Below, piece after piece: positions 1 through 64,000 of a stretch of DNA of 64,000 nucleotides. The notes beneath the pieces are model-generated. The model did not search any database, had not been told where the DNA came from, and saw only the letters and a list, made by a program, of their open reading frames with translations. The stretch's first letter is position 1. The number at the start of each line of letters is the position of its first letter. The stretch spans positions 7,983 to 71,982 of the forward strand of contig JACPDG010000051.1 of the NCBI GenBank assembly GCA_016184125.1. The letters run 5' to 3'. This stretch comes from Candidatus Rokuibacteriota bacterium. Its GTDB lineage: Bacteria; Methylomirabilota; Methylomirabilia; Rokubacteriales; CSP1-6. The translations under genes were made by a program, and so were the position numbers.

Positions 1-998
1 AGTTCGTGCCGGTCCGGTACTTCGACCTGGTGACGGAGTTCGTCCGCGGCGGCCATTGGGCGCCCGATGCGGTGCTGATCCAGACGTCCCCGCCGGACGC
101 GCACGGCTACCTGTCGCTCGGGGTGTCCGTGAGCGTCGCTCTGCCCGCCGCGCAGCGTGCCCCGCTCGTGATCGCGCAGGTGAATCCCCGCATGCCGCGC
201 ACGCTCGGCAACGGCAGCCTCCACCGGAGCCAGATCGACGTCGTCGTGGAGGTCGACGAGCCGCTGCTGGACTACCCGCCGCCCGTGGTCGGGGAGCTCG
301 AGACCGCGATCGGGCGGCACGTCGCCGGGCTCGTTCCGGACGGGGCCACCGTGCAGGTCGGGATCGGCGCGATCCCGCAGGCGGTCCTGGAGGCACTCGT
401 GGACCACCGCGACCTCGCGCTGCACTCGCTCCTGGTCGACTCGGCGGTCACGCTCATCGAGCGTGGTGTCGTCACCGGCGCGCGCAAGCGGTTCCATCGG
501 GGGCGCATCGACATCGGCGAGATCATGGGCACCCGGCGGCTGTTCGACTTCGTCCACGAGCACGACCTCGTGAACATGGAGCCGGCGAGCTTCACGCACG
601 ACCCGCATCTCGTGGCCGAGGTCGGCCGCTTCGTCGCGGTCAACTCCGCGCTCGAGATCGACCTCACCGGGCAGGTGACGGCCGAGAGCCTCGGCCCACG
701 ACAGGTGGCCGGGATCGGCGGACAGTTCGACTTCGTGCTGGGCGCCTCGCGCGCCGACGGCGGCGTGTCGGTGATCGCGCTTCCGTCGACGGGCCGCGAC
801 GGGCAGGTCTCGAGGATCGTGCCGCGGCTGGCGGCCGGCGCGGCGGTGACGACGCCGCGGTTCATCGCCGACGCGATCGTGACGGAGTTCGGTGTCGCCC
901 GGGTGCGGGGCCTCGGAGAGCGGGGGCGGGCGAGAGCGCTGATCGCCGTGGCCCACCCCCGGTTCCGGGAGGAGCTGGAGCGCAGTCTCGCTGGCTAG
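1..998 (+). CDS. Acetyl-CoA hydrolase / 4-hydroxybutyrate CoA-transferase family protein, 5' truncated by window edge
   Basis: Motifs DAHGYLSLGVSV, ATVQVGIGAIP, VNSALEIDLTGQV, SGIGGQ-like GIGGQFDF, IVTEFGVA. Confidence 0.9.
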   Translation, partial: FVPVRYFDLVTEFVRGGHWAPDAVLIQTSPPDAHGYLSLGVSVSVALPAAQRAPLVIAQVNPRMPRTLGNGSLHRSQIDVVVEVDEPLLDYPPPVVGELETAIGRHVAGLVPDGATVQVGIGAIPQAVLEALVDHRDLALHSLLVDSAVTLIERGVVTGARKRFHRGRIDIGEIMGTRRLFDFVHEHDLVNMEPASFTHDPHLVAEVGRFVAVNSALEIDLTGQVTAESLGPRQVAGIGGQFDFVLGASRADGGVSVIALPSTGRDGQVSRIVPRLAAGAAVTTPRFIADAIVTEFGVARVRGLGERGRARALIAVAHPRFREELERSLAG

Positions 999-1225
999 CC
1001 GCGCTTCGCGGCGTCGATCTCGGCGAAGATCTCCTCGTCCGTCGGGAAGCGGTACGTCGTCTGGTTCGAGTAGGCGGTCCGGCCGTCGATGTCCACCTCG
1101 AAGATTCCGCCCGCGCCCTCGATCAGCTCAGCGGTGATGCCGTACTTGTTCTTGATGGCGGCCTGCAAACTGGAGGCCTGTGGGAGGTAGTTTCACTCGC
1201 CGCAGTACTTGATCCGGATCTCCAT
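995..1225 (-). CDS. SelW/SelT/SelH (Rdx family) selenoprotein, 76 aa, CxxU motif with in-frame UGA at 1195-1193
   Basis: Manual translation MEIRIKYCGE-U-NYLPQASSLQAAIKNKYGITAELIEGAGGIFEVDIDGRTAYSNQTTYRFPTDEEIFAEIDAAKRG; GxGGIFEV and RFP Rdx motifs follow the TGA; GAGGAGG RBS upstream. Confidence 0.88.
1155..1179 (-). promoter_or_regulatory. Candidate bacterial SECIS hairpin 3' of the Sec codon
   Basis: GGCCU-C-CA-GUU-UG-C-AGGCC stem-loop; apical loop begins with G about 22 nt after UGA. Confidence 0.5.
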
Positions 1226-1254
1226 GCTCCGTCCTCCTCGTTCGACGTTGATGG

Positions 1255-1263
1255 ATTCTAGCA
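1255..1263 (-). promoter_or_regulatory. Extended -10 promoter (TGCTAGAAT) for the selenoprotein gene
   Basis: TGnTAnnnT match about 30 nt upstream of ATG 1225. Confidence 0.55.
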
Positions 1264-1318
1264 TCTTGAGATGCGGTGACGGCCGATGCGGATTCGCCGC
1301 GCGCCCCGGTATAGTGAG

Positions 1319-1366
1319 AGTTCGAGCAACAATCGACCGCCGCGGCGGTCGGTTGTTGCTCGAACT
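1319..1366. repeat. Palindromic REP-like element, family 2, copy 1
   Basis: AGTTCGAGCAACAATCGACCGCCGCGGCGGTCGGTTGTTGCTCGAACT near-perfect palindrome; homologous copy at 29138-29183. Confidence 0.8.
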
Positions 1367-1395
1367 GAGTTGCCGGGGAGGAGGGCAACGAAGCC

Positions 1396-2316
1396 ATGCG
1401 ACGCTCATCGGCGCCGCGGGTGCGCGCGGTGATCGACACGGACCCGGGGATCGACGACGCCCTGGCCCTGCTCTACGCCTGGCGCTCGCCTGACATGGAT
1501 GTGCGGGCGGTGACCACCGTCGCGGGCAACGTGCCGGTCGACGTCGCGACGGCGAACGTTCTGAGGCTCGCCGCGCTCGCCCGCGCCGGCGTCCCGCGCG
1601 TCGCTGCGGGCGCCGCGAAGCCCCTGGCGCGCGCGCTGACGACCGCGACGCACTACCACGGCGAGGACGGTCTCGGTGACGTCGGCGGCTGGCCGGCGAT
1701 TCACGCCGAGCCGGTCGGTGCCGACGCGGTGGACGTCCTCGTCGCCGCAGCACGCGAGCACGGCCCGTCACTCACCCTCGTCGCGCTCGGCCCGCTCACG
1801 AACGTCGCGATGGCCGTGCAGCGCGACGCCGGCGCGGTGCGAGGCGTCGGCCGTGTCGTCGTGATGGGAGGCGCCGTCGACGTCCCGGGCAACGTCACGC
1901 CGACCGCCGAGTTCAACGTGCACGTCGACCCGGAGGCGGCCGCCATCGTCCTCGATGCCGGGCTCCCGCTGGACCTGGTCCCGCTGGACGCGACCCGGCA
2001 GGCCGTGCTCGATCGGGCGCGGTTCGAGACCGCGGCGGCCCGATCCCGTGCCCCGGGAGCGAGCCAGCTCGTGCGATGCACGGCGCGCGGGTTCCGGGTG
2101 GACCACGCGCGCGGCACGCATGGCATGGTGCTCCACGATCCGCTCGCGGTCGGCGCTGCGCTCGACCCGACGCTGATCGAGTGGGAGCCGGTCAAGGTGA
2201 CCGTCTCGTCGGCGGGCGAGACCCGACGCGTGCGCGGCCGGCCCAACTGCCGGGTCGCGCGGCGTGTGGACGCCGACCGGTTCATCATGACGTTCCTGGA
2301 ACGGCTGCTTCCGTGA
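1396..2316 (+). CDS. Inosine-uridine preferring nucleoside hydrolase
   Basis: IDTDPGIDD, LGPLTN, AEFNVHVDPEAA, LHDP motifs. Confidence 0.93.
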   Translation: MRRSSAPRVRAVIDTDPGIDDALALLYAWRSPDMDVRAVTTVAGNVPVDVATANVLRLAALARAGVPRVAAGAAKPLARALTTATHYHGEDGLGDVGGWPAIHAEPVGADAVDVLVAAAREHGPSLTLVALGPLTNVAMAVQRDAGAVRGVGRVVVMGGAVDVPGNVTPTAEFNVHVDPEAAAIVLDAGLPLDLVPLDATRQAVLDRARFETAAARSRAPGASQLVRCTARGFRVDHARGTHGMVLHDPLAVGAALDPTLIEWEPVKVTVSSAGETRRVRGRPNCRVARRVDADRFIMTFLERLLP

Positions 2317-2326
2317 CGAGGAGCCG

Positions 2327-3388
2327 ATGGTCACTTCGAGCCTCCCGCGAGACGAGCGCGTGAATCGCGCGCGCGTCCTGGTCATCGGCTCGGCGAACGT
2401 CGACTTCGTGGTCACGGTGCCGCGCCTGCCCGCGGCGGGCGAGACGGTGTCCGAGGGGACCCTGCTGATCAATCGCGGCGGCAAGGGCGCGAACCAGGCG
2501 GTGGCTTCACGGCGTCTCGGCGCCGACGTGCGCCTGATCGGCTGCGTCGGGAGCGATCCGTCGGGGGAGAGTATCCGGTCGGCGCTCGAGGGCGAGGGGA
2601 TCGGGATCGCGGGGCTCATGTCCACTACCGAGGCAGCGACGGGCACCGCCCTGATCATCGTCGACGCCGAGGGGCGCAACCAGATCGCGGTCGCCCCCGG
2701 CGCGAACCGGCGGCTCACCGTGGACGATGTACGCGCCCGGGAGGACGACCTCCGGTGGGCGCGCGTCGTCATCGGGTCGCTCGAGGTGCCGCTTCCCGCG
2801 GTGCGTGAGGCGTTCACGGTCGCGCGCGGTCACGGCGCCATCACGATCCTCAACCCGGCGCCCGTGCCGGCCACGCCGATCGACTTCTGGCCGCTCGTCG
2901 ATTACCTCACGCCGAACGCGGGCGAGGCGGAGCGATTGAGCGGGGTCCCGGTGCGGGATCAGCCCTCGGCCGCGCGGGCGGCGTCGGTCCTCCGCGAGCG
3001 CGGCGCCGGCACGGTGATCGTCACGCTCGGCGGCGACGGCGCGCTGCTGGTCACTGCCGACGGCGTCGGCCACGTGCCGGCGTTCACCGTGACGGCGATC
3101 GACACGACGGCGGCGGGCGACGCATTCAATGCCGGCCTCGCGACCGGTCTCGCGGACGGACGTCCGCTCACGGCCGCCGCCCGGTTCGCGAGCGCGGTCG
3201 CCGCGCTGGCGTGCACGCGACGCGGCGCGCAGGACTCGCTCCCGACACGGGCGAGCGTCGAAAAGATTTTATGGGGGGACTATCGAAGCCCCCCAAGCCC
3301 CCCACGCTCGGAGCCGTCCCGGGAGGGGTGCGCGGACGCACCCGTGGTGCGCGGACGCACCTGCGAAACCCGGGACCGCCCTCGATGA
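2327..3388 (+). CDS. rbsK: Ribokinase (PfkB family); C-terminal ~39 aa encoded by a repeat element
   Basis: GGKGANQAVA, NPAP, DTTAAGDAF motifs; adjacent to nucleoside hydrolase. Confidence 0.92.
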   Translation: MVTSSLPRDERVNRARVLVIGSANVDFVVTVPRLPAAGETVSEGTLLINRGGKGANQAVASRRLGADVRLIGCVGSDPSGESIRSALEGEGIGIAGLMSTTEAATGTALIIVDAEGRNQIAVAPGANRRLTVDDVRAREDDLRWARVVIGSLEVPLPAVREAFTVARGHGAITILNPAPVPATPIDFWPLVDYLTPNAGEAERLSGVPVRDQPSAARAASVLRERGAGTVIVTLGGDGALLVTADGVGHVPAFTVTAIDTTAAGDAFNAGLATGLADGRPLTAAARFASAVAALACTRRGAQDSLPTRASVEKILWGDYRSPPSPPRSEPSREGCADAPVVRGRTCETRDRPR

Positions 3389-3410
3389 TCGGATTCGCTC
3401 ACGGCCCCTC
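3271..3410 (+). repeat. G6/C6-hairpin repeat family 1, copy A
   Basis: ATGGGGGGACTATCGAAGCCCCCCAAGCCCCCCACGCTCGGAG...GGATTCGCTCACGG; shared with 8 other loci. Confidence 0.9.
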
Positions 3411-4511
3411 ACGCCCGACCCGCTCGGTCAACGCCTCCACCCGGCCGAGCGCCTGCGCGATCCGCTCCGGCGCGAGCCGTCCACGGCGGAGCGCCTCGCG
3501 GATTGCCGTGAGCGCCGTGAGCGCCGCGGAGCGGCCGTCGGGCAGGCGGTCCTCGGCGATGAGCAGCAGGTCGGCGCCCGCGTCGAGCGCGAGCACGGCC
3601 GCCTCGCCGAGCCCGTAGTGCCCGTCGATCGCGCCCATCCTCAGGTCGTCCGTCACGACGAGCCCGCGGAAGCCCAGGTCCCGGCGGAGCAGACCGGTGA
3701 TCGTCGCATGGGACAGGGTCGCGGGATGCTCCGGGTCGAGCGTCCGGTTGAACACGTGCGCCGTCATGATCGCGTCCACGAGTTCCTCGGCGATCAGCGT
3801 GCGGTACGGGATGAGCTCGATCTCCGGCCTCGCGGTCGCCGTCACGTCGACGAACCCGAGATGTGAGTCGTCGAAGCTCGAGCCGTGTCCGGGGAAGTGC
3901 TTGAGGGCGGTGAGGACGCCCGCGGCGCGCATCCCGGACATCCAGGCGCGCGCGTGCTCGGTCACCAGGAGCGGGTTCGCGCCGAAGCTCCGCCCGAGGC
4001 CGACGATGACGGGGTTCGCCGGGTTGTAGCCGACGTCCACGACCGGTCCGAGGTTCCAGTTGATTCCGGCCTCGCGGAGCAGTGCGCCGATGCGGCGCGC
4101 CTCCAGCTCGGTCGCGGCGAAGTCGTTCTCGTCGCCGAGGTCGCGGTGCGAGAGGCTCGGGGTGAAGCCTGCTTGCGCGCCCAGCCGCATGACGCGGCCG
4201 CCCTCGGCGTCGACGGCGATGAGCAGCGGCGCTCGGCCGCACGATTGCACGCGGTGCCTCACCGCGGTCGTGAGCTCGCGCACCTGCTGCGCGCTGGTGA
4301 TGTTGCGGCCGAAGAGCACGATGCCGGCGACGCGGACGTCGCACAGGAGACGATCGAGCTCCTCGCTGGCGTCGAGCGCGGTGCCCGAGAAGCCCACCAG
4401 CAGGAGACGGCCGAGGTGCGGCTCGAGCCGCGCGAGGACCACCGGGTCGGGGCGCAGCATGGCGCAGCCGGTCGCGAGCAGCAGCGTGGCGAGCAGGAGC
4501 CGACGGCGCAC
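3399..4511 (-). CDS. nagZ: Beta-N-acetylhexosaminidase (GH3), lipoprotein
   Basis: IAVDAEGGRV, KHFPGHG, VTDDLRM motifs; lipobox LATGC. Confidence 0.9.
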   Translation of the reverse strand: MRRRLLLATLLLATGCAMLRPDPVVLARLEPHLGRLLLVGFSGTALDASEELDRLLCDVRVAGIVLFGRNITSAQQVRELTTAVRHRVQSCGRAPLLIAVDAEGGRVMRLGAQAGFTPSLSHRDLGDENDFAATELEARRIGALLREAGINWNLGPVVDVGYNPANPVIVGLGRSFGANPLLVTEHARAWMSGMRAAGVLTALKHFPGHGSSFDDSHLGFVDVTATARPEIELIPYRTLIAEELVDAIMTAHVFNRTLDPEHPATLSHATITGLLRRDLGFRGLVVTDDLRMGAIDGHYGLGEAAVLALDAGADLLLIAEDRLPDGRSAALTALTAIREALRRGRLAPERIAQALGRVEALTERVGREGP

Positions 4512-4513
4512 GG

Positions 4514-5296
4514 CTACCCGCGACGAGCTGCCGCCACGAATCTCCGGACGCGTTCCTCGTCGACGGGCTGGTCCACGTCACCGTTCCGCTTGAGCGAGGT
4601 GCCGACGATCACGGCGTCGGCGAGCTCCAGGATCGCCGCGATGCTGTCCGCGTCCGCGCCGCTGCCGACGACCAGCGGAACGCCGGCGACAGCGCCACGC
4701 ACGCGCTTGACGTCGCCGAGCGGTGCCGGCTCGCCGGTCGCGCGCCCCGTGACCACGAGCGCGTCGGCGAGGCCGCGGTGGACGAGATCGCGCGCCTCCT
4801 GTTCCAGCTCGACGGGGGCCAGCGGCACGGCGTGCTTGCCCTGGACGTCGGCGAAGATGGCGATGTCGGCGCCGAGCAGCCGCCTCTCGCGCAGCGTGTG
4901 GTACGCGTCGGAGTGGACGATCCCTTGATCGGCGAGGACGGCGCCGGCGTGGACGTTCACGCGGATGAAGCCGGCACCGACCGCGCACGCGACCGCGAGC
5001 GCCGAGCGGGCGTCGTTCTTGAGGACGTTGACCCCGAGCGGGACGGTCGGATAGACGCGACGCAGCTCGCGCGCGACGACCGTCATGCCCGCGACCGTCG
5101 GCGCGTCGACCCGGTCCGGCGTGAACGGCGCGTCGCCCCAGTTCTCGACGAGGAGCGCGTCCATCCCGCCCGCCACGAGCGCGCCGGCGTCGGCGAGCGC
5201 GGTGTCGACGACGCGCGCCATCGCTCCAGCCCAGCGGGGACTGCCGGGAAGCGGCAGGCAGTGCACCATGCCGATCAGCGTGCGAGCGAGTTGCAT
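4514..5296 (-). CDS. BtpA/SgcQ family protein
   Basis: IGMVHCLPLPGSP, VENWGDAPF, IFADVQGKH, ALVVTGRATG. Confidence 0.9.
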   Translation of the reverse strand: MQLARTLIGMVHCLPLPGSPRWAGAMARVVDTALADAGALVAGGMDALLVENWGDAPFTPDRVDAPTVAGMTVVARELRRVYPTVPLGVNVLKNDARSALAVACAVGAGFIRVNVHAGAVLADQGIVHSDAYHTLRERRLLGADIAIFADVQGKHAVPLAPVELEQEARDLVHRGLADALVVTGRATGEPAPLGDVKRVRGAVAGVPLVVGSGADADSIAAILELADAVIVGTSLKRNGDVDQPVDEERVRRFVAAARRG

Positions 5297-5310
5297 CGGG
5301 TTGCGCGCGG

Positions 5311-5337
5311 ATTGTAGCACGCGCCGCGTGCTATAGT
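5311..5337. promoter_or_regulatory. Back-to-back extended -10 promoters (TGCTACAAT minus, TGCTATAGT plus)
   Basis: Quasi-palindrome ATTGTAGCACGCGCCGCGTGCTATAGT between divergent btpA-like and MFS genes. Confidence 0.65.
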
Positions 5338-5355
5338 GGCCGAGGCCACGTCCTG

Positions 5356-6618
5356 ATGAGCACGTCCCGGGTTTTCTTCGGCTGGTGGGTCGCGCTGTCC
5401 TTCTCGGCGATGGTGTTCCTCTCCACCGGCATCCGCTTCACCGTCGGACCGTTCCTCAAGCCGATGGTGGCCGACCTCGGTCTCGACCGCGCCAGCTTCT
5501 CGCTCGTCGTCTCCGTGGGCCTCTTCCTCTACGGCGCGGTCATGCCGGCCGTCGGACGCCTCGCCGATCAGCTCGGCGCGCGGCCGGTCGTCGTCGCGGG
5601 CGCCATCGTGCTCGCGGGCTCGGTGGCGGCGAACGCGCTGGTCCAGCACTACTGGCAGCTCTGGATCGTCTACGGCCTCGGCATGGCGCTCGGTCTCGCG
5701 ATGACGGGCCACGTCGTGGCGTCTGCGGTGATCACCCGGTGGTTCACGCGACGGCGCGCGACGGCGCTGTCGCTGCTCGGCGCCGCGTCGATGGCGGGCA
5801 TGAGCCTCCTCGTCCCCATCTCGATGTGGCTGATCATGCGGATCGGCTGGCGCCTGACCTACGTGGTCCTCGCGGCCGCGGCCCTCGTCGTGATCCTGCC
5901 GCTCGCGCTCTGGGTCATGCGCGACGCGCCCGAGTCGATGGGGCTCGCGCCCGACGGCGCGCCCGTGGCGACCACCCGGGCGCCGGCCGGCGACGAGCGC
6001 ATGACCGCCGCGGCCGCGATGCAGACCCGACCGTTCTGGCACATCGCGCTCGCGCTCTCGACCTGTGGGTTCTCGATGAGTCTGCTGTCGGCCCACGGCG
6101 TGCCGATGCTCACCGACCACGGCTACCACCCGATGGTCGCCTCGTGGGCCTTCGCCCTCCTGGGCGGCACGAACGTCGTGTTCGCCTTGATCCTCGGTAC
6201 GGTCGCCGACCGGATCGGCGCACGACCCGTGCTCGTCGGGATCTACGGCGGACGCGCGATCGCGGTCGCCCTCCTGTTCGTGATCCGCGACCAGCCGCTC
6301 GCGATCATGCTCGTCGCGGCGCTCGGCGGCGCGACCATGGCCGGCACGTTCGCCATGACATCGGCGCTCACGGCGGACATCTTCGGCCGGTTCTCCGTCG
6401 GCTCCGTCTTCGGCGCGATGTTCCTCGTCCACCAGGCGGGCGCAGCGCTCGGCTCGTGGCTCGGTGGTGTCTCGTTCGAGGGGACCGGCGGGTACGGGCT
6501 CGCCTTCGCCGTGGCGTCGATGACGCTGCTGTCCGCGTCGGTCCTGAGCCTCACGACGGACGTGCGCCCGCGGTGCGTCCCGGCGGCAAGCCTGTCCGCC
6601 GTCGCCGGCGGCCGGTGA
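5356..6618 (+). CDS. MFS transporter
   Basis: 12 hydrophobic segments; GRLADQLGAR and GTVADRIGAR MFS loop motifs. Confidence 0.9.
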   Translation: MSTSRVFFGWWVALSFSAMVFLSTGIRFTVGPFLKPMVADLGLDRASFSLVVSVGLFLYGAVMPAVGRLADQLGARPVVVAGAIVLAGSVAANALVQHYWQLWIVYGLGMALGLAMTGHVVASAVITRWFTRRRATALSLLGAASMAGMSLLVPISMWLIMRIGWRLTYVVLAAAALVVILPLALWVMRDAPESMGLAPDGAPVATTRAPAGDERMTAAAAMQTRPFWHIALALSTCGFSMSLLSAHGVPMLTDHGYHPMVASWAFALLGGTNVVFALILGTVADRIGARPVLVGIYGGRAIAVALLFVIRDQPLAIMLVAALGGATMAGTFAMTSALTADIFGRFSVGSVFGAMFLVHQAGAALGSWLGGVSFEGTGGYGLAFAVASMTLLSASVLSLTTDVRPRCVPAASLSAVAGGR

Positions 6619-6658
6619 CGGCGCGTCTTCCATCGGTCGCACACCCCCGGAGGTCAGC

Positions 6659-7444
6659 ATGGGATACAGCACCGTCCTCGTCCAGCGCGTGGGCGCCGTC
6701 GCCACGATCACGCTCAACCGTCCCGAGGCGCGTAACGCGCTCGACCTCGTGATGCGGCGCGAGCTGCTGGACGTCCTCGACGACGTCGAGCGCGACGAGG
6801 GCGCGAGGGTCGTGGTCCTCACCGGCGCGGGCGGCCACTTCTGCGCGGGCGGCGACGTCAAGACGATGCGCGAGAAGCGGCACACCCCGGCCGAGGGCCG
6901 CGCGCGGGTCGAGCTGCTGAACCGGATGGTGGTGCGCCTCGTCGACTTCCCCCGCCCCACGATCGCGATGGTGGACGGCGTCGCCGTGGGCGCCGGCTGC
7001 AACCTCGCCCTCTGCTGCGACGTCGTCGTCGCGTCCGACCGCGCGCGCTTCGGCGAGGTGTTCGCCAGGATCGGACTCGTCCCCGACGGCGGCGGGACCT
7101 GGCTCGTGTCGCGCGCGGTCGGGCTCGCGCGCGCGAAGGAGCTCGTCTTCACCGCGGACATCATCGACGCGGCGGAGGCGCTGCGCATCGGCCTGGTGAC
7201 TCGCGTCGTGGCGGTCGCCGAGCTCGAGCAGCAGACACGTGCGCTCGCGGACCGCATCGCGGCCGGCCCGCCGGCCGCGCTGGCCATGGCCAAGCGCATG
7301 ATGAACCGCGCGGCGACGTCGGACCTCGAGAGCGCGCTCCAGATGGAGGCCTACGCGCAGGGCGTCGCGATCGCGTCCGAGGACCACCAGGAAGGGCTGG
7401 CGTCGTTCTTCGACAAGCGCGCCGCCCGGTTCACCGGCCGATGA
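6659..7444 (+). CDS. Enoyl-CoA hydratase/isomerase family protein
   Basis: LNRPEARNAL, FCAGGD, AVGAGCNLALCCD, GLVPDGG. Confidence 0.93.
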   Translation: MGYSTVLVQRVGAVATITLNRPEARNALDLVMRRELLDVLDDVERDEGARVVVLTGAGGHFCAGGDVKTMREKRHTPAEGRARVELLNRMVVRLVDFPRPTIAMVDGVAVGAGCNLALCCDVVVASDRARFGEVFARIGLVPDGGGTWLVSRAVGLARAKELVFTADIIDAAEALRIGLVTRVVAVAELEQQTRALADRIAAGPPAALAMAKRMMNRAATSDLESALQMEAYAQGVAIASEDHQEGLASFFDKRAARFTGR

Positions 7445-8523
7445 ACCGCATCGTCGGCACGGGGATCGCCGTGCCGCCGACCGTCGTGGACAACGGGCTC
7501 CTGTCGCGCTGCATGTCGACGACCGACGAGTGGATCGTCCAGCGCAGCGGTATCAGGCAGCGTCACGTGTCGCCGGACACCTGGCGGATGCTCCAGCGCC
7601 TGGCGGAGGCGCCGGACAAGCCGGCGTTCATGGACTCGGTGTTCGCCCAGGGGCTCGACGGCTGCATCGACTCGTCGATGACCGTGACGGACCTCGCGCT
7701 CGAAGCGAGCGCGATGGCGCTCAAGGCCGCGGGCATCCGCGCGCAGGAGCTCGACTGTATCGTCGAGTCCTCGACCCTGCCGGACCTGGCGTACCCGCAC
7801 ACGGGGTGCGTGCTGCAGGGACGGCTCGGGCTCACGAGCACGCCCGCGATCAGCCTCCAGCAGGGGTGCGCCGGCTTCGTCTACGGGCTGGCCATCGCCG
7901 ACCAGATGATGCGCGGCGGGATGTACCGCCAGGTCCTCGTGGTGGGTGCCGAGCTCCTGTCGAGCGCGTTCGATTACACCGACCGCGGCCGAGACATGGC
8001 GGTCCTGTTCGCCGACGGTGCGGGGGCGGCGGTCGTGCGGGCCGAGACCGGCAACCGCGGCGTGATCTCGAGTCACCTGCACTCCGACGGCACGATGATC
8101 GACGCGCTGTCCGGCGAGCTGTGTGGGTCCTCGACGTTCCCGCCGGTCTCGAAGAAGAAGATCGACGACGGCCGGGCGCGTCCGCGGATGAACGGCCGCC
8201 AGGTCTTCGTGCACGCCGTCCGGCGCTTCCGCGAGGTCATCCTCGAGTGCGTCGAGGCCAACGGCATCACGCTCGGCGACGTGGATCGCTTCGTCGTGCA
8301 CCAGGCGAATCTCAGGATCATCGAAGCGGTGGGCGACGCGCTCGGCATCCCGCCCGATCGCTTCTTCAACAACATCGAGCGCTTCGGCAACACCGCCGCC
8401 GCGTCGGTGCCCATCGCGTTGCACGAGGCGCTCGCGGCCGGCGCGATCCGCGACGGGGACCTCGTGATGCTCGCGTCGTTCGGCACCGGGCTGTCCTGGG
8501 GCGCGAACATGATCCGCTGGTAA
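7441..8523 (+). CDS. fabH: 3-oxoacyl-ACP synthase III
   Basis: Cys-His-Asn triad: GCAGF, HQANLRI, GNTAAAS; LFADGAGA; ATGA overlap with upstream gene. Confidence 0.9.
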   Translation: MNRIVGTGIAVPPTVVDNGLLSRCMSTTDEWIVQRSGIRQRHVSPDTWRMLQRLAEAPDKPAFMDSVFAQGLDGCIDSSMTVTDLALEASAMALKAAGIRAQELDCIVESSTLPDLAYPHTGCVLQGRLGLTSTPAISLQQGCAGFVYGLAIADQMMRGGMYRQVLVVGAELLSSAFDYTDRGRDMAVLFADGAGAAVVRAETGNRGVISSHLHSDGTMIDALSGELCGSSTFPPVSKKKIDDGRARPRMNGRQVFVHAVRRFREVILECVEANGITLGDVDRFVVHQANLRIIEAVGDALGIPPDRFFNNIERFGNTAAASVPIALHEALAAGAIRDGDLVMLASFGTGLSWGANMIRW

Positions 8524-8744
8524 TCGCCGGCCGGCCTCGACGGCCCCTTCGACCTCCCGCGAGTGCGCGGGTAAAGCTTCAGCTCGCCGCCTCGACCGAC
8601 CGTCGCTGGAGCGGACCTGCCGCTGGATAACCGCCCGGCGGATGAAAATAGTACAAAGCACCTATAGACCCCGACAGGACAATCGGCAAGGCTGAAGCAC
8701 TTGACGCTTCCTGACTCGGGACCAACGCGCGGGGCGCGGAACCC

Positions 8745-10592
8745 GTGTCGCGCCACGTCGCGACCGCGCCCGCCATGTTTCTCGGCTCGGACAGGAGCCC
8801 CATGGGTGAGGAAGACCGGCAGCGTCTGACGCTCGTCCAGCGGTTCGGCCTGCTCAGCCTGCCGTGGGTGATCGGCCTGACGATCGCGCTCTGTGGCATC
8901 GCCGCCGCGCTGCTGACCGACCAGATCGTCCGGCATGAGGCGATCGACCTGGGCGAGATGCTGCAAGTCCTCATCCCCAGGGTTCTCGATCCCGAGGCGT
9001 TCGACAAGCCACCCGGAACGGCCCCCGGGATCGCCCGCGCGTTCGAGGAGCTGGCGCCCTCGAGGTCGATCGTGCGCGTGATCGTGTACGACCGGCGTGG
9101 CCGCGTCCTCTGGTCGGACGACAAGACGCTGATCGGCGGTGAGTACCCTGACAATCCGAAGCTGCAGGCCGCGCTGCGCGGTCGGCTGGACGCGTCGATC
9201 ATTCACCCCGGCACCAGCGCCGAACCCCACCACGCGGCGCTCAGGGGGTCCGATCGGCTCCTCGAGATGTACGTGCCCGTGCGATTCGGCCGCAACGCTC
9301 CGATCGTCGGCGCCGTCGAGCTCTACCGCGACGCGCCAGGGGTCCTCGTCCTGCTCGATCGCAGCGTGGGTATCCTGTGGGTGCTCGGCGGCCTTGCGGG
9401 TGCGGCGCTCTACGTCATCCTGGTCGTCATCGTCCGCCGGGCCTCGGCCCGGCAGCTCGCCCTGGAGGGGCAGCTCCGGGCGCACGCGCGGGACCTCGAG
9501 GAGCGAGTCGCGGAGCGAACCGCCGCACTGCGCGAGACCGGCGCCCGCTTGGAGAACGTCCTCGAGAGCTCCGCGGACGCGATCGTGACCCTCGACCAGC
9601 GGGGTGTCATCGCCTTCGCCAACCGCGCCGCGGTGCGGATCTTCGGTTACAGCCAGGACGCGCTCGTCGGGACGCGCCCGGCCACGTACTGGCTACACGG
9701 GCGCCGCGACTTCCGCGCACTGCGCCGCGCTCTGGTCAGGAACGAGCGCGTGGAGAACCACGAGACCGAGCTGCGGGCGGCCGACGGGCGCACCGTCATC
9801 GTCGACGTGTCAGCGTCGCTGCTGCGCTGCCCGCGGCGCGGCGTCACCGGTGCGGTGGGCGTGCTGCGCGATGTCACGGAGCTGCGCGCGCTGCACGAGC
9901 AGATGCTCCGGACCGAGCGACTGGCGACGGCCGGCCTCCTGGCGGCCGGGGTGGCCCACGAGGTGGGGAACCCGCTGATGTGCATCTCCTCGGTGGCGCA
10001 GGTTCTCAAGAAGCAGAGCACCGTGCCGGCCGTCCAGCGCGGCGTGGACGAGATCCAGCGCCACGTCCAGCGCATCGCCCGCATCGTGCGCGATGTGAGC
10101 CGCGTCGCACGGTCGTCGCGCCTCCAGCTCCGGACGGTCGCGGTCGAGGACGTGCTCCGGACAGCGGTCGACCTCGCACGGCACGTGCCCGGAGCGCGGG
10201 CGATCTCGATCGACGTCGAGTGCGAGACGGGGATGCCGCGTCTGCGCGGCGATCCCGACCGCCTCGCCCAGGTCTTCCTCAATCTGATCCTGAACGCCGT
10301 GGACGCGGGTGCCAACCTGACCGTGCGCGCCACCGCGCGCGATGGCGATGTGCGGGTGGTCTTCACGGACAAGGGACCGGGGATCGGGCCGGAGACTCTG
10401 GCGCGGGTCTTCGACCCGTTCTTCTCGACCAAGGCCGATGGCCACGCGGGCCTCGGTCTCTTCGTGAGTCGAGAGACGATCCGCGAGCATGGCGGGCTCC
10501 TGCTGGTGGAGAGCCGTCCAGGGCACGGCTCGACGTTCACGGTGCAGCTGCCGGTCGATCGGATCACGGAAAAGGCAGAGTGGCGGGAATGA
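8745..10592 (+). CDS. Membrane PAS-domain sensor histidine kinase (NtrB-like)
   Basis: Two TM segments, PAS (DAIVTLD...NRAA), H-box AHEVGNPL, N-box QVFLNLILNA, G-boxes DKGPGI and GLGL. Confidence 0.92.
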   Translation: MSRHVATAPAMFLGSDRSPMGEEDRQRLTLVQRFGLLSLPWVIGLTIALCGIAAALLTDQIVRHEAIDLGEMLQVLIPRVLDPEAFDKPPGTAPGIARAFEELAPSRSIVRVIVYDRRGRVLWSDDKTLIGGEYPDNPKLQAALRGRLDASIIHPGTSAEPHHAALRGSDRLLEMYVPVRFGRNAPIVGAVELYRDAPGVLVLLDRSVGILWVLGGLAGAALYVILVVIVRRASARQLALEGQLRAHARDLEERVAERTAALRETGARLENVLESSADAIVTLDQRGVIAFANRAAVRIFGYSQDALVGTRPATYWLHGRRDFRALRRALVRNERVENHETELRAADGRTVIVDVSASLLRCPRRGVTGAVGVLRDVTELRALHEQMLRTERLATAGLLAAGVAHEVGNPLMCISSVAQVLKKQSTVPAVQRGVDEIQRHVQRIARIVRDVSRVARSSRLQLRTVAVEDVLRTAVDLARHVPGARAISIDVECETGMPRLRGDPDRLAQVFLNLILNAVDAGANLTVRATARDGDVRVVFTDKGPGIGPETLARVFDPFFSTKADGHAGLGLFVSRETIREHGGLLLVESRPGHGSTFTVQLPVDRITEKAEWRE

Positions 10593-11896
10593 AGCCGTCG
10601 ATCTTGGTGGTGGACGATGAGTCGACGCTCCAGGAGACCCTCCGGTGGACCTTCGAGCACAACGGCTGGCGCGTGGTCGTGTCGGGCACGGGCGAGGAGG
10701 CGATCAGGTGCCTCAAGACCGATCGCTTCGACATCGTCGTCACCGACATCCGCCTGCCCGGTATCGACGGTATCGAGGTGCTCCGCTGCGCTCGCTCGCT
10801 CGTGGCGCGGCCACCGGTCGTGCTGATCACCGCGTACGGGACCGTCGAGACGGCGGTGGCCGCGCTTCGCCACGGGGCCGCCGACTACATCCTGAAGCCG
10901 TTCGATCTCGATGACCTGAAGGCGCGCGTGGAGCGCCTGGTCGACGACACAACCGCGACGAGGCGGCGCTGGGCCGACCCGCTCGGCGAGATCGTGGGTC
11001 AGACCCCGGGGATCCAGGCCTTGCGACAGCAGGTGCAGAAGGCCGCGATGACGAGCAGCAACGTGCTGATCACGGGTGAGACCGGCGCCGGGAAGGACCT
11101 GGTCGCGCGGAGCATCCATGCTGTGAGTGTCAGGCACGCCCATCGGTTCGTCGCGGTGAACTGCGGCGCTGTCCCGGACACGCTGTTCGAGAGCCAGCTC
11201 TTCGGCCACGCGCGCGGGGCCTTCACCGGTGCCGTCCAGGCCAACCCCGGGCTCATGGTGGCCGCCGACAAGGGCACGCTCTTCCTCGACGAGGTCGGCG
11301 AGCTGCCGTTGCTGCTGCAGGTCAAGCTCCTGCGCGCGCTCGAGGCCAAGGAAGTGTGGCCGGTCGGGCAGACACGCGCCGTGCCGACCGACTGCCGCAT
11401 CATCGCGAGCACGAACCGTGACGTCGAGGCCGAGGTCGCGGCGGGCCGCCTGCGTGCGGACCTCTTCTACCGCCTGAAGGTCGTGCACATCACCGTTCCG
11501 CCGCTGCGCGAGCGGCGGGCCGACATCCCACTCCTGGCCAAGCACCTCCTGTACCAGATCAACGGGCGGCTCGGCACCTGCGTGGCCGGTGTCGAACCCG
11601 ACGCGATGCACGCCCTGATGAACCACGACTGGAAAGGCAACGTCCGCGAGCTGCAGCACGCGCTCGAAAGCGCCATCGTCAACGGCGCCGACGAGCGCAT
11701 CACGCTCGAGGCCCTTCCGCGCGACGTGAACCCGATGGCGGCCCAGATACCGCTCAAGGAAGCGACGCGCCAGTTCGAGCGAGCGCGGGTGCTCGAGGCG
11801 CTCGCACAGACGGGCTTCGACAAGCGGGAGGCGGCCCGCCTGCTCGGGCTCAGCATGGCCTCGCTCTACCGCAAGCTGGACGATCGTTCGGAGTAG
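10589..11896 (+). CDS. Sigma-54-dependent response regulator (REC-AAA+-Fis HTH)
   Basis: ILVVDDE, TDIRLPG, Walker A GETGAGKD, GAFTGA, WKGNVREL, SLYRKL. Confidence 0.95.
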   Translation: MKPSILVVDDESTLQETLRWTFEHNGWRVVVSGTGEEAIRCLKTDRFDIVVTDIRLPGIDGIEVLRCARSLVARPPVVLITAYGTVETAVAALRHGAADYILKPFDLDDLKARVERLVDDTTATRRRWADPLGEIVGQTPGIQALRQQVQKAAMTSSNVLITGETGAGKDLVARSIHAVSVRHAHRFVAVNCGAVPDTLFESQLFGHARGAFTGAVQANPGLMVAADKGTLFLDEVGELPLLLQVKLLRALEAKEVWPVGQTRAVPTDCRIIASTNRDVEAEVAAGRLRADLFYRLKVVHITVPPLRERRADIPLLAKHLLYQINGRLGTCVAGVEPDAMHALMNHDWKGNVRELQHALESAIVNGADERITLEALPRDVNPMAAQIPLKEATRQFERARVLEALAQTGFDKREAARLLGLSMASLYRKLDDRSE

Positions 11897-11901
11897 CCGC
11901 T

Positions 11902-11945
11902 TCTCGAAAACGACAGACGCCGGAGCCCGATTCTCAGCGCTGACA
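11902..11945. promoter_or_regulatory. Paired enhancer-like (UAS) palindromes, set 1
   Basis: TCTCG-AAAA-CGACA (11902) and TCTCA-GCGC-TGACA (11932), 30 bp apart, 70-110 bp upstream of a -24/-12 motif. Confidence 0.6.
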
Positions 11946-12012
11946 CGCCACTGCCGCCCGCCTTCCGCCGCCTGCATCATCTTCCGCCCACACCGAACCT
12001 ACGTCGGCGGCA

Positions 12013-12028
12013 TGGCACGCCGTCTGCT
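12013..12028 (+). promoter_or_regulatory. Sigma-54 -24/-12 promoter P1
   Basis: TGGCACGCCGTCTGCT, near-consensus with GG and GC 12 bp apart. Confidence 0.75.
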
Positions 12029-12046
12029 GGGCCGACCCACCCGTCG

Positions 12047-12238
12047 ATGAGCGCAGAGCCGCAGCTGGTGGTCATCGAGATCCTCGAAGGCAAGCGGACG
12101 CTGAAGGAAGCGATCCGTAGCTTCGAGCGTGAGTGCGTCCTCGCCGCGCTCGAGCGCGCGAACTTCGACAAGCGACGGGCCGCGAGCCTGCTCGGTATCA
12201 GCCTCGCCTCGCTCTACCGCAAGCTGGAACGCTCGTAG
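12047..12238 (+). CDS. Stand-alone Fis-type HTH mini-protein (63 aa), paralogous to the C-terminus of the upstream activator
   Basis: 29/42 identical residues to the regulator HTH region; same ASLYRKL recognition helix. Confidence 0.8.
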   Translation: MSAEPQLVVIEILEGKRTLKEAIRSFERECVLAALERANFDKRRAASLLGISLASLYRKLERS

Positions 12239-12338
12239 CGTCCACGATCTGCGCTCGGTGACGCCGGTACGCACCGGCTTCCACCCCCGACGCGGGCAGG
12301 GGGGTGGCAGCGCGCCTCTCAAAAGCTGGCGTCACGGT

Positions 12339-12384
12339 TCTCAAGGCTGAGAGCGACCGCCCGCGGCTCATCTCAACTCTGCGA
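12339..12384. promoter_or_regulatory. Paired enhancer-like (UAS) palindromes, set 2
   Basis: TCTCA-AGGC-TGAGA (12339, perfect) and TCTCA-ACTC-TGCGA (12371), 32 bp apart; extra TCTCA half-site at 12317. Confidence 0.6.
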
Positions 12385-12462
12385 ACGGAGCACCCGCCGC
12401 TATAGGTCAATGTACCTGTTTTTCTGGCGATTTAATGATGCGTATGCGTCATCGTGCGGCCG

Positions 12463-12478
12463 CGGCATTCCCGGTGCA
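12463..12478 (+). promoter_or_regulatory. Candidate sigma-54 promoter P2 for the oxidase operon
   Basis: CGGCATTCCCGGTGCA with correct GG/GC spacing; AT-rich tract 12401-12440 lies between it and UAS set 2. Confidence 0.5.
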
Positions 12479-12621
12479 CTACGCCGCACCGCGTATTCGT
12501 CGCTTCGCCGACGAGCTCGCATCTCTGCGCAGGTCCACGAGGAGTGCCTCACGCGAAGGAGGGACTGATGCGGAGCGGACCGGTCCACGCGCAACCGACA
12601 CGACGCAAGGAGAGACGCACG

Positions 12622-15600
12622 ATGACGCCGCACCGCACACGAGCCCGCATTCCCGCACTCACGACCCGCCGCCGTGCGATCGGCCTGCTCGGCCCGATCG
12701 TGCTCGTCGCCGTGTTGCTCGCGGCGGTCCTTCCCGGTCCCGCCCATGGGCATGGGGCCTGCGCCACCACGGTGGTGGCCGACGTGGTCGCCTTCGACAC
12801 GCCGATGATGTTCAACCGCCTGGGCGCGCAGAACCCGAACTGGATCACGTACGCGCTGAAGCGCGACGTGGTCGCCCTCACGGGCGGCGCCGCGGGGCCC
12901 GGTAACGCCCAGATGCGCAAGGACAAGCGGATTCGCCCGCTCGTCCTGCGCGTCAACGAGGGCGATTGCCTGAAGGTCAACTTCACCAACTGGCTCGCCG
13001 GCGCAGCGAACCCGTTCGTCAACGCCGACCGCGAGCCGCCGATGAACCTCGAGTCGCCGTTCCTGAAGATCGACGACCAGGTGCGTGGCCGCTACGCCGG
13101 CTTCCACGTGCGCGGTCTGCAGCTCGCCGGCACCATCGCGTCCGACGCCTCCAACGTCGGCAGGAACGCCAGCAGCCTGGTCCCGTCCGGCGGCGGCGCG
13201 ACGTACACCTACTTCGCTCCACCAGGGACGCGTGGCGCCTACCTTGCGGACAGCTACGGCGCGACGTTCGGCGGAGAAGCCACGGCCGGCAACACGGGCC
13301 AGGGCATGTTCGCCGTCGTCAACGTGGAGCCGAAGGGCGCCCGCTGGTACCGCAGCCAGGTGACCGATGAGGAGCTGCGGCTGGCCACGACGGGCACGAC
13401 GGCGGCCGGCCAGCCGATTCTCAGTTATGAGGCGCGCTATCCGGCGACGAACCCCGACGGGTCGCCGAGCATCTGGTTCGCCGAGGGCAAGGCAAACCTG
13501 CCGATCCTCAACATGAGGGACGGCAACGCCATCGTCCACTCGGACATCAACGCGATCATCGCTGGCCCGAATCCCGACGGTACCTTCCCGGCGAGCACCT
13601 ACCCGCTGGAGAGCGCCGGCAAGCGCAATCCGGCCGTGCCCAACCGGCTGGAGCCGTTCCGCGAGTTCACCACCGTCTTCCACGATGAGCCGTCCGTGGG
13701 GCAGGCGTTCCCGGGCTTCTACGACGCCAACCCGGTCACCAGGCGCCTCCTCCACGGCGTCCGCGACGGGTTCATGATCAACTACGGCTCGGGCGGCATC
13801 GGCTCGGAAATCATCGCCAACCGCCTGGGCGTGGGGCCGATGTGGGACTGCCTCTCCTGCGCCTACGAGGAGTTCTTCCTCGGCTCCTCGGAGGTTGGCG
13901 ACCCGGCGATGCTGGTCGACATTCCTGCGAACGTCGGCCTCGAAGCCTGCGACGTCGCGGGCGCGAACTGCCTCGACGTCGGGCCGAAGGCGACCAAGGC
14001 GCTCTTCCCGGACGACCCGTCGAACGTCCATCACAGCTACCAGAACGACCGGGTCGTGTTCCGGAACCTGCACGCGGGGAAGGAGCACCACATCTTCCAC
14101 CTCCACAACCACCAGTGGCTCTTCGACGCCAACGACGACAACTCGAACTATCTGGACGCCCAGGCGATCGGCCCAGGCTCCGGGTACACGTACGAGATCA
14201 ACTTCGGCGGCAGCGGCAACCGCAACAAGACTGCCGGCGACGCGATCTTCCACTGCCACTTCTATCCCCACTTCGCCCAGGGCATGTGGGAGCTGTGGCG
14301 GATCCACGACGTGTACGAGACCGGCACGCAGCTGGACGTGAGCGGTGGTGGCTTCCACACCGTGCCCTTCGCCCTGTTCGACGGCACGCCGGCCGTGTCG
14401 TCCAGCGTGCCTGGGGCCCGGATGAGGGCACTGCCCGACGGTGAGATCCTGGCCGGCACGCCGATCCCGGCTCTGGTCCCGCTCCCCGGCAAGGCGCTGC
14501 CGCTGATGCCGGGCGAGGTCGTGGTCGTCCAGAAGAACGCCAATCCCGGCGTGGACGAGGTCCCCGACGACCCGGTGGCATGCGCCGCGGATCCGAACGG
14601 GCCGACCTGCGGCGTCCAGGCGCTGCCGGATTCGAGCCAAGCCCACGTGGTCGACCGCGCGCAGAACCCCGGCTACCCGTTCTGGATCGCCGGTGTCGAT
14701 TGTGGCGGCGACCCCGTGAACTGCCCGCTCGGGGTCGTGGGCCAGCGGCCCCCGACGCCGGTCCTCGACATGCTGAGCGAGGGTCAGGCCGCCGGGCTCC
14801 GCGCCGGCAACGGCACGCTGTTCGGCGCGCTCAACAACCTGGGCGGCCCGGCCGACGGCGGCTGGGACGGCGGGCTGCCGCGCCACGCGCTCGACGGCTT
14901 CCTGGCCGCCGGTGGCCGGACGCCGGACGTGTTCCACCAGGAGCAGACCAAGCTCAGCTTCGACAAGGAGATCTTCAAGGCCAAGCCGGTCTGGTTCCCC
15001 GAGGGCGGCACCGATGTCGAGCAGGCTGCGATGGCGTTCCATGCCGTCCGTGCCTACCCGAGCACCGCGGTGCGGCTTGACGGCACTACCACCACGGCCG
15101 ACTACATCACCAACGGCGGACCGCCCCAGGCGGGCGCGCCCATGTCCGAGCCGTGCATCGACGACAGGGGCGTCACGCTCTTCACCGGTGTCACGGGGCA
15201 GTGGTTCGGCTCGACGCCGGGGAGCCTGGTGAGCCTCGGCACCTCGCCGTTCAGCGCGACCGCGCCGCGCGTCTACAAGGGCGCCAACATCCAGATCGAC
15301 GCGGTCTTCAACAAGGTCGGCACCCACTACCCCCAGCAGCGGATCATCTCGCTCTGGGAGGACGCGCTGCCGTTCATCGACAAGCAGAAACCGCCGGAAC
15401 CCTTCGTCATCCGCAACAACACGCTCGACTGCACGCGGTACCTGCACACGAACCTGGTGCCCAAGCGCTTCGAGGTGGACGACTACCAGGTGACGACGCC
15501 GACGGACGTGATCGGCCAGCACATCCACCTGCCCAAGTGGGACCTGCCGGCGGCGGACGGCTCGGGCAACGGCTGGAACTACGAGGACGGGACGCTGTCG

Positions 15601-18468
15601 CCCGGCGCGGTGCGCGAGCGGATCCACGCGATCAACGCGTTCAATCCCAGCGGAGCCGGCAACCCGGCCAACAGCGCCGGCGGCGGCGCCAACGAGCCGC
15701 TCGTGGCGCTGCCCCATCCGTTCTTCGGCGGCGGCCAGGGTGGCGAGTGGGTCGGCGCCCGCACGACCATGCAGCGCTGGTTCTTCGACCCCGTGCTGAA
15801 CGTCCACCACGTGGACCGTGGGCTCGGTATCATCTTCACCCACGACCACTTCGGGCCCTCCACCGTCCAGCAGATCGGCCTCTACGCGACGGTGCTGGCC
15901 GAGCCCGCCGGCTCGCAGTGGGTGCACAACGAGACGGGCGTGCCGATGTACACGCGCGCGGATGGCGGGCCGACCGGCTGGCAAGCGGCCATTCTTCCCG
16001 GCGCGGGCGGCCAGCAGTTCGAGGCGTTCCGCGAGTTCTGGTTCCAGCACAGCGACTTCCAGAGCGCCTACGCGGCCGGGGTCTACATCGGCGCCGGGCC
16101 GGACGGCCGGCCGAACGCCGTGCTCCCGGATGCCAACAGCTTCCGGGACGCGATCAACCCGTCGGTCAGAGAGTTCGCGAACCCGGTGTTCCCGGACGTG
16201 ATCCGGCACGCGGCGGACTGCAAGGACGGTACGCCGCGGCCCTGTCCAGAAGCGATCTCGGCAGACGACCCCGGGTTCTTCGTGACCAACTACCGCAACG
16301 AGCCCGTGGGCTGGCGCGTGTTCGATCCGAACAAGATCGGGCCCGACGGCAAGCCCGGCACCCAGGCTGACGGCCAGGCTGGTGACCTCGCGTTCGCGCT
16401 CCAGACGAGGACCGACCGCAAGGTCCCCGAGCTGAACACGCGGCTCGGCAACACCCCGTACCCGCCGCTCACCGCGGACATCGGCCCCGGCGACCCGTTC
16501 ACGCCGCTGATGCGGTCGTACGCCGGCGACGTGATCCGCATCAAGTCCCAGGCCGGCGGCGACGAGGCGGAGCACAACTTCGCGCTCAACGCGGTCAAGT
16601 GGCTCCAGGGCGGCTCGGGCCACGGTCGGGGACCGAACACCGGCTGGCGCAACAGCCAGAATCGCGGCATCTCCGAGCAGTTCACCTTCGCGGCCCCGGT
16701 CATTCCCTTCGTCGGGGCGGCGCCCGCCCAGCAGGACTACGCGTACTCGCACAGCACGGGTGGGGACGGCTGGTGGTCCGGCATGTGGGGCATCCTCCGG
16801 ACGTACAACACGAACAAGCAGGATCTCTTCAAGCTGCCCACGACGGTCCTTCCGACCAAGATCGCGAACGCGAAGGAGTTCAACGGCGTGTGCCCGACGG
16901 CCGCGCCCGTGCGGCGGTACGACGTCACCGCCGTCCTCGCCAACACCGCGCTGGGCAATGCGCTCGGCGTGACGATTCCCGCCAACGTCACCCCGACGGA
17001 CAACGTCGGCGGCCCGCTGGACCCGGCGGGCGGCACGCTCGTCTACAACCCGCGGCCGACGCCGCTGGCGCCGCCGCTCGGCGGCGTCGCGAAGAGCGGC
17101 CCGCTCCACGACCCGACGGCGATCCTGTACGTGCGGACCGCTGACCTCGGACCTGATGGCAAGCTCCTGCCTGGCAAGCCGGTGGAACCGCTCGTGCTGC
17201 GCGCCAACGCCGGCGAGTGCGTGGAGGTGACGCTCAAGAACGGTCTGCCGGGCGACCTGAACGGCAACGGCTTCTTCGACGACAACCCCGACCTCGCGGG
17301 CTTCTCCCAGTTCATCCCGGTTGTCCCGCGGGACAAGAACGACCCTCAGGGCGTGACGTGGTTCGGCAGCAATTTGGTCCGTCCCTCGAGTGTCGTGGGC
17401 CTCCACCCTCAGCTCGTCGCCTACGACGTCACCCGCGACGACGGCATGGTGGTCGGCAAGAACCCGCCGGGCAACGAGGTGGTCGCGCCCGGCCAGCAGA
17501 AGACCTCCCGCTGGTACGTCGGCGACTTGACGCCGGTGCGGGCCGGTGGCAAGGAGTTCAACCTCGTGGCCACGCCGATCGAGTTCGGCGGCTCCAACCT
17601 GATCCCTGCCGACATCCTCAAGCAGGGAGAGAAGGGGTTGCTGGGTGCGTTCAGCATCGGCACCGCTGGCGGCAGCATCGTCGAGACCGACACCACGTGG
17701 GACCATCAGCAGACCGATCCGAACGTGACCCGCCAGACCCGGGCGTCGGCCACGCTCGCGGGGGGCATCCGTGACTTCGCGGTGGTGTTCCAGGATGGCC
17801 TGAACCTCCGCTACGCGGACGGGACGGCCGTCGAGAACATGGGGTCCGGTGAGGAACCCCCGGGCTCCGCGTCCAAGGCTATCAACTACGGCACGGAGCC
17901 GATGTGGTTCCGCTTCGGGCTCCAGCCGACGGCGCCGTTCGGCAACGCCGGGACGCCGGGCAGCTTCGGCGCCGTGCCCAACCCCGAGCAGGCTTACAGC
18001 AATGCGCTCGTCGATGGCGATCCCGCCACCCCGGTCTTCACCGCGGCGCCCGGCGTGCCCGTAAGGATGCACGTCCTGAAGCCGACGGGCATCGCGGTCG
18101 ATGACTTCCACGCCCGAGGCAGCGTGTTCCACCTGCACGGCCACGTCTGGCAGCGCGCGCCGTACGTCTGCCCGGGCCAAGACGACGGCGTGTCCGGCCT
18201 CGACGGGAAGTGCAACGCCACGAACTTCGGCGACCCCGGCTTCGAGCCCGGCTCGCGCGCGATCGGCGTGAACCCGATCGGGATGTACCTGGGAGCGCAG
18301 GACAGCGTGCTGCCGGGCGCTCACTTCGACATCGTGCTCCCCGGCGCGGGCAACGGGCCGACCGGCGGAGCCGGTGGCGTCGGCGGAGTGACCGGTGACT
18401 ACCTCTTCCGCGACCAGGCGTCGTTCGGCAACACGCAGGGCCTCTGGGGAATCATGCGCGTGGAGTAG
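12622..18468 (+). CDS. Giant multicopper oxidase, MnxG-like putative Mn(II) oxidase (~1950 aa; alternative start 12568)
   Basis: Cu motifs HIFHLHNH, FHCHFYPHFAQGM, QHIHLPKWD, FTHDHF, FHLHGH; signal peptide with TRRR; AAGGAG RBS. Confidence 0.85.
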   Translation: MTPHRTRARIPALTTRRRAIGLLGPIVLVAVLLAAVLPGPAHGHGACATTVVADVVAFDTPMMFNRLGAQNPNWITYALKRDVVALTGGAAGPGNAQMRKDKRIRPLVLRVNEGDCLKVNFTNWLAGAANPFVNADREPPMNLESPFLKIDDQVRGRYAGFHVRGLQLAGTIASDASNVGRNASSLVPSGGGATYTYFAPPGTRGAYLADSYGATFGGEATAGNTGQGMFAVVNVEPKGARWYRSQVTDEELRLATTGTTAAGQPILSYEARYPATNPDGSPSIWFAEGKANLPILNMRDGNAIVHSDINAIIAGPNPDGTFPASTYPLESAGKRNPAVPNRLEPFREFTTVFHDEPSVGQAFPGFYDANPVTRRLLHGVRDGFMINYGSGGIGSEIIANRLGVGPMWDCLSCAYEEFFLGSSEVGDPAMLVDIPANVGLEACDVAGANCLDVGPKATKALFPDDPSNVHHSYQNDRVVFRNLHAGKEHHIFHLHNHQWLFDANDDNSNYLDAQAIGPGSGYTYEINFGGSGNRNKTAGDAIFHCHFYPHFAQGMWELWRIHDVYETGTQLDVSGGGFHTVPFALFDGTPAVSSSVPGARMRALPDGEILAGTPIPALVPLPGKALPLMPGEVVVVQKNANPGVDEVPDDPVACAADPNGPTCGVQALPDSSQAHVVDRAQNPGYPFWIAGVDCGGDPVNCPLGVVGQRPPTPVLDMLSEGQAAGLRAGNGTLFGALNNLGGPADGGWDGGLPRHALDGFLAAGGRTPDVFHQEQTKLSFDKEIFKAKPVWFPEGGTDVEQAAMAFHAVRAYPSTAVRLDGTTTTADYITNGGPPQAGAPMSEPCIDDRGVTLFTGVTGQWFGSTPGSLVSLGTSPFSATAPRVYKGANIQIDAVFNKVGTHYPQQRIISLWEDALPFIDKQKPPEPFVIRNNTLDCTRYLHTNLVPKRFEVDDYQVTTPTDVIGQHIHLPKWDLPAADGSGNGWNYEDGTLSPGAVRERIHAINAFNPSGAGNPANSAGGGANEPLVALPHPFFGGGQGGEWVGARTTMQRWFFDPVLNVHHVDRGLGIIFTHDHFGPSTVQQIGLYATVLAEPAGSQWVHNETGVPMYTRADGGPTGWQAAILPGAGGQQFEAFREFWFQHSDFQSAYAAGVYIGAGPDGRPNAVLPDANSFRDAINPSVREFANPVFPDVIRHAADCKDGTPRPCPEAISADDPGFFVTNYRNEPVGWRVFDPNKIGPDGKPGTQADGQAGDLAFALQTRTDRKVPELNTRLGNTPYPPLTADIGPGDPFTPLMRSYAGDVIRIKSQAGGDEAEHNFALNAVKWLQGGSGHGRGPNTGWRNSQNRGISEQFTFAAPVIPFVGAAPAQQDYAYSHSTGGDGWWSGMWGILRTYNTNKQDLFKLPTTVLPTKIANAKEFNGVCPTAAPVRRYDVTAVLANTALGNALGVTIPANVTPTDNVGGPLDPAGGTLVYNPRPTPLAPPLGGVAKSGPLHDPTAILYVRTADLGPDGKLLPGKPVEPLVLRANAGECVEVTLKNGLPGDLNGNGFFDDNPDLAGFSQFIPVVPRDKNDPQGVTWFGSNLVRPSSVVGLHPQLVAYDVTRDDGMVVGKNPPGNEVVAPGQQKTSRWYVGDLTPVRAGGKEFNLVATPIEFGGSNLIPADILKQGEKGLLGAFSIGTAGGSIVETDTTWDHQQTDPNVTRQTRASATLAGGIRDFAVVFQDGLNLRYADGTAVENMGSGEEPPGSASKAINYGTEPMWFRFGLQPTAPFGNAGTPGSFGAVPNPEQAYSNALVDGDPATPVFTAAPGVPVRMHVLKPTGIAVDDFHARGSVFHLHGHVWQRAPYVCPGQDDGVSGLDGKCNATNFGDPGFEPGSRAIGVNPIGMYLGAQDSVLPGAHFDIVLPGAGNGPTGGAGGVGGVTGDYLFRDQASFGNTQGLWGIMRVE

Positions 18469-18500
18469 CCGCCCGACCTCGATGAACAACTGATGAACCA

Positions 18501-18536
18501 TCGCGGGTGCCGCCTCGAACGGGGCGGCGCCCGCGA
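18501..18536 (+). terminator. Strong intergenic stem-loop 3' of the oxidase (mRNA stabiliser or attenuator)
   Basis: TCGCGGGTGCCGCCTC-GAAC-GGGGCGGCGCCCGCGA; no U tract. Confidence 0.4.
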
Positions 18537-18589
18537 CGCGCCTCGCGGGGACCCTGCGGGGCAGCGACGATGAACAAGGAGAACCGACG

Positions 18590-20545
18590 GTGCGCCACCA
18601 CGCAGTCACCCGTGCGGCTCGCTGGGCAGTCCTGACCTTTCTCCTCGCCTTTCCGGCCTTCGCTCGGGCGCCCGAGGGGCGCGCGGCCGCGCCCGAGGGA
18701 GCCACGTCCCCGAATCGGCTGGCGCGGGAAGGCGTGACCGTCGAGTTCTCCGCGAAGCCGGCCGGCGGCGATGGAGACCTCCGGGAAGGCGATTACGCCG
18801 ACGTCTCCTTCCGCATCACCGACACCTCGACGGGCCGCCCGGTGCGGTCGCTCGCTCCGGGCGCGTGGATGGACATCGGGCAGCCGGTCGCGGCACGCGA
18901 CAAGGCGCCGCTCGACTGCCGGCAGAAGATGGGCCTCTACCTCTCTGGTCGGGTCGGTATCAGGCCCATGATCGACCTCAACAGCTACTACGTCCTCGCG
19001 CTCAACCGGGACTCGAGCATCTCGGTGGTGGATCCGCACGTCGGGATGGCGGGGAAGACGTACCTCTACGCCCACATCGCCCTGCCGAAGCCCGGCGCCG
19101 ACTGGGCGAAGACAACGGACGACAAGCGCCTGTTCGTCACGACTCCCCGGGGCGGACAGGTCGTGGTGGTCGACGCCGAGAGCTTCAAGGTCGCCGGCAA
19201 GGTGGACGTGGGCGGCCTGCCCGTACGGATCGTGATGCAGCGCGACGGCCGCTATCTCTGGGTGGGAGACGACAGCGCCGAGGCGGCGCGGAGCGGGGTG
19301 GTCGTCATCGATGGGGCGGCGCTGAGCGTCGCCGGCCGCATCCCCACGGGTCGCGGCCACCACGAGATCACACTCTCGCCGGACGACCGGTGGGCCTTCG
19401 TCAGCAATCGCGAAGAGGGCACGGTCTCGGTGATCGACGTCCAGCGTCTGGCGAAGGTCAAGGACGTGAAGACCGGCCTTCAGCCCATCTCGCTCGCGTA
19501 CTCGCGGCTGAGCCAGGCCCTGTACGTCGCCGACGGCGAGACGGGCGAGATCGCAGTGATCGACGGCCAGCGCCAGGAGGTGGTGGCCCGCATCGCGGCG
19601 AAGCCGGGCCTCGGGCCCATGCGCTTCACCGAGGACGGGCGCTGGGGGTTCGTCGTGAACACCCGGCACGACACGGTTCACGTCCTGGACATCTCGAACA
19701 ACCGCCTGGCGCACACGGTCCCCGTCGGGAAGCGTCCCTTCCAGCTCGCCGTCACCGGGGCGTTCGCCTACGTGCGCTCGCTCGATTCCGAAAAGGTGAG
19801 CATGATCCCGCTCTCGGAGCTCGGCCGTGACCAGATGCCGCGCGTCACGGACTTCGGCGCCGGCACGGAGACGCCGGGCGCGGCCGGGCCGGGCATCGCC
19901 GTGGCCGCGCCGATGGTCCCCGCGCTCGGCGAGGCGGCGGTGATGGTGGGGAACCCGGCGGACGGGAACATCTACTTCTACATGGAGGGGATGGTGGCAC
20001 CGATGGCCACCTTCCGGAGCTACGGCCACCGGCCCGCCGCGCTCGAGGTCGTCAACCGGAGCCTGAAGGAAACGGAGCCTGGCGTGTACCGGACCACGGT
20101 GCGGCTTCCCGCCGCGGGCACGTACGATGTCGGCTTCGTTCTGAACTCGCCTCAGCTGGTCCACTGCTTCGCAGCGGACGTCAAGGTGAACCCCGCGTTG
20201 GCCCGCACGGGGCCGTCGCTCGAGATCGCCTACCTCGTCAAGGACCGGCGCGTTCCGGTCGGTCAGCCGGTCACCGTCGGCTTCAAGCTGATCGACCCGG
20301 ACACGCAGCAACCGCGGACGGGGCTCGGCGACGTCGGCGTCTACTACGTGAGCTCGATGCGCCACCGGGCGCAGGCGCCGGTGCGCGAGCGGGGCGACGG
20401 CGTCTACGAGGCGACGATCTCGGTGCCTGAAGCGGGGGCGTATTACGTGTACGTGGCGGTCCCCTCGGCGAAGATCCAGCTCGGCGACCTCACGCACCTG
20501 AGCTTGATCGCCGAGCGGACGCCGGGCGCGACCCGACGCCGGTGA
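18590..20545 (+). CDS. Exported YVTN/YncE beta-propeller protein with C-terminal YtkA/FixH-like domain
   Basis: Signal peptide; repeated blades AFVSNREEGTVSVID, LYVADGETGEIAVID, GFVVNTRHDTVHVLD. Confidence 0.8.
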   Translation: MRHHAVTRAARWAVLTFLLAFPAFARAPEGRAAAPEGATSPNRLAREGVTVEFSAKPAGGDGDLREGDYADVSFRITDTSTGRPVRSLAPGAWMDIGQPVAARDKAPLDCRQKMGLYLSGRVGIRPMIDLNSYYVLALNRDSSISVVDPHVGMAGKTYLYAHIALPKPGADWAKTTDDKRLFVTTPRGGQVVVVDAESFKVAGKVDVGGLPVRIVMQRDGRYLWVGDDSAEAARSGVVVIDGAALSVAGRIPTGRGHHEITLSPDDRWAFVSNREEGTVSVIDVQRLAKVKDVKTGLQPISLAYSRLSQALYVADGETGEIAVIDGQRQEVVARIAAKPGLGPMRFTEDGRWGFVVNTRHDTVHVLDISNNRLAHTVPVGKRPFQLAVTGAFAYVRSLDSEKVSMIPLSELGRDQMPRVTDFGAGTETPGAAGPGIAVAAPMVPALGEAAVMVGNPADGNIYFYMEGMVAPMATFRSYGHRPAALEVVNRSLKETEPGVYRTTVRLPAAGTYDVGFVLNSPQLVHCFAADVKVNPALARTGPSLEIAYLVKDRRVPVGQPVTVGFKLIDPDTQQPRTGLGDVGVYYVSSMRHRAQAPVRERGDGVYEATISVPEAGAYYVYVAVPSAKIQLGDLTHLSLIAERTPGATRRR

Positions 20546-20563
20546 AGTGAGAAACGGCCTCGC

Positions 20564-22153
20564 ATGGCCCTCACGTCCTGGCGACGTACCCGCTGCGCCG
20601 TGCTCGTCGGCGCTGCCGTGCTTCTCGTCCCCGCCGTGATCGCGGCCGCCGGCCTTTCGGAGGCCGAGCGGCGGGGCAAGCGCATCTACATCGAGGGGCG
20701 GGGCCGCGGCCCGATCTCGGCGTACCTCGTCGGTCCGCGGCTGTCGGCGCCGGGCTCGGCGTTCCCATGCGCGAACTGTCATCTCGGAGAAGGTCCCGGG
20801 GTCAAGGAGGGCGGTGTCCAGGCCGCGGACATCAGGCATGCGACGCTCACGAAGGCGTTCGAGGGCGTCCGCCCGTCGGGGCGCGCGCATCCGCCGTACG
20901 CCGATGGGGACCTCGAGCGTGCCGTGGCGTTCGGCGCCGACCCCGGCGGCAACGCGCTCCACGAGGCCCATCCCCGCTATGCGATGAGCCCCGACGACCT
21001 GGCGGACCTCGTCGCCTACCTGAAGATCGTGGGGCGCGAGCCCGTGCCGGGTGTGACGGAGCGCGAGGTCCGCGTCGGCGTGCTCCTTCCGGACCGCGGG
21101 CCGCTCGCCGAGGCGGGGAACGCGGTGACGCGCTTGCTCCGGGGCTACTTCGACGAGGTGAACGCGCGGGGCGGGCTCTTCAGGCGAGCGCTCACGCTCG
21201 TGCCCGTCCTGTTCGATCCGGCCCGCGAGGACTCGGTGACTGCCGCCGTGAGAGAGGTGGTGGAGGAGGAGAACCTCTTCTGCCTGCTCGCCAATGTCGG
21301 CGTGCCGCCGGACCACGAGAGCTTGAAGGCGCTGTCGGCGGCACAGGTTCCCGTCATCGCGCCCTTGCAGGTCGCGCTGGACGGCGGCTACGGCGCGGAC
21401 CGCTACACGTTCCACGTCTGGGCGAGCATTCGCGATCAGGCGCGGGTGATGGTGGATTTCCTCACGCAGGCCGCCAGCAGGGCCCCGGCGCGGCTTGCGG
21501 TGCTCCACGTGTCGGACGCGTCCGGCGAGGCGGCCGCAGCCGGAGCGCGGGAGCAGCTCGCCAAGCACGGGCGTTCGGTCGTGGCCGAGGTGGCCTTTGC
21601 GCCGGGGAGGCTTTCTGCGCCCGAGATCGTGAGCCGGCTCCGGGACGCCTCCGCCGAGGCGGTCCTCTTCTTCGGGAGCGGTACCGACGTCCTCGCGTTT
21701 CTCGATGAGACGGAGCGCCAGCAGTGGCGCCCGCTCGTCCTCGCTCCCGCACCGATGGTCGGACGCTCGCTCCTCTCCCTGCCTGCCGGCGTGGCCAGGT
21801 CCGTGTACCTCGCGTCTCCGATCGCGAGTCCCGATCCCGCGGCGCGGGAGACGGCGGAGTTCCTGCGCCTCGCTGCCCGGTCGGCGGGTTCCGGAGACCA
21901 CCGGTCGTTCCAGATGCTCGCCTTCGCTGGAGCGAAGCTCCTGGAGGAAGGCCTGAGGCGATCGGGTCGAGACGTCAGCCGCCAGCGGGTCGTCGACGCG
22001 CTCGGGAGTCTCTGGAGATTTCCGACCGGCGTCACGCCGCCACTGACCTACAGCGGGAACCGTCGTGTGGGTGCGCTGGGATCCCAGATCCTCGCGATCG
22101 ACGCCGAACAGGGCCGGCTGACCGTGGCCGCCCCGTGGCGTGAGCCGCGATGA
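20564..22153 (+). CDS. Cytochrome c fused to a Leu/Ile/Val-type periplasmic binding-protein domain
   Basis: CANCH heme motif; PGVTEREVRVG start of Peripla_BP_6-like domain. Confidence 0.8.
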   Translation: MALTSWRRTRCAVLVGAAVLLVPAVIAAAGLSEAERRGKRIYIEGRGRGPISAYLVGPRLSAPGSAFPCANCHLGEGPGVKEGGVQAADIRHATLTKAFEGVRPSGRAHPPYADGDLERAVAFGADPGGNALHEAHPRYAMSPDDLADLVAYLKIVGREPVPGVTEREVRVGVLLPDRGPLAEAGNAVTRLLRGYFDEVNARGGLFRRALTLVPVLFDPAREDSVTAAVREVVEEENLFCLLANVGVPPDHESLKALSAAQVPVIAPLQVALDGGYGADRYTFHVWASIRDQARVMVDFLTQAASRAPARLAVLHVSDASGEAAAAGAREQLAKHGRSVVAEVAFAPGRLSAPEIVSRLRDASAEAVLFFGSGTDVLAFLDETERQQWRPLVLAPAPMVGRSLLSLPAGVARSVYLASPIASPDPAARETAEFLRLAARSAGSGDHRSFQMLAFAGAKLLEEGLRRSGRDVSRQRVVDALGSLWRFPTGVTPPLTYSGNRRVGALGSQILAIDAEQGRLTVAAPWREPR

Positions 22154-22172
22154 CCGGTACGGGGGAGATGAC

Positions 22173-22409
22173 ATGCCGGAACCCGGAACGCGCAGAGCGT
22201 TCGAGACCTCGGACATCAGCCTGGCCAGCTTCCTGCGTTGCCGGGGCTTTCCGTTCGAGGACCTCAAGCGCAGCGGCAACCGGACGCTCTTCGTGTTCCG
22301 GCACTCCGACGAGCTGCACCGCGCCGTTCTCGCCTACGCCAACGACGAGAGTGTCCCGGTGCGTTCGTTCTCGAACAACCTGAGAGACCTGAAGGCGCTG
22401 ACGCGGTGA
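22173..22409 (+). CDS. Small DUF5659-like protein (78 aa)
   Basis: FETSDISLASFLRCRGF...FVF...SFSNNLRDLK pattern; GGGGGAG RBS. Confidence 0.65.
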   Translation: MPEPGTRRAFETSDISLASFLRCRGFPFEDLKRSGNRTLFVFRHSDELHRAVLAYANDESVPVRSFSNNLRDLKALTR

Positions 22410-22455
22410 GCGGGCCCGGAACGTTGCGCCCGCCCGTCGACAGGGGAAGAGAAGG

Positions 22456-23121
22456 ATGACGAGAGCGATCGTGTTCGCCGCCGCCCTGGCGGCCCAGCTC
22501 ATCGTGGCGGTCGTCGCGTCCGCGCAGTCAGGATCGGGCCACCATCACCCGGCCGAGGCTTCCGCGGGTGCCGAAGCGAAGTCGGTGACGGTCAAGCTGC
22601 TCGACCTGGAGCTGCTCGACCAGGATGGAAAGCGGGTTCGCTTCAAGAGCGACGTCGTGCGAGACCGGCTGGTGGTGGTCAACGTGATCTACACCACCTG
22701 CCCGGTGGTCTGCCCGATCCTGTCCAGCGTGTTCGCGAACCTGCAGGAGCCGCTCGGCGAACGATTGGGGAAGGAGGTCGTCCTCGTCTCGATCAGCGTC
22801 GATCCCCTCAACGACATCCCGCCCCGGTTGAAGGAGTACGCCAAGCGGTTCAACGCCAGACCCGGGTGGGTCTTCCTCACCGGCAGCAAGGGGAACGTCG
22901 ATGAGATGCTCCGAGGCCTCAACATGTACGCCGCCGACTTCTCGGAGCACACGACCAGCATGCTCGTGGGCGACGGCCGGGAAGGCCGGTGGCGGCGCCT
23001 CTACGACGTCCCGCCCCCGGACCGTGTGCTGGCAGAGCTCGGGGAGCTGACGGTGGCGCGGGGCGGGGAAGCCCGCCCTGCCTCGCACGATGCGGTCGAC
23101 CACGGCGGGCACCGGCGATGA
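22456..23121 (+). CDS. SCO1/SenC copper chaperone 1
   Basis: YTTCPVVCP CxxxC, VSISVDP, distal His (EHT); HHH after signal peptide. Confidence 0.9.
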   Translation: MTRAIVFAAALAAQLIVAVVASAQSGSGHHHPAEASAGAEAKSVTVKLLDLELLDQDGKRVRFKSDVVRDRLVVVNVIYTTCPVVCPILSSVFANLQEPLGERLGKEVVLVSISVDPLNDIPPRLKEYAKRFNARPGWVFLTGSKGNVDEMLRGLNMYAADFSEHTTSMLVGDGREGRWRRLYDVPPPDRVLAELGELTVARGGEARPASHDAVDHGGHRR

Positions 23122-23708
23122 CGGCCTCCGGTCTGGCGCTCGCCCTGCTTCTCGGCGCCATTGTCGCCGCCCCGTCCGGCTCGGCACCGCCGCAGCCGCG
23201 GCCGGGCGGCCGGCTCGATCCCGGGGGGGCCCGCCAGTACTTCACCGACGTGACGCTGGTGGACCACGAGGGCCGGTCGCACCGGCTCTACAGCGACCTG
23301 CTCCGCGGCAAGGTGGTGGTCGTCAACTCGTTCTACACGAGCTGCACGGAGTCGTGCCCCGTCATCATGGGAAAGATGTCGCGCATCCAGGCCGCGGTCG
23401 GCGAGCGGCTCGGCCGCGACGTGCACCTCGTGTCGCTCACCGTCGACCCGGCGACCGACACGCCGGCCCGGCTGAAGGAGTACGCGGCGCGCCTCGGCGT
23501 GCGCCCGGGCTGGTACCTCGTGAGCGGGGAGCCGCGGAACGTCTCCGAGGCGCTGCGCAAGCTCGGCCACGCCACCGGGAGCAAGGAGGCGCACACGAAC
23601 CTCCTCATCGTCGGCAACGAGCGAACCGGGCTGTGGAAGAAGGCGACGGCGCTGGCCCACCCCGACGACCTGGTCCGTCTCGTCGAGGACGTGCTCGACG
23701 ATCGATGA
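23118..23708 (+). CDS. SCO1/SenC copper chaperone 2
   Basis: YTSCTESCP, SLTVDPATD, AHTN; ATGA overlap. Confidence 0.9.
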   Translation: MTASGLALALLLGAIVAAPSGSAPPQPRPGGRLDPGGARQYFTDVTLVDHEGRSHRLYSDLLRGKVVVVNSFYTSCTESCPVIMGKMSRIQAAVGERLGRDVHLVSLTVDPATDTPARLKEYAARLGVRPGWYLVSGEPRNVSEALRKLGHATGSKEAHTNLLIVGNERTGLWKKATALAHPDDLVRLVEDVLDDR

Positions 23709-23732
23709 AGTCGGAGGGCGCCCGGCCTCGCC

Positions 23733-26165
23733 TCACTGGCGTGCAGGCGGTGGCGCGGGCAGGACGGGTGGCGGTGGAGGCGGCGCGCCCTCCCGCGGCG
23801 GCGCGGGCGACCCGGGCGGCGCCTCGGACGGGGGCGCCGGGGGCGGTGGAGGCGGCGGCAACGGCGACGGCTGCCGTGGCGCCCGCTTGATCGACTGCTC
23901 CAGCTCTGGCGTCGAGCGCCGCATCTGCTCGGTGAGCTTCGCCGCGTCGAGCGCGGTGCCGATGACCCGCGGCGTGATCATGAGGATCAGCTCGGTCTTC
24001 TCGATCTCGCGGCTCTTCGACCCGAAGAGGTAGCCGAGGATCGGGATGTCCTTCAGCCACGGGATCCCGGTCGTTGTCGAGCGACCCCGATTCTGGATCA
24101 AACCGCCCAGCACGAGCGTCTGGTTGTTCACGAGCACGACCGAGGTCTCGGCCTCCCGCTTGATGAACGTCGGCGAGCCGCCGACGCCCGGTCTCGTGCC
24201 GATCGCGTTGACCTCCTGCTTGACGTCGAGGGCGACGGTCCCGCGCTCGCCGATGCGCGGCGTCACGGTGAGGATCACGCCGGCGTCGCGGTACTCCACG
24301 GTCTGGGTCCCCGTCGTGACGATGGTCTGACCCTGGGCTGGCGTCGTCGTGCCACCAACGGGCGCCTGCTGGCTGGTGATGATCGGCACCGACTCGGAGA
24401 CGTTGATGACGGCCTTCTTGTTCTCGGCCGTGAGGACATGCGGGTTCGACAGCACGTTGATGCGACTCTCGCTGGCGAGCGCGTTGAGGAGCGCGAAGAA
24501 CCGATCCGAGGCGAACGTGAACGCGGTGAACCCGCTCGCGAGACCGGCTGCCGTGGAGAACGGCCCGAACGGAGCGGCCGGCGGGGGAGCGGCGGCGCCG
24601 GCGAGCGACTGCTGACCGAATCGGAACCGGCCCTCCTGCAGGGCCCAGTCGATGCCGAGAGACGTGATGTCGTTGAGCGTGATCTCGGCCACCAGGACCT
24701 CGATCAGGACCTGCCGGGGCATCTTGTCGAGCTGTCGGATGGTCGTCTCGACCTCGGGCCAGATGTGCGGGAACGTCGCGACGATGACGGAGTTCGTCGT
24801 CTCATCCGCGATGAACCGGACCTGCCCCTCGGGCCCGGCCTCGGCGCCTGGCTGAGCACCGACCGGCCCCCCGGGCGCGGCGGTCGGCGGTGGAGGCGGC
24901 GGCGGGACCGGCTCGCCAGGCCGGCGCGTGGTCGTCGGCGCGGGCACGCCGGTCGGGAGCGTTTCCTTGCCGCCGTAGATCGCGTTCAGCGTGGCGGTGA
25001 GGTCCTTCGCCTTCGCGTTCTCCGCGTAGTAGATGAACACCCGCCGGCCGCGGTAGATGTCGATGTCGAGCTGCGCGATCAGCTTCTTGATCAGCTCGAG
25101 CTCGTGCCGCCGCGCGTGGACGATGAGCGAGTTCGTGCGCCGCGACGCGATGATGAGCGGGGGGCGCTCCGGTCCACCGGCGTCGACCGTGGCCGGCGCG
25201 CCGGGCACCGTGGGCGGACGAGGCACGCCGGGTGCGGCAGGCACGGGCGGGGGGGCGGCGGGCACGCCGGCCGGCGCGCCCGTCCGCACGCGGCCGGTCT
25301 GGAAGAGGCGATTGAGAATCGCTTCCAGCTCCGCCGCGTCCGCATAGCGAAGGGGGACGATCTGGAGCTCCTCGAGCGTGACCTCGACGTCGACGAGACG
25401 GACGATGTCGAGCAGGCGCCGGATGTTCGAGGCCGTGTCGGTGAGGATCAGGATGTTCGTCTCGCGGTGAGCGATCAGCGCGCCGCGCGACGACATCAGG
25501 GGCCGGATGAGGTTCGAGACGTCGGTCACCGACGCGAAGCGCATCGGGACGATCTGCGTGATCACCTCGTCGCTCACCCGGGTCGGGTCGGGCGCGCCGC
25601 CGATGATGGTCGGGATGGCGCGCTCCCGTGCGCCCTCCATCACGACGATCTTGTAGAGGTTGCCCGACTTCACGGCGGTGACGCCGTGCACTTCGAGGAT
25701 GGCGAGCATGACGCCGAAGACGTCTTCCTGGGGGATGCGTCCGGACGTCTGGACGGTGACCTTCTTCCCGGCCACGCCGGGTCCAAGGACGTAGTTGAAC
25801 CCGGCGATCTCCGCCGCCGCCTGCACGACGGTCTCGACGTCGGCGTTGTCGAAGTTCAGGACGACGAACTTGCCACGCTGCCCGGGGGCGACGGGGGGCG
25901 CCGTCGGCGGGGCGCTCGCCGGCGGCGGGACGTCGACGCGTTCAGGGCGATCGGGGCGTTCGACGATCGGCGGCGGCGGTGGTGTCCCGGGCACCGCCGG
26001 CGGCGTCGCGGGCGGCGTGACTGCCGGCGGTGGGCCGACCGGCGAGGGGACCTGCGTCGTCGCCACGCGCGGGCGCGAACGGGGCGGCGTCGCGCAGCCG
26101 GCGAGTACGGTCAGCAGCAGAACGGCGGCGACGCTTCTTACAACACCATTACCGCTGGGCGGCAT
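23733..26165 (-). CDS. gspD: Type II secretion secretin, lipoprotein
   Basis: LNFDNADV N0 domain, QVLIEVLVAE, LVLGGLI, IPWLKDIPILGYLF; lipobox LAGC; Pro-rich tail. Confidence 0.93.
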   Translation of the reverse strand: MPPSGNGVVRSVAAVLLLTVLAGCATPPRSRPRVATTQVPSPVGPPPAVTPPATPPAVPGTPPPPPIVERPDRPERVDVPPPASAPPTAPPVAPGQRGKFVVLNFDNADVETVVQAAAEIAGFNYVLGPGVAGKKVTVQTSGRIPQEDVFGVMLAILEVHGVTAVKSGNLYKIVVMEGARERAIPTIIGGAPDPTRVSDEVITQIVPMRFASVTDVSNLIRPLMSSRGALIAHRETNILILTDTASNIRRLLDIVRLVDVEVTLEELQIVPLRYADAAELEAILNRLFQTGRVRTGAPAGVPAAPPPVPAAPGVPRPPTVPGAPATVDAGGPERPPLIIASRRTNSLIVHARRHELELIKKLIAQLDIDIYRGRRVFIYYAENAKAKDLTATLNAIYGGKETLPTGVPAPTTTRRPGEPVPPPPPPPTAAPGGPVGAQPGAEAGPEGQVRFIADETTNSVIVATFPHIWPEVETTIRQLDKMPRQVLIEVLVAEITLNDITSLGIDWALQEGRFRFGQQSLAGAAAPPPAAPFGPFSTAAGLASGFTAFTFASDRFFALLNALASESRINVLSNPHVLTAENKKAVINVSESVPIITSQQAPVGGTTTPAQGQTIVTTGTQTVEYRDAGVILTVTPRIGERGTVALDVKQEVNAIGTRPGVGGSPTFIKREAETSVVLVNNQTLVLGGLIQNRGRSTTTGIPWLKDIPILGYLFGSKSREIEKTELILMITPRVIGTALDAAKLTEQMRRSTPELEQSIKRAPRQPSPLPPPPPPPAPPSEAPPGSPAPPREGAPPPPPPVLPAPPPARQ

Positions 26166-26850
26166 CGCTCGTGGCCGGTGGGACGCGGCGCAGCACGCTC
26201 GGCGGCAGCGGGCGTCTGGGAACCGGCATGCCGGGAGCCGTCGGGTATCCGGGCTGAATCGTCGGTGGCGTACCTGGCGGCTGCACCTGCCCGGGGACGC
26301 CGGCGCCGGGCGCCCGCTGCGCGGGCTGCGGTGACGGCGGCGCGGGCGGGCGCGGCTTCGACGGGTCACGCAGGCGCACATCGAGATTGCCCTCGGGCCG
26401 CGCGAGCACGACGTGATCGGCGTGGATCGCCTGGACGGTTCCCCCGCCGATCGAGTCGCCGAGCCGGTATCCCGCGACCCGCTTCGTCGACGGATCCTCC
26501 AGGTACGCGACCGGCGTGCCGTCACGAAGCACGACACCGTGCAGGTTCGGCTTCACCGGCGCAGGCGTGGGTCGCGCCGCCTGCGCCGTCGCCCCGGGCG
26601 GCGTCTCGCTTCGCGTGGGACTGAAGAGGTTCCGACTCGCGACAACGGCATAGCTGCCGGGCGCGGGAGGCGGAGCGGGCGTCTCGGGTGCCGTCGACGC
26701 TGCGAGGGGCGCTTGCGCCGGCCGCGGTCGGACGGGTTGGGACCGCGGCTGCGGCGCGGACAGGTCCCGCACGATATACGTCCCGGCGACGGCTGCCGCA
26801 GCGAGGAAGAGAACGTTGAACAGGATGAGACGCTTGGACATCCCCGCCAT
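26149..26850 (-). CDS. T2SS GspC-like bitopic protein
   Basis: N-terminal TM, RNLFSPTR, LHGVV...VAYL...YRLGDSIGG HR-domain pattern; position before gspD. Confidence 0.65.
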   Translation of the reverse strand: MAGMSKRLILFNVLFLAAAAVAGTYIVRDLSAPQPRSQPVRPRPAQAPLAASTAPETPAPPPAPGSYAVVASRNLFSPTRSETPPGATAQAARPTPAPVKPNLHGVVLRDGTPVAYLEDPSTKRVAGYRLGDSIGGGTVQAIHADHVVLARPEGNLDVRLRDPSKPRPPAPPSPQPAQRAPGAGVPGQVQPPGTPPTIQPGYPTAPGMPVPRRPLPPSVLRRVPPATSDAAQR

Positions 26851-26853
26851 CGT

Positions 26854-27423
26854 TCAGGTCCTCGCTCGGGCCGGCAGGATGAAGCCGGACACCGTGATGG
26901 TCGCGAGCAGGTCCTTCGGGTGCGCGATGTTCATGACGCGCACCTTGAGATCCTGCACGGTCACGAGCTTTGGCGCACCCTCGAGGCGCGCGAGCAGGTC
27001 GACGAGGTTCTTGATCTCACCGGACACGGCGATCTCCACGGGGATCTCGAGGACCTCACCGCGCTCCACGGGCGGCAGGATACGCTCGCTCCTGACTTCC
27101 GTGCCTGCGGCGGTCGCCATCTCCTTGGCGATCTTCTGGAGCTCCGATGCCGCGACGGGCGGCGCGGCGGCGGTGAGGAGCTTCGCGGACAGCGTGTCGA
27201 TCCGCGCGGTCACCGCCTCGAGCTCATGGATGAGATCGGCCTTGCGCGCGATGAGCTCATGATGGCGCGCGAGCAGCCGCTCCCTTGCCGGAACGAGCTC
27301 CGCGGTGAGCTCGTCCTTCTCCCGGATCGGCTGCACCACGAATTCCCAGCCGATGACGACGACCATGGCGAGCACGGCGAGCGCGATGAGCAGGCGTTCG
27401 CGGCGCGAGAGGTTCCCGATCAT
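26854..27423 (-). CDS. gspM: T2SS GspM/PilO-like protein
   Basis: LSRRERLLI TM, coiled coil, ferredoxin-like C-terminus; operon position. Confidence 0.8.
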   Translation of the reverse strand: MIGNLSRRERLLIALAVLAMVVVIGWEFVVQPIREKDELTAELVPARERLLARHHELIARKADLIHELEAVTARIDTLSAKLLTAAAPPVAASELQKIAKEMATAAGTEVRSERILPPVERGEVLEIPVEIAVSGEIKNLVDLLARLEGAPKLVTVQDLKVRVMNIAHPKDLLATITVSGFILPARART

Positions 27424-29084
27424 CGGCCGCGCTCCGGGGCCGTCGAGCCCTGGCGGCGTGGGCCTTCGTCGCGCTCGGAGCCCGTAAGCGAATCGGGTGG
27501 CCGAGGAGCGCCACTTTGGCCGGTGCGTCCGCGCACCCCCCGGGGCGCTCCGAGCGCGGGGGGTTTGGGGGGCATCGATAGTCCCCCCTTGACCTCGCTC
27601 GGCCCGCCGGCATCGGTGTCCGGCGCCGCCGCACGCGGCCGGCGCGCGCTGCCGCCAGCGCCGGGCGCCGGTGACGGCGGAGCAGATGTGGCCCGGTTCG
27701 CTGCTGGTGCCGCGGCAGAGGTGCTGCCGCGCGGAGCTGCGCCGTTCGCGGCGCCTTCCCACTTCGCCAGGATCCTGAACTGCTCGCGGTCGCGGCCGCG
27801 CGTCACGGGCGAAGCGAACTCCGCGCGCTCGAGTCGCGGCGAGTTCTCGAGCAACGGGATCAGCGCGCTCGCGGTCGCGGCCTGGCCCGTCAGCTCGACG
27901 CCCTTGCCGTCGAGCGTGAGCAGGGTCAGCCACGCGTCGTTGGGTATCAGCTCGGTGAGCTCCCGGAGCATGGGCAGGGGGTGGACCGTGTTCGCCTCCA
28001 GTGACTGCATCGTCTCGAGCAGCTTCTTCCTGCGCTCGAGCTCGCCACGAATCCGCTCGACGGCGCGGACTTCGGGCTCGAGACGCGCGATGTCCGTGCT
28101 CAGGGCCTGGAGCCGCTGGCGGTCGCGGTAGCCCGGCAGGAGCAGCGCGGCGATCGCGAGCCCGGCCGCGAGCGCGCCGGTGCCCACCGTGATGACCTGC
28201 GGTCGCGTCAGACGCTTCGGCTTGAGCGCCGGGGGGATCAGGTCGAGCGTGCGAGAACGGCGACCGGCGGCGACGGCGAGGGCGAGCTCCAGCGCGCCGC
28301 GCGTGTCCTCCGGCAGGCGCGCCAGCAGCCGTCGCGCGCGCGGCGTCCACGGAGGCGCCGTGGTCGGCACGCCGAGACCTGCGAGCGTGGCGGTCGTCCC
28401 ACCAGCGGCAGGAGCGTCTCCGGAGCGCCAGACCGCGTCGCAGCCGCGCCAGCGAACGACGGCGAAGCTGCGCTTGATCTCGCTCGCGATCCCGGCCTCG
28501 TCGGCGGCCGGCACGTGCCGGCTGAGCACGAGCGTCTCGCCGTTGAGGAAGAGCAGGTCGGCGTCCGGGCCGACGCGGTGGACCCACACCACGCGGGACT
28601 TGCGTCGGGTCTGGACCTGCGCGACGAGATCGTGCACCGCCACGGTCACGGACACCGGCCGGAGGCCGGCCTCCTGGACGATGCGGAGCGCGGAATCGAC
28701 GACGCGGCGGTCACCGGCGGCCACCAGCACGCGGCGGGCCGAGACCTCCGTGCCGGCGCCCCGCTCGGCGGGCAGCGGGCCGAAGTCGAACGGGGCGTCC
28801 TCGGCCGGGAAAGGCAGATGACGCTCGAGCTCGAAGCGCACCATGTCGACGATCTCGCCCGCCACGTCCGGCAGCTCGATCGGCTTGACGACGACCGCGC
28901 CACGCGGCAGACCGACCGCGACGGCGCGCGGGCGGAGCTTGCGCGCATCGAGCTCCGCGCGGAGGGCGCTCGCCGGCTCCGCGGCGTCGACCACGAACGC
29001 GTCCACGCGGTTTCCGGCCAGCGCGGTGACGATCAGACGGTCACCGAGCGGGAGGACGGCGAGGCGAGTGCGGTGCAGGATCAC
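27420..29084 (-). CDS. gspL: T2SS GspL (PilM/PilN-like fusion)
   Basis: IELPDV...RFELERHLPF actin-like domain, TM, LRELTELIP...VELTGQA...FASPV; tail contains repeat copy B. Confidence 0.8.
   Translation of the reverse strand: MILHRTRLAVLPLGDRLIVTALAGNRVDAFVVDAAEPASALRAELDARKLRPRAVAVGLPRGAVVVKPIELPDVAGEIVDMVRFELERHLPFPAEDAPFDFGPLPAERGAGTEVSARRVLVAAGDRRVVDSALRIVQEAGLRPVSVTVAVHDLVAQVQTRRKSRVVWVHRVGPDADLLFLNGETLVLSRHVPAADEAGIASEIKRSFAVVRWRGCDAVWRSGDAPAAGGTTATLAGLGVPTTAPPWTPRARRLLARLPEDTRGALELALAVAAGRRSRTLDLIPPALKPKRLTRPQVITVGTGALAAGLAIAALLLPGYRDRQRLQALSTDIARLEPEVRAVERIRGELERRKKLLETMQSLEANTVHPLPMLRELTELIPNDAWLTLLTLDGKGVELTGQAATASALIPLLENSPRLERAEFASPVTRGRDREQFRILAKWEGAANGAAPRGSTSAAAPAANRATSAPPSPAPGAGGSARRPRAAAPDTDAGGPSEVKGGLSMPPKPPALGAPRGVRGRTGQSGAPRPPDSLTGSERDEGPRRQGSTAPERGR
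27474..27590 (-). repeat. G6/C6-hairpin repeat family 1, copy B (inside gspL CDS)
   Basis: GGGGGGACTATCGATGCCCCCCAAACCCCCCGCGCTCGGAG...GATTCGCTTACGG on minus strand. Confidence 0.88.
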
Positions 29085-29090
29085 CACGTA

Positions 29091-29119
29091 AGAGTAAGCC
29101 GGGGCCGGTGATGTCGCAA
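29091..29119 (-). promoter_or_regulatory. Internal sigma-70 promoter for gspL-M-C-D
   Basis: TTGCGA-N17-TACTCT, 6 nt before GTG 29084. Confidence 0.55.
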
Positions 29120-29137
29120 AGGGTTCCCCGCGCCGTC

Positions 29138-29183
29138 AGTTCGAGCGACAATCGACCGCCGCGGGTCGATGGTCGCTCGAGCT
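29138..29183. repeat. Palindromic REP-like element, family 2, copy 2
   Basis: AGTTCGAGCGACAATCGACCGCCGCGGGTCGATGGTCGCTCGAGCT; homologous to 1319-1366. Confidence 0.78.
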
Positions 29184-29184
29184 C

Positions 29185-30288
29185 TCAGCGCGCGCCGGAC
29201 CACTCGAGGAAGGCGACGGACGCGCCGCCGGGCGCGTCCCGTCGTTGCACGACCGCGGTGATCCTGGCGCCGACCCGTCCGTCGACTTGACCCTCCGCCT
29301 CGATGCGGAACGTCTGGGTGATGACACCGACCCCGCGCGCGCCGAACTGCCCGGGGACGCCGGCGTAGGGCCCCTCGCAGCGGGCCTGGAGGACGAGGTT
29401 GGTCTCGGCGTCGGCGAGGCCATACGCCTGGAGCACCTCACGCCGGGCCGTGTTGAGGTTCGCCCGGCCTCCCGACTTGACCGCGACGAGCGGCGCCAGC
29501 TTCTCGAAGATCTCGGGCGTCACCCCCTTGATCTGGCGGAGCTCCTCGATGGAGTCGAGGTTGCCGTTCTTCGACCGGTACGGGACCTCTCGCTCGAGGT
29601 ACGTGTCCTCGCTCTCCGCGCCGTTGAGGCGATACTCCTCGTTGGGATCCCGCCAGTCCTGGATCGACGCGACGATCGTGTCGCGCTCGCTCTTGTCGAT
29701 CTCGAGCTGCTGCAGGAGGCGGTCGAGGCGGTCGGGCCGCGTGGTGTTCAGGTTCAGGCGTGACTCCTCGTCGGTGATGACGTACGAGAACGTCCCCCCG
29801 GCGAGCGGCACGTCCTGCCGCGGCAGCCTGGGGATCTCCGTGCGATCCGCCCGGTAGAACGTGAGCGGGCCGTCGTTGCACGAGGCGGCGAACCGGACGT
29901 CGCCGACGATCTCGCGCACGGCCTGCTCGACCGCCGCCTCGGCCAGGTGCGCGCCGATCACCGCCTCCTTGTACGCGCGGACGGCCGACGCTTCCAGGCG
30001 CATCGAGAACGCGAACTCGGCGCCGACGACGCCGAGCAGCGCCATGACGAGGAGCACCGCGACGAGCGCGAACCCGCGCTCGCGCGCCGGGTCCCGCGGA
30101 CGACTCTCGGAGCCGGTGAACGAATCCGGAACCCGAGGGGCGGCCCGGGTTCCCCGGGTGCGTCCTCGCACCCCCCGGGCCGCCTCCGAGCGCGGGGCCG
30201 GGGGAGTACGAGGGGGGCGTGAGCCCCCTTCGTACGAATGTCGGGGGCTTCGATAGTCCCCCCATGAAAGTAGTCCCCCCGTGATCAT
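29185..30288 (-). CDS. gspK: T2SS minor pseudopilin K; leader extended by repeat copy C
   Basis: RG/FALVAVLL (no E5, typical of GspK), DEESRLNLN, DWRDPNE, SIEELRQIKGV; ATGA overlap with gspJ stop. Confidence 0.88.
   Translation of the reverse strand: MITGGLLSWGDYRSPRHSYEGGSRPPRTPPAPRSEAARGVRGRTRGTRAAPRVPDSFTGSESRPRDPARERGFALVAVLLVMALLGVVGAEFAFSMRLEASAVRAYKEAVIGAHLAEAAVEQAVREIVGDVRFAASCNDGPLTFYRADRTEIPRLPRQDVPLAGGTFSYVITDEESRLNLNTTRPDRLDRLLQQLEIDKSERDTIVASIQDWRDPNEEYRLNGAESEDTYLEREVPYRSKNGNLDSIEELRQIKGVTPEIFEKLAPLVAVKSGGRANLNTARREVLQAYGLADAETNLVLQARCEGPYAGVPGQFGARGVGVITQTFRIEAEGQVDGRVGARITAVVQRRDAPGGASVAFLEWSGAR
30110..30281 (-). repeat. G6/C6-hairpin repeat family 1, copy C (long subtype, duplicated head)
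   Basis: GGGGGGACTACTTTCATGGGGGGACTATCGAAGCCCCCGACATTCGTAC...GGATTCGTTCACCGG. Confidence 0.88.
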
Positions 30289-30899
30289 TGCAGCCCCGTC
30301 ACTTTCAGCGACACGGTGATCGGCGCCAGCGTCTCCGTGCGCCCACCGATCTCGGTTCCGAGCGTCACGCGGAGCGCGCGCGGCATCTCCTTCTCGTTCT
30401 CCACGTCCCACTCGTCGCGCCAGCTTCCGGATTCGTCGAGGTAGGCGATGGCCAGCGACGTGACCGACGGATCCCGCAGGACGACCGTGGCGTCGGTGAA
30501 CGGGTTGCGGTTGGGCAGCGCCCGCTGTCGGATGACGAGCCCGCGCTGCTCGCCCTCGTCGAGCTCCACGACCATCGCGGTGAACGCGATCGGGACGGAC
30601 GCCGCGAAGGGCGGTGACTGGGTCACCAGCTCCACGCGGCCAACCTCGCCCCCGAACAGGATTTCCAGCTCCGGCGCCTCGCCGCGCGTGCCCGCGTACG
30701 GATAGGCGCCGCCGAGCGCCCGCGCGAGCGCGAGCGCGACGCCGCGCGCGTGCTGGTGTACCTCCGCGCGCTCCTCGCCCTGCCGCCACGCGGCGAGCGC
30801 GACCCGCAGGCCGCCGAACGCCACGGCCAGCAGCGCGGCCACGATCGCGAGCGCGATGATGAGCTCCAGGAGCGTGAATCCTCGCTCGCCGGGCTTCAC
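30285..30899 (-). CDS. gspJ: T2SS minor pseudopilin J
   Basis: RG/FTLLELIIAL prepilin motif; GTGA overlap with gspI. Confidence 0.82.
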   Translation of the reverse strand: MKPGERGFTLLELIIALAIVAALLAVAFGGLRVALAAWRQGEERAEVHQHARGVALALARALGGAYPYAGTRGEAPELEILFGGEVGRVELVTQSPPFAASVPIAFTAMVVELDEGEQRGLVIRQRALPNRNPFTDATVVLRDPSVTSLAIAYLDESGSWRDEWDVENEKEMPRALRVTLGTEIGGRTETLAPITVSLKVTGLQ

Positions 30900-31441
30900 C
30901 GCGTGCGCTCCCGGGATCGTGGCGTCGACAGGGATCGCGGGGAGGTCGGTGGCGCTGCCGGGCCGACGGACGGCCGCGACGGCGCCCCGCGCCGACCGGT
31001 CGACGTCTGCGGCGTGGTCGAGCCGGCATCGGTCGTGCCGGTCTCGGTCGTCTCGTCCGGCGTGGACGACACCGTGCGCAGGGTCGCGATCTCCACCTGC
31101 CGCCGCTCGGCCCACCGGACGCGAACCGCGATCTGCCAGACCTTCCACGGCGACTCGGCCGCGCCGTCGGTGACGAGCTCCGGCGTCTCGACCGCCGTGG
31201 TCACACGCTCCCAGGTGAAGCCGGCATCGCGATCCTCTTCCTCCTCGCGGCCCTCCTTCGGCACGACGACCTCCCGGAGCTTCTGGTCGGCAAAGAGCGT
31301 CGCGCGCTGGTGCTCGCCGGAGAGCTTCAGCAGCCGCAGCCCCTGCGCGAAGCCCTGGATGGACGCCACGACGGCCACCGAGAGGATCGAGAGCGCCACG
31401 ATGACCTCGATCAGGGTGAACCCGCGCTGGGAGCCCGTCAT
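30896..31441 (-). CDS. gspI: T2SS minor pseudopilin I
   Basis: RG/FTLIEVIVAL; order H-I-J-K. Confidence 0.82.
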   Translation of the reverse strand: MTGSQRGFTLIEVIVALSILSVAVVASIQGFAQGLRLLKLSGEHQRATLFADQKLREVVVPKEGREEEEDRDAGFTWERVTTAVETPELVTDGAAESPWKVWQIAVRVRWAERRQVEIATLRTVSSTPDETTETGTTDAGSTTPQTSTGRRGAPSRPSVGPAAPPTSPRSLSTPRSRERTR

Positions 31442-31893
31442 TCGCGCACGCTCCTCACCCGGCCGGTGAGCGCGTCGACCGTGATCCGGTACGTGATCGT
31501 GCCGGCGACGATGCGGTACTCGCCGCCGGTCGAGCTGCCCTGCGGGGCGAACCGGAGCGCGAGCTGCGGCGGCTCGGTCTCCACCGCCCAGGTCGCGGGC
31601 AGCACGCGCGTCCGGCGAACCTCCTCGCCGGCGACGACGCGCAGCTGGCGGTCGTCGAGCACCACGGCGTGGGGTTGCCGCAGCGCGATCGCCTGCTCCC
31701 GGGCATGGCGGAGCATCGCCGCGAAGCCGGCGACCTCGGCCCGCAGGCGGATCGAGTCGACGCTTCTCCCGATCGCCGGGGCGACGATGCTCGCGCCGAG
31801 GGCGAGCACCATGAGGACGACGAGCAGTTCGAGGAGGGTGAAGCCGCGCTCGGCTGCGCGGGGAGCGGGCGTTACTGCTGCGCCTGTTCCCAT
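31438..31893 (-). CDS. gspH: T2SS minor pseudopilin H
   Basis: RG/FTLLELLVVL, FAPQGSSTGG. Confidence 0.85.
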   Translation of the reverse strand: MGTGAAVTPAPRAAERGFTLLELLVVLMVLALGASIVAPAIGRSVDSIRLRAEVAGFAAMLRHAREQAIALRQPHAVVLDDRQLRVVAGEEVRRTRVLPATWAVETEPPQLALRFAPQGSSTGGEYRIVAGTITYRITVDALTGRVRSVRE

Positions 31894-32315
31894 GACGTGA
31901 TGTCGGCGTTCTCGCCTTCACCGCCGGGAGTCCCGTCAGCGCCCTCCGACCACAGATCGTAATCGCCGTTCTGCCCGGGGCAGCAGCGGTACTTGTACGC
32001 GTTGCCCCACGGGTCCCTCGGCACGCCCTTCTTCAGATAGGGGCCGGCCCACCTCGTGCTCGAGCCGGGGTTGCGCACGAGCCCTTCGAGGCCTTCGCTC
32101 GTGGAGGGATAGGTCCCGAGGTCGAGGCGGTACTGGTCCAGCGCCGCGCCGAACAGCTCGATCTGCGCGCGGGCCGTCGCGATCCTGGACTGCCCGACGC
32201 GCCCGAAGAGGCGGGGGCCCACGAGCCCGACGAGGAGACCGAGGACGATGATGACGACGAGCAGCTCGATGAGGGTGAAGCCGCGGTCGTCACGCAGGGC
32301 ACGACGCGTGCGCAT
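31872..32315 (-). CDS. gspG: T2SS major pseudopilin G
   Basis: RG/FTLIELLVV, ALDQYRLDLGTYPS, WAGPYL, DPWGNAY, GADGTPGGEGENADI. Confidence 0.95.
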   Translation of the reverse strand: MRTRRALRDDRGFTLIELLVVIIVLGLLVGLVGPRLFGRVGQSRIATARAQIELFGAALDQYRLDLGTYPSTSEGLEGLVRNPGSSTRWAGPYLKKGVPRDPWGNAYKYRCCPGQNGDYDLWSEGADGTPGGEGENADITSWEQAQQ

Positions 32316-33526
32316 CAGAGCGGGATCTCGTTGATCGAGAAGATGGCCATGAGCATGGCGACGACGATGAAGGCGACGAGGACACCCATGAGCAGGATGA
32401 TCGACGGCTCGAGCAGCCCGATCACGCGGCGCAGCTCCACGCGCACGTCGGTCTCGAACGTGTCGGCGACCTTGAGCAGCATCTCCTCGAGCCGCCCCGT
32501 CTCTTCACCCACCCGCACCATGTGGATGGCGAGCGGAGGGAAGCGCGTGTGCTCGGAGAGCGCCGACGCGATCGTCGAGCCGCGCTTGACCGCGTCCGCG
32601 ACGCGGCTGACCCAGCGGCCGACGATCTGGTTCGTCATCATGTCGCCGACGACGGCCATCGCGCCCAGGACCGGCACGCCGCTCTTCAGCATCGTGCCGA
32701 GCGTGCGCGCGAACCGTGCGGTCTCGATCTTCGCCGTGAGACGGCCGACGATCGGCAGCCCGAGCAGCGTCTGGTCCCACTGGAGCCGGCCTTCGGGCGT
32801 GCCGGTCCACACCCGCCACGCGAGGATCGCCGCCAGCACGGCGCCGATCATCGCCCACCAGTAGCCCTGCACGGCGGCCGAGACGGAGAGCAGGACCTGC
32901 GTCGGCATCGGGATCGTCTGCCCGAGGTCGGAGAAGATCGTCGCGAAGCGTGGAATGACGAACGTCAGGAGGAACACGATGGCGCCGGCGCCGACCGCGG
33001 TGATCACGAGCGGGTAGGCGAGCGCCGAGACGATCGCCTCGCGGAACGCCGCGCGCGCTTCGAGGAACTCGGCGAGGCGTCTGAGACTGACCTCCAGCAC
33101 GCCGCCCTTCTCGCCGGCGCGGACCATGTTGATGTAGAGCCGGGAAAACGGCCGCGGATGGTGCTTGGCGAGCGCGTCGGACAGGGACGATCCCCCCCGC
33201 ACGCTGCGCAGCAGGTCGGCGACCAGGGCCTTCATGCGCGGGTTCGGCGCGAGCTCCTCCAGGATGCCGAGGGCGCGGTCGAGCGGCAGCCCCGCCTCGA
33301 ACAGCGTCGCGAGCTGCTGGGTCAGCGGCAGCAGATCACCCTGGCCGATGCGACCGGAGGGCGCGAGCGAGAACCACGCGGCGCGCTCGGCGTGGGGCAC
33401 GACGCGGATCGGGTAGTACGCCTCCTTGTGCAGACGTTCCACGACCGCGCGCTCGTCCGTCGCTTCCATGACGCCGTCCACGGTCTGTCCGCGGCGGTCG
33501 GCGGCCTTGTAGATGAAGACGGGCAT
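32315..33526 (-). CDS. gspF: T2SS inner membrane platform protein
   Basis: QLATLFEAGLPL, NMVRAGEKGG, VGEETGRL, LLEP. Confidence 0.95.
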   Translation of the reverse strand: MPVFIYKAADRRGQTVDGVMEATDERAVVERLHKEAYYPIRVVPHAERAAWFSLAPSGRIGQGDLLPLTQQLATLFEAGLPLDRALGILEELAPNPRMKALVADLLRSVRGGSSLSDALAKHHPRPFSRLYINMVRAGEKGGVLEVSLRRLAEFLEARAAFREAIVSALAYPLVITAVGAGAIVFLLTFVIPRFATIFSDLGQTIPMPTQVLLSVSAAVQGYWWAMIGAVLAAILAWRVWTGTPEGRLQWDQTLLGLPIVGRLTAKIETARFARTLGTMLKSGVPVLGAMAVVGDMMTNQIVGRWVSRVADAVKRGSTIASALSEHTRFPPLAIHMVRVGEETGRLEEMLLKVADTFETDVRVELRRVIGLLEPSIILLMGVLVAFIVVAMLMAIFSINEIPL

Positions 33527-33561
33527 CGGCGCGCGTCACCGTCCCGGGCCGGACGGCGGCC

Positions 33562-35256
33562 TCAGGCGTCCTCCTGGGTGACGCGGAGCACTTCCTCGAT
33601 CGTGGTCACGCCCTCGCGCGCCTTCAGCCAGCCGTCCATGCGCAGGGTCGTCATGCCGTTGTCGATCGCCCAGCGCCGGATCTCGCGTGACGATGCGCGA
33701 CGCAGCACGAGGCTCCTGACGTCCTCGCCGATCACGAACATCTCGTAGATGCCCGTGCGCCCCCGGTAGCCCGTGCTGCGACACTCGTCGCAGCCCTTGC
33801 CGCGCCAGAGGGGCGTCGCGGGGTCGACGTCGAGGCCGAGCGCTTCGAGATCGGCCGGCTCCGGCGTCTCGCGCACGCGGCACGCGGCGCAGATGCGCCT
33901 GACCAGGCGTTGCGCGAGCACCCCCTCGAGGACGGATGCGACCAGGTACGGCTCGACGCCCATGTCCTGGAGCCGGGTGATCGCGGCCGGCGCGTCGTTG
34001 GTGTGCAGGGTGGAGAAGACGAGGTGGCCGGTGAGCGCCGCCTGGATGGAGATCTCGGCCGTCTCGAGGTCCCGGATCTCGCCGACGAGGATCACGTCGG
34101 GGTCCTGGCGGACGATGTGGCGGAGCCCGTTCGCGAACGTGAGGCCGATCTTGGGCTTCACCGCGATCTGGTTGACGCCCTTGAGCTGGTACTCGACCGG
34201 GTCCTCGACGGTGAGGATCTTCCGATCGGCCGAGTTGATCTTGTCGAGCGCGCCGTAGAGCGTCGTCGTCTTGCCCGATCCCGTCGGGCCCGTGACGAGG
34301 ACGATCCCGTGCGGGCGCTTGATGAGCGACTCGAACTTCCGCAGCGTCTCCGGCGGGAAGCCCAGGCGCTCGAGCGGCAGGAAGACGCTCGAGCGGTCCA
34401 GGAGCCGCATCACGATGGACTCGCCGTGAACCGTCGGGACGGTGGAGACGCGGATGTCGACGCGGCGGCCCTGGACGGTGACGCGAATGCGTCCGTCCTG
34501 CGGCAGGCGCCGCTCGGCGATGTTCATCTCCGCCATGATCTTGATGCGGGACGTGACCGCCGCCTGGAGCCGGCGGGGCGGCGACTCCTGGTCGTAGAGC
34601 AGGCCGTCGATCCGGTAGCGGATGCGGAGCGTGTCCTCGAACGGCTCGATGTGGATGTCCGAGGATTCCGCGGCGATCGCGCTCTCGATGAGCAGATTGA
34701 CCAGGCGCACGACGGGCGCCTCGAAGGCCATGTCGCGCAGGTGCCCGACGTCCTCGTCGTCGTCCGCGCCCGCCTCGTCCTCCATGCCCTCGACGATCCG
34801 CTGCAGCGCCGTCGACGTCCCGTCGTACGTCCGGTCGATCGCTTCCAGGATCGCGTCCGACGGGCTGACGACGACCCGCACGGCGAGACCCGTCGACTGC
34901 CGGAGATCGTCGACGACGATCGGGTTGAGCGGGTCCGCCGCCGCGATGGTGAGCACGCCGCCGTCGATGGAGACCGGGCAGACCGCGTACTGCCGCAGGT
35001 ACTTCGGCGAGACGTTCTTGACGATCGGCAGCGGAGCGGGCAGCTCCTCGCGAGCGACGTAGGGGAGCTGCTGCTGCTTGGCGAGCGTGCGCAGGACGTC
35101 GTCCTGAGAGACGGCTCCGAGCGCCACGAGCGCTTCGCCGAGGCGTTCACCGGTCGTCTGGGTGCGCGCGAGGGCGAGGGCGATCGCATCAGGCGTCGCG
35201 AGGCCGTCCTCGACCAGAATTTCGCCGAGGAGTCGCGTAGATGCGGCGATCGACAT
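33562..35256 (-). CDS. gspE: T2SS ATPase
   Basis: [39 protein letters not shown], CxxC...CxxC zinc motif. Confidence 0.95.
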
Positions 35257-35474
35257 GCTTTGCTCCGTCCCAGCATGGTAGCACACCTGATGCTCGTCGC
35301 CGTCGCTGCCGGCACCGATCTCGCGGGCGCTGCAATCGTGACGAGCGCCCACAAGGCGGGACGAGCCCGCTTCGCTACTGCGTCGCCGCCGGCGCCGGCT
35401 TCATGCTCCTTCGGCAGGATCTCGTTGAGCCAGCGCATGCGGTTGACGTTCCCTCCGGATGCTATCCTGCGCGC

Positions 35475-35957
35475 ATGCCCGACCGTGCGCTCGTCCTGCA
35501 TGGCCCGAACCTGAACCTGCTCGGCACGCGCGAACCGGCCGTGTACGGGCGCCTCACGCTCGCGGACGTCGATCGGCTGATTCGCCAGCACGCGCGCGGC
35601 CGCAACGTCGGCGTGGAGTGCCGGCAGTCGAACCACGAGGGCCAGCTCGTGGACTGGCTGCAGGGGGCGCGGCGCGAGGGCTTCTTCGGCGTCGTGCTCA
35701 ACCCCGGGGCGCTCACGCACTACTCGATCGCCCTGCGCGACGCGGTCGCGGCGGTCGACGTCCCCGTCGTCGAGGTGCACCTGTCCAACATCCACGCCAG
35801 GGAGGACTTCCGCCGCCACTCGGTGATCGCCGCCGTCGCCCGCGGGCAGATCGCGGGCTTCGGCGCCGCGAGCTACCTGCTCGGGCTCGACGCGCTGGTC
35901 GCGCTGTCGCGCGAGCCGGCGCGCGCGCGGCCTGCCGCCCCGCGCCGGGGGCGATGA
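35475..35957 (+). CDS. aroQ: Type II 3-dehydroquinate dehydratase
   Basis: [43 protein letters not shown]. Confidence 0.97.
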
Positions 35958-36015
35958 ATCGGCCTCTCCATCCCGGCGTCTAACCGCGCGACGGGGTGAG
36001 CCGCTGAGCCGCCCC

Positions 36016-37038
36016 GTGGACCCCGACGACACGACCCTGGTCGAGCGCTGCCGCGCCGGCGACGTCTCGGCGTTCGAGCCGCTCGTCGAGAAGTACCGGC
36101 AGCGCGTCTGGCGCCTCGCGCTGCGATTCGTCCGTGACCAGGACGAGGCATGGGACGTCGCGCAGGAGGCGTTCGTGCGTGCGTGGCAGGCGTTGCCCAA
36201 CTTCAAGGGCCAGTCGGCGTTCTACACGTGGCTGTTCCGCATCGCCGTGAACGTCGCGTCCGACCGCCTGCGCCAGCGAGGGGCTCGCGCGCGAGCGTTC
36301 GGCGCGGAGCAGGTGTCCGACGAGGAGATGGCGCGAACGGTGAGCGACACGGCGGCTACGCCCGATGAGACCGCGACACGGGCGGAGCAGCGGGAGCGCA
36401 TCATGCGCGGCCTCCGCGCTTTGCCCGAGCACCACCGGACCATTATCATGTTGAGCGACCTCGATGGACTCTCGTACCGGGAGATCTCGGAGGTCCTCCA
36501 GATCCCGATGGGCACGGTCATGTCCCGCCTGCACAACGCGCGCAAGCGCCTGCGCGACGTGCTCGGTCCGATCCTGCTCGTCCTGCTCACGATCGTCGGC
36601 GTGCTCGCGCACGGCGGCGCGGAGGCCGAGCGCGTGGTGCGCTTCGGCGCGCGGGTCGTCCTGGCGGGCGACGGTCCGCCGCCGCCCGGGACACGGACGG
36701 TCCCACCGCCGACCGAGGAGCGCCTGGCTCGCGTGTTGCCGAAGCTCAGGCAGATCTTCCGGTACCGCGAGTACACGTGGCTCGACCGCTTCCGCGCCGA
36801 GGTGCCGATCGGCACGACGCAGCGATGGAGCGTGCCAGGAGGCCGCCAGCTCGAGGTCACGCCGCAGGGCGTCGCCGGCGACGCCGTCCGGATGCGCGTG
36901 CGGCTCATGCGCGGATCGCTGAACGAGCTGAGCACCGACATCCAGGCCGCGTCCGGGCAACCCGCCGTCATCGGCGGCCCCCGGCATGGCGACGGCGTCC
37001 TCATCATCATCGTCTGGGCGAACGCGAATCCGCGCTGA
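36016..37038 (+). CDS. ECF sigma factor fused to a TM/signal-like segment and an exported domain
   Basis: sigma2 DVAQEAF...FYTWLFRIAVN, sigma4 SYREISEVLQIPMGTVMSRLHNARKRL, then ILLVLLTIVGVLAHGGAEA and ~135 aa. Confidence 0.85.
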   Translation: MDPDDTTLVERCRAGDVSAFEPLVEKYRQRVWRLALRFVRDQDEAWDVAQEAFVRAWQALPNFKGQSAFYTWLFRIAVNVASDRLRQRGARARAFGAEQVSDEEMARTVSDTAATPDETATRAEQRERIMRGLRALPEHHRTIIMLSDLDGLSYREISEVLQIPMGTVMSRLHNARKRLRDVLGPILLVLLTIVGVLAHGGAEAERVVRFGARVVLAGDGPPPPGTRTVPPPTEERLARVLPKLRQIFRYREYTWLDRFRAEVPIGTTQRWSVPGGRQLEVTPQGVAGDAVRMRVRLMRGSLNELSTDIQAASGQPAVIGGPRHGDGVLIIIVWANANPR

Positions 37039-37060
37039 ACGAGGCGAGAGGAGAGCCATC

Positions 37061-38590
37061 GTGGGGCAAGGCGAGGAGCGTTACTGGAGCGAGCGCGCCC
37101 GGATCGAGCAGGGGTACCGCAAGTACCGCGAGAAGCTGCGCGCCGAGGGCAAGCTCTTCGTCCGTGACCGGCTCGGGCTGCTCCTCGACCCCGGCGCGGA
37201 GTTCCAGGAGGACTGGCTCTTCGCGCGCTCGCTCGAGGAGGACACCCCGGCCGACGGCGTCGTCACCGGAGTGGGCCGCGTCGGCGGCCGCCCGGTCTGC
37301 GTCATGGCGAACGACTTCACCGTGAAGGCGGGCTCGTGGGGCGAGAAGACCGTCCAGAAGATCGTGCGGCTCCAGGAGAAGGCGGCGCGTCTCGAGATCC
37401 CGCTGATCTACCTCGTCGACGCGGCGGGGGGGCGGATCTCCGAGCAGATCAAGATCTTCCCGGGACGGTCCCAGGGTGGCCGGATCTTCTACAACCTCGT
37501 CCAGCTCTCCGGCGTCGTGCCGCAGGTCTGCATCCTCTTCGGGCCGTCGCCGGCCGGCTCCGCGTACCTGCCGGCGCTGACGGACCTCGTGATCATGGTC
37601 GACGGCAAGTCGTCGCTCTACGTCGGCAGCCCGCGCATGGTCGAGATGGCCATCGGCGAGAAGACGACGCTCGAGGACCTCGGCGGCGCCCGCATGCACT
37701 GCACGGTGTCCGGCTGCGGCGACGTGCTCGCGCCGTCGGACGAGGACGCGATCGAGCTCGCGAAGCGCTACCTCGCGTACATGCCGCAGTCGTACCGCGG
37801 GACGCCGGCGACCGCGCCGGCGGTCGATCCGAAGCCCGGCCCGTCGATCGAGCAGATCGTGCCCTACGACCAGCGCAAGTACTTCGACATGTACGCGGTC
37901 ATCGATGCCGTGATCGACGCGGGATCGTGGTTCGAGGTCAAGCGGCTCTTCGCGCAGGAGCTCATCACGGGCTTCGCGCGGATCGCCGGGCGCGTCGTGG
38001 GGATCGTGGCGAACCAGCCGAAGGTGAAGGGCGGCGTCCTGTTCGTGGACTCCTCCGACAAGGCGGCGCGCTTCATCTGGCTCTGCAACGCGTACAACGT
38101 CCCGCTCGTGTACCTGGCCGACATCGCCGGGTTCATGGTGGGCGGCAAGGTCGAGCGGGAGGGCATCATCCGGCACGGCGCCAAGATGATCTTCGCGACG
38201 TCGCAGGCGACCGTGCCCAAGATCTCGGTCATCGTCCGCAAGTGCTACGGCGCGGGCCTCTACGCGATGTGCGGGCCGGCGTTCGAGCCGGACGCCGTGC
38301 TCTCGCTTCCGCAGGGCCAGATCGCGATCATGGGGCCCGAGCCCGCGGTCAACGCCGTCTACTACAACAAGATCATGGAGCTGCCGGAGAGCGAGCGCGC
38401 CGCGTACGTGCAGGCCAAGCGCGACGAGTTCGTGCGGGACGTCGACATCCACAAGCTCGCCTCGGAGATGATCGTCGACGACATCGTGCCCGGGTCCCAG
38501 CTCCGCGTGGAGCTCGCCAAGCGGCTGACCTACGCGGCGACGAAGGTGCACGAGTTCCCGCAGCGCCGGAACGGCGTCTATCCGGTGTGA
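37061..38590 (+). CDS. Acyl-CoA carboxylase carboxyltransferase (beta) subunit
   Basis: ANDFTVKAGSWG, GPSPAGSAY, LGGARMH, GFMVGGKVE, GPEPAVN. Confidence 0.92.
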   Translation: MGQGEERYWSERARIEQGYRKYREKLRAEGKLFVRDRLGLLLDPGAEFQEDWLFARSLEEDTPADGVVTGVGRVGGRPVCVMANDFTVKAGSWGEKTVQKIVRLQEKAARLEIPLIYLVDAAGGRISEQIKIFPGRSQGGRIFYNLVQLSGVVPQVCILFGPSPAGSAYLPALTDLVIMVDGKSSLYVGSPRMVEMAIGEKTTLEDLGGARMHCTVSGCGDVLAPSDEDAIELAKRYLAYMPQSYRGTPATAPAVDPKPGPSIEQIVPYDQRKYFDMYAVIDAVIDAGSWFEVKRLFAQELITGFARIAGRVVGIVANQPKVKGGVLFVDSSDKAARFIWLCNAYNVPLVYLADIAGFMVGGKVEREGIIRHGAKMIFATSQATVPKISVIVRKCYGAGLYAMCGPAFEPDAVLSLPQGQIAIMGPEPAVNAVYYNKIMELPESERAAYVQAKRDEFVRDVDIHKLASEMIVDDIVPGSQLRVELAKRLTYAATKVHEFPQRRNGVYPV

Positions 38591-38640
38591 TCCGGGAACT
38601 GGGCGTCGTCCGGGTCGCGGTCGAGGAGGGCGTCACGCTC

Positions 38641-38784
38641 TGACCGCAGCCCGCCGAGGGCGGGGGGTGATCGAACCGCGCCCCGGGTGTCCCGGGGCGC
38701 GTGCGAGCGCGGGGCCGGGGGAGCACGAGGGGGGCGTGAGCCCCCCTGGTACGAATGTCGGGGGCTTCGATAGTCCCCCCAATA
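38641..38784 (-). repeat. G6/C6-hairpin repeat family 1, copy D (long subtype)
   Basis: ATTGGGGGGACTATCGAAGCCCCCGACATTCGTACC...; near-identical head to copy C; between convergent genes. Confidence 0.88.
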
Positions 38785-38787
38785 CAA

Positions 38788-40527
38788 TCAGACGAACCGG
38801 CGACGCGTGTCCGCGAGCGACGCGGTGATCTGCCCGGGCAGCCGGGGCCCGAACGGTGCGAAGAAGCGGTCCGTCTCGTCGAGCGACTCCCGCCACTCGT
38901 CACGATCCACCCGGAGCGTTTCGCGCAGCCGCTCGGCGGGCATGTCGAGACCGTCGAGCTCGAGCGCGCCCGCCGACGGCACGTAGCCGATCGGTGTCTC
39001 GTCGGCGCCAGTCTGACCGCGGATGCGCTCGACCATCCACCTCAGCACCCGCACGTTCTCCCCGTATCCGGGCCAGAGGAAGCGGCCCTCGGCGTCGCGG
39101 CGGAACCAGTTCACGCGGAAGATGCGCGGCGGCCGGGCGAGTCGCGGCCCCGTGTCGAGCCAGTGCGTGAAGTAATCGGCCATGTTGTAGCCGCAGAACG
39201 GCAGCATGGCCATCGAGTCGCATCGCACCACCCCGACCTGGCCCGTGATCGCCGCGGTCGTCTCGGTCGTCATCGATGCGCCGAGGAACACGCCGTGCGT
39301 CCAGTCGAACCCCTCCGAGACGAGCGGGACCGTCCGCGTGCGCCGCGAGCCGAAGACGATCCCGGAGATCGGAACGCCTTCCGGGTCCTCCCAGTTGGGC
39401 GCGATGGATGGGCACTGCTGCGCGAGGACGGTGAAGCGCGAGTTCGCGTGCGCCGCCGGCGCGCCTCCCGGCGTCCATGGACGCCCCTGCCAGTCGACGA
39501 GGCCGGCGGGCGGCTCCGGCGTCATGCCTTCCCACCACGGCTCCTTCGACGGCGTCAGCGCGACGTTCGTGAAGATCGTGTTCGAGCGGACCATGGCCAT
39601 GGCGTTCGGGTTGGTCCTCTCGCTGGTCTGCGGCGCGACACCGAAGAAGCCGCGCTCGGGGTTGATCGCGCGGAGCTGGCCGAGCGCGTCGACGTGCATC
39701 CAGGCGATGTCGTCGCCGAGCGTCCAGACGCGCCAGCCCGGCAGCTGCGAGATCGCCATCGACAGGTTCGTCTTGCCCGACGCGCTCGGCATCGCGGCGG
39801 CGAGGTAGGTCACCTCGCCCTCGGGGTCCTCCACGCCGATGATCAGCATGTGCTCGGCGAGCCAGCCTTCCTGCCGGGCCTGCCAGGAGCCGATGCGCAG
39901 CGCGTGGCACTTCTTCCCGAGCAGCGCGTTGCCGCCGTACCCCGAGCCGACGCTCCAGATCAGCTTCTCCTCGGGGAAGTGCAGGATGAGCCGTCGCTCG
40001 GGCGAGAGGTCGGCGAGCGAGTGCAGCCCGGCTACGAAGTCGTCGTCACTGCGCATGTGCTGGAGCGCCACGGGACCGACGCGGGTCATGATGTGCATGC
40101 TGGCGACGACGTAGGGGCTGTCCGTGACCATGATGCCGACGCGGTTCATCGAAGAGCCGGCCGGACCCATGAGGTACGGGACGACCCACATCGTGCGGTC
40201 GCGCATCGCGCCCCGCAGGTAGCCTCCGGCGTGCTCCTTGGCGTCCTCGGGGGACATCCAGTTGTTGTTCGGGCCGGCGTCGTCGCGCTCCCGCGTGCAG
40301 ATGAACGTCAGCTGCTCCGTCCTCGCGACGTCCTGCGGGTGGCTCCTGTGGAGGTAGCAGTTCGGATAGGTGCGCGGGTTGAGCGGAAGGAGGGTGCCGT
40401 CCTTCAGCATGGACTCGATGAGCGACTCGTATTCGGCCTTCGAGCCATCGCTCCAGACGATCCGGGACGGGCGGGTGAGCCCCGCGGCCTGTTCCACCCA
40501 CTGCTCGGCGACGGAGGTGACGCTCAT
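38788..40527 (-). CDS. pckG: Phosphoenolpyruvate carboxykinase (GTP)
   Basis: DVARTE, YGGNALLGKKC, WLAEHM, PSASGKTN, GDDIAWM, INPERGFFGVAP, AMLPFCGYN, VNWFR. Confidence 0.96.
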   Translation of the reverse strand: MSVTSVAEQWVEQAAGLTRPSRIVWSDGSKAEYESLIESMLKDGTLLPLNPRTYPNCYLHRSHPQDVARTEQLTFICTRERDDAGPNNNWMSPEDAKEHAGGYLRGAMRDRTMWVVPYLMGPAGSSMNRVGIMVTDSPYVVASMHIMTRVGPVALQHMRSDDDFVAGLHSLADLSPERRLILHFPEEKLIWSVGSGYGGNALLGKKCHALRIGSWQARQEGWLAEHMLIIGVEDPEGEVTYLAAAMPSASGKTNLSMAISQLPGWRVWTLGDDIAWMHVDALGQLRAINPERGFFGVAPQTSERTNPNAMAMVRSNTIFTNVALTPSKEPWWEGMTPEPPAGLVDWQGRPWTPGGAPAAHANSRFTVLAQQCPSIAPNWEDPEGVPISGIVFGSRRTRTVPLVSEGFDWTHGVFLGASMTTETTAAITGQVGVVRCDSMAMLPFCGYNMADYFTHWLDTGPRLARPPRIFRVNWFRRDAEGRFLWPGYGENVRVLRWMVERIRGQTGADETPIGYVPSAGALELDGLDMPAERLRETLRVDRDEWRESLDETDRFFAPFGPRLPGQITASLADTRRRFV

Positions 40528-40587
40528 GTCGAATCCTCGTGGTGGCGGGTTGACGGGGCGCGGCGAATTGCCAGGAGCAGCTGAGGT

Positions 40588-40617
40588 ATTCTCTCCATGT
40601 CATTTGGTGGATGTCAA
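40588..40617 (-). promoter_or_regulatory. Candidate sigma-70 promoter for pckG
   Basis: TTGACA-N18-GAGAAT. Confidence 0.45.
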
Positions 40618-40664
40618 ACGCACCACGCCGCAGCGGCCGCCGGGCCGTGTGGTAGCATCCCCGC

Positions 40665-41411
40665 GTGTCGCAGGGCCTCCTCGCCGCCACGCGGTACCTG
40701 ACGATCGTGCCGGTCCCGGGCGCGTCGCGTGGCGGCCTCGAGAGCGTCGGGCGCGCGGCGCCGTGGTTTCCCGTGGTGGGCCTCTTCATCGGCGCGGTGC
40801 TCCTCCTGGTCGAGGGCGCGACGGCGTGGCTGTTCCCTCCGCTCCTCGCCTCCCTCCTCGTGGTGACGGCATGGAAGCTCCTGACCGGCGGCCTGCACCT
40901 CGACGGTCTCGCGGATTGCCTGGACGGCCTCGTCGGGCACGATCCGGCCCATCGCCTCGCGATCATGCGCGACAGCCGCATCGGCGCGTTCGGCGCGATC
41001 GGCCTCATCCTGTTCCTGCTGCTGGAGGTCGCCGCGCTCGCGGAGATCGGCCGCGTCGAGCGATGGCGCGCGCTGGTCGCGGCGCCGGTCATCGGGCGCG
41101 CGGTCCCGGCGCTGCTCGGCCGCCTCTTTCCGCCCGCCCGCTCCGACGGGCAGGGCGCCGCGTTTCGCGGCGCGCTCGTCTCCGCGGCGGCACCCATCGG
41201 GATCGCGGTCGCCGCCCTGGTCGCGGTGCTGGCGCTCGGCGCTTTCGGGGTCGTCGCGCTGGCGGTCGCGCTCCTCGCGGCCTGCGGGCTCGCCGGGTTC
41301 CTGGTCACGCGGCTCGGCGGGATCACCGGCGACGTGCTGGGCGCGGCCGTCGAGATCGCGGAGCTCGCCGTCCTGCTGACGGTCGCGGCGTGGGTCCACG
41401 CGCGAGCGTGA
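40665..41411 (+). CDS. cobS: Adenosylcobinamide-GDP ribazoletransferase
   Basis: TGGLHLDGLADCLDG, IMRDSRIGAFG, GGITGDVLGA. Confidence 0.95.
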   Translation: MSQGLLAATRYLTIVPVPGASRGGLESVGRAAPWFPVVGLFIGAVLLLVEGATAWLFPPLLASLLVVTAWKLLTGGLHLDGLADCLDGLVGHDPAHRLAIMRDSRIGAFGAIGLILFLLLEVAALAEIGRVERWRALVAAPVIGRAVPALLGRLFPPARSDGQGAAFRGALVSAAAPIGIAVAALVAVLALGAFGVVALAVALLAACGLAGFLVTRLGGITGDVLGAAVEIAELAVLLTVAAWVHARA

Positions 41412-42007
41412 TCTACCTGTTCCGCCACGGCGAGGTCGTCCTCGCGGAGACGGGACGGTTCATCGGGCACCTGGACGTGCCGCTGTCCGAGCGCGGCGAG
41501 CGCCAGTGCGCGGCGCAGGCCAGGCGGCTCGCGCGCGTCGAGATCGCCGCGATGTTCTCGAGCGACCTCGTCCGCGCGCGACGCAGCGGCGAGATCATCG
41601 GGGCGCCGCACGGCCTCACGCCGGAGACGGTGCCGGATCTTCGCGAGATGGCGATGGGCCGGTGGGAGGGTCTGACCGCGCCCGAGATCCGGGCCCGGGA
41701 GCCCGCGGGGTTCCGCGAGTGGATGGCGCGGGTCGGCGAGTTCCCGTTCCCCGAAGGCGAGAGCGTGCCGGATCTGGTCGGCCGCGCGTGGCCGGCCTTC
41801 GAGCGGCTCGTGAGCGCGAACGCGGGGCGCGCGATCGCGGTCGTCGCGCACGGAGGGACGAACCGCGCGATCCTCTGCCAGGCGCTCGCGCTGCCGCTCA
41901 GGTACCTGCTCGCGTTCGGCCAGGACTACGGCGCGCTGACCGTGCTCGAGCACGCGGGCGGGACGTTCAGGCTCCGGCGGCTCAACGAGCGCCCGGTGCT
42001 GCTATAA
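41408..42007 (+). CDS. cobC: Alpha-ribazole phosphatase / histidine phosphatase
   Basis: RHGE, SSDLVRA, LREMAMGRWEG, GES, VVAHGG; coupled to cobS. Confidence 0.78.
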   Translation: MIYLFRHGEVVLAETGRFIGHLDVPLSERGERQCAAQARRLARVEIAAMFSSDLVRARRSGEIIGAPHGLTPETVPDLREMAMGRWEGLTAPEIRAREPAGFREWMARVGEFPFPEGESVPDLVGRAWPAFERLVSANAGRAIAVVAHGGTNRAILCQALALPLRYLLAFGQDYGALTVLEHAGGTFRLRRLNERPVLL

Positions 42008-42017
42008 TCCGCGCGCT

Positions 42018-42995
42018 GTGACTCCGGGTCCCGACCTGCTGCTCCAGATGTACGCCGGGATGGTGCGGGTGCGGTCGTTCGAGGAGCGGGTGCGGGAGCT
42101 CTTCGCCGGGGGCCGCATCCCGGGCTTCACGCACACGTCGATCGGCCAGGAAGCGATCGCCGTCGGCGTCGCGACCGCCCTCGCCGAGGACGACTACGTA
42201 TTGTCGACGCACCGGGGCCACGGACACCTCGTCGCGAAGGGCGGCTCGCTGCGCGGCCTCATGGCCGAGCTCTACGGCAAGGCGACCGGGATCTGCCACG
42301 GCAAGGGCGGCAGCATGCACATCGCGGACGTGAGCGTCGGATACCTCGGCGCCAACGGCGTGCTCGCGTCGGGCTGCGTCGTCGCCCCCGGCGTCGGGCT
42401 CGCGATCAAGCGGCGAGGCTCGGCGCAGGTCGTGCTGACGTTCTTCGGCGACGGCGCCGCGAACCGGGGGCCGTTCCACGAGGGCGTGAACATGGCCGCG
42501 CTCTGGAAGCTCCCGGTGCTGTTCCTCTGCGAGAACAACCGCTGGGCGTCGACCACCGCGCACGCGCTGTCCACGGCGGGCGGCTCCATCGCCGCGCGCG
42601 CGGCAGGGTACGGCATCCCCGGCGAGTCCGCCGACGGCAACGACGTGCTGGCCGTGTGGGATGCGGTCAGCCGTGCCGCGGAGCGCGCGCGGCGCGGCGA
42701 CGGGCCATCGCTGATCGAGGCGCACACGATCCGCTGGGTCGGTCACTTCGAGGGCGACGCGCAGCTCTACCGGTCGAAGGACGAGGTCGCCGAGGGGCGG
42801 CAGAAGGACCCGATCGCGCGGCTCCGTGCGTCCCTCGAGGCGCTGGGTCTCCTCGACGAGGCCCACGCCGCGAGGATTCACGAGGCGGTCGCCGGCGAGA
42901 TCGAGGACGCGGTCGCGTACGCCGAGGCGAGCCCGCTGCCCGCCCCCGACGACGCGTTGACCGACCTCTTCGTCCACTATCCGTGGCGGGAGTGA
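42018..42995 (+). CDS. TPP-dependent dehydrogenase E1 alpha (pyruvate/acetoin type)
   Basis: STHRGHGH, GKGGSMH, GDGAANRG...ENN TPP motif, DGND. Confidence 0.92.
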   Translation: MTPGPDLLLQMYAGMVRVRSFEERVRELFAGGRIPGFTHTSIGQEAIAVGVATALAEDDYVLSTHRGHGHLVAKGGSLRGLMAELYGKATGICHGKGGSMHIADVSVGYLGANGVLASGCVVAPGVGLAIKRRGSAQVVLTFFGDGAANRGPFHEGVNMAALWKLPVLFLCENNRWASTTAHALSTAGGSIAARAAGYGIPGESADGNDVLAVWDAVSRAAERARRGDGPSLIEAHTIRWVGHFEGDAQLYRSKDEVAEGRQKDPIARLRASLEALGLLDEAHAARIHEAVAGEIEDAVAYAEASPLPAPDDALTDLFVHYPWRE

Positions 42996-42997
42996 CG

Positions 42998-44065
42998 ATG
43001 GTGGACGAATCGCTCATCGAGGGCCGTCCCGGGTTCCCCGGGACGGCTCCGAGCGCGGGGGGCATGGGGGGCATGGGGGGCTTCGATAATCCCCCCATGA
43101 TCATGGACTACGCGCAGGCGCTGAACCAGGCACTTCGCGAGGAAATGCGGCGCGATCCGCGCGTGTACCTCATCGGCGAGGACATCGTGCTCGGCGTGCC
43201 GTTCGGCGTGACGAAGGGGCTCGCCGACGAGTTCGGGCCCGACCGCGTGCTGAACGCCCCGATCTCCGAGGCGGCGATCGTCGGGTCGGCGCTCGGCGCG
43301 GCGCTGACCGGGCTCGTGCCCGTGGTCGACATGCACTTCGCCGACTTCGTGACCTGCGCGATGGACGAGGTCGTGAACCAGATCGCGAAGTCGCGCTACA
43401 TGTTCGGCGGCCAGGTGTCGTGCCCCCTGGTGCTCAGGATGCCGTACGGGATCGGCCGCTCGGCGGGCGGTCACCACTCGAACTCCGTCGAGGCGTGGTT
43501 CCTCAACACGCCGGGTCTCAAGCTCTGCATGCCGTCGACGCCGGCCGACGCGCGGGGGCTGATGAAGACCGCGATCCGCGATCCCGACCCCGTGCTGCTC
43601 TTCGAGCATCGCGGGCTCTACCGGCTCACCGGCGAGGTGCCGGAGGACGAGACGCTGGTGCCGCTCGGCGCCGCGGACGTCAAGCGACCGGGCCGCGACG
43701 TCACGGTCATCGCGACCGCCCGCATGGTCCACGAGAGCCTCGCGGCCGCGCGCCGGCTGGCCGGCGACGGCATCGATGTGGAAGTCGTGGACCCGAGGAG
43801 CCTCGTGCCCCTCGACCGCGACACGCTCGCCGCGTCCGTGCGGAAGACGAACCGCGTCGTGATCGCCGAGGAGGGGCCGATGCGCGGCTCCGCCGGCACG
43901 TGGCTGGCGTGGGTCGTCATGGAGGAATGCTTCGACGACCTGGACGCGCCGATCGTGCGGGTGGCCGCGCCGAACATCCCGATCCCGTTCAGCCCGCCGC
44001 TCGAGACGTTCGCGATGCCGGCCGCGAACGACGTCGTGGCGGCCGTGCACCAGGTGTTGAAGTAA
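42998..44065 (+). CDS. TPP-dependent dehydrogenase E1 beta (alternative start 43097/43103 after repeat copy E)
   Basis: GEDI, NAPISEAAIVG, HHSNSVE, DPVLLFEH, VDPRSLVPLD. Confidence 0.92.
   Translation: MVDESLIEGRPGFPGTAPSAGGMGGMGGFDNPPMIMDYAQALNQALREEMRRDPRVYLIGEDIVLGVPFGVTKGLADEFGPDRVLNAPISEAAIVGSALGAALTGLVPVVDMHFADFVTCAMDEVVNQIAKSRYMFGGQVSCPLVLRMPYGIGRSAGGHHSNSVEAWFLNTPGLKLCMPSTPADARGLMKTAIRDPDPVLLFEHRGLYRLTGEVPEDETLVPLGAADVKRPGRDVTVIATARMVHESLAAARRLAGDGIDVEVVDPRSLVPLDRDTLAASVRKTNRVVIAEEGPMRGSAGTWLAWVVMEECFDDLDAPIVRVAAPNIPIPFSPPLETFAMPAANDVVAAVHQVLK
43001..43099 (-). repeat. G6/C6-hairpin repeat family 1, copy E
   Basis: ATGGGGGGATTATCGAAGCCCCCCATGCCCCCCATGCCCCCCGCGCTCGGAGCCGTCCCGGGGAACCCGGG...GATTCGTCCAC. 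Confidence 0.88.
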
Positions 44066-44136
44066 CCCAGGCCGGACGCACGATCCGCGCGCGTCCGGAC
44101 CGGCCGAAGCGATCACGCCATGCGAGGAGGAACGCG

Positions 44137-45759
44137 ATGACGACGCTCGTCCTGTCCGTTCACCGTTCGATGGACCGCGTGATGAAGCTGACCCTCGCCC
44201 GGGCGACCGGTCGCGGAGCAGCGATGGCCGTCGCGCTCGTGGCCCTGCTCGCCGCCGGCGCGACCACGCCGGCGGCGGCGCAGGAGCAGCCACGCATGGG
44301 CGGCGTGCTGAAAGCCGCGATGATCGGCGAGCCGCCGTCGCTCGACCTCCACTGGACGACAGCCGTCATCACGCAGCAGATCACCTGGCACGTCTACGAG
44401 ACGCTCTTCACGTACGACAAGCAGTACAACCCGATCCCGATGCTCGCGGAGAGCTACACGGTCTCCGACGGGGGGCGTCGATACACGATCAGGCTCCGGC
44501 AAGGCGTCAAGTTCCACAACGGCAAGGAGATGACGTCGGCGGACGTCGTCCCGTCGCTCAGGCGGTGGGGCAAGATGGCGACCCCCGGCAAGGCGGTGTT
44601 CAAGTTCGTCGAGGCGGTGGAGGGCCCGGGCCCGTACGAGGTCGTCATCCACCTCAAAGAGCCGACGGCGACGCTCCTCGACGGGCTGGCACGGCCGAAC
44701 AACGCGGCGGCGATCTACCCGAAAGAGGTCATCGACGCTGCGGGCGCCGGCCAGGTCAAGGAGTTCATCGGGACCGGCCCGTTCCGTTTCGTGGAGCACA
44801 AGCCCGACCGGCACATCAAGGTCGCGCGTTTCAAGGAGTATGCGGCGCGTCCCGAGGCAGCCGACGGCTTCGGCGGCAAGCGGGTCGCGTACGTGGACGA
44901 GATCCTCTTCGTCCCCGTGCCCGACGTGACGGTGCGCCTGTCGGGGGTCGAGACCGGCGAGTACCACTTCGCGCAGCAGATCCAGCAAGACCAGTATGAC
45001 CGCGTCAAGAAGATGCGCGACGTCGGAGCCCGCGTGGTGAAGCCCGCGGCATGGTCCACCGCCGTGCTGAACCACAAGCAGGGGCTCATGACGGACAGGC
45101 GGCTCAGGCAGGCGTTCCAGGCGGTGCTCGACATGGAGCCGATCATGGCCGCCGGCTTCGGCCACAAGGACTTCTACCGGCTCGACGGCGGGCTCATGTA
45201 TCCGGAGCAGCCGCAGTGGCATTCGCGGGTGGGCACCGAGCTGTACGACCGGAAGGACAAGGCGAAAGCGCAGAAGCTCCTGAAGGAGGCGGGGTACTCG
45301 GGCCAGCCCGTGCGCTGGGTGACCACGCAGGAGTACCGGTGGATGTACCAGAACGCGCTCGTCGCGAAGCAGCAGCTCGAGGCGGCGGGCTTCAAGATCG
45401 ACCTCCAGGTCGTGGACTGGGCCACGCTCGTGCAGCGCCGCAACAAGCCCGAGCTCTGGGACGTCTTCTCCACGGGATTCACGTTCGGACCCGAGCCGGC
45501 GCTCGTGACCGCGGTGCAGTGCAACTGGCCGGGCTGGTGGTGCCATGAGGAGAAGGAGCGCGCCATGGCGGCGCTCGCCAGGGAGATGGACCCCAAGAAG
45601 CGGCGGGTCCTCTTCGAGCGCGTGCAGCAGCTCTTCTACGAGGACGTGGGCCGGATCAAGTTCGGCGACTACTTCTCGCTCGACGTCGTGCAGAAGGACG
45701 TGCGCAACCTGCCGGCGGCCCCGTGGCTCGCCTTCTGGAACGTCTGGCTCGCGAAATAG
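44137..45759 (+). CDS. ABC transporter substrate-binding protein, family 5 (peptide/glutathione-like)
   Basis: EPPSLD, VYETLF, LRQGVKFHNG, IGTGPFRF; signal peptide. Confidence 0.92.
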   Translation: MTTLVLSVHRSMDRVMKLTLARATGRGAAMAVALVALLAAGATTPAAAQEQPRMGGVLKAAMIGEPPSLDLHWTTAVITQQITWHVYETLFTYDKQYNPIPMLAESYTVSDGGRRYTIRLRQGVKFHNGKEMTSADVVPSLRRWGKMATPGKAVFKFVEAVEGPGPYEVVIHLKEPTATLLDGLARPNNAAAIYPKEVIDAAGAGQVKEFIGTGPFRFVEHKPDRHIKVARFKEYAARPEAADGFGGKRVAYVDEILFVPVPDVTVRLSGVETGEYHFAQQIQQDQYDRVKKMRDVGARVVKPAAWSTAVLNHKQGLMTDRRLRQAFQAVLDMEPIMAAGFGHKDFYRLDGGLMYPEQPQWHSRVGTELYDRKDKAKAQKLLKEAGYSGQPVRWVTTQEYRWMYQNALVAKQQLEAAGFKIDLQVVDWATLVQRRNKPELWDVFSTGFTFGPEPALVTAVQCNWPGWWCHEEKERAMAALAREMDPKKRRVLFERVQQLFYEDVGRIKFGDYFSLDVVQKDVRNLPAAPWLAFWNVWLAK

Positions 45760-45820
45760 AGGCGGTCGTTCCTTGACGGGACTCACGCCGACCCCTAGGA
45801 GCATGTCGGAGAAACACGGG

Positions 45821-46066
45821 GAATCGAGGAGCGCCACGGGTTCCACCGGTGCGTCCGCGCACCGCCCGGGGCGCTCCGAGCGCTGGGGGGTGTGGGGGGC
45901 CATGTCAGGGCCCCGGGCCGAGCGCGGTGCAGAGCCGCGGCCCGGGTGTCCCGGGCCGCGTGCGAACGTTTGGGGGCCCGGCCGAGCGCCACGTCGAGCA
46001 CCGGCCCGGGTGTCCCGGGCCGGTTGCGAGCGCTGGGGGGTGTGGGGGGCCATGTCGGGGCCCCCC
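45821..46066 (-). repeat. G6/C6-hairpin repeat family 1, compound copy F (GGGCCCCGACATGGCCCCCC subtype, at least 2 units)
   Basis: CGAGCGCTGGGGGGTGTGGGGGGCCATGTC(A/G)GGGCCCC occurs twice; CCCGGGTGTCCCGGG palindromes. Confidence 0.85.
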
Positions 46067-46083
46067 ACTCCGAGAGTGGCTAC

Positions 46084-47034
46084 GTGAAGACCTGGATCTA
46101 CGTCATCCGCCGGCTCATCGCGCTGATCCCGGTCGCGCTCGTCGTGGCGACCATCGCGTTCGTCCTGATCCACCTGGCGCCCGGCGATCCGGCATCGATC
46201 ATCGCCGGACCGGACGCGACGGCCGAGGACGTCGAGAACATCAAGCACCAGCTCGGCCTGGACCAGCCGCTGCCGTTCCAGCTCGTGCGATGGTACGGCC
46301 GGCTGGTGCAGGGAGACCTCGGCCGGTCCATCTTTCTCCGCAAGCCGGTGCTCGACGCGATCATCGACCGTGTCGAGCCGACGCTGCTGCTCACCGTCTC
46401 GGCCACGGTGATCGCCGTGCTCATCGGCGTGCCGTCCGGCGTGATCTCCGCGCGCTTCCACAACTCCGCGACCGACCAGGCGTTCATGATGTTCGCGCTG
46501 TTCGGGATCTCGGTGCCGAACTTCCTGCTCGGTCTCATCTTCGTCCTGGTCTTCGGCGTCTGGCTCGGCTGGTTCCCGGTGGCCGGCTACTCGCCGCTCG
46601 AGTACGGCTGGGCGAAGACGGTCCGATCGCTCGTGATGCCGGCCTTCGCGCTCGGCCTCGTGCAGTCGGCGCTGATCGCCCGAATCGCACGCTCGAGCAT
46701 GCTCGACGTGCTGCGCGAGCAGTTCATCACGGCGGGCCGGGCCAAGGGGCTGGGGGAGCGCGCGGTCGTCTACAAGCACGCGCTCAAGAACGCGATGATC
46801 CCCACGATCACGATCATCGGGATCAGCTTCGCGGTGCTCCTGTCCGGCGCGGTGGTGGTCGAGACCGTGTTCAACATCCCCGGGCTCGGCCGGCTCATCA
46901 TCTCCGCGGTGCTGCGCCGCGACTACCCGGTGATCCAGGGCGTCGTCATCTGCATCGCGGGCGTCTACATGCTCGTGAACCTGCTGGTCGACCTGTCGTA
47001 CCTGCTGATCGACCCGCGGGTGAAGTACCAGTAG
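46084..47034 (+). CDS. ABC peptide transporter permease (DppB-like)
   Basis: HLAPGDPA, GLDQPL, ARIARSSMLDVL, ARAKGL-like EAA loop. Confidence 0.93.
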   Translation: MKTWIYVIRRLIALIPVALVVATIAFVLIHLAPGDPASIIAGPDATAEDVENIKHQLGLDQPLPFQLVRWYGRLVQGDLGRSIFLRKPVLDAIIDRVEPTLLLTVSATVIAVLIGVPSGVISARFHNSATDQAFMMFALFGISVPNFLLGLIFVLVFGVWLGWFPVAGYSPLEYGWAKTVRSLVMPAFALGLVQSALIARIARSSMLDVLREQFITAGRAKGLGERAVVYKHALKNAMIPTITIIGISFAVLLSGAVVVETVFNIPGLGRLIISAVLRRDYPVIQGVVICIAGVYMLVNLLVDLSYLLIDPRVKYQ

Positions 47035-47041
47035 GCCCGAC

Positions 47042-47959
47042 ATGGCGGTCAACGACCCCGCCGCGGACACCGTCGACCTCGGTTGCGCATCCGCCGTGGA
47101 GCGGCGCTCGCCGCTCTGGCTGGTGCAGCTCGCGCGCCGCAAGATCACGCTCGCCGGTGCGGTGATCATGCTCGCGACGCTCGTGGTCGGCGTGCTCGCC
47201 CCGGTGATCGCGGGCAACCCGACGCAGATGGAGGTGCAGGCGCGGCTGTCGGCCCCGAGCCGCACGCACTGGTTCGGCACCGACGACGTCGGCCGTGACG
47301 TCTACAGCCGGGTCGTGTACGGCGCCCGGCTGTCGATCTTCGTGGGGGCCTGCGTCGTGCTGTTCTCGTTCGTGGTCGGCGTCACCTGCGGGCTCATCGC
47401 GGGCTTCTATCCGAGGCTCGACAACCTCGTCATGCGCCTGATGGACGGCCTCATGGCGTTTCCGGCGATCATCCTCGCCATCGCGCTCATGGCCTCCCTC
47501 GGTCCCAGCGTCGCGAACGTGATCATCGCCATCGGCATCGTGTACTCGCCGCGCGTCGCGCGGGTCGTCCGCGGCTCCGTGCTCGTGATCCGCGAGACCG
47601 CGTACGTCGAGGCGGCGCGCGCGCTCGGCGCCGCGGACGTCGTGCTCATGCTGCGTCACGTGCTCCCGAACTGCCTGTCGCCCGTGATCGTCCAGGCGAG
47701 CTTCGTGTTCGCCGCGGCGGTGCTCACCGAGGCCGCGCTGTCGTTCCTGGGCGTCGGCGTGCCGCCGTACGTCCCGAGCTGGGGGAACATCCTGTCCGAG
47801 GGGCGCCTCTACATCCAGCAGGCGCCCTGGCTCGTGCTCTACCCCGGCGGCGCGATCATGCTGACGATTTTCGGGCTCAACCTGTTCGGCGACGGGCTGC
47901 GCGACCTTCTCGATCCGAAGATCCGGGGCCTGCAGACGGAACGACAGCGCGCGGGCTGA
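47042..47959 (+). CDS. ABC peptide transporter permease (DppC-like)
   Basis: HWFGTDDVGRD, YVEAARALGA, NLFGDGLRDLLDP. Confidence 0.94.
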   Translation: MAVNDPAADTVDLGCASAVERRSPLWLVQLARRKITLAGAVIMLATLVVGVLAPVIAGNPTQMEVQARLSAPSRTHWFGTDDVGRDVYSRVVYGARLSIFVGACVVLFSFVVGVTCGLIAGFYPRLDNLVMRLMDGLMAFPAIILAIALMASLGPSVANVIIAIGIVYSPRVARVVRGSVLVIRETAYVEAARALGAADVVLMLRHVLPNCLSPVIVQASFVFAAAVLTEAALSFLGVGVPPYVPSWGNILSEGRLYIQQAPWLVLYPGGAIMLTIFGLNLFGDGLRDLLDPKIRGLQTERQRAG

Positions 47960-47968
47960 TCCGACCTC

Positions 47969-48041
47969 ATGGGGGGCCCCGACATGGCCCCCCAAACCCC
48001 CCAGCGCTCGGAGCCGTCCCGGGAAACCCGGGACGGCCCTC
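47969..48041 (+). repeat. G6/C6-hairpin repeat family 1, copy G
   Basis: ATGGGGGGCCCCGACATGGCCCCCCAAACCCCCCAGCGCTCGGAGCCGTCCCGGGAAACCCGGG. Confidence 0.88.
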
Positions 48042-48066
48042 GGCGCCGGAAGGAGGACGACAGAAG

Positions 48067-49689
48067 ATGCCACCGCATCGGAACGCCTACCGTCCGGTCG
48101 TCATGGGCACGCGCGGCGTCGTCACGTCCGCACACCCACTCGCCTCCATGGCCGGCATCCGCGCGCTGCTCGCCGGCGGCAACGCCGTGGATGCGGCCGT
48201 CGCCGTCGGTGCCGCGCTGAACGTCGTCGAGCCGTTCATGTCGGGCGCCGGCGGCATCGGCCTGATGCTCGTCTCGCGTGACGGGGGCCGCGAGCGCCAC
48301 GTCCTCGACTTCATCGGGCACGCGCCGGCCGCCGCAGACCGGACGCGGGTGACGGAAGACGAGATCGCCGGTGGGCCGAAGGCGTGCGCCACGCCCGGGA
48401 ACCTCGGCGGCTGGCTCGCCGCCCACGAGCGGTTCGGACGGCTGCCGCGCGCGACGGTGCTGGAGCCCGCGATCTCGATGGCCGAGCAGGGCGTGCCGCT
48501 CACGTGGAAGAACGTCGAGTTCTTCGAGAATGCCGGGCAGACGCTCGCGCGGTCGGCCGAAGCCGGTCGCCTCTATCTCGGCGATGGCGGCCCGCGACCC
48601 GGCAAGGTCGTGACGTACAGGGACCTCGCCCGAACGCTCCGTCAGGTCGCCGAGGGCGGCGCGGACGCGTTCTATCGCGGACCGATCGCGAAGGCCATCG
48701 CGGCAGCCGTGCGCGAGGCGGGCGGCTGGCTCGAGGAGGAGGACCTCGCGCGATTCGCACCGGTCTGGCGCGAGCCCGCGACGATCACCTACCGCGGCCA
48801 CGAGATCGCCTCGATGCCGCCGCCGTTCGCGGCGTTCCAGATGCTCGAGACGCTGAACGTCCTCGAGGGCTACGACCTGCGCGGGTGGGGGCACAACACC
48901 GTCGATGCGCTGCACCACCTCATCGAGGCGATCAAGCTCGCGTCGGCGGACCGTCTCGCGTACGCGTACACGCCCGACGTGCCGATCCGCGGGCTGCTGT
49001 CGAAGGCGTATGCGGCGTCGCAGCGCGCGCGCATCCGGAGCGACCGCGCGAGCGTGAGCGAGGGCGAGCGCTTCAACCGGGACACGCTCGCCGGGCAGAT
49101 CCGCGAGGGCCATCCGGCGCGCTTCGAGAACGAGCAGACGACGCACTTCGCCTGCGCCGACGCCGAGGGCACGGTGGTCTCGGTCACGCAGACGCTCGGC
49201 GTCCCGTTCGGCTCGGGCTTCGCCGTCCCGGGCACGGGCATCGTGCTCAACAACATTCTCAAGTGGATGGACCTGGACCCCGAGTCACCCAACGTGCTGA
49301 AGCCCGGGCGCAAGGCCGGCACGATGATGTCGCCGACGCAGGTCTATCGCGACGGCGGCTTCCTGCTGTCGATCGGCACGCCGGGCTCCTACGGGATCTT
49401 GCAGACGACGGCGCAGATGCTCCTGAACGTCCTCGAGTTCGGCCTCAACCTCCAGGAGGCGATCGAGGCGCCGCGCGCGCGCGTCTATCGCGACCGGGTG
49501 GTCGACGCGGAGTCACGCATCTCGCCGGACGTCCTCGACGGCCTGCGCCGTCGCGGTCACCAGGTGAACGTCATCGCCGACTGGTCGTGGATCGTGGGCG
49601 GCGGGCAGGGGATCATGCGCGATTCCGAGTCGGGCGCGCTGATGGGAGGCGCCGATCCGCGTCGCGACGGCTACGCGCTGGCGGTGTAG
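48067..49689 (+). CDS. ggt: Gamma-glutamyltransferase
   Basis: GGNAVDAAVA, TPGNLGGW, TTHF nucleophile, SVTQTL, GSGF, GTMMSP, GGADPRRDG. Confidence 0.94.
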   Translation: MPPHRNAYRPVVMGTRGVVTSAHPLASMAGIRALLAGGNAVDAAVAVGAALNVVEPFMSGAGGIGLMLVSRDGGRERHVLDFIGHAPAAADRTRVTEDEIAGGPKACATPGNLGGWLAAHERFGRLPRATVLEPAISMAEQGVPLTWKNVEFFENAGQTLARSAEAGRLYLGDGGPRPGKVVTYRDLARTLRQVAEGGADAFYRGPIAKAIAAAVREAGGWLEEEDLARFAPVWREPATITYRGHEIASMPPPFAAFQMLETLNVLEGYDLRGWGHNTVDALHHLIEAIKLASADRLAYAYTPDVPIRGLLSKAYAASQRARIRSDRASVSEGERFNRDTLAGQIREGHPARFENEQTTHFACADAEGTVVSVTQTLGVPFGSGFAVPGTGIVLNNILKWMDLDPESPNVLKPGRKAGTMMSPTQVYRDGGFLLSIGTPGSYGILQTTAQMLLNVLEFGLNLQEAIEAPRARVYRDRVVDAESRISPDVLDGLRRRGHQVNVIADWSWIVGGGQGIMRDSESGALMGGADPRRDGYALAV

Positions 49690-49724
49690 CTCCCCGCCGG
49701 CGCCGGCCGCGTCAGCTCGAGCTC

Positions 49725-50762
49725 TCAATCGACGCGGAAGATGAGATCTCTCGGCAGCTTCGTCACGCTCGTCTGACCGGACAGCCCCATCGCGGTCCAC
49801 AGCTCCTCGCGCAGGAGGTTGAGCGCGCGCGCGACCCCGGGAGCGCCCGCGGCCGCGAGGCCCCAGAGCACAGTGCGACCCACGGCCACGACCGTCGCGC
49901 CCCGGGCGAGCCCCTTGAGGATGTCCGTGCCGCGGCAGAACCCGCCGTCGACCACGATGTCCGCCGCGCCACCGACGGCGTCGACGATCGGGGGCAGCGC
50001 GTCGATCGAGGCCTGCGTCGAGTCGAGCTGGCGTCCTCCGTGGTTCGACACCCACACGAGCCTCACGCCGTGCTCGACGGCCCGGCGCGCGTCGCGCACG
50101 GTCATGATGCCCTTGAGGCCGATCGGCAGCTTGGTCGTCTTCCGCAGCCAGTCGACGTCGTCCCACGTGAGCCGCGCCTGGTAGCTCGGATCGGGGCCGC
50201 GCGGGGCCGGCGCGATGGACATCGCGTCACGGGGGTTCCAGTCCGCGGCGATGTCACGCTCGCGGCGCCCGTAGAGCGCGACGTCGGCGGTCAGCACGAC
50301 GGAGCCGTATCCCGACGCTTCGACGCGCGCGAGCAGGTCCGCGACCCAGCCACGGTCGCCGTGGTGGTAGAGCTGGAACATCTTGTTCGGGCCCGGGTTG
50401 GCCGCGGCGACGTCTTCCACGGGCCACCCGGCCGCGCCCGACAGGAACTGCAGCGTGCCGGCGAGCGCCGCGCCGCGCGCCATCTCGACGTCGCCCTCCG
50501 GGTGGAACAGCACGAGCCCGCCCATCGGCGCGATCGCGACCGGCCACTCGAGCCGGGTGCCGAGCAGCGTCGTCGACAGGTCGATCTCGCGCACGTCCGC
50601 GAGGACGTGCTGCCGGATCGCGAGCCGGCCCAGTCCCCGGCGATTGCGGCGGAGCGTCGTCTCCGTCTCGGCACCGCCGTCGCCGAAGTTCCACACCTCT
50701 CGGGGGAGCTGCTCGCGCGCGGCGCGCCGGATGTCGGGCAGGGTCGGGAATCGAGGGGTCAT
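49725..50762 (-). CDS. FMN-dependent alpha-hydroxy acid oxidase/dehydrogenase
   Basis: IAPMG, SNHGGRQ, VDGG, AVGRTVLWGL. Confidence 0.92.
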   Translation of the reverse strand: MTPRFPTLPDIRRAAREQLPREVWNFGDGGAETETTLRRNRRGLGRLAIRQHVLADVREIDLSTTLLGTRLEWPVAIAPMGGLVLFHPEGDVEMARGAALAGTLQFLSGAAGWPVEDVAAANPGPNKMFQLYHHGDRGWVADLLARVEASGYGSVVLTADVALYGRRERDIAADWNPRDAMSIAPAPRGPDPSYQARLTWDDVDWLRKTTKLPIGLKGIMTVRDARRAVEHGVRLVWVSNHGGRQLDSTQASIDALPPIVDAVGGAADIVVDGGFCRGTDILKGLARGATVVAVGRTVLWGLAAAGAPGVARALNLLREELWTAMGLSGQTSVTKLPRDLIFRVD

Positions 50763-50790
50763 CGGGCTGTCTCCTCTGCCGGCGCCGCGA

Positions 50791-52224
50791 TCACGAAGCG
50801 ACCGGGGGCTTTCGGTCGAACCAGGGGCGCGCCGCTTCGAGCTGGGATCCGAGCCGGAAGAGGGTGGCTTCGTCTCCGTAGCGTGCGACGAGCTGCACCG
50901 ATACAGGGAAGCCGCCCGCCGTGGCGGACAGCGGCAGCACCAGGGCCGGCTGTCCCGTGATGTTGAACCACACGGTGAACGGCGAGAACGCGAACACGCG
51001 GTGCCAGTACTCGTGTACGTCCTCCATCATCATGTCGAGCCAGCCGAGGTGCGGTGGGAGCGTCGCGAGCGCGGGCATCACCAGCACGTTCCAGGAGGCG
51101 TGGAACGCCGCCATCCGCCGGCCGAGCCGGTGCGCGGCCTGGGTCGCGCGGACGTAGTCGGGACCGGTCACCTTCTCGCCGAGCTTGCCGGTCGCGTACG
51201 TGACGCGCTCCACCTCGCCGGGCTGCGGCGGGCGCCCCTTCGCCGGATGGCTCGCGAGGTTCACGACCGTGTTCGCCGACGCGAGGGTCATGAACGTCGG
51301 GACGACCGCGGCGCGGTCGATCTCCGGGTTCGCCTCGTCCACCTCGTGCCCGAGGTCTGCGCAGAGCTTCGCGGCCTCGTCGAGCGCGCGGAGGCTGTCC
51401 GACTCGACGGCGGCGCCGTTCGGCGCGAGCTTCGTGAACGCGATGCGCAGCCGTCCGGGGTCCGCGCCGACCTCGCGCAGGAACGGCCGCGCGGGCGGCG
51501 GGGCGGCGTACGGGTCGCCGGGGCCCGCGCCCGCGGTCGCGTCGAGGAGCGCGGCCGTGTCACGCACGGTCAGCGTGACCGCGTGCTCCGTCGAGAGGCC
51601 GCCGAGCCCTTCGCCCGCGTAGGGCGCGAGCGTGTTGCGGGCGCGCGTCGGCTTGAGACCGACGAGCCCGCAGCACGACGCGGGCGCGCGGATCGACCCG
51701 AAGCCGTCGGACGCGTGGGCCATGGGCAGCATGCGCGCGCCGACCGCGGCTGCGGCGCCACCGCTCGAGCCGCCGGAGATCCGCCCGGTGTCCCACGGGC
51801 TCCTCGTCGGCCCGTAGAGCTGCGGCTCGCACGTCAGGGAGAGGCCGAGCTCACACGAGTTCGTGCGGCCGAAGAACACGAGCCCCGCGGCCTTCAGGCG
51901 CCGCACGTGCTCGCTGTCCTGCGCCACGGGCGGCGTGTCGGCGAAGAACCGCGAGCCGCGCGTGACGCGCTCACCGGCGAGCCAGCCGCCGAGGTCCTTC
52001 AGGAGATACGGCACGCCGCGGAACGGACCATCCGGCAGCCCCGCGCCGATGGCCTTCCGGCCGTAGTCGTACATCTTCATCACGACGGCGTTGACGGCGG
52101 GGTTGCGGGCCTCGACCCGCTCGATCGCGGCCTCGAGCAGGGCTTCGGGCGTGATCTGGCGGGTGCGGACGAGCTCGGCGAGGCCGAGCCCGTCGTAGTT
52201 CTCGTACTCGGCGAATCGGCTCAC
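50791..52224 (-). CDS. Amidase signature family protein
   Basis: [31 protein letters not shown]. Confidence 0.94.
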
Positions 52225-52371
52225 GGTCGTTCTCCTTGGCCGTGCATGCGTGGGCTTCCGACCGTCGTGGCGCCACGCGGGCGCCGAGCGGTGCGCCGCA
52301 TCATACCGCCACTGCCCGCGTCGCCGCGAGTTTCACGCCAGCGCCGCGGGATCGCGGCCGACGCTGCGGAG

Positions 52372-52851
52372 ATGGACCTGCTCCGGCGCGCGCAGCAGCA
52401 GGCCGGCCAGGGGCGAGGCCAGATCGTGGCGGTTGTGGGAGAGCCGGGCGTCGGGAAGAGCCGGCTCTACTACGAGTTCACACGCTCGCACCACACCGAG
52501 GGCTGGTCCGTTCTCGAGGCGGGGTCGGTGTCGTACGGCAAGGCCACGTCCTATCTGCCGGTCATCGAGCTGTTGAAGGGGTACTTCAAGATCCACGATC
52601 GCGACACGCATCGGGAGATCAGGGAGAAGGTGGCCGGCAAGGTCCTGATGCTGGACCGCGCGCTGGCGGAAGAATGTGGCATGCGACCGCTCCTCGCGCA
52701 CTGCGACGCCGGCCTCGCGAAGCTCCATCGCCGAACCGGCGACCACGACGAGGCCCACCAGCACCGCGAGCGCGCGAGCACGCTGTACCGCGAGATGGCC
52801 ATGACGTACTGGCTGGAGAGAGCGGAGAAGGAGTTCGACGCGGCGGTGTGA
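52372..52851 (+). pseudogene. Internally deleted remnant of an adenylate/guanylate cyclase-AAA-TPR protein
   Basis: GEPGVGKSRL Walker A followed ~75 aa later by the terminal TPR helix AEECGMRPLLAHC...YREMAMTYWL. Confidence 0.7.
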
Positions 52852-52996
52852 AGCGGCATCGCCTCGGCGGTACGGCGGTGTGGCAGGCGCCGCACCTGTC
52901 AGCCACGCAACACGCTCGGCATTCCGCCCGGCCTGCGCGATGATGGGGCGGCAGCGCTCGTGGCGCAGCACGATCACCCGCAACCTGGAGGCCCGC

Positions 52997-55369
52997 ATGT
53001 CCGCCTCGCTCACCCGTCGCGATCTCGAGAACGCGCTCCCCGACGTCAGTAGCAGCCTGAAGCTCGCCGGCCTGAAGGGCGGCGTGGACATCTGGCGTGA
53101 CGCGCAGGGCATCCCGCACGTGAAGGCGGAGTCGACGCACGACGCGTTCCTCGCGCAGGGCTTCGTGCACGCGCAGGACCGCCTCTGGCAGATGGCGTAC
53201 GACCGTCGCCGCGCGTACGGGCGGTGGGCGGAGTGCGCGGGACGGGACGCGCTCGCGCAGGACGTGCAGATGCGGCGGTTCCGCCTCGAGGTCTCATCGC
53301 GCGCCGACTACGACGCCGCGAGCGCCGAGACGAAGGCGATGCTCGACGCGTACGCGGCCGGCGTGAACGCGTTCATCGCGACCACGAAGGCGCTCCCCGT
53401 CGAGTTTCGGCTCGCGGGCGTGCAGGCGGAGCCGTGGCGCCCCTGGGACAGCTCCGCCGTCTACAAGGTGCGCCATGTGTTGATGGGGCTCTGGCAAACG
53501 AAGGCGTGGCGCGCCCGTCTCGTGCGGCACCTCGGCGCCGCGCGCGCCGCGGAGCTGTGTCCGGGCACGCAGCCGAACCCGATGCTCATCGTGCCGCCGG
53601 GTGTCGAGTGGACCGGGCCGCCGGCGAACGGCATCGCGGAGCTGACCGAGGCGGAGGCCGCGCTCGCGTTCCTGCCGGAGTGGGAGAACGGCAGCAACAA
53701 CTGGGCGGTGGCGGGACGGCGGACCGCGTCGGGCAAGCCGCTCGTCGCCGGCGATCCGCACCGGCCGCTCGACGTGCCGAACGTCTACTACCAGAACCAC
53801 GTCGCGTGCCCCGAGTTCGACGTGATCGGGCTCAGCTTCGCGGGCGTGCCCGGCTTCCCGCACTTCGGGCACAACCGCTCGGTCGCGTGGTGCGTCACGC
53901 ACACGAGCGCGGACTACCAGGATCTCTACATCGAGCGCTTCCAGCCGGGCGACCCGGGCCGGTACGAGTTCAAGGGCGAGTGGCGCGAGGCGCGGACGAC
54001 ACGGGAGACGATCCGCGTGCGTGGCGAGGACGCCGTCGAGATCGAGGTCACCGAGACGCACCACGGCCCGGTCGTGCTCGGCGATCCGAGGAGCGGGTAC
54101 GCGATGAGCTTCCGCTACACCGCGACCGCGGAGCCGAACCGGACGTTCGAGGCGCTGCTGCCGATGCTGCGCGCCTCGACGGCCGCCGAGATCGAGGCCG
54201 CGATGCGGCCGTGGGTCGATCCGGTGAACAACTTCGTCTTCGCCGATGTGCACGGCGCGATCGGCTACAAGACGCGCGGGCAGGTCCCGGTGAGGTCCAG
54301 GGCGAACGCCTGGGTGCCGGTGCCTGGCTGGGACGGCGCGCACGAGTGGCAGGGGATGGTGCCGTTCGAGGAGATGCCGGTGGTGCGCGATCCGGAGACG
54401 GGATGGGTGGCGACCGCGAACAGCAAGGTCGTAGGCCCGGACTACCCCCACTACATCAGTCTGGATTTCGCGCCGGACTTCCGGACGCGGCGGCTCGTGC
54501 ATCACCTGAGCGCGCTCGAGCACGCGACGGTCGACGACATGGCGGCGATCCACGCCGATCGGGTCTCCATCCCCGCGCGCGAGCTCGTCGACATCCTGCG
54601 GTACCTCTCACCGGCGGAGCCGCGCGCGAAGGCCGCGGTCGACCTCCTGCGCGGGTGGGACGGCACGATGGACGCCGACGGGGTGGCGCCCGCGATCTAC
54701 AGCGTGTTCCGCGAGCACCTCATGCGTGACCTCATGGCGCCCATCCTCGGTCCGCTGTCGAGCGAGGCCTTCGCCGGCGCGCCGCGCGGCGCCGTCACGC
54801 ACATGACGCGGCTGCGCGCCCGGCTCACCGAGCTCATCCGTGCGGACGACTCGACGCTCCTGCCCGACGGCGCCTCCTGGCCGGCGATGCTCGAGCGCGC
54901 GCTCACCGGCGCGGTCAGCGAGCTGACGGACCTGCTCGGCCCGGACACCACGGCGTGGCGCTGGGGCGCGATCCACACGACGCAGCCCCGCCACACGCTG
55001 TCGTCCGCGTTCCCCGAGTCGGCGTCGCTGCTCGATCCTCCGTCCGTCGAGATGGGCGGCGACGGCGACACGGTGCAGGCCGGGTCGTTCATCTCGGGCC
55101 GCCCGCAGGAAGGCCCCTCGGGCCGCCCGCAGGAAGGCCCCTCGGGCGCGGGCTACGGCCTCACCTCGACGTCGGTCGCGCGCTACGTCTTCGACCTCGG
55201 CGACTGGGAGCGGAGCGCCTGGGTGGTGCCGCTCGGCAGCTCCGGGCATCCGGGGAGCGAGCACTACGCGGACCAGGTCGAGGCGTGGTCCCGGCTCACG
55301 CTGCTGCCGATGCGCTACGACTGGGCGAGGATCGCGCGCGAGGCGGCCGCGCACCAGAGCCTCGACTGA
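52997..55369 (+). CDS. Penicillin acylase family Ntn-hydrolase, no signal peptide seen
   Basis: RDAQGIPH, QGFVHAQDRLWQM, GSNNWAV nucleophile, AGDPH. Confidence 0.93.
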   Translation: MSASLTRRDLENALPDVSSSLKLAGLKGGVDIWRDAQGIPHVKAESTHDAFLAQGFVHAQDRLWQMAYDRRRAYGRWAECAGRDALAQDVQMRRFRLEVSSRADYDAASAETKAMLDAYAAGVNAFIATTKALPVEFRLAGVQAEPWRPWDSSAVYKVRHVLMGLWQTKAWRARLVRHLGAARAAELCPGTQPNPMLIVPPGVEWTGPPANGIAELTEAEAALAFLPEWENGSNNWAVAGRRTASGKPLVAGDPHRPLDVPNVYYQNHVACPEFDVIGLSFAGVPGFPHFGHNRSVAWCVTHTSADYQDLYIERFQPGDPGRYEFKGEWREARTTRETIRVRGEDAVEIEVTETHHGPVVLGDPRSGYAMSFRYTATAEPNRTFEALLPMLRASTAAEIEAAMRPWVDPVNNFVFADVHGAIGYKTRGQVPVRSRANAWVPVPGWDGAHEWQGMVPFEEMPVVRDPETGWVATANSKVVGPDYPHYISLDFAPDFRTRRLVHHLSALEHATVDDMAAIHADRVSIPARELVDILRYLSPAEPRAKAAVDLLRGWDGTMDADGVAPAIYSVFREHLMRDLMAPILGPLSSEAFAGAPRGAVTHMTRLRARLTELIRADDSTLLPDGASWPAMLERALTGAVSELTDLLGPDTTAWRWGAIHTTQPRHTLSSAFPESASLLDPPSVEMGGDGDTVQAGSFISGRPQEGPSGRPQEGPSGAGYGLTSTSVARYVFDLGDWERSAWVVPLGSSGHPGSEHYADQVEAWSRLTLLPMRYDWARIAREAAAHQSLD
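55094..55147 (+). repeat. 2 x 24-bp in-frame tandem insertion (RPQEGPSG x2)
   Basis: TCGGGC-CGCCCGCAGGAAGGCCCC-TCGGGC-CGCCCGCAGGAAGGCCCC-TCGGGC. Confidence 0.9.
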
Positions 55370-55376
55370 CTTCTTC

Positions 55377-55473
55377 ATTGGGGGGACTACCGAAGCCCCC
55401 CAAGCCCCCCACGCTCGGAGGCGGCCTGGGGAACCCGGGCCGCCCCTCGGGGACCCGATTCGTTCACGGGCCC
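55377..55473 (+). repeat. G6/C6-hairpin repeat family 1, copy H
   Basis: ATTGGGGGGACTACCGAAGCCCCCCAAGCCCCCCACGCTCGGAG...GATTCGTTCACGG. Confidence 0.88.
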
Positions 55474-55693
55474 TGACCGTCCCAAGACGAGCCGACGCCG
55501 CAACGCGTATCTACCGGAATTTGTTGTAGGCAGATGGCCGGCTCCGACGCCTTCCGTCGATGTCCTGGGGAACGAGTGAACGAGTGTCTGTGACGCCAGT
55601 TGGTAGTGGTCCTCTCCCAGGCGTCCCCCGCGGCTCTGGCGTATCCATCTTTGGGCATTGTCGGCATATGCAGGGTGCGCCTATGTCGCTGCT

Positions 55694-57190
55694 ATGTCCC
55701 TCAGCACCGGCGACTACCGGCCACGCGACGCCGAGCACGCTGTGCTGTACCGCGTGATCGACGAGCACCTCGACGCCTTCCTCGACACGGCCAGGCGTCA
55801 CGCGGACGGCGCCCCGCTGCCCGCATTCGTGGAGCAAGAGTTCCGAGACTTCCTGACGTGCGGCGTGCTGGCGCACGGCTTCGCGCGCCTGCGCTGCACC
55901 GACTGCGCGCTCGAACGGCTCGTGCCGTTCTCGTGCAAGGGCCGGGGCTTCTGCCCGAGCTGTGGTGGCCGGCGCATGACGGAGTGCGCCGCCCGCCAGG
56001 TCGACGAGGTGCTGCCGCGGGTGCCCGTGCGCCAGTGGGTGCTGAGCCTGCCGTACCGGCTGCGCTATCTGCTGGCGTGGGATCACGCGCTCGCGCGCGC
56101 GGTGCTCGGCGTGTACGTGCGTGTGTTGCTCGGCTTCCAGCGCCAGCGCGCGCGACGCTACGGAATCTGCGACGGGCGGTCGGGCTCGGTGACGGTGATC
56201 CAGCGCTTCGGGGGCGGACTCAATCTGAACGGCCACTACCACACGCTGCTGTTCGACGGCGTCTTCTTCGCCGATCGCGCGAATGACGCGCTCGATTTCC
56301 GGCCCTTGCCGCCGCCGACGGACGAGGAGGTTGGGCATGTGCTCGCACGGATCGCCGTGCGGGTGCAGCGCCTGCTCAAGCGCCGCTGGCTCGATCCCTG
56401 CGACACCGACATGTGCCAGGCCGATCCGGTGGTCGAAGAATCTCCCGTGCTCGCCGGTATCAGCAGCGCCTCGATCCAGGGGCGCATCGCGCTCGGTCCG
56501 CGCGCGGGGGCGCGGGTGTGGCGCGTCGGGGCCGATCCCGACGCGCCCTGGGTACTCTCGACAGCGCCGAGGCACGCGCACCTCGCGGGCTTCGATCTGC
56601 ACGCCAACGTCGACGCGCCGGCCTCGGATCGCACACGGCTGGAGCAGCTGTGCCGCTATCTGCTCCGGCCGGCGGTGGCGCAGGACCGGCTGCGACTCCT
56701 CGACGATGGCCGCATCGTGCTCACGCTGAAGACGGCGTGGGCGGACGGCACCCGGCAGCTCCTGTTCGAGCCGCTGGAACTGCTCGAGAAGCTGGCCGCG
56801 CTCATCCCGCGGCCGCGGATCAATCTGGTGCTCTACCACGGCGTGCTCGCGCCGCATTCCGGCTGGCGCGCCCGCGTGGTCGCCCATGGCGCGCCGCCGG
56901 CGGAAGCGCCGGTGGTCGCGAGCGCTGCACCCGAGGCGGACGACGAGCCGACGACGGCGCCGGTCGTTCGCTACTGGGCGTGGGCCGATCTGATGCGGCG
57001 CGCATTTGACATCGACGTGCTGGCATGCCCGCGCTGCGGTGGACGCCTGCGATTGATCGCCACGGTCGAAGCCCCCGACGCGATTCGCGCCATCCTCGGA
57101 GCTCTCGCCGAGTCAGAGGGGCTCGTGGGCCGGGCGCCGCCGCCCGTGCCGGCGCTCAACGCCAGCCAGGCGGCGGCGACCGGGGCCTGA
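55694..57190 (+). mobile_element. IS91-family / ISCR-type rolling-circle (HUH) transposase
   Basis: CGVLAHGFARLRC...SCKGRGFCPSC zinc domain, RQWVLSLP, QRFG..LNLNGHYH HUH, LCRYLLRPAV, C-terminal CPRCGG. Confidence 0.92.
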
Positions 57191-57322
57191 GCGCCCGCCA
57201 TCCGACCCCGCGCTCGCCGGGGTCTGCTCGCTCGCGTCCTGGCGCGGTTCCATCCCCTGGTCCCGCGCCCCGTTGCCCGGCAGAGAATCCCCTTGACATG
57301 GCGGTTGTCCGCGCTGTAGGTG

Positions 57323-57427
57323 GGGGGCGGACGCGAGAACCGGGGGCGGACGCGAGAACCGGGGGCGGACGCGAGAACCGGGGGCGGACGCGAGAACCGG
57401 GGGCGGACGCGAGAACCGGGGGCGGAC
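57323..57427 (+). repeat. 19-bp tandem array, 5 full units plus a partial unit
   Basis: GGGGGCGGACGCGAGAACC at 57323, 57342, 57361, 57380, 57399; no spacers. Confidence 0.95.
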
Positions 57428-57518
57428 CCGGGACCCGGCGCGGAGGGGCGGGGTGCTGAGAAGGCGCGTTCCGTCAACCAGGGCCTTTATCCCGTCTACG
57501 CTCACCCTGGAGGTGACG

Positions 57519-59116
57519 ATGGCCACGTTCGCGCGGGTGCGTCTCCTGCTCGCCACGAGCATCATTCTCACGGTGTTTCTCCCATCTGTCGCGGGCGCCG
57601 ACGCGCGCGTCGTCGACTGCGCCGCGGGGCGGCGGATCGGATCGGCGTTGCGGATGCCGGCCGGCCGGCAGCTCCTCGTGATCGTCAAGGGCACGTGCAC
57701 GGAGAACGTCGCCGTCGCGCGCGACGACGTGACCCTGCGTGGAGATGCGGTGACGGGCGGTGGGATCAGCGCCGCCGATCCGGCGCGGGCCACGGTGCTC
57801 GTCGACGGCCGCAAGGGCGTCGTGCTGGATCTCCTCACCGTGTCGGGCGGCCAGAGCGGGATCACCGGCACCAACGGCGCCGTGTTCGCCATCCAGAACT
57901 CGACCGTGGAGCAGAACGTCCAGAACGGCATCGTCGCGAGCGTCGGCTCCGCGGTGACGCTGGCATCGAGCCGCGTCCGGAACAACGGCGCCAGCGGCAG
58001 CACGGCCCCCGAACGGGCGGGATGGGGGTATCCGGTTGACTCCGGGAACCCCCACCGGTAGCGACCTTCGGGGCGTAGCCCCGGCGACGAAGAACGGCGC
58101 GGTCCACCTGGGGCTCATGGGGTTGATCGGTAGTGGTGTCGACCGGAGCCAACCGGATACCCCCTTCGGGCGGGAATCAGGATCACGGATAACTCGGCGG
58201 CTGCGGTCATCGGCTCTGAGGTGTCGGGGAACGCGGATCACGGGATCCTCGTCACGCGCGGCAGCACCGCGCGCATCGGCGTCGACCTCTCGGGGGCGGC
58301 CGCGTCGAACACGATCGCGACGAACGGCGGCAACGGCATCACCGTGTACCAGAGCTCGCAGGCCCTCATCCGCGGAAACCTGTTGCAGTCGAACGGCCGT
58401 GGATCTCAGTCGAGGGGAGCAGCGCGACGATCACCGGGAACACGATCGAGTCGAGCACGCGCGCCGGCATCACGCTGAACAACGGGGGCACCGCGCGCAT
58501 CGGCGTGACCGACCTGGGAGCGGCGCTCGGCAACGTCATCCGGTCCAACGGCGGCGACGGGATCGACATCTTCCAGGCCTCGAACGCCCTCCATTTCGGC
58601 AACACCGTCGAGCAGAACAGCGGCACGGGCCTCTTCGTCGCCCGCGCGACGGCGCGGATGCTCGGGGGCCACACGATCCAGAACAACGGCAACCACGGGA
58701 TCTGGGTCGGCGCAGGCGCCAGCCTGTACCAGGGAGCCGGCGGCGGTTTCACCCTCACGCCGAGCCACGACACGATCACCGGCAACGGCAACACGTCGGG
58801 CGGCTCGGGCGTGTACAGCAACGGCACGTCGGTCGTCGAGCTCACCGATGCGACGATCAGCGACAACGCCAGGCACGGGATATGGGCTCGCCAGCAGGTG
58901 TCCATACGGCTCGCGCGCACCACGGTGGCGGTTCGCGTGGTGAACGGCACGCCCACCGGGAACGCGATCGACCTCGCGCTCGGCTCGAACGTCGACCTGA
59001 CCGCGGGCCCGCCGCCCGTGGGCGTCCAGGGCGACCTCCATTGCGCCGACGCGTCGTCACACGTGTCCGGCGACGTCTCCGGACTCACCGGCGCGAACGA
59101 CTGCACGAGCTTCTGA
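57519..59116 (+). pseudogene. Secreted right-handed beta-helix (NosD/pectin-lyase-like) gene broken by a MITE and a 1-bp deletion
   Basis: Signal peptide, N-GI repeats; same frame either side of the insert; shift at 58401-58402; ~481 aa if repaired. Confidence 0.82.
58023..58166. mobile_element. 144-bp MITE with 22-bp inverted repeats and 9-bp target duplication
   Basis: GGGGGTATCCGGTTGACTCCGG (58024-45) / CCGGAGCCAACCGGATACCCCC (58143-64); CGGGCGGGA at 58014-22 and 58167-75. Confidence 0.85.
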
Positions 59117-59257
59117 GCAGCCGCGCGCGCTTCCCGGCGGCAACCGAGGCTCCTCGCTGACGGATCGGCGGGCGAGCGACATCGTGGGGCCATGACGTCC
59201 TCCGTTGGTGACGACGGGCCCGCGACGAACGGCCACACGTTCTGGTAACCTCGTGGC

Positions 59258-60046
59258 ATGCAACTCGCCGACATCGACGCCCTGCTCGATCGCCACCGGG
59301 AACGGTTCCGCCGGCTTCTCGAGGAAATCGCCGCCGAGGAGGCGGGCGAAGATCCATTTGCCTTCCCGCTCGAACGGTTCAAGGCGCTGAGTGAAGACGA
59401 GAAAGCCACCCTCGTGGAGCGGGCATCGATCATCGCCCGCACGCGTGTCGAGCGCGAGTTCGAGCGGCGTCGTGCTGCTTGGCTGATTGTCGTCGGCGAC
59501 GACGTCGTGGCCGCCTCCCCGGACGCGACGGCCTTGCCCCCGCCCGAGGAGGTCCTGCGCCTCGGCGAGCCGAGTGGGCGTGTGGCCTATCTGTTCGAGG
59601 CGCCGCTGGTCGAGGAGTCGCTGGCCTGGAGATCCTCGTGGAGCCTGCTCCAGGGACCCGATCGATACCCGACGCTGCCTCTCGCCATCCAGGGCCCGCC
59701 GAGTCCACGCGGGATCGTCGCGGATCTCGACACGGGGTCGCCGGCGACATTCGTCGACGCCGGCCTCGTTGCGGCCCCCGTGACGACGTGGTTCACCGGA
59801 CACCATCTCGGAAGCCGCTTCATGTGGTCACCTGCACGTGTAGACTTCGAGATCACGCCGGTCGATGGTCAGCCGCGACGCGGCTCACTGGCAATCCGTC
59901 GCGTGCGAGGCTGGCGAGCCTCTCCATTCGTGCGTGTCAATCCAGCGCGGACGATGCTGGTCGGCCGCGACATGCTGCGCGCCTTCGGGCTGACGATCCT
60001 GCTCGCGGCATCGCGCGCGCAGAGCGAAGTGGTTGAGGCGCGCTGA
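59258..60046 (+). CDS. DUF5678-like domain fused to a retropepsin-like aspartyl protease
   Basis: IVADLDTGS catalytic motif, LVGRDML psi-loop; WLIVVGDDVVAAS N-domain. Confidence 0.62.
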   Translation: MQLADIDALLDRHRERFRRLLEEIAAEEAGEDPFAFPLERFKALSEDEKATLVERASIIARTRVEREFERRRAAWLIVVGDDVVAASPDATALPPPEEVLRLGEPSGRVAYLFEAPLVEESLAWRSSWSLLQGPDRYPTLPLAIQGPPSPRGIVADLDTGSPATFVDAGLVAAPVTTWFTGHHLGSRFMWSPARVDFEITPVDGQPRRGSLAIRRVRGWRASPFVRVNPARTMLVGRDMLRAFGLTILLAASRAQSEVVEAR

Positions 60047-60568
60047 AGCACCGCGGCGGGTTCCGCTCGCACGCCTGCCGGCCCGCTTGTTGGCGGGTGA
60101 GAGCACGTTGCGGATGGCCAGGAAGGCTTCGCGGACTCGTTCGGGCTCGGGGGGGGCTCGCCACGCGCACCGGCCGGGGCAGGAGGACGACCACGTCGAG
60201 CGCGTCGACCGGCGCGTCCCGCCGGCCCGGCGCGGGCTTCATCCACGCCAGCGGAACGTGAGGCCGGGCAGCTCCGGATCACCCCGGAGTTCGGTCGCAA
60301 GCGACACGTCCTGCGGCGCCTGCCCCCGGGCGGCGTCCTGACCCGGCCACTCTCCACAATGGCCATTCCCGCCATTCCAGACAGCCTACAGGACCGTCCA
60401 GCTTCGAGGCAGCCGTTTGCCCCCCGAACAGGGCCAGCGGCTGCACGGGCATCGCCGGGCCCGCGAAATCCCGGGCGAACGGCGGGCACGACGCCGTGGT
60501 ACGTGTCTTGCCGTTTCCTCGCGATGGTAGCCATCCCATTACGCGCGCATCGCTTCTGAGGTGACGGC

Positions 60569-60748
60569 ATGCAGAAACTGGCCACGGCAAGGCACCGGGT
60601 GGGCATCCTCGGCGACTTCTTCGAATTCCTCTGGGAACGGAAGCTCTGGTGGATGATCCCCATGTTCGCGATCGTGGCCGTGCTCGGGCTCCTGATGGTG
60701 TTCGCGCAGGGCTCGGCGTTCGCCCCCTTCATCTATACCTTATTCTGA
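60569..60748 (+). CDS. DUF5989 family small membrane protein (59 aa)
   Basis: FFEFLWERKLWWMIP...QGSAFAPFIYTLF. Confidence 0.88.
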   Translation: MQKLATARHRVGILGDFFEFLWERKLWWMIPMFAIVAVLGLLMVFAQGSAFAPFIYTLF

Positions 60749-60864
60749 TGGGGGGCCCCGACATGGCCCCCCATACCCCACCCCATACCCCCCCAGTGCT
60801 CGGAAGCGGCCCGGGGGACCCGGGCCGCTCCTCGGCTTCGCGCTCGGCCCAAGGGGGCCCCGAC
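60748..60864 (+). repeat. G6/C6-hairpin repeat family 1, copy I
   Basis: ATGGGGGGCCCCGACATGGCCCCCCATACCCCACCCC...; flanked by direct GGGGGCCCCGAC. Confidence 0.85.
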
Positions 60865-61098
60865 GTGCGACACGCCTTGCGCGCGGTCTGGGCGGGCTGG
60901 AAGCGCGTCGCCTTCTGGATCGGAGACAAGCAGGCGACCCTGATCTACGCGCTGCTCTACTTCGTCCTCATCGGTCCCGTCGCGCTCGTCCGGCGCTGCG
61001 TGGCCGACCCGCTCCAGTACCGGGCGCGCGGCAAGCCGAGCTTCTGGCTTCCACGACCGCTGACACCGCCGACGCTCGACGCCGCGAGGAGGCAGTGA
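60865..61098 (+). CDS. SxtJ-like small membrane protein (may start at ATG 60748 through the repeat)
   Basis: W..WKRVAFWIG...LLYFVLIGPVAL...DPLQ...SFW...RQ; typical position before carbamoyltransferase. Confidence 0.7.
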   Translation: MRHALRAVWAGWKRVAFWIGDKQATLIYALLYFVLIGPVALVRRCVADPLQYRARGKPSFWLPRPLTPPTLDAARRQ

Positions 61099-62891
61099 CG
61101 ATGCACGTCCTCGGGATCAGCTGCCACTATCACGACGCCGCGGCCGCGCTGCTCCGGGACGGGGAGCTGGTCGCGGCGGTCCAGGAAGAGCGATTCTCTC
61201 GCAGGAAGCACGACCCGGGCTTCCCGGAACGGGCGATCCAGTTCTGTCTCGACAAGGCCGGGATCACCGCCGCGGATTTGGACTGGGTCGTCTTCTACGA
61301 GAAGCCGTTCGCCAAGGCCGAGCGGCTCATGTCGACGATCCTCGCGACCTTCCCGCGCTCGCGCCGGCTCTTCCGCGACGGGATGCACTTCCTCTTCAAG
61401 GAGAAGTTCTGGATCAAGGACGTGATCCGCGCGAGGCTCGGCATCGATCCCCGGCGCATCCTCTTCATCGACCACCATCTGTCCCATGCCGCCAGCGCGC
61501 TCTACGCCTCGCCGTTCGAGGAGGCCGCCATCCTGACGGTGGACGGCGTCGGCGAGTGGACCACCGCGACGTGCGGGCGGGGGCGAGCGGACTGGGTGCG
61601 CGGCGACGGCAACGCCATCCAGCTCACGCACGAGCTCAGGTTCCCGCACTCGGTCGGCCTGCTCTACTCCGTGTTCACCGCGTTCCTCGGCTTCGAAGTC
61701 AACGAGGGCGAATACAAGGTCATGGGCATGGCGCCCTTCGGCGAGCCGAAGTACGTCGACCGGGTGCGCGCGATCCTGGAGCTCTGCGAGGACGGCAGCC
61801 TGTGGCTCGATCCCGACTACGTCAGCTTCCCGTATCACACCGAGCGGTCGTTCACGCGCAGGTTCGAGACGCTCTTCGGCGCCCCCCGCGATCCGCGCGC
61901 GCGCTTCGTGACGGCGAAGACGTCGCTCTTCGACGACCCGAACCCGCCCGCGCCACAGGAGCTCGAACGCAACCAGTACTACGCGGATCTCGCAGCGAGC
62001 ATCCAGAAGGTGACGGAAGACGTGATGATCGCGATGGCCCGGCATCTCCACTGCCGGACGGGCCTCACGAAGCTGTGCCTTGCCGGCGGCGTCGCGCTCA
62101 ACTGCGTCGCGAACTACAAGGTGCTCCGCGCGACGCCCTTCGAGGAGATCTTCGTGCAGCCGGCGGCGGGGGATGCGGGCGGCGCCCTCGGCGCGGCGCT
62201 CTACGTCTACCACGTCCTCCTCGGCAAACCGCGGCGGTACGTCATGGACCACGCCTACCTGGGGAAGACGTACGACGAGGCGGAGATCGTCGACACGCTC
62301 CGGCGTGCGGGATGGCGCTACGAGGTGTGCGCCGACGACGAGGCGGCGCTGGACCGCGTCGTGGACTCGCTCCAGCGCGGGGAAGTCATCGGGTGGTACC
62401 ACGGCGCCTTCGAATGGGGGCCGCGGGCCCTCGGCGCGCGCTCCATCATCGCGGACGCGCGGCGCGCGGACATGAAGGACATCGTCAACATCAAGATCAA
62501 GTTCCGCGAGCCGTTCCGGCCGTTCGCACCCTCGGTGCTCGCGGAGAAGGCCGCGGACTGGTTCGATCTGGGCGACGCCGGCAAGCACTACCCGACGCGC
62601 TTCATGCTCTACGTCACCCAGGTCGCGAACGACCGCGTGCCCGCTATCACCCACGCCGACGGCTCCGCCCGGCCGCAGGCCGTGCATCGCAATTTCAGCT
62701 CGCGCTACTACCGCCTCATCGAGAAGTTCGACGAGGCGACGGGCGTGCCGATGATCCTCAACACGTCCTTCAACCTCAAGGGTGAGCCGATCGTCGGCTC
62801 CCCGGCCGACGCGCTCGACACGTTCTCGAAGAGCGGGATGGACATGCTCGCGCTCGAGAACGTCCTCGTCCGCAAGGCGCGCCCGGCGTGA
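61095..62891 (+). CDS. Carbamoyltransferase (NodU/CmcH family)
   Basis: HDAAA, HHLSHAAS, VDGVGE, GEYKVMG, AGGVALNC, EWGPRALGARS, NTSFN. Confidence 0.95.
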   Translation: MTMHVLGISCHYHDAAAALLRDGELVAAVQEERFSRRKHDPGFPERAIQFCLDKAGITAADLDWVVFYEKPFAKAERLMSTILATFPRSRRLFRDGMHFLFKEKFWIKDVIRARLGIDPRRILFIDHHLSHAASALYASPFEEAAILTVDGVGEWTTATCGRGRADWVRGDGNAIQLTHELRFPHSVGLLYSVFTAFLGFEVNEGEYKVMGMAPFGEPKYVDRVRAILELCEDGSLWLDPDYVSFPYHTERSFTRRFETLFGAPRDPRARFVTAKTSLFDDPNPPAPQELERNQYYADLAASIQKVTEDVMIAMARHLHCRTGLTKLCLAGGVALNCVANYKVLRATPFEEIFVQPAAGDAGGALGAALYVYHVLLGKPRRYVMDHAYLGKTYDEAEIVDTLRRAGWRYEVCADDEAALDRVVDSLQRGEVIGWYHGAFEWGPRALGARSIIADARRADMKDIVNIKIKFREPFRPFAPSVLAEKAADWFDLGDAGKHYPTRFMLYVTQVANDRVPAITHADGSARPQAVHRNFSSRYYRLIEKFDEATGVPMILNTSFNLKGEPIVGSPADALDTFSKSGMDMLALENVLVRKARPA

Positions 62892-64000
62892 AGCGCCGCC
62901 TGGCGCTCGTCGTGCTCGCCGTCGTCGGAGCGGTGGCGCCGCTCCTGGCCCTCGAGATCGGCCTGCGCGTGCTCTATCCGCAGACGCGCATCATGACGGT
63001 GGACGAGCGGTTCGGCAGCCGGCCGCAGCCGAACCTGAACCTGCGCCGCGCCTACGGCGGACACGAGCGCGTGGTGACGATCCGGACCAACGCGCTCGGA
63101 CTGAGAGGCGCCGAGACGCCGGCCGCGAAGCTCCCGGGTGTCAAGCGCGTGCTCGCGCTCGGCGACTCGTTCACCTTCGGCGACGCCGTCGAGCTCGACG
63201 AGACGTGGCCGCGACGCCTCGAGGCCCGCCTGAACGAGTCCGGCGGCCCACGGCGCGTCGAGGTCGTGAACGCGGGGGTGAGCGGCTGGGGCACGGGCCA
63301 CCAGCTGCTGTTCGCCCGGGCCTTCGCTGATCGACTCGCGCCCGACCTCGTGGTCCTCGCGTTCTCCGTCGTGAACGACGTGCTCGACAACCTCTGCGTC
63401 GACGAGGCGACGTACCGGCCACGCACGAACGCGCCGTGCTTCACGGTCGACGGCGGACGCCTGCGCTTCGAGCCACCGGCTCCTGCGCCACCGCGGGTCC
63501 GTCACGCCTCGCTGGTCGGCGGCTCGCGCGTGGCGCAGCTGCTGGTCGCGCAGATCAAGCGTCTGACCCTCTCCCGCCCGGCGGTCGTCGGCCTGGCGCG
63601 CGACCTCGGCGTGCCCGTCGAGCTGCCCTATCTGCCGGCAACCATCGCGAGCTGGTACGACGACCGGTACCGCGAGCGTGGCTGGGAGCTGACGCGCCGG
63701 CTGCTCGGCGAGCTGAAGCGGACCCTCGACGCCCGCTCGATTCCACTCGTCGTGCTCGTCGTTCCCGCCTCCGTCCAGGCCGAGGGCGACGGCGGTGGCA
63801 AGCGAGCCATCCTCGAGATGCTGGGCGGCGGCAACGCGGCCGTGCACGCGTTCCTCGCGGACCCGACGAAGCCGCAGCGGCTCCTCCGCGACTACTGCGC
63901 GGACGCGCGCGTCCCCTGCGTCGATCCGCTGCCGGCGCTCCTCGAGCGTCGCGCGCAGGGAGACACCGTCTATTACCCGCTCGACCAGCACTGGACACCC
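62888..64000 (+). CDS. SGNH/GDSL hydrolase family membrane-anchored protein, 3' truncated by window edge
   Basis: Manual frame from GTG 62888: N-terminal TM, NALGLRG, LALGDSFTFG, VVNAGVSGWG, YPLDQHW. Confidence 0.85.
   Translation, partial: MKRRLALVVLAVVGAVAPLLALEIGLRVLYPQTRIMTVDERFGSRPQPNLNLRRAYGGHERVVTIRTNALGLRGAETPAAKLPGVKRVLALGDSFTFGDAVELDETWPRRLEARLNESGGPRRVEVVNAGVSGWGTGHQLLFARAFADRLAPDLVVLAFSVVNDVLDNLCVDEATYRPRTNAPCFTVDGGRLRFEPPAPAPPRVRHASLVGGSRVAQLLVAQIKRLTLSRPAVVGLARDLGVPVELPYLPATIASWYDDRYRERGWELTRRLLGELKRTLDARSIPLVVLVVPASVQAEGDGGGKRAILEMLGGGNAAVHAFLADPTKPQRLLRDYCADARVPCVDPLPALLERRAQGDTVYYPLDQHWTP

Follow-up and report, generated by a model that had tools for sequence, protein, structure and literature searches.

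The gene for a giant multicopper oxidase of the MnxG type in a Candidatus Rokuibacteriota genome is preceded by genes for a sensor histidine kinase and an NtrC-type sigma-54 activator and, between activator and oxidase, by a 63-codon open reading frame that encodes a stand-alone helix-turn-helix (HTH) protein related to the DNA-binding domain (DBD) of the activator. The locus raises the question of what such a protein does beside a full-length relative: whether it restrains the activator by competing for its DNA sites, assists it as an architectural factor, regulates targets of its own, or is a relic. An earlier note on this DNA had proposed the first of these roles, or else that of a Fis-like DNA bender, and described the gene as a possible built-in anti-activator. 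The usual restraint on a sigma-54 activator is a partner protein that acts on its ATPase or its sensory domain, and the trans-acting negative regulators of such activators include PspA, NifL, FleN, and HrpV, whose respective targets are PspF, NifA, FleQ, and HrpS. To our knowledge, the known brakes contact the AAA+ or the regulatory domain and do not compete for enhancers, and none is a paralog of the DBD of its activator. The gene and its product are referred to below as the mini-gene and mini-protein, and the window is the whole stretch of 64,000 nucleotides that was analyzed.

Results

Organization of the locus

The features of the locus are collected in Table 1. The kinase gene runs 4 nt into the activator gene, and the activator, which has an intact GAFTGA motif and a C terminus ending ...DKREAARLLGLSMASLYRKL, has its closest relatives (57-60% identity) also beside multicopper oxidases; its nearest named relatives are from Methylomirabilota/Rokuibacteriota (about 55% identity). 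The closest homologs (57-58% identity), in L173 (5067-9123), L174 (678-6554), and L176 (1055-4896), are encoded next to smaller multicopper oxidases and SCO1/SenC, and their loci contain the same paired palindromes and sigma-54 promoters as the window. Together, the window activator and these homologs look like a subfamily of activators dedicated to oxidases.

Table 1. Positions of genes and putative regulatory elements at the mnxG locus of the window
Feature	Position	Strand	Basis or remark
PAS sensor histidine kinase, presumed activator partner	8745..10592	+	Pfam PAS, HisKA, HATPase_c
NtrC-type sigma-54 activator, MnxR-like	10589..11896	+	Pfam Response_reg, Sigma54_activat, AAA_lid_14, HTH_8
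Distal enhancer-like site, mini promoter, TTCTCGAAAACGACAG	11901..11916	.	2 mismatches; 30 bp from next site
Proximal enhancer-like site, mini promoter, TTCTCAGCGCTGACAC	11931..11946	.	Centre 76 bp upstream of -24 GG
Mini-gene sigma-54 promoter, TGGCACgccgtCTGCT	12013..12028	+	TGGCAC-N5-CTGC; score 22/23, top in window
Mini-gene, 63-aa stand-alone HTH_8 (NtrC-DBD/Fis-type) protein	12047..12238	+	ATG start; ORF list, Pfam
Distal enhancer-like site, mnxG, TTCTCAAGGCTGAGAG	12338..12353	.	1 mismatch
Proximal enhancer-like site, mnxG, ATCTCAACTCTGCGAA	12370..12385	.	2 mismatches; 32 bp from 12338 site; centre 87 bp upstream of candidate mnxG -24 element
Candidate mnxG sigma-54 promoter, cGGCATtcccgGTGCA	12463..12478	+	Score 19/23; weak alone
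Giant MnxG-type multicopper oxidase, 1948 aa	12622..18468	+	NCBIfam NF041487

The length given for the oxidase assumes a start at the ATG in front of a Tat-like signal peptide. The protein matches NF041487 from end to end (1-1894 of 1894) with 2250 bits, which is below the curated cut-off of 3100, and is 51-58% identical to proteins of Pseudomonas, Anaeromyxobacter, and Archangium and 54-57% identical to those of L004 and L009, its nearest counterparts being from Myxococcota (56-58%). The surroundings of mnxG (window positions 6659-8523 and 18590-22153) are syntenic with L004-L006, with genes for an enoyl-CoA hydratase and a FabH-like ketosynthase upstream and, downstream, genes for a 651-residue beta-propeller protein with Cytochrom_D1/YtkA/FixH-like matches and a Peripla_BP_6 protein; L004 contains two additional SCO1/SenC genes.

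Structure of the mini-protein

The open reading frame list, Pfam, and BLASTP agree with the earlier description of a 63-residue protein that contains the ASLYRKL helix and has neither an AAA+ nor a receiver domain. The sole Pfam match above cut-off is HTH_8 (PF02954; residues 23-62, 47 bits against a cut-off of 22), an annotation carried by all members of the mini family; with this domain only, the protein does not itself belong to the enhancer-binding proteins, whose AAA+ domain and GAFTGA motif are present in its neighbor. BLASTP aligns residues 19-61 of the mini-protein, ASLYRKL included, with residues 388-430 of the adjacent activator at 29/43 identities (67%, E = 3e-15), in good agreement with the 29/42 counted previously.

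The AF2 model of the mini-protein (pLDDT 92) contains four helices, at residues 5-13, 19-37, 42-49, and 53-62, and no strand. The predicted fold is a four-helix NtrC-DBD/Fis-like one in which a long helix is followed by a helix-turn-helix that can be superposed on the NtrC DBD and on Fis; the top Foldseek matches are 3E7L, 4L5E, 4FTH, and Fis (probability about 1.0, TM about 0.7), and the best PDB sequence matches are the DBDs of NtrC4 and NtrC1. The Fis chains among the Foldseek matches are 16-22% identical to the mini-protein, and features of Fis proper were not found: the model has no beta-hairpin arms and the NCBIfam matches include no Fis model.

The predicted transcription start near position 12039 gives the window mini-gene a leader of only ~8 nt, with no Shine-Dalgarno sequence before the ATG, so that the efficiency of its translation is uncertain; the orthologs in L004 and L009 have clear GGGAGG sites and long leaders. 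In L089 (917-922), the predicted sigma-54 start leaves a leader of ~3 nt before the first ATG, also with no Shine-Dalgarno sequence. The start codon of the L089 mini-gene is itself uncertain (annotations of 111-131 residues versus a possible start at MLDGRC), and its long N-terminal extension differs from that of P0003 by an in-frame repeat of 7 residues (an extra LGSRLDS, at 1020-1060).

Conservation and selection

Few relatives emerged when 5.8 billion proteins were searched through a word index, and a subsequent profile search delimits a mini family of six clusters (P0001-P0005 and P0154) at 122-132 bits; the next match has at most 86 bits, and matches at this level are mostly C-terminal fragments of activators with an AAA_lid domain. 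The clusters represent four metagenomic lineages: the window, which is identical to L001-L003; L004-L008 together with L169, with a mini-protein of 83 residues; L009, with one of 73 residues; and L089/P0003/P0154. The family is small and its lineages are probably Methylomirabilota-like. Wherever the contig is long enough, the order activator, mini-gene, and giant MnxG-type oxidase is retained in all four lineages, and because the flanking proteins of different lineages are only 54-58% identical, this arrangement must be old.

Between L004 and L169, the dN/dS of the mini-gene is 0.42 overall but 0.145 in the 45-codon HTH core, whereas the N-terminal part has a value of 1.3 and the C-terminal tail one of 0.85. 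In the 43-codon core, differences at third positions are ~2-4 times as frequent as those at first or second positions in every pair of lineages, and the GC3 of the mini-gene (0.87) is close to that of the activator gene (0.92). The 150-bp spacer after the activator contains no coding remnants of an AAA+ domain, and no RNA element was found by Rfam (E <= 1) in 11800-12700. The mini-gene is real, under selection, and syntenic. The assay of conservation and dN/dS that the earlier note had proposed has accordingly been carried out, and the outcome in which the gene is an unconserved, decaying duplication is contradicted by its presence in four lineages, the selection on its HTH core, and its coding-type codon-position bias.

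The mini-gene is not a general companion of mnxG, since none of 79 mnxG loci retrieved from GTDB (from Pseudomonas, Anaeromyxobacter, Archangium, Hyphomonas, and others) has an activator or a mini-gene within 10 kb. Nor is it a general companion of the activator subfamily: of 63 related activators for which 450 bp or more of the sequence downstream is available, one is followed by a mini-gene (L089, of the same mini family), and the closest activator orthologs, those beside smaller oxidases, have none. Small HTH matches in L094, L111, and L158 proved to be frameshifted activator genes.

Relationship to the activators

In the 43-residue core, mini-proteins are 67-88% identical to each other and 65-70% identical to the activators encoded next to them, and in a sample of 57 other activators, chosen for sharing the LGISLASLY motif, between three and nine are at least as close to the mini-proteins as are their own neighbors. 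In neighbor-joining trees, the mini-proteins form one clade in 64 of 100 bootstraps and are paired with their neighbors in none, which rules out a recent local duplication or gene conversion from the neighboring gene. From these comparisons, the mini-protein is an old paralog of the DBD of the activator subfamily as opposed to a recent copy of its neighbor. The earlier view of it as a copy of the DBD of the adjacent activator is thus upheld with respect to homology and to its being a stand-alone HTH_8 protein but not with respect to recent copying.

The segment that precedes the core (VVIEILEGKR in the window and VVARLLDGRT in L009) can by eye be matched to the terminal part of the AAA+ lid in the activators (ITLEALPRD), and this similarity would fit a mini-gene that began as the 3' piece of an activator gene. 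Mini-proteins and activators have in common the HTH DKRxAAxxLGISLASLYRKL, and the mini-protein matches the activators of the subfamily completely or almost completely over helix C and the recognition helix; the differences cluster in the long dimerization helix (CVLAAL/FVLAAL versus RVLEAL/HILDVL). It should be recognized that the recognition helix SLASLYRKL is common to hundreds of activators, and its identity is therefore no proof that the targets are identical.

Sigma-54 promoters

The near-consensus sigma-54 promoter previously assigned to the mini-gene is confirmed by its score of 22 out of 23 points (next best in the window, 20) and by its retention in all four lineages. It is the sole match to TGGCAC-N6-TGC in 64 kb, but as at least one such match occurs in 43 of 100 shuffled sequences, a single match is within chance; it is taken beyond chance by where it lies, ~20 nt upstream of the ATG, and by its retention in every lineage. 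The corresponding promoters are TGGCACgctccCTGCT in both L004 (9898) and L169 (361), TGGCACgggtcATGCG in L009 (274), and TGGCACactccCTGCC in L089 (891). Between L004 and L169 the promoter is invariant, although the spacer between activator and mini-gene is 75% identical, and the other conserved islands in this spacer are the TTCTCGAATGTGACAG site, a TTCTCG-N4-YGAGAC palindrome, and the GGAGG-ATG start. The mini-gene has the sequence attributes of a sigma-54-dependent gene, with correctly spaced -24 GG and -12 GC elements and a pair of palindromes ~75-110 bp upstream. This combination of a conserved promoter and enhancer-like sites indicates that it is very probably induced by the neighboring activator.

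The score of the candidate mnxG promoter is shared by 27 sites on the two strands of the window. Its variant sequence (CGGCAT-N5-GTGC) and its geometry are the same as those of the oxidase promoter in L173, a locus with no mini-gene; it is located 144 nt before the mnxG ATG at 12622, and in L009 TGGCACctcccGTGCA occupies the equivalent place before mnxG. The interval from the mini-gene to mnxG in the window yielded neither a sigma-70 promoter nor a terminator on the + strand, and because no such terminator was found, read-through from the mini promoter into mnxG is possible.

Paired palindromes

The palindromes previously described as TCTCA-N4-TGAGA were recovered and are better written as TTCTC-N6-GAGAA, with half-sites spaced by 11 bp. 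A scan that allowed up to 2 mismatches located four sites around the mini-gene, within 11901-12385, against ~0.2 expected from their density in the whole window; perfect copies are absent from the 64-kb window and from its shuffles. The sites occur in pairs 30-32 bp apart, with the center of the proximal site 71-87 bp upstream of the -24 GG, and the pair at 11901 and 11931 has the same geometry as those in L089, L173, and L176. Other sites are present in L004 (9797, 9955, 10240, and 10393), L089 (767 and 798), and L009 (579), and L169 has five within 1,082 bp, three of them perfect. The distal mnxG site of the window has counterparts downstream of the mini-gene in L004 (10393, perfect), L169 (1000, perfect), and L009 (579, 2 mismatches).

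The loci with no mini-gene are informative about the protein that recognizes these sites. In L173, a pair at 6416 and 6446 is followed by cGGCATgcctcGTGCT (6525) and then by the oxidase gene, and in L176 a pair at 2535 and 2567 is followed by TGGCACagcccCTGCT (2644); in both, the sole protein with an HTH of the mini type is the activator (SLASLYRKL or SVASLYRKL). Because the pairs precede sigma-54 promoters where there is no mini-gene, TTCTC-N6-GAGAA is most likely the enhancer of the activator subfamily, and the window appears to contain two putative parallel modules, each consisting of an enhancer pair and a sigma-54 promoter, one for the mini-gene and the other for mnxG. Across the loci, palindromes are found in enhancer positions, in the 5'-UTR of the mini-gene (L004 9955), or over its stop codon (L004 10240 and L169 700), and the scan found none between an enhancer and its promoter. 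The sites of the mini promoter have a variant right half (GACAC or GACAG) in the window, in L004/L169, and, by eye, in L009.

The palindrome in the 5'-UTR (L004 9955-9970 and L169 417-432, about +30 to +47) has retained its half-sites while its spacer has changed (GGTCCT versus GAACCC), and its position would be suited to autoregulation. The one that overlaps the stop codon (L004 10240-10255 and L169 700-715) could account for the conservation of the final residues, RARSHR, in an otherwise unconserved tail.

Departures in the L004 lineage

The activator of L004 (8865-9809), like those of L005-L007, has no receiver domain, and RASTSA is present in place of GAFTGA, with Walker A and B motifs that look intact; no histidine kinase gene precedes the activator gene in this lineage. 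The replacement of GAFTGA suggests that this activator is probably unable to engage and activate sigma-54, yet the L004 mini-gene retains its sigma-54 promoter. No sigma-54 promoter was found before mnxG in L004 or L169. At 10393-10450 in L004 and 1000-1050 in L169, the perfect palindrome TTCTCATTTTCGAGAA abuts a conserved GGATTGACA, which contains TTGACA, before mnxG, and transcription of mnxG in these loci may start from a sigma-70-type promoter with the palindrome as an operator or activator site.

Discussion

The reading that we tentatively favor, as one that may well be wrong, is that the mini-protein is a homodimeric, DBD-only competitor for the enhancers of the activator that induces it, forming a negative feedback loop. 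The phosphorylated activator would bind to the paired TTCTC-N6-GAGAA enhancers and fire two parallel sigma-54 promoters, those of the mini-gene and mnxG. The mini-protein, which keeps the HTH of the activator without its AAA+ and receiver domains, would then occupy the same palindromes and make it harder for the activator to oligomerize at the enhancer, and the resulting feedback would limit or shorten expression of the oxidase. Synteny in four lineages, selection on the core, the conserved promoters, the shared HTH, and the DBD fold are consistent with such a role, and the mini-protein probably binds to the enhancer sites of the activator itself. Against it stands the fact that close relatives of this activator-oxidase locus manage without a mini-gene. 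Also, because the neighboring activator of the L004 lineage is probably incompetent with sigma-54, a simple loop in which an activator induces its own competitor cannot hold there unchanged.

A more specific form of competition is possible but doubtful. In this scheme the low-affinity variant enhancers would drive induction of the mini-gene, and the mini-protein would then displace the activator from the high-affinity sites and so itself be an enhancer decoy; it is speculation that the variant right half (GACAG or GACAC) could give the brake a threshold of its own.

The same co-regulation would also suit a positive role, exerted by binding cooperatively or by bending DNA. The mini-protein could be an architectural or co-activating factor whose dimer bends DNA or binds cooperatively at the same or neighboring sites, in the part played by IHF or Fis at other sigma-54 promoters, leading to feed-forward amplification of mnxG expression. 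The predicted fold matches Fis over all four helices, mnxG promoters of Pseudomonas are reported to depend on IHF and sigma-54 (PMC11930936), and co-induction with mnxG would suit a helper as well as a brake. However, a looping factor would be expected to bind between enhancer and promoter, and the observation that the sites are at enhancer positions, with none in between, is the reason for preferring a competitor to a looping bender; in addition, the arms that Fis carries at its N terminus are missing and the sister loci that have the same enhancer-promoter geometry and no mini-gene evidently need no such factor. Such a role is therefore considered unlikely.

The comparison with Fis is nevertheless relevant to the origin of the mini-protein. 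According to a passage in PMC7166090, Fis has been proposed to derive from the DNA-binding domain of NtrC (Morett and Bork 1998). Fis and the mini-protein are both stand-alone, four-helix Fis-type HTH proteins and would have arisen from an activator DBD by the same evolutionary route, but Fis is a global nucleoid protein of ~98 residues with beta-hairpin arms, whereas the mini-protein has 63 residues and no arms, is specific to one locus and to defined palindromes, is driven by sigma-54, and is restricted to four metagenomic lineages. The NinH protein of phage lambda, a Fis-like HTH homodimer of 68 residues that binds and bends DNA (PMC7166090), is a second very small stand-alone protein of this type and illustrates that a protein of this size can dimerize and bind DNA; it differs in being phage-encoded, in the C-terminal location of its dimerization region, and in having no link with a sigma-54 activator. 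The NtrC-family DBDs (Aquifex NtrC4 and NtrC1, PDB 3E7L, 4FTH, and 4L5E; S. typhimurium NtrC, 1NTC) have the same three-helix HTH_8 core, and a construct of 63 residues of the NtrC4 DBD has been crystallized alone and with double-stranded DNA, as the PDB titles state. In contrast to these domains, the mini-protein is the product of a separate gene with its own promoter, is not part of an AAA+ protein, and has an extra N-terminal helix derived from the end of the activator AAA+ lid (VIEILEGKR versus ITLEALPRD).

Less likely again is that the mini-protein is an independent small Fis-type repressor or activator with a specificity of its own, for instance for the GACAG/GACAC half-site or for sigma-70 promoters, and is merely linked to the locus. 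The variant right half before the mini promoter in the window, in L004/L169, and by eye in L009 can be read in this way, as can the conjunction, in L004/L169, of TTGACA abutting a perfect palindrome before mnxG with the loss of GAFTGA and with no sigma-54 promoter found there; stand-alone HTH_8 genes with no adjacent activator also exist elsewhere. The HTH residues, however, are the same as those of activators that use the canonical palindrome, and the strict synteny with both activator and mnxG points to a function within this one circuit.

The long helix of Fis-type proteins mediates dimerization in Fis and in NtrC DBDs, and the mini-protein might in principle pair with the DBD of the activator and poison it, leaving too few AAA+ subunits for an active ring. 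This helix is present in both proteins with the same hydrophobic register, and both would share sites at the same time. However, the positions that distinguish mini-proteins from activators (C/F30, A33, and A34 versus R/H, E/D, and A/V) are located in the same helix, and their clustering there suggests a diverged, self-specific interface; also, the mini-proteins form a clade of their own and do not co-vary with their neighbors. Poisoning by heterodimers is, on balance, improbable, and more so than an independent regulator.

The reading of the mini-gene as a non-functional leftover of a partial duplication, or as an open reading frame that arose by chance, is close to refuted, since, in spite of the very short leader and missing Shine-Dalgarno sequence of the window copy, the nearly neutral evolution of both tails, and the many overlapping spurious frames in DNA of 70% GC, the frame is intact in four lineages whose flanking proteins have diverged to 54-58% identity, the core is under selection with coding-type codon-position bias and GC3, promoter and Shine-Dalgarno sequences are conserved, and the spacer is free of AAA+ remnants.

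In their position, several known brakes resemble the competitor that is favored here. MphX is encoded in the cluster that it regulates and partly represses MphR-dependent activation (PMC3063778). Like PspA, NifL, FleN, and HrpV, it is a brake encoded at the locus, as is proposed for the mini-protein, and none of the five has any sequence kinship to the mini-protein. If the decoy form of the competitor reading is correct, the mini-protein would be, as far as we know, the first anti-activator of an enhancer-binding protein to work by competition for DNA and not by contact with the AAA+ or sensory domain. A co-induced DBD-only paralog acting on the same enhancer would be a different and very simple design for feedback, which could easily be transplanted into synthetic sigma-54 circuits, and the mini-protein would in addition be a modern illustration of the proposed route from NtrC to Fis, a stage between an activator domain and a stand-alone Fis-type protein.

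The regulation of Mn oxidation in Pseudomonas putida GB-1, which requires MnxS1/S2 and the sigma-54-dependent MnxR and in which IHF and sigma-54 promoter elements have been predicted for mnxG (PMC11409713, PMC11930936), is similar to that indicated for the window in that an MnxG-type giant oxidase is controlled by a kinase together with a response regulator that depends on sigma-54. The regulators of P. putida GB-1 are encoded elsewhere, whereas those in the window adjoin mnxG. The architecture of paired TTCTC-N6-GAGAA sites and promoters defined here for an activator subfamily dedicated to multicopper oxidases in uncultivated soil bacteria bears on the control of manganese and copper oxidases outside Pseudomonas.

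The literature search found no description of a sigma-54-driven, activator-adjacent paralog that consists of a DBD only, which agrees with the earlier statement that no example of the arrangement was known; stand-alone Fis-type HTH proteins are in themselves known and common. A library of 1.8 billion proteins contains many HTH_8-only proteins of ~80 residues, some of them encoded on long contigs with no neighboring activator. HTH_8-only frames of 64-104 codons with the LGISLASLYRKL helix and no adjacent activator are present in contigs from similar soil metagenomes, in L108 (1216-1410), L170 (5001-5249), L171 (2044-2358), and L172 (1023-1217). HTH_8 also occurs in tandem (P0007, P0012, P0013, P0016, and others), with two matched stretches in proteins of ~120 residues, three in many proteins of ~255 residues, and as many as 13 in one of 1006 residues.

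Follow-up and report, generated by a model that had tools for sequence, protein, structure and literature searches.

How can a dispersed repeat settle directly behind the start codon of a secretion gene and leave that gene intact? The question is raised by gspK in a Candidatus Rokubacteria genome (4.09 Mb, 121 contigs, 70.7% G+C), from which a stretch of 64,000 nucleotides was analysed (hereafter the window, to which all positions refer unless a contig is named). Here, 180 nt of a high-copy repeat lie between the stop codon of gspJ and the part of gspK that encodes the mature pseudopilin.

Position of the repeat in the gspK leader

The cluster follows the order gspH-I-J-K-L(PilM/PilN)-M with RTGA overlaps, gspK lying directly after gspJ. 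The gene for minor pseudopilin J, gspJ (30285..30899, minus strand; Pfam N_methyl 3.5e-08 and T2SSJ 5.3e-06; start and stop codons checked), starts with a GTG that overlaps the gspI stop (GTGA) and ends with the TGA at 30287-30285 (minus strand). Over this stop lies the gspK ATG (30288-30286), giving the ATGA overlap (30285..30288, minus strand) that had been proposed in the initial annotation and with which the sequence at 30288-30285 of the minus strand agrees. From this coupled ATG, the gene for minor pseudopilin K (gspK, 29185..30288, minus strand) extends over 367 codons. Its product matches the Pfam domains T2SSK_1st (3.3e-22, 79.7 bits for a cut-off of 26.2) and HHH_3 (helix-hairpin-helix, 1.5e-06), as well as N_methyl weakly (residues 69-89; 17.8 bits, under the 21.2-bit cut-off). 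GspK orthologues are 54-65% identical across Rokubacteria; the closest GspK matches were all found in Candidatus Rokubacteria/Methylomirabilota MAGs, and near-identical sequence was found in groundwater metagenomes. Further upstream, GspI carries a Thr/Pro/Ser-rich tail of ~60 residues beyond the conserved pseudopilin domain (window 30896-31080, minus strand), which ends in the GTGA overlap with gspJ.

The frame is open for 72 codons from the gspK ATG to the junction of GGG (30075-30073) and TTC (30072-30070) on the minus strand. This junction is the predicted cleavage site (...RERG|FALVAVLLVMALLGVVGAEF) of a class III signal peptide, in which the leader ends in Gly and is followed by a hydrophobic helix. 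The mature N-terminus, FALVAVLLVMALLGVVGAEFA (30010..30072, minus strand), corresponds to the hydrophobic alpha1N helix, has Ala in place of Glu at +5 and is almost identical in orthologues, in which the G|FALVAVLLV motif is likewise conserved. The lack of Glu at +5 is typical of GspK.

Most of the leader is the inserted repeat copy (30105..30284, minus strand; TCACGGGGGG...GGCTCCGAGA), a net 180 nt or 60 codons that correspond to leader residues 2-61. Its boundaries were placed using the pile-ups of HSP starts and ends, an alignment with 72 full copies and an excision test. Both edges of the insert read GA, a 2-nt identity that may stem from duplication or from chance. On the minus strand, the copy begins with a partial 5' duplicate of the terminal module (TCACGGGGGGACTACTT; 30268..30284), which abuts the gspJ TGA directly. 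It continues with module A (TCATGGGGGGACTATCGAAGCCCCC, a G6/C5 hairpin; 30243..30267), the optional module B (GACATTCGTACGAAGGGGGCTCACGCCCCCCTCGTACTCCCCCGG; 30198..30242), module C (the GGTGCGAGGACGCACC hairpin; 30159..30197) and module D (CCCGGGGAACCCGGGCCGCCCCTCGGG...GATTCGTTCACCGGCTCCGAGA; 30105..30158), the last being the 3' end of the element as delimited by HSP pile-ups and copy alignment. The remainder of the native leader (..SRPRDPARERG; 30073..30104, minus strand) follows and ends on the conserved Gly(-1) codon (30075-30073).

Excision of the 180 nt joins the two ends as ATG AGT CGT CCG CGG GAC CCG GCG CGC GAG CGC GGG|TTC, i.e. MSRPRDPARERG|F. The resulting 12-residue leader equals the median of the 99 distinct orthologous gspJ/gspK junctions described below (median of 29 nt from the gspJ stop to the Gly codon), and orthologous leaders such as MTPRRPTGRERG and MSASRAGAGERG resemble it. 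The pre-insertion state had to be taken from this excision because the metagenome and genome collections held no relative above 65% amino-acid identity. That a repeat is read in frame without a stop, giving 72 residues before G/FALV, had been proposed earlier, and the restoration of a typical 12-residue leader bears this out. As it stands, the 72-residue leader has a net charge of +8 and a GRAVY of -1.29, the 60 added residues being basic and rich in Pro, Gly and Ser.

The genome being a MAG, we considered whether the insert could be an artefact of metagenome assembly, i.e. a repeat copy misthreaded between gspJ and gspK, or one of wrong length. The copy number of the repeat is high, and Logan unitigs end within it without any crossing it from end to end; the 180-nt length and the frame rest on the MAG assembly and on a chain of overlapping exact unitigs, no single contig spanning the repeat. 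However, both repeat/gene junctions are matched without mismatch by Logan contigs of four independent groundwater metagenome runs, all belonging to one study; contigs entering from the gspK flank extend 53 nt into the repeat (to 30157), and those entering from the gspJ flank 34 nt (to 30251). In each of the four runs, copy-specific unitigs covering 30136-30196 equal the flanks in depth, as befits a single-copy locus, and no empty-site joint skipping the insert was found among the Logan contigs of eight runs. Moreover, in a groundwater population of another study (run X10) that is ~91% identical over window 29700-30700, the element lies at the same two junctions and the ATGA is kept; the two sequences differ by a net 9-nt deletion at 30271-30282. 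Since this relative carries the same gspJ/gspK insertion, the insertion predates the ~9% divergence. An assembly artefact is thus the least probable of the alternatives that we weighed, with hardly any weight left to it.

The repeat family in the genome and its relation to known elements

A blastn search of the genome with positions 30060-30300 returned 607 HSPs, or 220-380 per module, far beyond chance. Module A accounted for ~223 HSPs (290 matches at <=3 mismatches), the optional module B for only ~60, module C for ~215-270 and module D for up to ~380; once merged, the HSPs formed 237 loci of at least 60 nt. Alignment of the copies placed the 3' end of the element at ...GATTCGTTCACGGGCTC(T/C)GAGA. 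The family is modular, GC-rich, hairpin-forming and REP/MITE-like. It is overwhelmingly extragenic: coding-like flanks with one frame on both sides were found at only ~10 of the 237 loci (~4%). Those in ORFs with such flanks, about ten besides that of gspK (C106:20644-20823, C88:54556-54675, C113:8656-8757 and seven others), are candidate in-frame intragenic insertions.

At their 5' end, the copies crowd against stop codons. Of 290 copies, 59 have a TGA at a distance of 7 nt upstream of the ATGGGG core and 18 have one at 5 nt (TGATCATGGGG), for an expected count of ~2 per position as estimated from base composition. The gspK copy has the 5-nt arrangement, its partial duplicate abutting the TGA as in the 18 other copies that read TGATCATGGGG. 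About 30 copies, including that of gspK, match upstream of module A, and a clear partial duplicate of the start of this module was recognised in ~12. Because the repeats adjoin stop codons, and stops in this operon overlap the next start, a copy inserted in this way takes up the codons of the next gene from the second on.

No terminal inverted repeats were evident on the element. Only one match to Y1_Tnp (IS200/RAYT-type) was obtained in the genome, a truncated C-terminal piece that borders the end of a 4.1-kb contig (C45:3542-4120); no copy of the repeat lies beside it on contig C45, and no intact RAYT was found in the genome. Our literature search returned no description of this repeat family, nor of repeat insertions in prepilin leaders.

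Two other repeats were noted in the window. A second copy of the family in the same orientation (27472-27588, minus strand; 117 nt, 39 codons) forms the C-terminal tail of the PilM/PilN-type GspL, whose stop overlaps the gspM ATG (ATGA at 27420-27423). This copy is read in the same frame as that of GspK (..GVRGRT..PDS.TGSE..), a coincidence to which we attach no meaning, as all three frames are open and only two cases are available. At 57304-57455 (plus strand), a 19-nt unit (GGGGGCGGACGCGAGAACC) occurs six times in tandem.

The insert had been likened to Rickettsia palindromic elements (RPE), short palindromic repeats of ~100-150 bp that lie in frame and without stops within intact protein-coding genes, to which they add a peptide segment (PMC10969869). 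As regards the outcome, the resemblance holds: the gspK insert, too, is an in-frame, stop-free insertion (180 nt, 60 codons) in an intact ORF and adds peptide. It does not extend to family membership. RPE are intragenic and mostly occupy mature parts of proteins, whereas only ~4% of the loci of the present family look intragenic and the part of GspK that the copy encodes is expected to be removed; the family is also set apart by a sequence presumed unrelated and by the phylum of its host, Candidatus Rokubacteria and not Rickettsia. With the REP/BIME and REPIN-RAYT elements of Proteobacteria it shares high copy number, GC-rich hairpins, modularity, a mostly extragenic location and packing at gene ends, but its units are longer (90-300 nt) and lack GTAG/CGTC tags, and no intact RAYT was found. 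MIRU repeats, as reportedly described by Supply et al. in 1997, are said to occupy the intercistronic junctions of operons, with frames that overlap the upstream stop and the downstream start and so keep translational coupling. MIRU, however, are separate mini-ORFs between genes, whereas the gspK repeat extends the downstream protein at its N-terminus. We do not count the repeat as a member of the RPE, REP/BIME or MIRU families.

Orthologous junctions and the choice of start codon

For comparison, 152 loci were gathered from 41 related genomes, a species-level genome collection and JGI metagenomes, and yielded 99 distinct gspJ/gspK junctions from Rokubacteria. Of these 99, 95 show the RTGA overlap with a frame that stays open up to the Gly codon. 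In eleven junctions the gspJ stop and the Gly codon are at least 60 nt apart, and ten of the eleven are in frame and open (binomial P ~1e-4 against 1/3; P ~4e-4 if counted as ~9 of 10 independent events). The 72-residue leader of the window is the longest gspJ/gspK leader of the survey. Three others of the ten, in L018 (42 aa), L039 (44 aa) and L094 (24 aa), are devoid of any internal start, so that read-through from the overlap is obligatory there.

Inserts of other origins were found at the same place. At the gspJ/gspK junction, G001, a member of the same genus, carries an 84-nt element that is present in at least 50 copies in its own genome and leaves MT...EGG; G013 carries a GGAATGC-type palindrome found at ~10 loci of its genome, and G028 a dispersed repeat with at least 40 copies in its own. 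These three inserts and that of the window belong to different families, and all four begin 0-4 nt after the TGA. The L043 insert matches a low-copy repeat, and that of L039 is unique in its genome, i.e. not a repeat. The sole long spacer that is out of frame, L011, consists of two copies of a ~66-nt repeat and has an ATG of its own 7 codons before the cleavage site; its interpretation as a tandem duplication of the end of gspJ was rejected once these two copies were recognised. The GspI leader of L003 has one copy of the same ~66-nt repeat (GGCCACCCACGGGGCAAGCCGGCCTCGCGG...), and that of L102 a tandem pair.

Long leaders were also encountered at the gspH/gspI junction: ~81 aa in L007, 72 aa in L021 (-150 kcal/mol), 33 aa in L003, 55 aa in L102 (the tandem pair) and ~86 aa in L036 by stop-to-Gly distance, a 73-codon stretch of the last folding to -154 kcal/mol. 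Near-perfect hairpins of 200-250 nt (down to -154 kcal/mol) lie between the gspH stop and the GspI cleavage site in L021, L036, L007 and L079, most of them in frame, and an inverted copy of the L007 hairpin, 76% identical, lies ~1 kb away on the same contig. In L077 and in two sister variants of these, L075 and L117, the gspH/gspI insert is out of frame with the overlap; since the overlap frame is broken there, internal starts must serve at these three loci, and the in-frame rule is not absolute. Inserts are seldom present at gspI/gspJ (2 of 85 junctions). Long GspJ leaders suggested for L015 and L018 by a motif-only scan were dropped, as they vanished once the true gspI stop had been located by tblastn.

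The suggestion made in the initial annotation that the leader may be a safe landing site thus finds support in the comparison, through the RTGA overlap of 95 of 99 junctions, the frame kept by ten of eleven long spacers and the repeats of other families in G001, G013 and G028.

Which codon starts gspK in the window can be weighed from its sequence. The stretch that separates the element from the Gly codon is free of ATG, GTG and TTG and, by eye, of near-cognate codons; as the cleavage motif and the helix are conserved in frame, translation must begin within the repeat or before it. A single internal start exists in this frame, a GTG at codon 40 (30171-30169), 10 nt downstream of a GGAGG (30187-30183), both within module C and both where the initial annotation had located them. 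That text took a start at this GTG as an argument against a repeat-lengthened leader, and the argument is weaker than was assumed, since 33 residues would still precede the cleavage site. The leader would accordingly span at least 33 residues, all repeat-derived but for the last 11, and 72 if the coupled ATG is used.

Were GTG-40 the start, with the GGAGG of the repeat as Shine-Dalgarno sequence, the leader would count 33 residues, and the initial 117 nt of the repeat would escape translation and act as a spacer between the cistrons. The spacing of the GGAGG and the GTG suits such a start, and the relatives with a broken overlap frame at gspH/gspI must use internal starts. However, GGAGG and GTG belong to the repeat consensus in hundreds of copies and so do not reflect local adaptation, and the GTG is predicted to be buried in a GGGTGCG/CGCACCC stem of the folded RNA. 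With internal starts as the rule, nothing would keep the overlap codon in frame, yet it is in frame and open in ten of the eleven long gspJ/gspK spacers, and the change upstream of GTG-40 in the diverged relative of run X10 is 9 nt, a multiple of three. As far as these sequence features can tell, the coupled ATG is probably the start of gspK, and GTG-40 is an unlikely one, albeit the strongest of its competitors.

Proposed fate of the lengthened leader

We consider that the insertion is best explained, with a probability of roughly 0.7, by a repeat that came to lie beside the gspJ stop, entered codon 2 of gspK and lengthened a cleavable leader with near-neutral effect. The 180-nt copy adjoins the gspJ stop on its 3' side and, this stop overlapping the gspK start, falls in codon 2 of gspK. 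It would have persisted because its length is a multiple of three, without a stop in frame, and because the insertion extended a class III (prepilin) signal peptide in its hydrophilic leader. Ribosomes ending on gspJ would restart at the overlapping ATG and translate through the repeat, adding 60 basic, Pro/Gly/Ser-rich residues, and then the tail of the native leader (SRPRDPARERG) and the transmembrane helix. Following the positive-inside rule, the leader would remain cytoplasmic and need not cross the membrane. Prepilin peptidase would cut after Gly72, the last 11 native leader residues being intact, and release normal mature GspK; the insert would be near-neutral because it is discarded with the leader.

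Class III leaders are hydrophilic and cytoplasmic and are cut after Gly(-1) on the cytoplasmic face; their shortening is harmless in some systems, and SRP/Sec insertion depends on the hydrophobic helix (PMC4471445). Characterised leaders measure 6-26 aa, and one of 26 aa has already been termed unusually long (PMC4471445). Type IVb pilins, Flp and some archaellins share with GspK a hydrophilic basic leader ending in Gly, the hydrophobic helix and an A24 aspartyl peptidase, but the predicted leader of gspK differs from theirs in its 72 residues, 60 of which stem from a mobile repeat and not from an evolved leader. In the present genome, a Peptidase_A24 gene lies on contig C94, away from the gsp cluster. 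Processing of a 72-residue leader is plausible, although without precedent.

It could also be argued that the insertion disabled gspK or its processing, so that the gene is decaying or secretion proceeds without properly matured GspK, considering that no leader of this length has been shown to be processed and that the genome is a MAG. The 367-codon frame is nevertheless unbroken, all GspK domains are present and the gsp cluster around the gene is whole. The cleavage motif and the helix are conserved as in orthologues, the insert is kept with an in-frame indel in a relative ~9% diverged, and long in-frame leaders of comparable kind occur in many lineages. Loss of function is very improbable in the light of these features, being only slightly ahead of an assembly artefact.

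A further reading, compatible with a near-neutral lengthening of the leader, is that the insert has been co-opted and that its RNA structure or the long leader lowers or delays the synthesis and maturation of GspK, setting a low dose of this tip pseudopilin. The RNA of the repeat region is predicted to fold strongly (-130.8 kcal/mol, z = -2.6), with stems G6/C5-6, GGGGGCTCACGCCCCC, GGTGCGAGGACGCACC and CCCGGG..CCCGGG, and could hinder translation, a point against the near-neutral lengthening; long inserts, moreover, recur at pseudopilin junctions. On the other hand, the inserts belong to unrelated families and vary in length, and most orthologues do without them, which fits tolerance better than function. 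Consensus scanning of 29900-30500 revealed neither a sigma-70 promoter match nor an intrinsic-terminator-like site, which also speaks against co-option, and an Rfam scan of 29800-30600 at E <= 1 retrieved no matching RNA family. Co-option is therefore improbable, if somewhat less so than loss of function. As speculative is its broader form, in which the prepilin leaders of Rokubacteria would be a general sink for stop-side repeats and a long leader would be put to use as a regulatory module; any such use might lie in the RNA or in a 72-residue cytoplasmic pro-piece that throttles or times the tip pseudopilin, or in a released basic peptide with a role of its own.

With near-neutral lengthening retained as the preferred explanation, the removable GspK leader seems, from the sequences compared, to tolerate insertions. 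What is new here is the target, a cleavable prepilin leader that has been struck repeatedly by different repeat families and whose predicted length greatly exceeds that of known leaders. Should all 72 residues be translated and then cut off, prepilin peptidases would accept a leader roughly triple the length of any characterised one, and the leader would be almost free of constraint on sequence and length beyond its last few residues. For annotation, the locus is a warning that gene callers may choose a wrong start or split genes that carry such inserts. It also offers a natural example of gene architecture deciding where selfish repeats survive, by combining three features: the stop overlaps the next start, the repeat tends to settle at stop codons and the protein segment concerned is dispensable. 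This combination may explain why different repeat families are found at the same junction in different Rokubacteria.
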